Source: Brevundimonas sp. (lineage in GTDB: Bacteria; Pseudomonadota; Alphaproteobacteria; Caulobacterales; Caulobacteraceae). From it: 33,551 nt of DNA. This document shows positions 1-33,551 of this stretch, one piece after another. Within the stretch, counting starts at the first letter, position 1, and every line of letters begins with the position of its first letter. The stretch lies in contig NZ_DASWNO010000175.1 of the NCBI RefSeq assembly GCF_036399195.1, positions 1 through 33,551 on the forward strand, written 5' to 3'. Both the position numbers and the translations under genes were made by a program. The notes under the pieces were generated by a model, which had not been told where the DNA came from, searched no databases, and saw only the letters and a program-made list of their open reading frames with translations.

Positions 1-888
1 ATCGACGCCCTCGCCGAACTGTATCCGCACATCCCGGTCTGCATGCACCAGGACCACGGCAACGGCCCCGCCACCTGCGCCACCGCCATCCAGTACGGCT
101 TCACCTCCGTGATGATGGACGGCTCGCTGATGGAGGACGGCAAGACGCCGGCCGACTACGAGTACAACGTCGCCGTGACCAAGAAGGTCGTCGAGATGGC
201 CCACGCCTGCGGCGTCTCCGTCGAGGGCGAGCTCGGCGTGCTCGGCTCGCTGGAGACCGGCATGGGCGAGAAGGAGGACGGCCACGGCTTCGAGGGCAAG
301 CTGGACCACTCGGCCCTGCTGACCGACCCGGATCAGGCCGTCGACTTCGTGCGCGAGACCCAGGTCGACGCCCTCGCCATCGCCATGGGCACCAGCCACG
401 GCGCCTATAAATTCAGCCGCCAGCCCGATGGCGACGTGCTGGCCATGAACGTCATCGAGGAAATCCACCGCCGCCTGCCCGACACCCATCTGGTCATGCA
501 CGGCTCGTCCTCGGTGCCGCAGGACCTGCAGGACATCATCAACCAGTACGGCGGCCAGATGCCCCAGACCTGGGGCGTGCCGGTCGAGGAAATCCAGCGC
601 GGCATCAAGCACGGCGTGCGCAAGATCAACATCGACACCGACAACCGCATGGCCATGACCGGCGCGATCCGCAAAATCTTGTCCGAGAAGCCCGGCGAGT
701 TCGACCCGCGCGCCTATCTGAAGCCGGCCAAGGAGGCGATGCGCAAACTCTGCCAGGAGCGCTTCGTCCAGTTCGGCTGCGAGGGCATGGCCTCGAAGAT
801 CAAGCCGCTGTCCACCGCCCAGATGGCCAAGCGCTACGCCTCGGGCGAGCTGAACCCGCAGACGGGCGGGATGTCGGCGGCGGCCTGA
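1..888 (+). CDS. fba: Fructose-bisphosphate aldolase class II (5' truncated by window edge)
   Basis: Frame open from base 1 ([20 protein letters not shown]). Motifs [51 protein letters not shown]. Confidence 0.96.
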
Positions 889-918
889 GTGCATCCCCGA
901 CCCGGGCTGCTATCCCTC

Positions 919-1049
919 CTCGTCCTTCCGGGGCCGCGAAGCGGAACCCGGAATCCAGGAGATCGGGCTGCGACGCCTGAAGCATCTGTTTGCCTTACCC
1001 TGGATTCCGGGTTCTGCCCCGGCTTCGCCGGACCAGCCCCGGAAGGACG
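919..1049. repeat. CGTC-ended palindromic intergenic repeat (CIR/REP-like), copy 1
   Basis: Outer IR CGTCCTTCCGGGG (921-933) / CCCCGGAAGGACG (1037-1049). Inner perfect 16-bp IR GAACCCGGAATCCAGG (944-959) / CCTGGATTCCGGGTTC (999-1014). Lies between convergent genes. Confidence 0.92.
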
Positions 1050-1064
1050 GCGGGGAGCGGGATC

Positions 1065-1700
1065 CTAAACTGGATACCGTGCCGACAGCTCGAACCGCAC
1101 GCGGTCGGCTTCATCCCGCGCCCACTCAAGGGCCCGCTCGGCGTCGCGGGCGCGCCGCCTCGCCTCGCGCAGCTCGCCCCGGACCTCCACAATACGCTCA
1201 CGGATTCGCTCCCGCTCGGCGTCGGTCTTCCCCTCCTCGCCGAGCTCGCGCTGCTTGGCCTGAAGCTTGTCCTCCCGATCCTCGATCCATGACACGGCGC
1301 TGTTCAGTTCGGACGACGCCGACTCGAGCGCGGACTCGGCGGCGTGAAGACGCGAGCCGTCGCGGAAGGCGGGCAGAAAATCGGCTTCTTCCTCCGGCTG
1401 GCACACGCCGTGGTAGCTGCGTCCGCGACGCCCCTCCTCGAAACCCCGCTCCAGGCGGCAATAGCCGCGCAGCCCGTCCTCGCGCGCCGAGCGGTAGGGC
1501 GTCACATCCGGCGCGACCCCATGCTTGGCGCACGCCTTCGCGTGGTCGTCCAGCCGGCTCATCGGCAGGCCCGCGGACCCGTCCCGCAGCCCCTGTCCGC
1601 CCCAGTCGCCGACGAGGCACTGGTCCTCGCTCATCGTCGCGCAGCTCCCGAGCAGGAGCGCGCTCCCCCCGACGGCGACACCGATCATCCACCTGTTCAT
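1065..1700 (-). CDS. DUF2799-like lipoprotein with C-terminal coiled coil
   Basis: Lipobox LLLGSC, then ATMSEDQCLVGDW..G..DG, C..HGV and YC motifs typical of DUF2799. Start taken at MNRWMIG. Confidence 0.75.
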   Translation of the reverse strand: MNRWMIGVAVGGSALLLGSCATMSEDQCLVGDWGGQGLRDGSAGLPMSRLDDHAKACAKHGVAPDVTPYRSAREDGLRGYCRLERGFEEGRRGRSYHGVCQPEEEADFLPAFRDGSRLHAAESALESASSELNSAVSWIEDREDKLQAKQRELGEEGKTDAERERIRERIVEVRGELREARRRARDAERALEWARDEADRVRFELSARYPV

Positions 1701-1757
1701 CTCGACCTCCCCGGCTTCCACCGTCCCCCGTGGTGAAGCTTCGTGCTAGGAAACGCC

Positions 1758-2759
1758 GTGGCCGATGAACAGACGCTGACCGACGACGACGAGCCGATCG
1801 CGCTTCAGGCCCGCTACGACGGCCCGCCGGTGCGTCTCGACAAGGCCTTGGCCGACGCCTTTCCCGGCCTGTCGCGCGCGCGGCTGCAGGCTCTGCTGGC
1901 GCAGGGGGCCGTTACGCATGACGGGCTTCCGGTCTCAAGCGCTTCAGCCAAGGCCACGCCGGGCCTTTACGAGGTCCTCGTCCCGCCCGTGGTCGCCGCC
2001 GATCCTCGGCCCGAGCCGATTCCGCTGACGGTGCTGTTCGAGGACGCCGACCTGATCGTCATCGATAAGCCCGCCGGCATGGCCGCCCACCCCGCGCCCG
2101 GCAGCGAGACCGGCACCCTCGTCAACGCCCTGCTCGCCCACTGCGGCGCGACCCTGTCGGGCATTGGCGGGGTCGCCCGGCCGGGCATCGTTCACCGGCT
2201 CGACAAGGACACCTCGGGCGTCATGGTCGCCGCCAAGTCCGATCGCGCACACGCGGGCCTGTCGGCCCTGTTCGCGACGCACGACATCGAGCGAACCTAC
2301 ATCGCCCTCACCCGCGGCGCGCCGAGCCCGGCCAAGGGGCGGATCGAGACCCTGATCGGCCGCTCGTCCTCGGACCGGAAGAAGATGGCGGTGCTTCGCA
2401 GCGGCGGCCGCAACGCCGTCACCGACTATGCGGTGCGGCAGGTCTACGGCCTTGCCGCAAAGCCCGGCGGCGCGCCCATGGCCGCCAGAGTCGCCTGCAC
2501 CCTGCACACCGGCCGCACCCACCAGATCCGGGTGCATCTCGCTTCCAAGGGCGCTCCGATCCTCGGGGACGCCGTTTATGGCTCAGGCAGTCCGGCGGCA
2601 GCCGTGCGCGCGGCCATCGCCGAAGCCGGGCTGACGCGGCAGGCTCTTCACGCGGCGGTGCTGGGTTTCATACACCCGGTCACGGGTGAAGCCCTACGCT
2701 TCGAGACCGCACCTCCGACAGACATGGTCAAGCTCGAGCGCTTACTGCAGGCCCTCTAG
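1758..2759 (+). CDS. rluD: RluA-family 23S rRNA pseudouridine synthase (RluD-like)
   Basis: S4-like N-terminus RLDKALA..SRAR, GIVHRLDKDTSG with catalytic Asp, TGRTHQIRVH, QALHA. GTG start approximate. Confidence 0.92.
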   Translation: MADEQTLTDDDEPIALQARYDGPPVRLDKALADAFPGLSRARLQALLAQGAVTHDGLPVSSASAKATPGLYEVLVPPVVAADPRPEPIPLTVLFEDADLIVIDKPAGMAAHPAPGSETGTLVNALLAHCGATLSGIGGVARPGIVHRLDKDTSGVMVAAKSDRAHAGLSALFATHDIERTYIALTRGAPSPAKGRIETLIGRSSSDRKKMAVLRSGGRNAVTDYAVRQVYGLAAKPGGAPMAARVACTLHTGRTHQIRVHLASKGAPILGDAVYGSGSPAAAVRAAIAEAGLTRQALHAAVLGFIHPVTGEALRFETAPPTDMVKLERLLQAL

Positions 2760-2780
2760 ATCTCCACATCGTCCAGCGAC

Positions 2781-3083
2781 ATGACCGACATCACGAACAA
2801 CGAAGACACCCATCGCTACGAACTGCCGGTCGGGAGCGACGTGGCCGTCATCACCTACAACCTCTCCGGTCAGAACCTGATGATCACCGAGACCCTGGTG
2901 CCCCGGGCGCTGGAAGGTCAGGGGATCGCGAGCCGGCTGACCAGGCACGTCATCGCGGACGCCCGGGACCGCGGCCTGCTGATCCTGCCGGTCTGTCCCT
3001 TCTTCGCCGCATACCTGCAGAAGCATCCGGAGAACGCCGACGTGGTGCATCCCACCTACCGAGAAATCCTCCGCCTCGCGTAG
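2781..3083 (+). CDS. Small GNAT-family N-acetyltransferase (YjdJ-like)
   Basis: TETLVPRALEGQGIAS and ILPVCPFFAAYLQKHP motifs, 100 aa. Confidence 0.85.
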   Translation: MTDITNNEDTHRYELPVGSDVAVITYNLSGQNLMITETLVPRALEGQGIASRLTRHVIADARDRGLLILPVCPFFAAYLQKHPENADVVHPTYREILRLA

Positions 3084-3089
3084 TCAGTC

Positions 3090-3118
3090 TTGATAAAAGA
3101 CCCACCCTCTGATATACA
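3090..3118 (+). promoter_or_regulatory. Candidate housekeeping-sigma promoter for rpoH
   Basis: TTGATA-17 nt-TATACA in an AT-rich patch upstream of rpoH. Confidence 0.55.
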
Positions 3119-3176
3119 GCCTTCATTCGGTGCGTGGCGCCGGGGCAACGGTCACGCTTCGGTGTGACGATCCGCC

Positions 3177-3206
3177 TCTGACAAAGGCGGAAACCCGTCC
3201 CTATTT
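3177..3206 (+). promoter_or_regulatory. Candidate sigma32 (autoregulatory) promoter for rpoH
   Basis: TCTGAC...CCCTATTT (3199-3206) resembles the alphaproteobacterial RpoH -35/-10. Confidence 0.45.
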
Positions 3207-3290
3207 CATCGGTTGAGGGGTGAGGCGACGGCGCACAATTGGGTGGCCGCCTCCGAAGAACCCGCTCTTTTTGACGGTCGGAGGGACCAT

Positions 3291-4178
3291 ATGGCTGTAG
3301 CTAGATCACTCGCGGTGATGTCGCCTGAACAGGGGCTCTCGCGATACCTGACGGAAATCCGCAAGTTTCCGATGCTGGCGAAGGACGAGGAGTTCATGCT
3401 CGCCAAGCGTTGGACCGAGCACCAGGACCCTGAGGCCGCCCACCGTCTCGTGACGTCTCACCTGCGCCTCGTGGCCAAGATCGCCATGGGCTATCGCGGC
3501 TACGGCCTGCCGATCGGCGAGGTGATCTCGGAAGGCAACGTCGGCCTGATGCAGGCCGTCAAGAAATTCGATCCGGACAAGGGCTTCCGCCTGGCGACCT
3601 ACGCCATGTGGTGGATCCGCGCCTCGATCCAGGAATACATCCTGCGCAGCTGGTCGCTCGTGAAGATGGGCACCACGGCGGCCCAGAAGAAACTGTTCTT
3701 CAACCTGCGCAAGGCCAAGAGCCAGATCTCGGCCTTCGAGGAAGGCGACCTGCGGCCGGAACATCTCTCCGCGATCGCCACCAAGCTGGGCGTGTCCGAG
3801 GAAGAGGTCACCAACATGAACCGCCGCCTCGGCGGCGACGCCTCGCTGAACGCGCCGCTGCGCGCCGACGGCGAGAGCGAGTGGCAGGACTGGCTGGCCG
3901 ACGACACGGCTGTCTCGCAAGAGACCCAACTCGCCGAGAGCGAAGAGAAGTCGATCCGCATGAGCCTGCTCCAGGAGGCGATGCAGGAGCTGACGGACCG
4001 CGAGAAGCACATCCTGACCGAGCGCCGGCTCAAGGACGACCCGGTCACGCTGGAGGAACTGGCGGGCCAATACGGCGTCTCGCGCGAGCGCGTCCGCCAG
4101 ATCGAGGTGCGCGCCTTCGAGAAGCTGCAGAAGGCGATGCGGGCCGCCGCCGAGGAACGCAACCTCGTCGACGTCTGA
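3291..4178 (+). CDS. rpoH: RNA polymerase sigma-32 factor
   Basis: LVTSHLRLVAKIAMGYRGYG, RLATYAMWWIRA, RpoH box QKKLFFNLR, GVSRERVRQIE. RBS GGAGGG before ATG 3291. Confidence 0.97.
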   Translation: MAVARSLAVMSPEQGLSRYLTEIRKFPMLAKDEEFMLAKRWTEHQDPEAAHRLVTSHLRLVAKIAMGYRGYGLPIGEVISEGNVGLMQAVKKFDPDKGFRLATYAMWWIRASIQEYILRSWSLVKMGTTAAQKKLFFNLRKAKSQISAFEEGDLRPEHLSAIATKLGVSEEEVTNMNRRLGGDASLNAPLRADGESEWQDWLADDTAVSQETQLAESEEKSIRMSLLQEAMQELTDREKHILTERRLKDDPVTLEELAGQYGVSRERVRQIEVRAFEKLQKAMRAAAEERNLVDV

Positions 4179-4202
4179 TCGGACGGCGATCCACCACGGT
4201 CA

Positions 4203-4231
4203 CGGCCCCCTCGCGGGGGCCGTTTTCGTTT
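4203..4231 (+). terminator. Intrinsic terminator of rpoH
   Basis: CGGCCCCC-TCGC-GGGGGCCG followed by TTTTCGTTT. Confidence 0.85.
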
Positions 4232-5466
4232 CAGGTCACCGCCGCCGCCGTCTGATAGCGCTCGTCCCGCCAGCTTTCGCTGTCGAGGATGTCCGCCAGG
4301 ATTTCCACGGCGTCCCAGACATCGGCGTACCGGACGTACAGCGGCGCGAACCCGAACCGGATCACATCGGGCCGCCGGAAGTCCCCGACGACCCCCCGCG
4401 CGATCAGATTCTGCATCACCGCCCAGCCGTTCTCACAGGCGAACGAGACCTGCCCGCCTCGTTCGGCGGCGTTCCGGGGACTGGCCAGCGTCAGCCCATG
4501 CCGCCCGCAACGCGCCTCGACTCGGTCGATGAACAGATCCCCCAGCGCCCCGGCCTTGGCCCGGACCGCGGCCATCTCCACGCCCTCGAAGGCGTCCAGA
4601 GCCGCGTCCAGCGCCGTCATGCTGAGCACCGGCGGCGTTCCGCACAGCCAGCGCGCGACGCTTGGCGCCGGTGCGTAGTCGTCGATGAAGTCGAATGGCC
4701 GGGCGTGTCCCATCCAGCCCGACAGCGGATTCTGCAGCGCCGCCTGATGTCTCTCCGCCACGAAGACGAAGGCCGGCGCGCCCGGCCCGCCGTTCAGGTA
4801 CTTGTACCCGCACCCCGCCGCCAGATCGGCCCCGTCGCGGTTGAGCGCGACATCCAGCACGCCGCAGCTGTGGCTCAGGTCCCAGAGGCTCAGCGCGCCC
4901 GCCTCGCGGATCAGCGCATTGGTCGCCGCCATGTCCCGCACCGCGCCGCTGCGGTAGTGGACGTGGCTCAGCAGAACCATCGCGGTCGTTTCGTCCAGCG
5001 CCTCCGCCATCCCCCCAGGCTCCACCGCCCGCAGCTCAATGTCGGGGGCCAGGGCGGCCAGACCCTGCAGGATGTACAGATCGGTCGGAAAGTCCCCGCG
5101 TTCGATCACCACCGCCCGGCGCTCCGGCGGCTGCGCCCGGACCGCCGCGGCGGCGAGCTTGAACAGGTTCACCGAAACCGAGTCCGCCGCCACGACCTCA
5201 CCGGCTTCCGCGCCGACCAGTCGCGCAACGCGGCCCCCGACGCGTTGCGGCATCCCGATCCAGTCGTGCCGGTTCCAGCTGGCGATCAGGTCCTCGCCCC
5301 ACTCCCGCTCGACCGCCCCCCGCACCCGTTCCACCGCCGACTTCGGCAGCGCCCCCAGCGAATTGCCGTCCAGGTAGATCACGCCCTCCGGCAGGCTGAA
5401 CCGCTCGCGGGCGAAAGCCAGCGGATCGGCCGCATCGAGTGCGAGACAGGTCTGGCGCGTGGTCAT
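4231..5466 (-). CDS. kynU: Kynureninase
   Basis: DPL..R..F.LP, YLDGNSLG, WDLSHS.G, GCGYKYLNGGPGAP (PLP Lys), GWMGH, RFGFAPLY. Confidence 0.95.
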   Translation of the reverse strand: MTTRQTCLALDAADPLAFARERFSLPEGVIYLDGNSLGALPKSAVERVRGAVEREWGEDLIASWNRHDWIGMPQRVGGRVARLVGAEAGEVVAADSVSVNLFKLAAAAVRAQPPERRAVVIERGDFPTDLYILQGLAALAPDIELRAVEPGGMAEALDETTAMVLLSHVHYRSGAVRDMAATNALIREAGALSLWDLSHSCGVLDVALNRDGADLAAGCGYKYLNGGPGAPAFVFVAERHQAALQNPLSGWMGHARPFDFIDDYAPAPSVARWLCGTPPVLSMTALDAALDAFEGVEMAAVRAKAGALGDLFIDRVEARCGRHGLTLASPRNAAERGGQVSFACENGWAVMQNLIARGVVGDFRRPDVIRFGFAPLYVRYADVWDAVEILADILDSESWRDERYQTAAAVT

Positions 5467-5551
5467 GCAAGGCTCCGGTTGCCGGACGGCTGACGCTCTC
5501 TACAGTGCCGAGCGCGCCGGAGGAACGGCGACCGACGAGGCCGGCTCTTCC

Positions 5552-6475
5552 ATGCGTCCTGCGATGTCCCTGCTGTCCATCCTGCTCGCCCTCGGCGCGT
5601 GCGCGCCTCAGCCGCCGGTCCTGCCTGATCCGGTCGAGACCCGGCAGCCGATCACCTTCAGCCAGCTCCTGGCCATGCCCCGGCAGGCGGCCGACCACCG
5701 CATCGCCTACGGAGCCGACCCCCTGCAGTTCGGCGAGTTGTGGCTGCCGCGGACCGGCGGCCGCCACCCCGTCATCGTGCTGATCCATGGCGGCTGCTGG
5801 CGAGCGGACCTGCCGGGCCTCGAGCTCATGGACTACATGGCCGCCGACCTGCGCGACCGGGGCTACGCCGTCTGGAACATCGAGTACCGCCGGATCGGCC
5901 ACCCGGACGGCGGCTATCCCGGCACGTTCACGGATGTGGCGGAGGCCCTGGATCACCTGAGGACGCTTGCCCCAACGCATGGCCTCGACCTGCGCCGGGT
6001 CGCCGTCTCCGGGCATTCCGCCGGGGGCCACCTTGCGCTCTGGGCCGCGGGGCGGGATCGCCTGCCCCCATCCAGTCCCCTGCATGCGCGCCCGCCGCTC
6101 CCGGTGCGCGGCGTGGTGTCTCTCGCCGGCATCGCAGACCTCGCCGCCTATCGCGCGACAGGCCCCGACGCCTGTGGCGGACCTTCCACGATCGACGGAC
6201 TGGTCGGCGCGCCCGGGACCGAGGGACGCGACGTCTTCGCCGACACCTCCCCGCCTGCCCTGCTGCCCCTCGGCGACCGGCAGGTCGTGATCTCCGGCGC
6301 CCTCGACCACATCGTGCCGCCGACGTTCGGACAGGCCTATGCGGAGACGGCGGCCGCTCGCGGCGATGCGGCGACCTCGGTGGTTCTTGCCGGCGCGGGT
6401 CATTTCGAGCTCATCGACCCGACCTCGGCCAGCTGGCCTCGAGTGGTCCGCGCCTACGATGATCTGCTGAAGTAG
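5552..6475 (+). CDS. Alpha/beta hydrolase (HSL/BD-FAE-like), predicted lipoprotein
   Basis: Lipobox LGAC, HGGCW oxyanion motif, GHSAGG nucleophile elbow, D..VP and GHFE. Confidence 0.88.
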   Translation: MRPAMSLLSILLALGACAPQPPVLPDPVETRQPITFSQLLAMPRQAADHRIAYGADPLQFGELWLPRTGGRHPVIVLIHGGCWRADLPGLELMDYMAADLRDRGYAVWNIEYRRIGHPDGGYPGTFTDVAEALDHLRTLAPTHGLDLRRVAVSGHSAGGHLALWAAGRDRLPPSSPLHARPPLPVRGVVSLAGIADLAAYRATGPDACGGPSTIDGLVGAPGTEGRDVFADTSPPALLPLGDRQVVISGALDHIVPPTFGQAYAETAAARGDAATSVVLAGAGHFELIDPTSASWPRVVRAYDDLLK

Positions 6476-6479
6476 CGGC

Positions 6480-7286
6480 TCAGCCCGCGCGGGCCAGAGG
6501 CTCGACCTGGTGCATCGCCAGCAGGCCGCCGATGGGCGCGGATAGCGTCTCCTTGGTCGCGGGTCCCGACGCGAGGGTCACCTCCAGCGCGCCGACCGCC
6601 ACCACCAGTCGGCTGTCCGAGGCCTTCATGGCCACCGCCTTCAGGTTGGACGCCTGTTCCCGGATCGCCCGCACCGCCTGCATGGGATCGCTGTCGAACT
6701 TGTCCAGCGCGGCCGCGAGGATGCGCATCGCCTGATCCTTGGCGGCCGCCAGCGCCTCCGCGCCCGTGGCGGGCCTGTCGGCCTTGCGCTTGCCGGGGCC
6801 GGAGAACTCTCCCGAGTTGAACCGCCGCCGGTCGGGACCGATGTAGCCGATCGCCTCGACCCAGTCCCGCGGCTTCAGCGCCACGTTCTCGACCCGACGG
6901 AACAGGTCCGCGGTCGTGTAGGGCTTCCTCAGGAACTCGTGGATGCCGGCGTCACGCGCGCCCTTGATGGTCGAGGCGGTCGCCTCGGCCGTCACCATGA
7001 TGATGGGCGCCTTTCGGCATTCGAAATGCGACCGTCGCAACTTCCTGGCCAGCGCCTCGCCGTCCAGTCCGTCACCGCTGCGTTCGGTGAAGACGAGGCC
7101 CGGCTCCAGCCCGGCGGCCTCGGCCATGGCGCGCGCGCCATTCGGCTGAACCACGATCTCGGTCGAGCCCAGGCCCTTCATGATGTCGGTCATCAGCCGC
7201 GCGGCGTGCGGATTGGGGTCCACGATCAGGACGCGTTTGATCACCGGTCCCAGCCTGGCCAGCACACGACGGTCGACAGCGAACAA
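6480..7286 (-). CDS. cleD: CheY-like c-di-GMP effector, CleD-like pseudo-receiver
   Basis: Receiver fold (RVLIVD...APIIMVT...EFLRKP) followed by Arg-rich YIGPDRRR..FSGPGKRK, typical of Caulobacter Cle proteins. TTG start with GGAGGG RBS. Confidence 0.75.
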   Translation of the reverse strand: MFAVDRRVLARLGPVIKRVLIVDPNPHAARLMTDIMKGLGSTEIVVQPNGARAMAEAAGLEPGLVFTERSGDGLDGEALARKLRRSHFECRKAPIIMVTAEATASTIKGARDAGIHEFLRKPYTTADLFRRVENVALKPRDWVEAIGYIGPDRRRFNSGEFSGPGKRKADRPATGAEALAAAKDQAMRILAAALDKFDSDPMQAVRAIREQASNLKAVAMKASDSRLVVAVGALEVTLASGPATKETLSAPIGGLLAMHQVEPLARAG

Positions 7287-7314
7287 GGGGACCCCTCCAA
7301 TTCCGGCGTCATGC

Positions 7315-7344
7315 TTAACCGACGCGGGTTAAGGCTCGTTGAAC
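7315..7344. promoter_or_regulatory. Candidate CtrA binding site upstream of the cleD-like gene
   Basis: TTAA-GGCTCGT-TGAAC (7329-7344; 1 mismatch to TTAA-N7-TTAAC) plus a TTAACC half-site at 7315-7320. Confidence 0.55.
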
Positions 7345-7359
7345 GCCGAAACCTGGGTC

Positions 7360-8655
7360 TCAGCCCCGGAAGGGGTCATGCATCATGATGGTGTCGTCGC
7401 GCTCGGGGCTCGTCGACAGCAGGGCGACCGGCGCCCCGATCAGTTCCTCGATACGGCGGACGTACTTCACCGCATGGGCGTTCAGGTCGCGGAAGCTGCG
7501 CGCCCCCGCCGTGCTCTCGCTCCAACCCTCCAGCTCCTCGAACACCGGCTCCGCCGCCGCCTGCGCCGCCAGGCTGGACGGCAGGTAGTCCAGCACCTCG
7601 CCGCCGATCCGGTAACCGGTGCAGATCTTCAGAACCTTCAGCCCGTCCAGCACATCCAGCTTGGTCAGGGCGATCCCGTCGATGCCGTTGATCGCCACCG
7701 ACTGCCGCACCAGCACCGCGTCGAACCAGCCGCAGCGCCGCGCCCGGCCCGTGTTGACCCCGACCTCGCGCCCGACCGTCGCCAGATGCTCGCCCACCGC
7801 GTCGTTCAGCTCGCAGGCGAACGGCCCCTCCCCCACGCGCGTGGTGTAGGCCTTCACGATCCCCAGCACATAGCCGACGCCCTTGGGCCCAATGCCCGAC
7901 CCCGCCGCCGCCTGTCCCGCGACGGTGTTGGAACTGGTCACATAGGGATAGGTGCCGTGATCGACGTCGAGAAACGCGCCCTGCGCCCCCTCGAACAACA
8001 CCCGCTTGCCCGCCTTCTGCGCCTGATCCAGCACCCGCCAGGCTGGCTGCACATAGGGCAGGATCTTCGGCGCGATCTCCAGCAGCGAAGCGAGCAGCGC
8101 CTCCGGATCGATCGGCTCCAGCCCCAGTCCCGCCCGCAGCGGGTCGTGATGCGACCGCAGCCGCTCGATCTTGACCTTCAGATCGTCGACGTTGGCCAGA
8201 TCGCACACCCGGATCGCCCGGCGGCCGACCTTGTCCTCATAGGCCGGGCCGATGCCGCGCCCGGTGGTGCCGATCCGCGCGCCGGGCGCGCTCGCCGCCG
8301 CCTCGCGCGCCACGTCCAGGGCCGGATGGATGGGCAGGATCAGACAGGCGTTGTCGGCGACGATCAGCACCTCGGGGCTGATGCGCACGCCCTGAGCCTC
8401 GATCTTGTCGATCTCGCCGACCAGATGCCAGGGATCGACGACCACGCCGTTGCCGATGATCGACGGCTTGCCCTGCACCACGCCCGACGGCAGCAGCGCC
8501 AGCTTGTAGACCTTGCCGTCCACGACCAGCGTATGCCCGGCGTTGTGCCCGCCCTGGAACCGCACGACCATGTCGGCGCGGTTCGACAGCCAATCGACGA
8601 TCTTGCCCTTGCCTTCGTCGCCCCACTGGGCCCCGACCACCGCGACGTTCGCCAA
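7360..8655 (-). CDS. purA: Adenylosuccinate synthetase
   Basis: [65 protein letters not shown] start. Confidence 0.98.
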
Positions 8656-8737
8656 GACTGTTCTCCGCTGCCCGGGATTTCGGGATGCGGGCGCAGCCTA
8701 TAGCGGGGGAATCGGCGGGTGTCGTCCCGAGGGCCGA

Positions 8738-9889
8738 TTATTCCGCCAGAGCCGTCTCGAACGCCCAGTCCAGCCACGGCGTCAGCGCCTCGACATCCGC
8801 CGCGTCAACCGTGCAGCCGCACCAGATGCGCAGACCCGCCGGCGCGTTGCGGTGGCTCTCGATGTCGAAGGCGGCGCCCTCGTCCTCGACCAGCCCCTTG
8901 ATCTGTTTCACCAGCGCCTGCCGTCCTGTCTCGTCCATCGCCGTGACGCGGGGGTCGACAATCTTGAGGCAAACGGAGGTTGTGGATCGCACCGCCGGAT
9001 CGTGCGCGAGATAGTCGATCCACGCCGTGCGCCGTACCCATTCGTCCAGCGCCGCCGCATTGGCCTCGGTCCGCGCGATCAGGCCCCGCAACCCGCCCTG
9101 GGCCAGACCCCACTCGACCGCGTCTAGCCAGTCCTCGATCGTCCACACCGAGAATGTGTTGATCATCGACCCCGACGCCAGCATCCGGTCGAACCCATTG
9201 GCGTCGCGCAGCCGCAGCACCTTCGGCACGCTCCTTGGCGGCTCATAGCGGTCCAGCCGCGCGATCGCCCGAGGCGACAGCGCGGCAATGCCCAGCCCGG
9301 CCTCTCCGCCCAGCGCCTTCTGGAAGCTGAAGGTCACGACATCCAGCTTCTCCCATGGCAACGCCATCGCAAAGGCCGCTGACGTCGCGTCGCAGATCAC
9401 CAACCCCTCGCGGTCCGACGCGATGAAGTCGCCACTGGGAGCACGCACCCCCGACGTCGTGCCGTTCCAGGGAAAGATCAGGTCCTTCGCCGGATCGACC
9501 CGCGACGTGTCGGGCCACTCGCCCCAAGGCGCGCTCAGCACCTCCGGCTCGAGCTTCAGATGCTCGACCGCATCCGCCGCCCACACCTTGCCGAAATTCT
9601 CGAAGGCGAGGACCTGAACCGGCCGTTCCCCCAGCATGGACCACATGGCCGCCTCGACGGCGCCGGTGTCGGACCCCGGCACATAGACCAGCGTCCAGTC
9701 GTCCGGGACCTCCAGCAGCGCCCGCGTGCGCTCCAGCCCATGCGAAAACCGCGCCACCACCTCCGGCGCCCGGATGCCGCGCCCCAGCAGGTCGTGCGGG
9801 AGGGCCTGCGACGACCAGCCCGGCCGCTTCGCCGTCGGCCCGGACGAGAACCACGGCCGCGCCGGCTTCACATTGGGCCGGTTCGCCAT
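8738..9889 (-). CDS. serC: Phosphoserine aminotransferase (alphaproteobacterial/Methanosarcina type)
   Basis: FSSGPTAKRPGW, SDTGAVE.AMWS.LG, WNGTTSGV, CDATSAAFA, TFSFQK.LGGE, GLRIWCG. ATG overlaps the upstream stop (TGATG). Confidence 0.88.
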   Translation of the reverse strand: MANRPNVKPARPWFSSGPTAKRPGWSSQALPHDLLGRGIRAPEVVARFSHGLERTRALLEVPDDWTLVYVPGSDTGAVEAAMWSMLGERPVQVLAFENFGKVWAADAVEHLKLEPEVLSAPWGEWPDTSRVDPAKDLIFPWNGTTSGVRAPSGDFIASDREGLVICDATSAAFAMALPWEKLDVVTFSFQKALGGEAGLGIAALSPRAIARLDRYEPPRSVPKVLRLRDANGFDRMLASGSMINTFSVWTIEDWLDAVEWGLAQGGLRGLIARTEANAAALDEWVRRTAWIDYLAHDPAVRSTTSVCLKIVDPRVTAMDETGRQALVKQIKGLVEDEGAAFDIESHRNAPAGLRIWCGCTVDAADVEALTPWLDWAFETALAE

Positions 9890-10827
9890 CAGTCCCGCCA
9901 CGGCTTGAAGGGGCCGACGTCCCGCAAGGTTTGCGCCAGCTTGATCAGATCAGGGGCCTCGACCTCCGGCAGCTGGATCATCACCTTGGCCAGCAGGTCG
10001 CCCCGCCGCCCGTCCATGAAGGCGCCCCGTCCCTTCAGCCTCAGCACCTTGCCGGAGTTGGTGCCCTTGGGGATGGTCATCGAGACCGTGCCCTCCGGCG
10101 TTCGCACCGGGATCTTCCCGCCCAACACCGCGTCCTCCAGCGCCACCGGCAGGTCCATCGTCAGGTCCGCGCCGTCGCGGCTGAACACCGGATGCGGCGT
10201 GATCTTCAGGGTGATCAGCGCGTCGCCGGCCTCGCTGCGGCCCGACGCTCCCGGCGCCCCCTGACCTCGCAGCCGGATCGTCTGCCCGTCAGCCGCGCCC
10301 TTCGGAATTGTGACGTCCAGCGTCCGCCCGTCCGAGAACTGAATGCGGCGCGTCGCCCCCGAGATCGAGTCCTCGAGGCTGATCTCCAGCGTCGCCTTTA
10401 CGTCCGCGCCGCGCCCCAGCCCGGCCCCGCCCGCGAAACCTCCGCGCGGTCCGGCCCGCTTGGCGCCCCCGCCGAACATGCCGCCGAACAGCTCTTCCAG
10501 GTCGATGTCCTCAACGCCGCCGGGTCGCGCGCCGCCCTGCCCGAAGGGATTTCCGCCCGGTCCCCGCCCGGGTCCGCCGCCGCCGAAGCCGCGGAACTGC
10601 TCGCGTCCGTCGGCGTCGATCTCGCCCCGGTCGAACTTGGCCCGCTTGTCCTTGTCGCCGAGCAGGTCGAACGCTGCCGTCACCCGCTTGAACCGCTCGT
10701 CGGCCTCGCGATTGCCCAGGTTCTTGTCCGGGTGCAGCTCCTTGGCGAGCTTGCGGAACGCCTTCTTGATCTCGTCGGCGCTCGCGCCCCGCGAAACGCC
10801 CAGCTCCTTGTAGGGATCGCCCGCCAC
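9889..10827 (-). CDS. DnaJ-class (CbpA-like, no zinc finger) co-chaperone
   Basis: J-domain DPY..LGV...IKKAFRKLAKELHPDKN, G/F-rich linker, DnaJ_C domain. Start GTG at 10827 (alternative 10839). Confidence 0.92.
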   Translation of the reverse strand: MAGDPYKELGVSRGASADEIKKAFRKLAKELHPDKNLGNREADERFKRVTAAFDLLGDKDKRAKFDRGEIDADGREQFRGFGGGGPGRGPGGNPFGQGGARPGGVEDIDLEELFGGMFGGGAKRAGPRGGFAGGAGLGRGADVKATLEISLEDSISGATRRIQFSDGRTLDVTIPKGAADGQTIRLRGQGAPGASGRSEAGDALITLKITPHPVFSRDGADLTMDLPVALEDAVLGGKIPVRTPEGTVSMTIPKGTNSGKVLRLKGRGAFMDGRRGDLLAKVMIQLPEVEAPDLIKLAQTLRDVGPFKPWRD

Positions 10828-10861
10828 CTGTGCATTCACTCCGGAGAAGTCAGTCCCCGTC

Positions 10862-10890
10862 AGTTAGGGCATCCCCGGGATTCCGCAAAG
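10862..10890 (-). promoter_or_regulatory. Candidate sigma32 promoter for the DnaJ-class gene
   Basis: Minus strand CTTTGC-15 nt-CCCTAACT. The spacer contains a GANTC site. Confidence 0.45.
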
Positions 10891-10916
10891 TCGGTGGCGC
10901 GAACAACATCGGCGCT

Positions 10917-13900
10917 TCAGGTGGCCAAAGCCGCGGTGGCCTCGGCGCCCCATCCAAATCCATCGCCCCACTGAGCCACGGCCACCACCACGGCCGGCCC
11001 GATCTCGAGGGGAAAGTCCGCGGTCACGTCCTCCGAAGCGTAGATCGCGCCCGGTCCGTCCACCTCCGCCGAGCGCACCTCGACGCCGTCCTCCAGCACG
11101 CGCACCCGGAACTTCAGAGCGGTCAGGGGCGCATCTTCCCCATCCCACCGGTCGCCGCCGACGCGCAGGCGCGGAATCCAGCCGATATCAAACCCGCCAT
11201 CGTCCCGCGCCTCCACCCTCAGATGCGCCGGCGACCACGGCCGGTCATGCACCCCGGTCAGCTCGAACGTCGTCTCGCTGACACCGGCCCCGCCCGCCGG
11301 CCCGCCCGCCGGTCCCGCCCGCCAGACCAGCGGCAGACCCCGTTCGGCGCCGGAGCAATCCGCTCGCGGCGGCCTCGCGTCCAGCAGCACCACCAAGGCG
11401 CCCACCCCCGCGCCCGTCCGCATCGCCGCCTCCGTCCCCTGCTGGCCCCGCAGCAGACCCGACAGCCGCCAGACACCCTCCCCGATCAGCTCCGCTGTCC
11501 GGAACTGCGCCAGCTCCCAGCCCTGCTCCGTCTCGATGGCGACCGCGTTCGCGCCAGCCAGCACCGCCGCCGTGCCGCGGCTCTCCGGCGCCCGCCCCTC
11601 GACCCGCACCAGCAGCCCGCCCGCCTCGTCCCAGCGATGCCGCGCACCAGCCACCACCGGCTCGACCAGCACGCCGACCGTCGCCGGCTGAGCCGCCACC
11701 CTACGAAGGGTCATCGACAGAGCATCGGGCCCGGCGAAGACGCTCATGCTCCGCCACGGCTCCGCGGCCACCACCGCCAGGGGCCGACTGTCTTCCTCGC
11801 CGCCTACCAGCGGCGGCAGCTCGATCATGCGGAACAGCGGCGCTCCAACGATGGCGGCCGCCTCTCCGGCCCTGGGCGCGGAGTCGTCCTCTCCCGGCTC
11901 GATCGACGACACCCGCTCCAGCACCGCCGTGGGCGTCTCCTCCAGATCGACTCGGGCAACGCGCCAGCTGCCGCTCCGCCCCTCCACCGTCACGCCGTCG
12001 CCGGGCTCCAGCCTCAGCGCCTCCAGCGGCCCCAGCGACGCCGTCAGTCGCTCCGTCAGCCCCGTCTCCAGCGCCCGCGCCGCCGCCGTGCGCGCCAGCG
12101 CCATGGAACAGACCGCCGGGAGGTCCAGATCGACTCCGCCGCCCTCGCCCGCCGATCGCGCGACCGCGGACCCTGTCTGATAATCCGTGTCGCCGTCGAT
12201 GAAGCGCACCCGGGCCGCGCCGGGCGCAGGCTCCAGCGCCCGCTCCGCCCGCAGCCGCTCGCCTTCGTCAGGCAGCGCCAACCGATCCAGCGAAAGCTCC
12301 AGCGCGGCCGGCCCCTCCGCCAGCACCGCCACCTTCCCCTGCCGCTCCGCCGCGATCAGCCCCAGCCCCGCCAGCAGCGGCTCCAACGCGTCCCGCGTCC
12401 GCATGGGCCGATCGACGACATAGCCCTGCACCTCCGCCCGGCCCGCCTCGACGCTGAACTCGCTCTCCTCCAGCCCGCCCCGGCGCAGCAAGGCCGCGAT
12501 CAGGTCGCGCGTGTCTCCGCCCAGCCGCCCGTTCAGCCAGTGCCCGGTGCGCCACGCGCCGGCGTCCGCCCACACGTCCGACCGGCCTGGAAACGCCGGC
12601 CATGGCCGCGCGTCCCAGCACCAGGCGTCGGCCCCGTCCAGCATTGGCCCGCCATAGACCCCCGACACGGGATTGTTCTGGCCCTGCGCGAAATGCTCCA
12701 GCAGCGCCTCGAGCGCCCGCCTCTGCATCCGATCGTCGCGCGTCCCTTCCGACGCGGGCGGCAGGGCGCTCTCCGCGCTCTTCGGGTCCTGAAACAGGTT
12801 CGGCGCATTGCCGCCCCGGTCCACGGCCGCGCAGCCGAACTCGGTCAGCCGGATCGGCTTCATCTCCGGAACCCAGGCCGTCGGCGTGGCGCTGCGCGCG
12901 CCGCCCGGCCGGTCGTGATGGGCGTGGCTCCACCAGCCCTTCAGATCCTTCGGCCGGAACAGCCAGTGCTCGCCATTCGCCGTGTCGGCGATGACCGTCC
13001 GCACCTGCGCCGCCCGGTCCGCATCCGAGGCGTAGAACCAGTCAAACCCCTCGCCCCCCGCCACCTGCGCCGCCAGATACGCCGGATCGTCCGGTCCCGC
13101 GAACGCCGCCGCATCCACGCCGCCGCTCCCGCCGCGCCAGTCGCCCAGCGGCGGATACCAGTCGATGCCGACGTGATCGATGCTCGGATCCGCCCATAGC
13201 GGATCGAGATGAAAGATCGCGTCCGCCCCGTCGTGCCGCCCGAAATACTCCGACCAGTCCGCCGCGTAGCTGATCGCCACGTGCGGTCCGACGACTGCCC
13301 GACACTCCTCCGCCAGCGTCCGCAATGCCTCCACAGCCGGAAAGCCGCCCGCTCCGTCCCGCGTCCAGGTCAGCCCGCGCATCTCGGAGCCGATCAGCAG
13401 CCCGTCCGCCCCGGTCTCCTGCGCCAGCGCCGCATAGTGCAGCGCCAGCCGCCTCAAACCCCATCCGTCGGCAGAGCCGAACGCCGCCGCCACGTCCCCC
13501 GCGGCGTCGACGCCATCGCGGCCCTTCACCCGACCCCGCCACGGATAAGCCGCCTGCTCCGCCCCGCCATACGGATCAGCCAGCCCATTCCCCGGTGCGA
13601 TGTCCATGAACACGAACGGATAGAGCGTGACCTCCAGCCCCCGCGCCTTCAGCTCCGCCACCGCCTGACGGACGCTGTCGTCCGAGGGCGTGCCCCCATA
13701 GGCCGGGCCGCCTCCGGACTGGCTGATCAGGTGCGCCTCCGCCCGCCCCAGTCCCGCGACCGACCAGCTCAGCGGCTCCGTCGCCTTGTCCCGCCGCTCC
13801 ACGCCCGGACGGACGGTGCAGTGCCCCGCCCTGAGGTCCGAGCCGAACCAGCCGATCACGAGGCTGACACGCTTCAGCGCCGGCGCCTGCGCGATCAACT

Positions 13901-14645
13901 GGTCCAGCGATACGGCCAGATCGGTCAGTCCGGCGCCGCCGTGCACGTTCTCCGCCGTCGTGCGCGTCAGCCCGTCCCGACGCAGCACCGCCACGCTCGC
14001 CAGCACGAACTCGCCCGCGCCTGGGATCAGGCACACGCCCTCCAGGCGGTCCTCAAGCCGCGGCTCCGCTCCGCCCGCGCGGCGAAACACCTCGAACGCC
14101 AGATGGGGCGGACGATTGCCGTACGGACCCAGCGGCAAATCCTCGAACACGACATAGGCCGTTCCCCGATACGCCGGAGCCGTCGCCTCGACCGCCTCGA
14201 TCAGCGGGTCCGGCGTCTGCTCCGCCCCGCCCCGGTGCACCCGCATTGTCACGCCCGACAAATCCATCGGCCGCCCGTCGGCCCATACGCGGCCGACACC
14301 GTCGATCTCGCCCTCGCACAGCGCCACGGCGAAGCTCAGCGAATAGTCGTACTCGACCGTCCGCGGCCCGCCCTTGCTCCCGGCCGAGGTCTTGCGCCCC
14401 TCCAGGAACCGGGCCGCCCAGATGATCTGGCCCGTCACCCGCGCCCGGCCGAATACGCATGGCGTCGGCGCGCCCTCGGCCGTCCCCTGCACCTTCAGGG
14501 TGTCCAGCCGGGGCCCTCTCTGCCGCGCCGGCTCCAGCCCGGCAACGACCCGCTGGTCGATCGCCCGACCCAGGGTCGAGCCGACTGCCGCGCCGATGGG
14601 ACCGCCGACCGCCTGGCCGACGCTGCTCAGGACGACCTGCGCCAT
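10917..14645 (-). CDS. GTA baseplate multidomain protein 'megatron' (g15)
   Basis: 1242 aa. YSLSFAVALCEGEI, APAYRGTAYVVFE, TIM-barrel GSEMRGLT/YAADWSEY/GIDWYPPL, KPI.LTEFGC.AVD.G.N.PN.F.DPKS.ES, GHWLNGRLG, LLRGQ.GTE. Confidence 0.93.
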   Translation of the reverse strand: MAQVVLSSVGQAVGGPIGAAVGSTLGRAIDQRVVAGLEPARQRGPRLDTLKVQGTAEGAPTPCVFGRARVTGQIIWAARFLEGRKTSAGSKGGPRTVEYDYSLSFAVALCEGEIDGVGRVWADGRPMDLSGVTMRVHRGGAEQTPDPLIEAVEATAPAYRGTAYVVFEDLPLGPYGNRPPHLAFEVFRRAGGAEPRLEDRLEGVCLIPGAGEFVLASVAVLRRDGLTRTTAENVHGGAGLTDLAVSLDQLIAQAPALKRVSLVIGWFGSDLRAGHCTVRPGVERRDKATEPLSWSVAGLGRAEAHLISQSGGGPAYGGTPSDDSVRQAVAELKARGLEVTLYPFVFMDIAPGNGLADPYGGAEQAAYPWRGRVKGRDGVDAAGDVAAAFGSADGWGLRRLALHYAALAQETGADGLLIGSEMRGLTWTRDGAGGFPAVEALRTLAEECRAVVGPHVAISYAADWSEYFGRHDGADAIFHLDPLWADPSIDHVGIDWYPPLGDWRGGSGGVDAAAFAGPDDPAYLAAQVAGGEGFDWFYASDADRAAQVRTVIADTANGEHWLFRPKDLKGWWSHAHHDRPGGARSATPTAWVPEMKPIRLTEFGCAAVDRGGNAPNLFQDPKSAESALPPASEGTRDDRMQRRALEALLEHFAQGQNNPVSGVYGGPMLDGADAWCWDARPWPAFPGRSDVWADAGAWRTGHWLNGRLGGDTRDLIAALLRRGGLEESEFSVEAGRAEVQGYVVDRPMRTRDALEPLLAGLGLIAAERQGKVAVLAEGPAALELSLDRLALPDEGERLRAERALEPAPGAARVRFIDGDTDYQTGSAVARSAGEGGGVDLDLPAVCSMALARTAAARALETGLTERLTASLGPLEALRLEPGDGVTVEGRSGSWRVARVDLEETPTAVLERVSSIEPGEDDSAPRAGEAAAIVGAPLFRMIELPPLVGGEEDSRPLAVVAAEPWRSMSVFAGPDALSMTLRRVAAQPATVGVLVEPVVAGARHRWDEAGGLLVRVEGRAPESRGTAAVLAGANAVAIETEQGWELAQFRTAELIGEGVWRLSGLLRGQQGTEAAMRTGAGVGALVVLLDARPPRADCSGAERGLPLVWRAGPAGGPAGGAGVSETTFELTGVHDRPWSPAHLRVEARDDGGFDIGWIPRLRVGGDRWDGEDAPLTALKFRVRVLEDGVEVRSAEVDGPGAIYASEDVTADFPLEIGPAVVVAVAQWGDGFGWGAEATAALAT

Positions 14646-14649
14646 TCCG

Positions 14650-15105
14650 CTACCCCTCCGATCCTCTCGGACCCGCGCTCGGCCAGGCGAACGCCGCCGC
14701 CAACCGCCGGCGCCACCACGGCCCCATCCAGCTCTCGACCACGGCCCGGCCCCAGTAGGCGTGGATCATCCGTGGCTCGGCCCCGGCCAAGTCCGTCAGG
14801 ATGGCGCAGTGCTTGATCGGGCTGCCGGGGGCCATGCGGAACAGCACCACATCCCCCAGCCCGGCGCGCGACAGCGGGATCTCCACCAGCCACCGCCGCG
14901 CCGCCTGCAGCAGCGTCTCCTCCCCGCCGACCTCGGCCCAGTCCGCCGCATAACCGGGAACCGCTTCCGGCTCAGCGCCGAGCAGCTCCCGCCAGACCCC
15001 GCGCACCAGCCCGAGACAGTCCGCGCCCTCGCCCTTGACGCTGGCTTGATGTCGGTAGGGCGTGCCGAGCCAGGCCCGGGCGGCGATTGCCGCCGCCACG
15101 CTCAT
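14650..15105 (-). CDS. GTA NlpC/P60 cell-wall peptidase (g14)
   Basis: AR.WLGTPYRHQAS.KG.GADCLGLVRGVWREL, KHCAI, MIHAY. ATG overlaps the hub stop. Confidence 0.92.
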   Translation of the reverse strand: MSVAAAIAARAWLGTPYRHQASVKGEGADCLGLVRGVWRELLGAEPEAVPGYAADWAEVGGEETLLQAARRWLVEIPLSRAGLGDVVLFRMAPGSPIKHCAILTDLAGAEPRMIHAYWGRAVVESWMGPWWRRRLAAAFAWPSAGPRGSEG

Positions 15106-15755
15106 CGCCGGCTCCGCCCGTCGTTCCGCCCGCCCTCGATCGGCGCCGCGGTCAGGAAGTCGTCGCCGGGGATGTCGGGAAAGCCCTGGAAGTTGATCCC
15201 GTTGGCGAAGGTCCCGATGCAGGTCTCCCAACGCTTGTCGCAATCCGCCCCGGGGATCGCGCCGAGATCGACCCGACACCGACCGTCGCCCAGGATCGCG
15301 TCGCAGGACCGGCCATAGGTCCGCCCCACCACCCGCTCCAGGCGCGCCAACGGCCCTTCCAGCTCAGCCGTGAACCCGCCGCCCTCGCGCCGAATACGCG
15401 TCATGGTCGCCGTCCACAGCCGTACCCGCAGGTCGAGCCGCGCCCAGTCCACGCGCCACAGCGCCACCGCCGCCCCGTCGTACAGGCCCGCCTCGACGTC
15501 GCTGTCGGCGATGCCGTCGTCGTCAAGCCCGCCCGCCGCGGCCGCAGACCCCGCGCTCAGTCCCACGGCGGTGTCCGCAGCGCCCGCGACCCACCCGCTC
15601 GCCGCTCGGCACGTCACGCCGTCCAGCGTCAGATCGCGGTCGTGATCGGTGAAGCCCAGAACCGCGCCGTCAGCCCGCGTCAGCATCCACACATGGCACA
15701 GTGTCGCCGCGCCGCTCTCGATGCGCGCGGCCAGTTCCTCCGGAACGTCTCTCAT
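15102..15755 (-). CDS. GTA baseplate hub (DUF2163, g13)
   Basis: TLC..W.LTR.DG..LGFTDHDRDL, CDA.LGD.RC, CDKRW.TC...F.N..NFQGFP.IPGDD. Confidence 0.9.
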   Translation of the reverse strand: MRDVPEELAARIESGAATLCHVWMLTRADGAVLGFTDHDRDLTLDGVTCRAASGWVAGAADTAVGLSAGSAAAAGGLDDDGIADSDVEAGLYDGAAVALWRVDWARLDLRVRLWTATMTRIRREGGGFTAELEGPLARLERVVGRTYGRSCDAILGDGRCRVDLGAIPGADCDKRWETCIGTFANGINFQGFPDIPGDDFLTAAPIEGGRNDGRSRR

Positions 15756-15758
15756 GGC

Positions 15759-16388
15759 TCAGATCCGCACTTCAATCAGCGGCGCCGCGGCCATCCGCCC
15801 TGCGTCGAAGCTCTCCAGCGTCACCTCGAGCCGGTCGGTGTCGAACCGCACCGGCACGTCGTACTCAAAGCCCGCCGTCACCACGGCCCCGACCGCCGGC
15901 CCCGTCGCCAGCGTGACGAGGCCGGTCGCCGTGTCCACGTCGAACGCCGGCGCAGCCAACTCATCGCCGTCGACCGCGATCCGCACCGAGCCGGCGACCG
16001 GCTTGGCGATGCGCCGTTCCACCGCCTCCGCACCGTCGCCATGGCGCTTCACCAACTGGAACACCGTGCGGCTTCCGTCGCCCTCGCCCAACAGCTGATC
16101 GGTTGGATCGACCCCGTCCGCCGGCGCGCATGACTTGAAGTCGGCGAAGTCGCGAAAACGGAACCCGCGCAGCCGTCCCCTGCGCGCCTCGAAGAAATCC
16201 GTCAGCGCCGCCATGTCGTTCAGCGACCTCAGGTTCGCGCCGATCAGGTATCGACGACGCCCCTGCGCCCACGGAGTCGAACGCCGCTCGAAGCCGGAGC
16301 CCAAGGTGACGATCTCGGTCCGCCGCTCCACCCCGCCCGTCGACCCGAACGCCAGCCGCGCCGGAAGCCTCACCTCGTCGAAGGCCAT
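15759..16388 (-). CDS. GTA distal tail protein (DUF2460, g12)
   Basis: MAFDEVRLP..LAFGSTGG.ERRTEIVTL.SGFERR, FFEARRGRLRGFRFRD, TAGFEYDVPVRFDTD. Confidence 0.92.
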   Translation of the reverse strand: MAFDEVRLPARLAFGSTGGVERRTEIVTLGSGFERRSTPWAQGRRRYLIGANLRSLNDMAALTDFFEARRGRLRGFRFRDFADFKSCAPADGVDPTDQLLGEGDGSRTVFQLVKRHGDGAEAVERRIAKPVAGSVRIAVDGDELAAPAFDVDTATGLVTLATGPAVGAVVTAGFEYDVPVRFDTDRLEVTLESFDAGRMAAAPLIEVRI

Positions 16389-16494
16389 CCGTTCTCTCCT
16401 CCGGATTCGTGCGCCGACGCCCGCTTGTGGACCGAACGGGGTTCGTTCATCCTTCCCCGTGGACGGTTGTCCAGAGCACCGGGGAGGGCGCGCT

Positions 16495-16980
16495 ATGAGC
16501 TACGAAACGTCATCGCAAATTCAGGGCTTCGACTGGCAGAAGCTGTTGTTTTCGTTCGAGGGCCGCACCCGGCGCTCGCACTTCTGGATCGGCTGGCTGA
16601 TCTGTCTGGGAATCGGGGTCGTCACCGGTTGGATTCCGCTGCTCGGCAGCCTGATCTCCCTGCTGCTGATCTGGCCCAACCTCGCGATCACCGTCAAACG
16701 CCTCCACGACATGGGCAAGACCGGCTGGTTCGCCGCCATTCCCTGGGCCGTGACCATCGTCGGCGTCTGCGTCGCCATCGGCATGGTGGGCGTCAGCGCC
16801 CTGACCAACTCGGCTGCGCTGGAGCGCGAGGATCCGTTTGCAATCTTCGCCCTTATCGGACCTGCGTTCGGCGCTTTCGCGCTCGTGATGCTGGTCAACC
16901 TCGGCTTCCTGATCTGGATCGGGGCGACCGACAGCCAGCCCGGCGACAACCGCTTCGGACCGAACCCCAAGAGCTTCTGA
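16495..16980 (+). CDS. DUF805 (YhaH-like) inner membrane protein
   Basis: FSFEGRTRRSHFW, LAITVKRLHDMGKTGW, SQPGDNRFGPNP. RBS GGGAGG before ATG 16495. Confidence 0.9.
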   Translation: MSYETSSQIQGFDWQKLLFSFEGRTRRSHFWIGWLICLGIGVVTGWIPLLGSLISLLLIWPNLAITVKRLHDMGKTGWFAAIPWAVTIVGVCVAIGMVGVSALTNSAALEREDPFAIFALIGPAFGAFALVMLVNLGFLIWIGATDSQPGDNRFGPNPKSF

Positions 16981-16992
16981 ACCCGATCAGTC

Positions 16993-17523
16993 TCACAGCT
17001 TGCGCGCGCCCAGTGCGACGGCGCGCGCAAGCATCTGGCTGATCTGCGCCTCCGAGCGCAGCAGACCGTTCGAGCCGCCGTCCATGCGGATGTTCACGGT
17101 CACGCCGCCGCCGCCATGCGGCTCGACCGAGCCGGCGCTTGCCGGCCTGAACACCTCGGGTCCGCGCTCGCCCACCAGATAGGCGCCGCCGCCGCTGACC
17201 GGTCCCCCGTCAGCCCGCGAGCCTGAAAACACCGTCTTCACCGCCTGCGCGATCGCCTCGGACAACCCGCCCCCGCCGCTCGCGCCCGAGGTCGCGCCGA
17301 CCGCCGCCAGCATGGCGCGGGCCAGCTCGGCCAGCGTCACCTCGCCGTCCGCCGCCGCGCGTGTCAACGAACGGGTCAGGCTGTCGCCCGCCCGCGCGAA
17401 AGCATCCTGGATCGACGCCGCGGCCCGCTCCGCCGGCTCCCGCAAACCCTCCAGCGCCGCCGCGGCCTCCGCCGCCTTCAAGGGCACGGCGTCCAGCCCC
17501 TTCGGCTCGAACGAGTCAGTCAT
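16993..17523 (-). CDS. GTA tail tape measure protein (g11)
   Basis: Ala-rich helical N-terminus, RADGGPV..G..YLVGERGPE.F.P, RSEAQI.QMLARAV. Position in cluster fits. Confidence 0.88.
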   Translation of the reverse strand: MTDSFEPKGLDAVPLKAAEAAAALEGLREPAERAAASIQDAFARAGDSLTRSLTRAAADGEVTLAELARAMLAAVGATSGASGGGGLSEAIAQAVKTVFSGSRADGGPVSGGGAYLVGERGPEVFRPASAGSVEPHGGGGVTVNIRMDGGSNGLLRSEAQISQMLARAVALGARKL

Positions 17524-17701
17524 CCGGCCACATCTCCGTCATCCCCGTCAGCGCCGCCCGGCTGATCGGCGCGTTGACGCGCGCGTCCTCCGTCAGCATC
17601 CGCCACTCCGCCAGCGACAGTCGCCAGAACGCCGCCGGCGTGATCCCCAGCAGCGCCGCAGTGCGGATCATCGCGCCCCACGGGCTCGCGTCCTTTGTCA
17701 C
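17516..17701 (-). CDS. GTA tail assembly chaperone (g10.1-like)
   Basis: W..M.R.AA.LG..PAAFWRLSL.EW motif and C-terminal WPD. Confidence 0.8.
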   Translation of the reverse strand: MTKDASPWGAMIRTAALLGITPAAFWRLSLAEWRMLTEDARVNAPISRAALTGMTEMWPDD

Positions 17702-18012
17702 GCTCCCGCCGCTCCGGCCGAAGCGGAGAACGCCCGGGCCGCTGCGTTCGCCGCTTCTCTTGGATCGATCGCCGCCGCCTCCAGCGCGCCGGCCAGTTCG
17801 CCTTCCCCGCCCCCGCGCAGGAGCGCCGTCAGCACCACGACCAGATCCGCCGCCGACACCGCCTGCATGCGCCCCGCCAGTTCACTCACCGACGTCAGCC
17901 CCAGCCCCGCCTCGATCTCGGCCAGGGCGCCCAGGGTCAGGCATAGCGTCCGCTCAGCCCCGGCCAGCACGACCGTGACCTCGCCCCGCGCGCCGTTGCA
18001 CCTCGCCGTCAT
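17698..18012 (-). CDS. GTA gp10 tail assembly chaperone
   Basis: NGARGEV...L.G..R.LCLTLGALAEIE. Confidence 0.87.
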   Translation of the reverse strand: MTARCNGARGEVTVVLAGAERTLCLTLGALAEIEAGLGLTSVSELAGRMQAVSAADLVVVLTALLRGGGEGELAGALEAAAIDPREAANAAARAFSASAGAAGA

Positions 18013-18021
18013 CGCGATCGC

Positions 18022-18432
18022 CTAGAGCGCCGCGAAGGCGATCTCGCCCGCGCTGGCCAGGCTGATGGCGAAGGTCGCCTCGCCCTCGTGCTCGCCGCCG
18101 TACTCCAGCGCGGCGACTAGGAACGGTCCCTCCAGCGTGCCGAATTCCGGCACGATCAACCGCCAGTTTCGCGCGCCCTGATCGAAGAAGGCTTCCCGGA
18201 TCAGCGCGTCCGAGGCGGCGTCGCGGAAAATCCCCTGTCCCGCCACGGCCGCGGACTTCACGCCCGCCCCGCTCAGAAGCTCGCGCCACCGACCTGCGCT
18301 GTCGCCGTCCGTCGCGTCCACCGTCCGCGCATTCAGGCTGATGGTCCGCGCCCGAAGGCCGGCCACGGTGGTGAAGACTCCCGTCGCGCCCTCGATCTTC
18401 AGCAGGATGTCCCTGCCGCGTTGCGCCGTCAT
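18022..18432 (-). CDS. GTA major tail tube protein (TP901-1 family, g9)
   Basis: MTAQRGRDILLK, TVAGLRARTISLNA.TVDAT..DS.GRWRELL.GAGVKSA, GEATF.ISLASAG. Confidence 0.92.
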   Translation of the reverse strand: MTAQRGRDILLKIEGATGVFTTVAGLRARTISLNARTVDATDGDSAGRWRELLSGAGVKSAAVAGQGIFRDAASDALIREAFFDQGARNWRLIVPEFGTLEGPFLVAALEYGGEHEGEATFAISLASAGEIAFAAL

Positions 18433-18433
18433 G

Positions 18434-18838
18434 TCAGATCTCCTCCGTGACGGCGCGCACCCGCAGCGCCGCAAATGTCCTGTGGCCGTCCGCGGCCGGA
18501 AACACGTCGGCGAAGGCGACCCGCAAGCCCACCGTCCGCACCCCGTCAGCCTCCACCACCGCGTCGCTCAACCGCGCCCGAACGGCCGCCAGAATGGCCT
18601 TGGCCTCCTCCGACCCGCGAAAACGCGACGCCGCCGTCAGTGTCAGCACATGTTCGACCCCGCCCCCGTCCGCGCGCACCGGACGGCTCTCGCTCCGTCC
18701 GATCAGCAGGTGCGGCAGCTCCGATGGCGCCGCGGCCGTCTCCGAAATCCGCGCCGGCGCCCCCAGCAGCGCCTGCAGCGCTGGGTCCGCCCGCAGATGC
18801 GCGATCAGCGCCTTCTGCAGCGCCAGTTCATGACTCAT
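18434..18838 (-). CDS. GTA tail terminator (DUF3168, g8)
   Basis: ELALQKAL.A.L.AD.AL.ALLG and C-terminal RVRAVTE. ATGA overlap with the upstream gene. Confidence 0.85.
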   Translation of the reverse strand: MSHELALQKALIAHLRADPALQALLGAPARISETAAAPSELPHLLIGRSESRPVRADGGGVEHVLTLTAASRFRGSEEAKAILAAVRARLSDAVVEADGVRTVGLRVAFADVFPAADGHRTFAALRVRAVTEEI

Positions 18839-19128
18839 CGGATCCGCTCCAGGTTCAGGATGGCCTGCCCGCCGACGGACTCTCCCGAGACGATCCGCCA
18901 GTCGCCGCCGCCGAACCTCAGCACCCGCCCGGGCGCCAGTCGCGCGTCCGCCCGCGTCTCCGCCGTGACCGACTCGATCGCCCGCCGCCCGCCCGCTTCT
19001 GACCGTTCGCGCCGTCTCCGCGCGCCCAGCTTCAGCCAGGCATGGCCCAGCAGCTCGTAGGACACCGCCAGCCCGCCATACGGCGTCTCCGCCTCGATCA
19101 GCTCGAACAGCTCCGCCAGCGTCTTCAC
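18835..19128 (-). CDS. GTA head closure/adaptor protein (g7-like)
   Basis: 97 aa, position in cluster, ETPYGG...W..L and R.D.RL..G..LRF...W.I pattern. GTGA overlap. Confidence 0.72.
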   Translation of the reverse strand: MKTLAELFELIEAETPYGGLAVSYELLGHAWLKLGARRRRERSEAGGRRAIESVTAETRADARLAPGRVLRFGGGDWRIVSGESVGGQAILNLERIR

Positions 19129-19391
19129 AGCCGCACCGCCCGATACGGCGCGATCCAGCCGTCAACCGGCCCCAGCGGCATCGCGGAGTCGCCGCGCTCA
19201 TAAGCCCGCAACGTCAGCATCAGGATCGCCAGCCTCAGCGGCGCCGGGCTGGTGGACGTCAGACTCAGCCCGACGTCCCTCTCCACCCGCGCCCGGGCCC
19301 CATCGATCAGCGTCTGGATCAGCCCGTCCTCCGCGTCATGCTCGACGCGCAGGAACAGCTTCGCCTCCGCCAGAGAGACGGGTGCGGTCAT
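19125..19391 (-). CDS. GTA head-tail connector (gp6-like)
   Basis: PVSLAEAKLFLRVEHDAED.LI..LI..AR..VE, P.PLRLAIL, IAPYR.VRL. RBS GAGGT. Confidence 0.88.
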   Translation of the reverse strand: MTAPVSLAEAKLFLRVEHDAEDGLIQTLIDGARARVERDVGLSLTSTSPAPLRLAILMLTLRAYERGDSAMPLGPVDGWIAPYRAVRL

Positions 19392-19417
19392 GGGCCACCT
19401 CAATTGTCTGAAAGAAA

Positions 19418-19500
19418 GTGGCTGGTGGTTGGTGACTGGTGATTGGCCGCGCATCGCGCCCCACCACCGCTCCAGCCACCAGTCACCGACCACCAATCAC
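19418..19500. repeat. Heptamer-unit inverted repeat, copy 1
   Basis: GTGGCTG GTGGTTG GTGACTG GTGATTG (19418-19445) ... CAGCCAC CAGTCAC CGACCAC CAATCAC (19473-19500). Confidence 0.9.
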
Positions 19501-19510
19501 CCGGCGAGCG

Positions 19511-20776
19511 TCAGCTCGCGCTGAACTTCATCACCTTGATCGCGTCGAAGTTCTGCACGCCGCCGCCCACGCGCTTGGTCGTGTAGAACAGCACATAGGG
19601 CTTGGCCGAATACGGATCCCTCAGCACCCGCACCCCGGCCCGGTCGACGATGAGATAGCCGCGCTGGAAGTCGCCGAAGGCGATGGCCGCGCTGTTCGCC
19701 GCCACGTCGGGCATGGTCTCGATCTCGGTGACGCGATAGCCGAGCAGGCTCGCCGTATCCCCCGCCCGCTGCGCCGGCTGCCAGATGTAGTTGCCGTCCG
19801 CGTCCTTGAACTTGCGCACAGCCGAGACCGTCCTGCGGTTCATCACGAACCGCCCGTTCGGCCGGTACTGGGCCTTGGGCGCATAGACCAGGTCGATCAG
19901 CCGGTCGGTCGGGCTACTCCCGGCGAAGGCCCCCGCGCCGCCCGAGGCCACATAGCCGATCTCGCCCCACACCGCGCTGGCGTCGGCCACGATCGGATAG
20001 CTCAGAAAGCCCTTGGGCTTGTTGACTCCGTCGCCCATGACGAAGGCCGTGGTCTCCTGCGCCGCGAAGGCGTCCTCGACCTCGGCCGCCAGCCATTCGT
20101 CCAGGTCGATCAGGGCGTCGTCCAGCAACGACTGGGTCGCCGCCGGGTTGGCGTACAGATCCGCCGCGGGGAACTCGAGCAGCGCGAGCGTCGCCGGATC
20201 GGTCTCCGGCCGCGCAGCCGTCTCGGCGACCCAGCCCGAGGCTACGCCCGCCGTCGACACGGGCTTGCGGAACACGCCCGCGCCCACGGTCCGCACGGTG
20301 GCGATCTCGCGCATCGGCGACCCCGCCATCAGCCGGCGCTCGATCGCCCTCTCGGTCTGCTCCGGCACCACATAGCCGGCCGAGTTCGACGCCGTGCTCA
20401 ACCCCGCCTTCAGCTCCAGCCCGAACGACGCCCCTGTCTTCAGATACCCGTCAAAGGCCGCCTTCGTCTCGTCCATTCCTCCCCCCATGGGGGAGGTGGC
20501 TCGGCCAACGGCCGAGGCGGAGGGGGCCTCGGCGCCGGACTCGATCGCCGGCCGCCTTCCCTCGCTCACCACCCGGTCCAGCCGCGCCTGCGCCGCCCCG
20601 ACCGCCTGGTCGATCCGCGCCACCTTCTCCTCCAGCAGCGTGTCGGCCGACGCCTTCCGCTCAATCTCGTCCAGCCGGGCGTCGTTCGCCCCTTTGAACG
20701 CCTCGAACGCCGCCATCATCTCGTGCATGGCCGCGCGCGCCTCCGGCGAGGCGGAAGCCTGTTTGGTCTCTTTCAT
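19511..20776 (-). CDS. GTA major capsid protein (HK97 fold, g5)
   Basis: MKETK..., AFEAFK.ANDARL, GY.VP..TE..I, GWVAETAARPET, A.PAATQ.LLDDA, GDG.NKPKGFL, FGDF.RGYLIVDR.G.RVLRDPYSAKPYVLFYTTKRVGGGVQNF. Confidence 0.97.
   Translation of the reverse strand: MKETKQASASPEARAAMHEMMAAFEAFKGANDARLDEIERKASADTLLEEKVARIDQAVGAAQARLDRVVSEGRRPAIESGAEAPSASAVGRATSPMGGGMDETKAAFDGYLKTGASFGLELKAGLSTASNSAGYVVPEQTERAIERRLMAGSPMREIATVRTVGAGVFRKPVSTAGVASGWVAETAARPETDPATLALLEFPAADLYANPAATQSLLDDALIDLDEWLAAEVEDAFAAQETTAFVMGDGVNKPKGFLSYPIVADASAVWGEIGYVASGGAGAFAGSSPTDRLIDLVYAPKAQYRPNGRFVMNRRTVSAVRKFKDADGNYIWQPAQRAGDTASLLGYRVTEIETMPDVAANSAAIAFGDFQRGYLIVDRAGVRVLRDPYSAKPYVLFYTTKRVGGGVQNFDAIKVMKFSAS
20478..20527. repeat. 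Palindromic CCTCCCCC/GGGGGAGG element inside the capsid gene
   Basis: CCTCCCCC-CAT-GGGGGAGG-TGGC-TCGGCC-AAC-GGCCGA-GGC-GGAGGGGG. Same architecture as 25793-25838. Confidence 0.7.
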
Positions 20777-20867
20777 TTGTGCTCCAGTGAAAGGACGACG
20801 CATCGCGCCGTCGTCGCCCGGACGGTCAGCCGCCCGATTTCCTCGCAGGCCCCCGGAGGCGCCGTCA

Positions 20868-21614
20868 GTGTTCACCCGTCTTGAATCCGCCGTCCTCGAC
20901 GCCCTCGCGTGGGACCTGCGCGACATCGCCCCTGACCTCGCCGGCCAGTTCGCCGACAGCCGTCCGGACCGCCGCCGGAACACCGGCTCGGGCCTTTTCA
21001 CCGAGATCATTGTCGATCCGTTCCGCGCCGCTCCCCTGACCCAGCCCGACGGCCGTTTCGGCACGGTTCACGCCATGGTCGCCGACCTGCCCGACCCGAT
21101 CGCCTTCACGGCCGAGCTGCGCCACGGCCGGCTGCTGGCGCTGCACGGCGACGCCTACGGCCAGGACACGCGCCACATCGACTTCCAGACCGCGCCCTTC
21201 GATCAGGTCTTCACCGTCGACCCCGACGGCGTGTCCCTCCCCTACGACGCGGGCGCGGGCCTGCCCGACGAGGCGGTTCTGACACTGGACCAGCCCGCGC
21301 CCCGACCGCCCGCCCCCGCAGCGGACACCCTGGCCCGGCTCGATCGCCAGCCTGATCCGGACCCGTTCGCCATGCGCGCAGGCGACGCTCCCCAAGCCGC
21401 CTCGTCGGCCGAGGACGACCTGTCCCTCCTCATCGGCGTCTGGGTCGCCATCGCCGCCCTCACGGCCATCCTCTTCATCGTCACCGACCTCGGCCTCGCC
21501 TTGCTGCTCCCCGCAGGCTGGGCCGCCGTCGCCGTTCGTCGCCCCAGGGTCCTCGCCGCCGTCAGACGCGGCCTGGAGACCTGGCGCGCCGCCCGGGCGA
21601 AGTCACAGTCCTGA
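20868..21614 (+). CDS. Hypothetical protein, soluble N-domain + Pro/Ala linker + C-terminal TM helices
   Basis: GTG start with GGAGG RBS, host-like codon use, R.NTG.G.FT motif, hydrophobic C-terminus. Fills the gap between protease and MCP. Confidence 0.72.
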   Translation: MFTRLESAVLDALAWDLRDIAPDLAGQFADSRPDRRRNTGSGLFTEIIVDPFRAAPLTQPDGRFGTVHAMVADLPDPIAFTAELRHGRLLALHGDAYGQDTRHIDFQTAPFDQVFTVDPDGVSLPYDAGAGLPDEAVLTLDQPAPRPPAPAADTLARLDRQPDPDPFAMRAGDAPQAASSAEDDLSLLIGVWVAIAALTAILFIVTDLGLALLLPAGWAAVAVRRPRVLAAVRRGLETWRAARAKSQS

Positions 21615-22026
21615 ACCGCGCGCCCGGCAGCATCGGAAACGTCACCAGCGACACCTCCCACAGCTCCACCTCGACCAGCACCCTCAGCCGCCCTTCGCGC
21701 CGCGCCCGGCTGCTGCGGAAGCCGATCGACAGCCCGTCCAACGCCCCGGCGCCGGCCAGCCCCCGGGCGAACCGCGCCTCCGCCGACCAGTCATGGATCC
21801 AGCCCCGGACCAACAGCCCGCGCTCGTCCTCCTCGATCTCGTCCCACACGCCGACCGCCGCCCGCCCCTCGTGCTGGTGCAGCATCCGCACGCCCCGCGC
21901 GCCGGTCCGCGCCAGACTCGCGGCGAACGCTCCTCTCGCCACCACGTCCCCGTTCAGGTCCGCCACGCCCCACAGCGACGCATAGCCCTCGATTCTCAGC
22001 CCCGCTTCGACCGCCGTGTCGCTCAC
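21562..22026 (-). CDS. GTA prohead protease (HK97 family, g4)
   Basis: IEGYASLWG.ADLNGDVV.RGAF, RML.QH, GVWD...ED.RGL, DGLSIGFR, ELWEVSLVTFPMLP.AR. GTG start overlaps the upstream stop. Confidence 0.93.
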   Translation of the reverse strand: MSDTAVEAGLRIEGYASLWGVADLNGDVVARGAFAASLARTGARGVRMLHQHEGRAAVGVWDEIEEDERGLLVRGWIHDWSAEARFARGLAGAGALDGLSIGFRSSRARREGRLRVLVEVELWEVSLVTFPMLPGARFRTVTSPGRRARSPGRV

Positions 22027-22250
22027 GATCCGGTCTCCAGCCGCCGCTCCACCCGCTCCACCGCCGCCCGCGTGGCCAGGCTCTGCTCCTCCAGCCGGGC
22101 CAGCCGCTCCGCCACCAGCCGCTGCTCCCCGAGCCGTTCCTCCAGCGTCCCGATCCGCGCCGCCGCCCCGCCGGCCCACACCAGCCCGCACACCGTCTGC
22201 ACCGCCAGCGCGGCGATCACGGCGGCCGGCATTTTGCGAATGTCGTTCAT
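22023..22250 (-). CDS. Small GTA protein between portal and protease (TM + coiled coil)
   Basis: 75 aa, GGAGG RBS, hydrophobic N-terminal helix then a heptad-rich tail. GTGA coupling to the protease gene. Confidence 0.75.
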   Translation of the reverse strand: MNDIRKMPAAVIAALAVQTVCGLVWAGGAAARIGTLEERLGEQRLVAERLARLEEQSLATRAAVERVERRLETGS

Positions 22251-22266
22251 GCCTGCCTCCGATTGA

Positions 22267-22367
22267 GTGATTGGTGGCTGGTGGCTGGTGGCTGCTCGCC
22301 ATCACATTGGCCCGCCGGCTCGCTCTGACCACTAGCCACTGGCCACCAGTCACCAGCCACCAACCAC
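22267..22367. repeat. Heptamer-unit inverted repeat, copy 2
   Basis: GTGATTG (GTGGCTG)x3 (22267-22294) ... TGACCAC TAGCCAC TGGCCAC CAGTCAC CAGCCAC CAACCAC (22326-22367). Confidence 0.9.
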
Positions 22368-22371
22368 CCCT

Positions 22372-23532
22372 TCAATCCCCCACCCCCGCCATCCTTCGCC
22401 GCTCCTCGTCGCTCAGAAACGCCGCTGCGTTCAGCCGCGCCCACAGCGCGTCCCGCTCCGGCTGCAGCGCCGGCAGCGCCTCCAGATCGGCCTCGATCCG
22501 CACCCCCTTGAACCGCCCGCCCAGCCACACCGTCAGCGCCGCCGCCGTCTTGCGCACCAGCGGCACGACCGTCCCCCGCCAGAAGGCGGCGTTGGCCTCG
22601 CGATAGTTGGCGTAGGTCGCGTCGCCCGGAATGCCCAGCAGCTGCGGCGGAACGCCGAAGGCCAGCGCGATCTCCCGCGCCGCCGCGTGCTTGCCGGCGA
22701 TGAAATCCATCTCGGCCGGCGTCCAGCTCATCGGCTTCCAGTCCAGCCCGCCCTCGAGGATCAGCGGCCGCCCGGCGTTCATCGTCCCAGCCTGGGTCTC
22801 GTTGATCTGGCTCCGCAGCGCATCGAACTGCTCGGCCGTCAGCCGCTCGCCTTCCTTCGCCCCATAGACCAGCGCCCCCGACGGCCGCGCCGCATTGTCC
22901 AGCAGCGCCTTGTTCCAGGCGCCAGAGGCGTTGTGCACGTCGATCGCCGCCGCCGCCGCCTCCAGCGGCGAGAAGCCGTAGTGGTCGTCGGTCGGATGAA
23001 ACAGCTTCAGCTGCATCACCGGCATCCAGCCGTCCGCCCCTCGCCCGATCCGCACCGACCGCCCTTCGACCGAATAGTCATAGGCCTCGGCCCACCCTGC
23101 GCGGCCTGGAACTACCTTCACCCGGTCCGGCCGCAGGGTCCAAAGCTCCTCCGGCTCGTCGTCGCCCACCGCCTCGGCATAGGCGTTCCCCGCCGTCTGC
23201 AGCGCGCCATACAGACCTTCCAGCCACTCGGCCCCCGACTGCTCCGGGTTCGGCCGCGCCAGCAGCCGGGCCAGCGCATGATCCTCGCGCCTTGCGCCAT
23301 CCGCGAACACCGCAAGCGGCGTCGCCGCCGCCGCCTCAGCGATCATGCGGATGCAGCGATAGGCCACCGGGTTCTTGCCGAACCCCTCGGCCGCCAGATG
23401 GGCGTAGTCCCTCGGCGTCCACCGCGCCCGCCCGCCGCTGGTCAGGGCGATCAGCGGCCCGCTCCGGCTGTCCTTGGTCTCGGGCGCAGCCTCGCGCCCG
23501 CGGCGGCCGGTCGGCCAGCGCAGCTTCGCCAT
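22372..23532 (-). CDS. GTA portal protein (HK97 family, g3)
   Basis: WTPRDY..LA.EGF.KNPVAYRC, LL.RPN..Q, GNAY, LRPDRV, HP.DDHYG.SP, WNKALLDNAARPSGAL, LEGGLDWK, FGVPPQLLGIPGD.TYANY.EAN. Confidence 0.96.
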   Translation of the reverse strand: MAKLRWPTGRRGREAAPETKDSRSGPLIALTSGGRARWTPRDYAHLAAEGFGKNPVAYRCIRMIAEAAAATPLAVFADGARREDHALARLLARPNPEQSGAEWLEGLYGALQTAGNAYAEAVGDDEPEELWTLRPDRVKVVPGRAGWAEAYDYSVEGRSVRIGRGADGWMPVMQLKLFHPTDDHYGFSPLEAAAAAIDVHNASGAWNKALLDNAARPSGALVYGAKEGERLTAEQFDALRSQINETQAGTMNAGRPLILEGGLDWKPMSWTPAEMDFIAGKHAAAREIALAFGVPPQLLGIPGDATYANYREANAAFWRGTVVPLVRKTAAALTVWLGGRFKGVRIEADLEALPALQPERDALWARLNAAAFLSDEERRRMAGVGD

Positions 23533-23552
23533 CGTCTTCCTTCCTGTCAGGT

Positions 23553-24800
23553 TCAGAGCACCCGTACGCTCGGTCCCGGCCTCGGCGCCGGCAGCAGATG
23601 CGTCACTGCCCAGACCAGGGCGTCCGCCCGGTCCGGACTCGGCCCGCCGTCCGACGAGCCCAGCGCCATCAGTTCTTCCTCCAGCGCCGGAAAGGCGCCG
23701 CAGTGGACCACCCGCCCCTGCTCGTACAGCGCCGCCACCGGCTCCGCCCGCGCCGCCTTGCCCCGGTGGGCGTGGACCAGCTTGATCGGAACCTCGCAGC
23801 CGGCGTGCGCCAGCACTGTCCGCACCATGTCGCCGCCCTGGTTGGCCTCGGCCACGATCGCGGCCGCTCCGAAATCCCTTGCCGCGGCCGCAACCTCGCC
23901 GGCCCAGCCGCCCGGCGACCGTCCCTTCACCGACCGGTCCGCCAGCACATAGGCCCGCTTCTCCCGCCGGCCGACCACCACGATCCCGCAAGCGTCGCCG
24001 CCCGCGCTCGCCGGTGGATCAACCGCCACCACGACGCGCTCCAGCGTCGCCGGCCGCCCGCCCCGCGCCCGAGCCAGATCCTCGGCCCGGAAGAGGGCGC
24101 CGTCCCGCTCGACCACCAGTCCCTCCAGTTCCTGCGCCTCCAGCCGCGTTCCGCCGTACAGCGCCTGCAGCCGCGCCACGAAGCCCGGCGACAGGTTGGC
24201 GGCGTTCGCCTGAGTCCCCGCCCGCTCCAGATGCAACCCGTCTTCCGCCAGCAGACGCCTCAGCGCCGGCAGCGGCCTGGGCGTCGTGGTCAGGATCAGC
24301 CTCGGCGCGTCGCCCAGCCTCAACCCGAGCCGCAGATTGGTCAGCACCGCCTCCGGCTTGCGCCAGGCGCAGAACTCGTCCGCCCACGCGTCATGGAACT
24401 GCGGCCCGCGCAGACTGTCCGGATCCTCCGCCGAGAAGGCATGGGCTTCGCTCCCGTTCTTCCACACCAGTCGCTTCCGACCGCCTTCCCAGCGCGGCCG
24501 CTCATCCCCCGTGTGCAACGCCTTCAGCCCCGACGGCCCCTCGACCATCACCTCTCGCACGTCGTGCAGCGTCGGCCCCACCAGCGCGATCCGCCGCCCC
24601 CGCGACCTGGCGATGTGGTCGATCCACCAGGCGCCGGCGAACGTCTTGCCGGCGCCGCGTCCGCCCAGCAGCACCCAGGTGCGCCAGTCGCTCAGCCCCG
24701 GCGACTGATGTCTAAGCAGGTTGAACCGGCTCTCTGCCAGCGCGTGCAGTCGGCCAGCATCCAGGCTCGACAGATAGTCCCTTCTGCTCGAAGGCGGCAT
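23553..24800 (-). CDS. GTA large terminase (g2)
   Basis: Walker A GGRGAGKT, LRGPQF..AWADE (Walker B), TTTP, nuclease VVAVDPP..DACGI, AEANQGG, SPDRADALVWA. Start uncertain (24800 or 24866). Confidence 0.95.
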   Translation of the reverse strand: MPPSSRRDYLSSLDAGRLHALAESRFNLLRHQSPGLSDWRTWVLLGGRGAGKTFAGAWWIDHIARSRGRRIALVGPTLHDVREVMVEGPSGLKALHTGDERPRWEGGRKRLVWKNGSEAHAFSAEDPDSLRGPQFHDAWADEFCAWRKPEAVLTNLRLGLRLGDAPRLILTTTPRPLPALRRLLAEDGLHLERAGTQANAANLSPGFVARLQALYGGTRLEAQELEGLVVERDGALFRAEDLARARGGRPATLERVVVAVDPPASAGGDACGIVVVGRREKRAYVLADRSVKGRSPGGWAGEVAAAARDFGAAAIVAEANQGGDMVRTVLAHAGCEVPIKLVHAHRGKAARAEPVAALYEQGRVVHCGAFPALEEELMALGSSDGGPSPDRADALVWAVTHLLPAPRPGPSVRVL

Positions 24801-25122
24801 CGAGCTCAGAGAGACGGGACTCAAGCTCGGCGCGGATGCGCTGCAGATTTTCGGGGCTGTCGTCACGTTCGATCATCTCGTCCTCGTTGCCGTCGTCGCT
24901 GCTCCCACGACCAACCGGGATCACCAGCGACGCGGCCAGCTTGGCGGCCCGAACAGCGCCCTCGACCGCGCGGAAGAACCGCTGCGCCCCCAGAGCGTCG
25001 CCGGGCTTGAATGTCTCTTGTTTCAGCGTCTGCAGTCCGCCCTCGATCATGTCTTCGGCCACGTCGTAGACGCGCCCGACGAAGGCCCGCGCCCGCTCCG
25101 CCCTGTCCTGATTTCCCGACAT
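24712..25122 (-). CDS. First gene of GTA operon, probable small terminase (g1)
   Basis: 136-aa helical ORF directly upstream of and overlapping terL. Function inferred from position only. Confidence 0.6.
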   Translation of the reverse strand: MSGNQDRAERARAFVGRVYDVAEDMIEGGLQTLKQETFKPGDALGAQRFFRAVEGAVRAAKLAASLVIPVGRGSSDDGNEDEMIERDDSPENLQRIRAELESRLSELDAAFEQKGLSVEPGCWPTARAGREPVQPA

Positions 25123-25253
25123 GCCCAAAGTGTACGGCGCCAGCGCACCTCGGCGGGAAGATCGCCGCCAGAAATGCACAACCCATTGGCGAACCACGTC
25201 TCTCGTCCCCCAACGCGACTATAGGTCGTGGAACCGCCGCCGCAGCGGCGCCT

Positions 25254-25745
25254 TCAGCCTTCGCCGCCCGGGGCGTCGCCCGTGCCGCGTTCAGGGATCC
25301 ACTCCGGCGCCTCGAAATCCAGCGCGTCCTCGCTCTCCTTGAGCGCGTTCTCCGACACCGTCTGCCGCTTCACCGAAACCCCCGCCGCGTGGACGCTGTC
25401 GGGATCGCCGGACACCAGCGGATGCCACGCCGCCAGCCCCCGGCCCTCGTTGATCCGGCGGTAGGCGCAGGACATAGGCATCCACCCCAGCGCCTCGATG
25501 TTCCATGGCGTCAGCTTGATGCAGTCCGGCACATGCTCACGCCGATTGGCGTAGTCGGTGCAGGTGCAGCGCACCGGGTCGAACAGCTTGCAGTGCACCC
25601 GCGTGGGAACCACGTCGCCGGTGTCCTCGTCCTGGAACCGGACCAGGCAGCACAGCCCGCACCCGTCGCACAGGCTCTCCCACTCCTCGCGGGTCATCTG
25701 CTCCAGACGCTTGGTCTGCCAGAAGGGTTTCACGATCTCGACCAT
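25254..25745 (-). CDS. YcgN family cysteine cluster protein (UPF0260)
   Basis: PFW..K.L..M...[17 protein letters not shown]...VPDC..LT, W.P.SCAYR, WHPL.SG. Confidence 0.93.
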
Positions 25746-25792
25746 CAGAGCGCGGCTCCTTACTCCGTCGGGCGTCCGAAGTCTCCCACCGT

Positions 25793-25838
25793 CTCCTCCC
25801 CCTCTGGGGTAGGGGGACCGCGAAGCGGTGGAGAGGGC
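25793..25838. repeat. Intergenic palindromic CCTCCCC/GGGG element
   Basis: CTCCTCCCC-CTCT-GGGGTAGGGG-G-ACCGC-GAA-GCGGT-GGAGAGGG between divergent ycgN and the ABC-F gene. Confidence 0.7.
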
Positions 25839-25928
25839 TCTCCGCGCAGCGGACTCTGGCGAACCCCGCCCATATCCCCTAGATCAGCGCCGCCCCGCCC
25901 TCCCCGTGCGGGCGTCCCCAAGGTTCCC

Positions 25929-27749
25929 ATGGCTCCCCGTCCTCCCCTCGTCGCGCTCAAGAACGTCAGCCTCCAGGACGGCCCGCGTCCGCTGTTCGAG
26001 GGCGTCGACATCGCCATCGAGCCGCGCACCCGCGCCGCCCTCGTCGGCCGCAACGGGGCCGGCAAGTCAACGCTGATGAAGATGGTCATGGGCCTGATCG
26101 AGCCCGACGCCGGCGACCGGTCGGTTCAGGCCGGCACCCGCTTCGCCTGGGTGCCCCAGGAACCTGAAATCCGCGGCGACACCCTGCTCGACTACGCCGC
26201 GTCCGAGGGCGCTGAGCGCTGGACCGCCGAAGCTTGGCTCACCACCTTCGGTCTCGACCCGGCCAAGCCGGCCGTCAATCTCTCCGGCGGCGAAACCCGC
26301 CGCGCCGCTCTCGCCAAGGCCTTCGCGGAAGAGCCCGACCTGCTCCTCCTCGACGAGCCGACCAACCACCTCGACATCCTTGCCATCGAACTGCTCGAGG
26401 AAGAGCTGCTTCAGGCCCGGTTCTCCGTCCTGGTGGTCAGCCACGACCGCGCCTTCCTCAACCGCGTGACCCAGTCCTGCCACTGGCTCGAAGGCCGGCG
26501 CGTCCGCACCCTCAACAAGGGTTTCGCCGCCTTCGACGAATGGGCCTCTAAGGTCCTGGAGGAGGAGGCGGAATCCCTGCGCCGCCTGAACAAGCGCATC
26601 GAGGCCGAGACCTACACCTTCTATCGCTCCATCACCGCTCAACGCACCCGCAACGAAGGCCGCGCCCGGGCGCTGGAGGCCATGCGTCAGGACCGCGCCC
26701 TGCGGGTTAAGGACATCCCGCGCGAGCTCCACCTCGGCGTCGACAGCGGCGTCGCCTCGGGCAAGCTGGTCGCCGACCTGAAGGGCGTCACCAAATCCTT
26801 CGGCGACCGGCCGGTCATCAAGCCCTTCTCCACCCGCGTCATCCGCGGCGACCGCCTGGCCATCGTCGGCCCGAATGGCGCGGGCAAAACCACCCTGGTC
26901 AAGATCCTCCTCGGCGAACTGGCGCCCGACGCCGGCACGGTCCGCCTCGGCTCCAATCTTGACCCCGTCTATCTTGACCAGTCCCGCGAGGGGCTGAAGT
27001 CCGACATGACCCTGTGGGACGCCCTCACCCCCGGCGGCGGCGACTCCATCCTCGTCCGCGGCGTGTCCAAGCACGTCGCCGCCTACGCCAAGGACTTCCT
27101 CTTCCAGGAAGGCCAGCTGCGCCAGCCGATCTCCACCCTCTCGGGTGGCGAGCGCAACCGCCTGCTGCTGGCCCGCGCCCTGGCCAAGCCGGCCAACATG
27201 CTGGTCCTCGACGAGCCGACCAACGACCTCGACATGGACACGCTCGACAAGCTGGAAGAGCTGCTCGAGCAATACGACGGCACCCTCATCCTCGTCAGCC
27301 ACGACCGCGATTTCGTCGACCGCCTCGCCACCTCCACCATCGCCATGAACGGCCGCGGCGACATCGTCGAGACGCCCGGCGGCTGGACGGACTTCATCCG
27401 CCAGAACCCCCGCTTCATCCAGCCGGGCGCCAATCCCCGTCCGCAGGACAAGGAAGCCGCCGTCCGCGCCGAAGCGCCGGCTCCGGCTCCCGCCGCGTCT
27501 CCGAAGAAGCCCGGCAAGCTGTCGTTCAAGGACGCGCACCGGCTCAAGGAACTCGAGAGCCTGCTGGAGTCCCTGCCGAAGGACATCGCCCGCCACGACG
27601 AGACGCTCGCAGACCCCGAACTCTTCGCTCGCGATCGCAAGGCCTTCGACCGCGCCACCGCAAACGTGGCCCGCGCCCGTCAGCTTCTGGAAGCCGCGGA
27701 GCTGGAATGGCTGGAGCTGGAAGAGAAAAGGGCCCGGCTGGCCGGCTGA
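25929..27749 (+). CDS. uup: ABC-F family ATPase (Uup-like)
   Basis: Two ABC domains (GRNGAGKST/LSGGE/LLLDEPTNHLD and GPNGAGKTT/LSGGERNRL/LDEPTNDLD), no TM segments, C-terminal KLSFK...W.ELE coiled coil. Confidence 0.9.
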   Translation: MAPRPPLVALKNVSLQDGPRPLFEGVDIAIEPRTRAALVGRNGAGKSTLMKMVMGLIEPDAGDRSVQAGTRFAWVPQEPEIRGDTLLDYAASEGAERWTAEAWLTTFGLDPAKPAVNLSGGETRRAALAKAFAEEPDLLLLDEPTNHLDILAIELLEEELLQARFSVLVVSHDRAFLNRVTQSCHWLEGRRVRTLNKGFAAFDEWASKVLEEEAESLRRLNKRIEAETYTFYRSITAQRTRNEGRARALEAMRQDRALRVKDIPRELHLGVDSGVASGKLVADLKGVTKSFGDRPVIKPFSTRVIRGDRLAIVGPNGAGKTTLVKILLGELAPDAGTVRLGSNLDPVYLDQSREGLKSDMTLWDALTPGGGDSILVRGVSKHVAAYAKDFLFQEGQLRQPISTLSGGERNRLLLARALAKPANMLVLDEPTNDLDMDTLDKLEELLEQYDGTLILVSHDRDFVDRLATSTIAMNGRGDIVETPGGWTDFIRQNPRFIQPGANPRPQDKEAAVRAEAPAPAPAASPKKPGKLSFKDAHRLKELESLLESLPKDIARHDETLADPELFARDRKAFDRATANVARARQLLEAAELEWLELEEKRARLAG

Positions 27750-27781
27750 ACTCAGCGAAAACTGGTTAATTCCGTCGAGGC

Positions 27782-27908
27782 TGTGCAGAAGTCACAAGAC
27801 CTTCACAATGTGAAAGATTTCTCCCGCTGCCCACCGGCGCGACCTCATCCTGCACGATTTATCCCCAAGCCAGTCCACAGACGCGCCGTTCGGACCGCTT
27901 GTGCAAAA
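27782..27908. promoter_or_regulatory. Cluster of DnaA-box-like 9-mers plus a palindrome
   Basis: rc TTCTGCACA (27782-90), TTATCCCCA (27859-67), rc TTTTGCACA (27900-08; exact TTWTNCACA match), TTCACA-A-TGTGAA (27802-14). Confidence 0.45.
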
Positions 27909-27923
27909 TCGGGATTGGGGCGA

Positions 27924-28305
27924 GCTTGATCAGGCCGAGGGACACGGCGGCGCGGAGAACCGGGGAGACCCGGGGATCAAGCGGACCGGCCCGGCTCTCT
28001 GACCGAACGCACCGGGGGGTTTCGACCTTAACGGACGGGGGGCAGGATCAAGGCCCAAAGGACCCTTCGAAGGCTTCGGCCCAAGAAGACCGGAGGGAAC
28101 CGGATCGGGATCGAGGAACGACGCAGGGCTTGCCCCGCGAACCGGCCGAGACCAGGAGCGCGACAGGATACAGCCGACCATCACCGGGGTCCGCCCCGCC
28201 GATGCTGAAGCCAGGGTCCTGAACCTCAATGGCCAAGTCCAACCCGGACTTGGCGAGGGGACGAGGAAAACCGGTCCGCCGGGGCTCTTCGTCCCCTCGC
28301 TCAAT
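27924..28305 (+). ncRNA. Candidate structured non-coding RNA (family not recognised)
   Basis: No credible ORF. Hairpins with GAGA, UUCG (x2) and CUUG tetraloops on the + strand, purine-rich linkers, then 9-bp and 12+-bp terminal stems. Confidence 0.55.
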
Positions 28306-28416
28306 TCCGGCTCGGGGCAGCGCCGGCGAACCCGCACCCTTCGCCGTCGTCTTCCAGGGCGTCCCGGCTCGGAAACCGGCCTTTTCAAGGGTCGGGCCGC
28401 GCCCTACACCTGATCC

Positions 28417-29457
28417 ATGTCTCTGCAAGGGAATCGCCGCCTTCTGACGACCCGCCGCGGCCTTCTGGCGGCGGGGGGCATGCTGGCCACGGCAACGGCG
28501 CTTGCGGCCTGCACGCGCTCCGAGGCCCCGGTCGACGAGGAGGGCCGCGTTCGCCTGCGTTTCGCCACCGACGGCCGGGCCCAGGCTGAGCACGGCGGCT
28601 TCTACCAGGCCCTCGCGTCCGGCGCCTACGCCCGGCGCGGCCTCAACGTCCAGATCGTGCAGGGCGCGCCCGGGGTGAACGTCCCGCAGTTGCTGGCGTC
28701 CGGGTCGGTCGAACTCGGCCTCGGGTCGAACAGCTTCATCCCGCTCAACCTTGTGGCCGAGGGCGCGCCTGTGAAGGCCGTCGCCGCCTTCTTCCAGAAG
28801 GATCCGCAGGTCCTCATCGCCCATCCCGATCCCGAGCTGGAGTCCATCGCCGATCTTCAGGGTCGGCCGTTCCTGCTGTCCGAGGCCGCCGTCAACGGCT
28901 TCTGGATCTGGCTCAAGTCCCGGTTCGGCTTCACCGACGACCAGCTTCGCGAGCACACCTCGGACCTCGCGCCCTTCCTTTCCGATCCACAAGCGGTCCT
29001 GCAGGGCTTCCTGACCAGTGAACCGTGGACGATTCAGCAGGCGGCCGACTTCACGCCCCGAACCTTCCTGCTGGCGGACGAAGGCTACGCCTCCTACGCC
29101 AACATGATCCTCGCCCCCGACGCCTTCGCGCGGGACAACGCCGCCGCCCTGCGCGGCTTCATCGCCGGATCCGCCGAGGGATGGCGGGACTACATCCAGG
29201 GCGACGGAAAGGCCGCCGACGCCCTGATCCGCAAGGACCACCCGGGAATGACCCAGGCTCAGCTCGATCAGGCCCGGACCAGCCTCAGAACGAACGCCAT
29301 CATCGATGGCGGCGACGCCGCGCTCTACGGCCTGGGCGCAATGACCGGCGAGCGCTGGAAGGCCTTCCATGACGCCATGTCCGAGGCCGGCGCCTGGCCG
29401 GCGGGTCTCGATTGGCGCCGCGCCTTCACCACGCAATACCTTCCCGGTCGCGGCTAA
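28417..29457 (+). CDS. ABC transporter substrate-binding lipoprotein, NMT1/THI5-like
   Basis: TRRGLL twin-arginine signal + LAAC lipobox, AQAEHGGFYQA.A.G.Y...GL.V, AAFFQKDPQVLIAH, QG..TSEP. Confidence 0.88.
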   Translation: MSLQGNRRLLTTRRGLLAAGGMLATATALAACTRSEAPVDEEGRVRLRFATDGRAQAEHGGFYQALASGAYARRGLNVQIVQGAPGVNVPQLLASGSVELGLGSNSFIPLNLVAEGAPVKAVAAFFQKDPQVLIAHPDPELESIADLQGRPFLLSEAAVNGFWIWLKSRFGFTDDQLREHTSDLAPFLSDPQAVLQGFLTSEPWTIQQAADFTPRTFLLADEGYASYANMILAPDAFARDNAAALRGFIAGSAEGWRDYIQGDGKAADALIRKDHPGMTQAQLDQARTSLRTNAIIDGGDAALYGLGAMTGERWKAFHDAMSEAGAWPAGLDWRRAFTTQYLPGRG

Positions 29458-29494
29458 GAGCCGGCCCGCGCCTCGAGCGTGTTTCCGCCCCGGC

Positions 29495-29510
29495 GTTAGC
29501 CCCGCCTTAA
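29495..29510. promoter_or_regulatory. Candidate CtrA binding site
   Basis: GTTAG-CCCCGCC-TTAA (rc TTAA-N7-CTAAC), ~50 nt upstream of the 29559 gene. Confidence 0.55.
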
Positions 29511-29558
29511 GCCCCGCCGTGGGAGATTCCGACATCTTCCCGCGTCCGGAGTCTCCCT

Positions 29559-30551
29559 TTGCGCCGCGCCCACAGCCTCCCGATCGTCGCCCTCGCCGTC
29601 ACGGCGGGGACCTTCATGGCCGGCGCTGCGTCGGCCCAGACGAGCGGCCTGCGCCAGCTCTCATGGCCCGGACGGGCGGCGGCGCCCGCCGCATCGGCCC
29701 CGTCGAACCCGGCGCGTGGCGATCTCCGTCGGCCCAATCTGGTCATCCCTCACGGCGGCTTCGCGGCTGTGCAGCCGGCCGCGGACCGCACGCCGCCGCC
29801 GTCGCCCGCACCGCGCCGCACGCTAACCCCAGCCTCCGCCTGGCTCCGCCCGGCTGCGCCTCCTCAGCCCGCTGCGCCCCAGCCCGAAGCGCCGCAGCCC
29901 GAAGCGCCCGCGCCCATGGCGGCGGTTCGCCCCGCCCCGGCTCGCGCCTATGCTCCGCCTGAGCCCCGCATGGAGCCGCGTCCTCAGCCCCGCTCGGCGC
30001 CCCAACCACGCCAGCCCGCCCCGCCGCCGGCGCCTGAATACCTCCCCGATCAGGGTGGACGCGGACAACCCGTCCCGGCCGAGGCCGTCGCGCCCCCGGT
30101 TCCGGTTCCGGTCGCCGCGCCACGCGTCGACGCGACGGCTTCTACGATCGATCCGGCCGATCCCATGGCGCCTCGCCGGGACGCCCCGATCTTCCGCATG
30201 CAGCAGCGGAACCTCGCCCAGCCCGCGCCTGCCGCCGCCCCCGCCGAGGGCGAGGGCCAGCCCACCGCCTCCGAGGAGCCTCGTCCCCAACGAGTCGCGG
30301 AGGTCTCAAACACCGGCGAGCGGCCGCCCCAGCAAGGAGCCCGCTACTACTCGGTCCACCGCCAGAACGGCCGCACGCCTGACGATCTGACGATGCCGGA
30401 TCCGACCTATGTGGACTCGCTCGCGATCACCATGACCCAGACGCCGGCCTCGCAGGACCTGGCCCAGCCGGATCAGGGCCCCACTCTGATCCGCGACAAC
30501 AACGGCCGCGTGCGTCAGGCGCCGGCGCCCTCGGACGGGGACCACCAGTGA
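29559..30551 (+). CDS. Exported Pro/Ala-rich hypothetical protein
   Basis: Signal peptide ending ASA-Q, then LSWPGR, low-complexity body and ARYYSVHR motif. TTG start with GGAG RBS; GTGA coupling to the next gene. Confidence 0.72.
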   Translation: MRRAHSLPIVALAVTAGTFMAGAASAQTSGLRQLSWPGRAAAPAASAPSNPARGDLRRPNLVIPHGGFAAVQPAADRTPPPSPAPRRTLTPASAWLRPAAPPQPAAPQPEAPQPEAPAPMAAVRPAPARAYAPPEPRMEPRPQPRSAPQPRQPAPPPAPEYLPDQGGRGQPVPAEAVAPPVPVPVAAPRVDATASTIDPADPMAPRRDAPIFRMQQRNLAQPAPAAAPAEGEGQPTASEEPRPQRVAEVSNTGERPPQQGARYYSVHRQNGRTPDDLTMPDPTYVDSLAITMTQTPASQDLAQPDQGPTLIRDNNGRVRQAPAPSDGDHQ

Positions 30552-31657
30552 GTCAGGTCGACGTCGAGGCGGCGCCGACGATCTCCCGCCTCCCCGAACT
30601 GATCACCCTCGCGGAGGAGGGCTCCAGCGAGAAGCGCCGCGCCCTGCTGCGCGAACTCACCGAGCACTTCTTCGGCGCGGCGGCCCGCACGGCCACCGAG
30701 GACGACCTCTACGGCTCCGTGCTGGCGCGCCTCGCCGCGGACATGGAGACGGCTGTCCGCGCGGAACTGTCCGCCCGCTTCGCCACGGCCGGGGACGCGC
30801 CCCACACACTGATCCGCCGGCTGGCGAACGACGAGGCCGCCGTGGCGGGCGCCGTGCTCGCGGCCTCCCCGGTCCTCACCGACGAGGACCTGCTGAACGT
30901 CGTCCGCAAGCATGGACAGGATCACCTCCGCGCCGTGTCGGCCCGCCCGACCGTCTCGGAGGCCGTGTCGGACGTCATCGTCCAGCGCGGCGACGACGAG
31001 ACGCTCGGGACCCTGCTCCGCAACGACGGCGCCCGTCTGTCGCGCGAGGCCTCCGAAACCGCCGTCCGCCGCGCCCAGGCCAATCCGGCCCTGCACGAAG
31101 CGACGGTCGAGCGGGCCAGCCTGCCGCCCGATCTTCTCAACGAGATGTATTTCGTCGTCGAGGCCCGGCTCCGGGCCAGCATTCTCGAACAGAACGCCCG
31201 TCTCGACCCCGCGCTGCTGGAAAGCGCCCTCGCCGCCGGCCGCGCCCGCGTCGCCACCGACGACGGCGCCCTCCCGGCCGATTACGCCGAGTGCAAGGCC
31301 TACGTCGAAGAACTCAGGGCCGCCGGCCAATTGTCGCCCCAGATGCTGGCCCGCTTCCTGCGCTCCGGCGGCCGCACGTCCTTCCTGATCGCCTTGGCCC
31401 AGCTCTCGGACATCGATTTCCACACGGCGCGTCAGATCGTCGACCGTCGCGAGCTCGACGCCCTCGCCGTCGTCTGCAAATCGGCGGATCTGGATCGCGC
31501 CCTGTTCCTGACCTACGCCGTGGTCCTGCTGAACGACGACGGCGACGCCATGGCCAAGGCGCACTCCTACGCGCGGATGTACGCCGAGCTCAGCCGCGAC
31601 GCAGCTCTCCGGACGGTGCGCTTCTGGCGCATGCGCCGCGGCGCCCAGGCGGCTTGA
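30548..31657 (+). CDS. DUF2336 domain-containing protein
   Basis: L..LA.E.SSEKRR.LLR.LT..F, R.ELS.R.A....AP..L...LA.DE..VA..VL..SPVLTDEDL, HLRAV..R..VSE.VSDVIV.RGD. Confidence 0.87.
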   Translation: MSQVDVEAAPTISRLPELITLAEEGSSEKRRALLRELTEHFFGAAARTATEDDLYGSVLARLAADMETAVRAELSARFATAGDAPHTLIRRLANDEAAVAGAVLAASPVLTDEDLLNVVRKHGQDHLRAVSARPTVSEAVSDVIVQRGDDETLGTLLRNDGARLSREASETAVRRAQANPALHEATVERASLPPDLLNEMYFVVEARLRASILEQNARLDPALLESALAAGRARVATDDGALPADYAECKAYVEELRAAGQLSPQMLARFLRSGGRTSFLIALAQLSDIDFHTARQIVDRRELDALAVVCKSADLDRALFLTYAVVLLNDDGDAMAKAHSYARMYAELSRDAALRTVRFWRMRRGAQAA

Positions 31658-31954
31658 TCACCAACCTTCGGCAAGGTCCAACCATTGCGGGTTCCTTGCT
31701 TCGATCAGGTCCGTCTTCCATCGACGCCGCCACTTCTTCAGCGTCTTCTCGCGGATGATCGCCTCGATGATCGAGCCGTGCTGCTCGTACCAGACGAGGG
31801 TCTTGCAGCTGTACCTGCTGGCGAAACCGCCGCCGCGCGCGGCTTGGTGTTGCTGGACTCGCGACATGAGATCAGCCGTGACGCCGATGTAGATGGTCCC
31901 ATTCCGGGCGCTGGCCATGATGTAAACGGCGATGATCCGATCCGCGTCGCGCAT
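31658..31954 (-). CDS. Stand-alone GIY-YIG nuclease family protein
   Basis: VYIMAS.RNGTIYIGVT.DL..RV.QH, F..RY....LVWYE, AI.REK.LKKW.R.WK..LIE..NP.W.DL. Catalytic Tyr/Arg/His/Glu/Asn appear intact. Confidence 0.92.
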   Translation of the reverse strand: MRDADRIIAVYIMASARNGTIYIGVTADLMSRVQQHQAARGGGFASRYSCKTLVWYEQHGSIIEAIIREKTLKKWRRRWKTDLIEARNPQWLDLAEGW

Positions 31955-32002
31955 GCGATGATCGCATCATGGTTGTCGCCAACGCACAACCTCTTATGTT
32001 TA

Positions 32003-32131
32003 TCGTCTTTCCGGGGCGGCGTAGCCGAACCCGGAATCCAGGAGACCGGACACGGTCAGCAACGCTGCTCCAGGCGACCCGGTCTAGACTCCTGGGTTCC
32101 GGGTTCCGCTTCGCGGCCCCGGAAGGACGAG
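32003..32131. repeat. CGTC-ended palindromic repeat, copy 2
   Basis: TCGTCTTTCCGGGG (32003-16) / CCCCGGAAGGACGA (32117-30), inner GAACCCGGAATCCAGGAG / CTCCTGGGTTCCGGGTTC. The rc of 32091-32131 matches 919-959 at 40/41. Confidence 0.93.
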
Positions 32132-32150
32132 AGTTGGTGAAGCACACAGC

Positions 32151-32182
32151 AAAACGCCCGCCTTTGTTGCTGAAGGCGGGCG
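32151..32182 (-). terminator. Intrinsic terminator of mucR
   Basis: 10-bp stem CGCCCGCCTT/AAGGCGGGCG followed by TTTT on the minus strand. Confidence 0.8.
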
Positions 32183-32201
32183 CCGCTCATCTCGAACCGG
32201 C

Positions 32202-32639
32202 CTACTTCTTGGCGCGAACGGCGCCGCCGGCGCGGGCCGGCTTGCGGCCGCCCTGTCCGAGGCCCATCGACTTGGCCAGTTCTGAGCGCGCCTTGGCGTA
32301 GTTCGGTGCGACCATCGGATAATCCTTGGGCAGACCCCACTTCGCCCGGTATTCCTCGGGGCTCATATTGTACTTGGTCCGCAGGTGGCGCTTCAGCGAC
32401 TTGAACTTGCGACCGTCTTCCAGACAGATGAGGAAGTCGGGGGTGATCGACTTGCGGACCGGCACCGCCGGGTCCTTGACCTCGGGTTCCGGTTCGACCG
32501 CGCCGGTGGAGACCTGGGTCAGCGCGGCGTGAATGCTGGAGATCAGGCCCGGTACTTCGACCGCCTGAACGTTGTTGTTGCCCACATACGCCGACACGAT
32601 GTCCGCGGTCATCTCGAGTAGTTGCGCGTTGTCTTCCAA
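32202..32639 (-). CDS. mucR: MucR/Ros family transcriptional regulator
   Basis: [59 protein letters not shown]...RS.LAK.MGLG. Start taken at TTG ([10 protein letters not shown]). Confidence 0.95.
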
Positions 32640-32821
32640 GTCCGGCCCCGCTTGTCGAAAATTGTTTCTGGATGAATCAGGCAGTCGCGAGGTCAATAGA
32701 TTTGTTCTGTCGTGAACGCAACAGGCGGAACAACCGGCATCACGACCTCTGTCGACCGGGCGCGCCTTTACTATAGTTCGTCAGCCGCTGACCTGTCCGA
32801 CCACTGCGACGTCCACCCGGA

Positions 32822-33551
32822 TCAGCGGCCGAAGTTCTCCGCGAGCGCCAGCATGGCCGCGCGCTCGGGCGCGGAATAGTCGTCCAGCGCCTCCTCTTCG
32901 CCGTCGCGTATCGCCCTCAGCAACGCCGGGGTGAGTGCGGACGACAGCGACCAGTTCCAGTATCTGAGCACCGTCTGCGCCCGGTCGACGGCCAGCATGT
33001 CGTAGGTGATCTGGACCCGCTCCCAGGTCGGATGCACGCTGCCGTCTTCCAGCGTCTCCGGCCGGCGCATGGACCTCCACAGATTCTGCAGGTCTGTCTT
33101 GCCCAGACCCGTGGCCTTGCACAGGATCGCGACCGGTTCGCCGCCCGGATCGCCCATGATCTTGGCCCCGGTGATCGGCTTTACGCCCGAAAGGTAGGCG
33201 ATCTCGGTGGCCACCTCACGCGACAGCCCGTTGGCCGCGGCGGCGGCTACGGCCTGCTCCAGCCCGCCATAGGGGCTCTTGGCTATGGCGGCCCGGTTGC
33301 GCTGGCGGCGCTCGATGAACTGCAACGCCTTGCGGGCGACGGGATCCTGCCAGTTCTCTTCGGCGGCCATGGCGAAGACGTCCTCCGCCACCTCCTGCAT
33401 CACTTCCCGGGACACCGCGAACCGCTGAAGGATCGTCCGTCGCTCCTCAGGTCCGCACCACCAGAACATCACATAGGCTCCGGACGGCCTCAGCTCCGGC
33501 CGCTTCAGCACCGGCCCGCACAGCCGCCCCTCCTGCCGGCTGAGACTGACC
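32822..33551 (-). CDS. Probable DUF2336-family protein (5' part outside window)
   Basis: Frame open to the window end. C-terminal D.GGEPVAILCKA.GL...Y..L....AQTVLRYW resembles the C-terminus of 30548-31657 (LAVVCKSADL...Y..L....A.RTVRFW). Confidence 0.7.
   Translation of the reverse strand, partial: VSLSRQEGRLCGPVLKRPELRPSGAYVMFWWCGPEERRTILQRFAVSREVMQEVAEDVFAMAAEENWQDPVARKALQFIERRQRNRAAIAKSPYGGLEQAVAAAAANGLSREVATEIAYLSGVKPITGAKIMGDPGGEPVAILCKATGLGKTDLQNLWRSMRRPETLEDGSVHPTWERVQITYDMLAVDRAQTVLRYWNWSLSSALTPALLRAIRDGEEEALDDYSAPERAAMLALAENFGR

What the first reader, a model, noticed from the sequence alone, without database searches (positions are those of the whole stretch)
31658..32131. Stand-alone GIY-YIG nuclease next to a CGTC-ended palindrome that also occurs alone 31 kb away: candidate nuclease-mobilised repeat system
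Seen: a 98-aa GIY-YIG gene with intact catalytic residues is squeezed in with its stop abutting the DUF2336 stop. About 50 bp upstream of its start sits a 128-bp nested palindrome, and a gene-less sister copy lies at 919-1049 (one arm 40/41 identical, central spacers unrelated). A second palindrome, ATGCGAT-G-ATCGCAT (31953-67), overlaps the start codon. Established: REP/REPIN repeats are mobilised by adjacent RAYT HUH transposases, and GIY-YIG domains drive homing endonucleases and Penelope elements. Inference: this is an analogous autonomous/non-autonomous pair using a minimal GIY-YIG enzyme. I know of no mechanistic description of such a system.
Basis: partly seen in the sequence, partly recalled or inferred. 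Interest (0 to 1): 0.82.

Follow-up and report, generated by a model that had tools for sequence, protein, structure and literature searches.

The report
Ssn nuclease beside its hairpin repeat
A tiny DNA-cutting-enzyme gene sits next to one of about 32 copies of a hairpin repeat, at a site that most relatives have empty; the pair belongs to the Ssn nuclease and hairpin system published in 2025, so it is a new example of a known kind, and the idea that the enzyme spreads the repeats remains likely but untested.

Summary
The 98-aa gene (31658-31954, minus strand) is an Ssn-family nuclease (Chenal 2025, PMC11893778). It is 57% identical over 86 aa to a 94-aa NTS-flanked Neisseria-genus protein, with the tested Y/Y/E residues aligned. 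The upstream palindrome is an inverted dimer of CGTC-tagged hairpins. The 'sister' at 919-1049 is just one of 32 dimers in the genome. The ATG-overlapping palindrome is chance.

New here:
- The cassette is present at this site in 3 of 29 close genomes.
- A sister clade carries the same repeat at another locus.
- Four paralogues in this genome each sit by a different repeat variant.
- Repeat type tracks nuclease clade.
- Distant copies of this type occur in 14 of 14 genomes with this nuclease clade, against 15 of 136 without.

Against: a second repeat type shows only a weak link, there is no target duplication, and the published SRM pattern misses these long-loop arms. Mobilisation by the nuclease stays inferred. 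This scan found the pairing at least eight times before in other genomes.

The parts
31658..31954 (-). Ssn-family single-domain GIY-YIG nuclease gene, 98 aa (Y11, Y22, R32, H36, E69, N88)
32003..32131 (.). Inverted dimer of CGTC-tagged hairpin arms ('type A'), tags facing outward, variable centre; REPIN/CIR-like unit
32004..32042 (+). Inner arm: CGTC tag, 7-bp stem with nested 4-bp hairpin, CCAG tail; by analogy to SsnA a cut would fall a few nt 5' of the tag, between dimer and gene (inferred)
   Evidence: PMC11893778
32091..32129 (-). Outer arm, same anatomy on the opposite strand
919..1049 (.). Gene-less type A dimer behind the class II fructose-bisphosphate aldolase gene; absent from the same site in G080 and G086
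30548..31657 (+). DUF2336 (SpbR-like, below the NCBIfam cut-off) gene, left border of the insertion site
32150..32182 (.). Hairpin kept in the empty alleles of relatives, likely the terminator shared by the convergent genes (not called by the scan tool); right border of the insertion site
32202..32621 (-). mucR/ros regulator gene, right neighbour
31953..31967 (.). 7-bp palindrome over the start codon; chance, not part of the system

Best explanation
This is an Ssn-family nuclease gene beside an inverted pair of CGTC-tagged hairpins, present at a site most relatives have empty, and the enzyme likely cuts single-stranded DNA next to this hairpin type and likely thereby helps the repeat family spread. 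Shown here: family membership by sequence, the repeat family, the empty sites, and repeat type matching nuclease clade. Taken from the published homologues: the enzyme binds the hairpin only as ssDNA and hydrolyses a few bases 5' of the CGTC tag. Inferred: the two tags face outward on opposite strands, so cuts would fall just outside both ends of the dimer. The freed single strand would be re-inserted by host repair or recombination, not by transposase chemistry, which fits the lack of a target duplication. The gene would move only rarely, together with its repeats, and then be inherited vertically, as RAYT genes are.
For: 57% identity over 86 aa, pairwise E 3e-35, to a 94-aa Neisseria-genus protein with Y6/Y17/E64 and 16 NTS copies in its 3.3-kb locus. 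The gene is at the DUF2336-mucR site in 3 of 29 close genomes and in 0 of 14 syntenic relatives (3 of them overlap). Eleven sister proteins with type A arms sit at a different site behind a SpoU-family methylase gene, where this genome has no nuclease gene. The three paralogues lie between dnaN/recF-like, sufB/sufC-like and rsmE/acyl-CoA dehydrogenase genes, each with its own arm variant. Tree of 113 proteins: 16 changes of repeat type against a shuffled mean of 71.6 (0 of 200), with types B, C and E spanning about 12, 6 and 20 flank clusters. Type A arms away from the gene: 14 of 14 genomes with the clade against 15 of 136 without; 3/3 against 2/40 among close hosts and 11/11 against 12/95 among distant hosts.
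Against: No cleavage or movement was observed here. The published SRM pattern matches none of this window's arms and 0 of 14 type A loci, so recognition of this long-loop variant is extrapolated. The gene has repeats upstream only. Of the 10 genomes with type A arms but no listed type A nuclease that I searched fully, 9 have none (for example G096 with 25 arms and G032 with 10) and G141 has a frameshifted one. For type E the link is weak: 65 of 109 genomes without the E clade carry E arms, and the excess drops to p 0.007 after removing two gene-side copies and vanishes after removing four. The match between tree and repeat type can come from physical linkage alone. Kin are not independent, so the p values overstate. 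The only in vivo role shown for a homologue is restriction of transforming DNA (PMC11893778).
Confidence: 0.6

Rival explanations
1. The enzyme cuts beside the hairpin but acts only as a host filter on incoming or recombining single-stranded DNA, as SsnA does in Neisseria transformation. The repeats spread by another route and the gene merely travels with them.
For: This is the only in vivo function shown (PMC11893778, Results read). The gene is intact at one site in three species at 74% identity. Repeats persist in genomes lacking the matching clade.
Against: It does not by itself explain why distant type A copies are concentrated in genomes with the type A nuclease (14/14 against 15/136), nor four repeat variants each beside its own paralogue.
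Confidence: 0.27
2. The dimer is an ordinary MITE moved by an IS transposase, and the nuclease gene is cargo captured between or beside MITE ends.
For: Some homologues sit between two inverted arms (for example L040 and C178). The same spacer takes up unrelated MITE-like repeats in relatives. An earlier scan note reports such carriage elsewhere (e1-9921070, not checked).
Against: No target-site duplication: only 4 of 32 dimers show a 4-nt direct repeat, at varying offsets. Di Nocera 2013 found CGTC repeats unlinked to transposase genes (passages). Homologues bind and cut the hairpin themselves.
Confidence: 0.1
3. Chance adjacency of a common repeat and a common small nuclease gene.
For: Both are common: 116 of 151 genus genomes carry a homologue, and 7% of random 660-nt windows hold a tag-stem motif.
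Against: 111 of 113 homologues have a motif within 330 nt (motifs drawn from these flanks). Repeat type follows clade. The association is published across bacteria.
Confidence: 0.02

Closest known systems
Ssn nucleases with NTS/SRM hairpin repeats (SsnA of Neisseria meningitidis, CDD cd10448; Chenal et al., Nat Commun 2025, PMC11893778)
   Same: Single-domain GIY-YIG protein of about 95 aa, 57% identical to an NTS-flanked 94-aa Neisseria-genus protein with the tested residues aligned; CGTC-tagged oriented hairpin beside the gene and dispersed through the genome; the paper already raises the IS200/REP analogy.
   Different: The arm has a 14-nt or longer loop with a nested hairpin and usually C or T after CGTC, so the published SRM pattern misses it; repeat on the 5' side only; four paralogue-repeat pairs in one genome; empty sites shown here.
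CGTC-tagged REP families (Di Nocera et al. 2013, PMC3733652; passages read)
   Same: CGTC tag, short stem, CCA tail, mostly inverted dimers with variable spacers, common in Alphaproteobacteria, no dedicated transposase.
   Different: The loop is 14 nt or more and structured, against 4-5 nt; the stem is 7 bp with an unpaired first position.
RAYT/REPIN systems (GTAG REPs with HUH tyrosine transposase; search listings and established knowledge)
   Same: Low-copy, mostly vertically inherited enzyme gene beside its own repeat type; inverted-dimer units dispersed between genes; several enzyme-repeat pairs per genome.
   Different: The enzyme is a hydrolytic GIY-YIG nuclease with no HUH domain, so no covalent strand-transfer step is expected.
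CIR repeats of Caulobacter (Chen and Shapiro 2003; seen only through the review PMC2229807, passages)
   Same: Intergenic repeats of about 110-135 nt with two arms, enriched in GANTC (36 sites in 32 dimers, 8.8 per kb against 1.3 per kb genome-wide).
   Different: Not compared by sequence; in the review the CIR arms fold separately and no enzyme is linked.

Membership tests
Ssn (cd10448) | Small single-domain GIY-YIG protein (150 aa or less) | tested here: met
   98 aa, the only Pfam hit is GIY-YIG 9-80
Ssn (cd10448) | BLAST E < 1e-10 over at least 75% to SsnA | tested here: met
   57% over 86 of 94 aa, pairwise E 3e-35, to L269. L269 is a stand-in from an unnamed Neisseria-genus genome that matches the paper's length, residue numbers and NTS flanks; it is not the strain 8013 record itself.
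Ssn (cd10448) | Residues required for cleavage (SsnA Y6, Y17, E64) | tested here: met
   Y11, Y22, E69 align without gaps
Ssn (cd10448) | Top CDD hit cd10448 | not testable with these tools
   No CDD library; NCBIfam gave no model above cut-off
Ssn (cd10448) | Sequence-specific ssDNA cleavage beside the hairpin | not testable with these tools
   Needs an assay
SRM/NTS repeat | Matches the published degenerate SRM pattern | tested here: not met
   None of 55 genome hits lies on this contig; 0 of 14 type A loci and 20 of 113 loci overall match. The repeat is filed as SRM-like, not as a pattern-defined SRM.
SRM/NTS repeat | Oriented hairpin with CGTC 5' tag and 3' tail, beside the ssn gene and dispersed | tested here: met
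SRM/NTS repeat | Repeat on both sides of the gene (42% of homologues in the paper; not obligatory) | tested here: not met
   Upstream only here and in G080 and G154; both sides in 65 of 113 homologues
CGTC REP families 1-4 | CGTC tag and CCA tail | tested here: met
CGTC REP families 1-4 | Stem 8-9 bp, loop 4-5 nt | tested here: not met
   7-bp stem, 14-nt structured loop
RAYT/REPIN | HUH tyrosine transposase | tested here: not met
   GIY-YIG only
RAYT/REPIN | Repeat abundance depends on the cognate enzyme gene (works-like criterion) | tested here: inconclusive
   Strong for type A, weak for type E; no host tree correction
CIR | Sequence identity to CIR1-4 | not tested
   Sequences not available to me; only the GANTC enrichment was measured
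Classical MITE | Target-site duplication | tested here: not met
   4 of 32 dimers with a 4-nt repeat at varying offsets, none longer

The most novel reading that the evidence does not exclude
Ssn paralogues are the missing drivers of CGTC-type repeats. Each paralogue amplifies its own hairpin family in trans by cutting single-stranded DNA outside both ends of the inverted dimer, giving a RAYT/REPIN-equivalent that runs on a hydrolytic nuclease and host repair. This genome carries four orthogonal pairs, and the G-poor 11 bases outside every tag would be the footprint of the insertion step.
Probability: 0.35. Interest if true: 0.7.

Novelty: new member of a known kind. Interest (0 to 1): 0.3.

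Why it matters
The pairing and its biochemistry are published, so the locus itself is not a discovery. It adds comparative support for the open question of whether Ssn enzymes spread their repeats: empty sites, clade-specific repeat types and genome-level co-occurrence for one type. It also offers a compact test set of four enzyme-hairpin pairs from one non-pathogenic genome, including long-loop hairpins that the published search pattern misses. If orthogonal, these would be additional site-specific ssDNA cutters.

Tried and rejected
Rfam gave only sub-threshold matches (a microRNA model on the palindrome at 47.9 bits against a cut-off of 268): rejected. The PDB search found only the distant UPF0213 protein 1zg2, E 0.035; no Ssn structure. 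A structure prediction was submitted but had not finished after four collections, so no fold is reported. The promoter scan found nothing. Three named Neisseria genomes held no Ssn homologue; a genus-wide search found one in 20 of 61 genomes. Left and right flanks of a dimer are no more complementary than shuffled pairs. No RNA holder was listed. Contigs of four metagenomes laid on this locus gave two joints skipping 488-489 nt with 18-23 other letters between, read as empty alleles of related organisms and not excisions. On a second contig with three dimers, the listed joints showed no clean removal of a whole dimer (52 further joints not shown; contigs drop rare variants). The fba comparison with G080 is too diverged to fix insertion borders. 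The careful tree did not finish; the quick tree has 49 of 110 forks open. A Pfam scan of the small gene after the SpoU methylase gave nothing for the frame I chose, so it is left unnamed. The palindrome over the start codon was rejected as chance.

Full report
1. Observation. The minus-strand ORF 31658-31954 encodes 98 aa with one Pfam domain, GIY-YIG (E 5.6e-14), between a DUF2336 gene and a mucR/ros gene. Its stop abuts the DUF2336 stop. The palindrome 32003-32131 begins 48 nt upstream of the ATG and folds far better than shuffles (z about -8). The copy at 919-1049 shares one arm at 40/41. The small palindrome over the ATG exists, but it is one of 4 (spacer of 1 or less) or 15 (spacer of 3 or less) such palindromes in the window and is lost in both orthologues at the same site. 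The host is probably a Brevundimonas-type Caulobacterales. This is inferred from a 74%-identical homologue labelled Brevundimonas sp..

2. The repeat. Each arm reads CGTC, a 7-bp stem around a nested 4-bp hairpin, then CCAG. Two arms form an inverted dimer with the tags outward and a variable centre. The 91%-complete assembly holds 32 such dimers of 94-142 nt and 41 exact arms, against 0 in three Markov simulations. There is no target duplication. The 11 nt outside each tag are G-poor: 14% G against 39% further out for type A, and 7% against 41% and 36% for two other types. GANTC is enriched about sevenfold. The fba-site copy is missing in G080 and G086, the 2 of 5 relatives whose junction I could display.

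3. The protein is an Ssn. The first literature search returned Chenal et al. 2025 (PMC11893778). I read parts 1-5 of 11 (abstract to early methods), further passages, supplementary file 12, and a term search of 12 of 14 supplements; figures are not held. The paper shows that the 94-aa SsnA binds the CGTC-tagged hairpin only as ssDNA, cuts a few nt upstream, needs Y6, Y17 and E64, and lowers transformation by repeat-bearing DNA. It also shows that 71% of homologues lie near such motifs. It notes the IS-like architecture and the IS200/REP analogy as a hypothesis, and its supplement lists ssnA homologues in Brevundimonas and Caulobacter rows. A search of 61 Neisseria-genus genomes gave matches in 20. 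L269 encodes a 94-aa protein with Y6, Y17 and E64 and has 16 NTS copies in 3.3 kb. The window protein is 57% identical to it over 86 aa without gaps. The published SRM pattern, however, matches none of the window's arms and only 20 of 113 homologue flanks in this genus, because of long loops and tag variants.

4. Four pairs in one genome. Three paralogues (49-51% identical) each sit beside a different arm variant. Two variants differ only in loop and tail. The paralogues lie between dnaN- and recF-like, sufB- and sufC-like, and rsmE- and acyl-CoA-dehydrogenase-like genes (gene names inferred from the Pfam domains). One lies between two inverted arms.

5. Relatives. 116 of 151 genus genomes carry a homologue. 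At the DUF2336-mucR site, 3 of 29 genomes (this one, G080, G154; the 30 best DUF2336 matches less one unpublished genome) carry gene plus upstream dimer. The other 26 have a 63-194-nt spacer without it. In one search, 14 syntenic relatives also lacked it (3 overlap). The three filled genomes form one branch (support 96) at 74% identity, so this is likely one old insertion inherited vertically. I took flanks for the 110 best of about 290 matches and added the 3 paralogues. 111 of 113 have a tag-stem motif within 330 nt, against 359 of 5000 random windows (the motifs came from these flanks, so this is partly circular). On a quick tree (98 columns, many open forks), repeat type needs 16 changes against a shuffled mean of 71.6. 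Eleven type A proteins sit at a second locus behind a SpoU-family methylase gene, where this genome has an unrelated palindrome and no nuclease. Types B, C and E span about 12, 6 and 20 flank clusters. So gene and repeat type have moved together between loci, but linkage alone can produce this pattern.

6. Action in trans. Type A arms occur in 29 of 151 genomes. After removing gene-side copies and the unpublished genome, 14 of 14 genomes with an intact type A nuclease have distant copies (median 5.5), against 15 of 136 without. The split holds among close hosts (3/3 against 2/40) and distant hosts (11/11, counting one frameshifted gene, against 12/95). Against this, 9 of 10 fully searched exceptions have no type A gene (G096 has 25 arms) and the tenth has a broken one. 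Type E shows only a weak link: 65 of 109 genomes without the clade carry arms, and significance depends on how many gene-side copies are removed. Kin are not independent, and no host tree was built.

7. Mechanism. Shown: membership, repeat family, insertion polymorphism and co-variation. From homologues: ssDNA-specific binding and a cut 5' of the tag. Inferred: outward-facing tags put one cut outside each end of the dimer on opposite strands, and host repair or recombination re-inserts the unit without a duplication. The gene moves rarely with its repeats and is then retained. I put the family at about 0.95, cleavage beside its own arm at about 0.8, and the whole explanation including a role in spread at 0.6. 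The main rival is a pure ssDNA filter with passive linkage (0.27).

8. Comparison and novelty. It is a member of the Ssn family by sequence. The repeat is SRM-like and CGTC-REP-like but fails the published pattern and loop size. The system resembles RAYT/REPIN in organisation but is not one. Di Nocera 2013 (PMC3733652; passages) described CGTC repeats as lacking a dedicated transposase. CIR repeats were seen only through a review (PMC2229807; passages). A 2026 preprint (10.64898/2026.09.22.753630; passages) uses SsnA loci only as a benchmark. Five searches showed no paper demonstrating Ssn-driven repeat movement; subscription journals are not covered. The scan's own notes list eight earlier Ssn-hairpin findings in other genomes and none in this genome; they are unchecked and were seen after I had identified the family. 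Verdict: real, a new member of a known kind, interest 0.3.

Noticed in passing
G000 genome-wide, flanks of type A, B and C dimers: The 11 bases just outside each CGTC/GCTC tag are strongly G-poor (7-14% G against 36-41% further out), on both ends and in three repeat types; target preference or a trace of the insertion step.
   Followed up: partly
G000:C264, C39, C178 (L279, L281, L280): Three more Ssn paralogues, each with its own hairpin variant, between dnaN/recF-like, sufB/sufC-like and rsmE/acyl-CoA dehydrogenase genes.
   Followed up: partly
window 19417-19500 and 22267-22368: Another palindromic family built of short GGTGG-type units (47 motif hits genome-wide); it also fills the DUF2336-mucR spacer in several relatives.
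   Followed up: no
G000:C70 about 2540-2670; L005, L008, L010: A third long palindrome family with C-run/G-run ends, at this genome's SpoU-methylase site and in the DUF2336-mucR spacer of some relatives; these spacers look like shared landing sites for unrelated repeats.
   Followed up: no
G000:C140:1-1016: Second fba contig, 95% identical to window 1-1016, with 98 identical bases of the 919 repeat; likely a co-assembled strain (assembly contamination 4.2%).
   Followed up: partly
L320/L323 (G141:C31:28583-29072): Frameshifted type A Ssn gene between type A repeats in a genome with 13 arms.
   Followed up: partly
110 genus loci plus 3 own paralogues: The published SRM pattern finds only 20 of 113 Ssn flanks in this genus, so published repeat counts for Caulobacterales are probably underestimates.
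   Followed up: partly
L013 (G013) DUF2336-mucR spacer: A 525-nt spacer of lower G+C with no match to the nuclease; an unrelated insertion at the same site.
   Followed up: no
L344 about 12193-12302: Metagenome contigs differ from the assembly at six positions clustered around the left end of a type A dimer; strain variation or assembly artefact.
   Followed up: no
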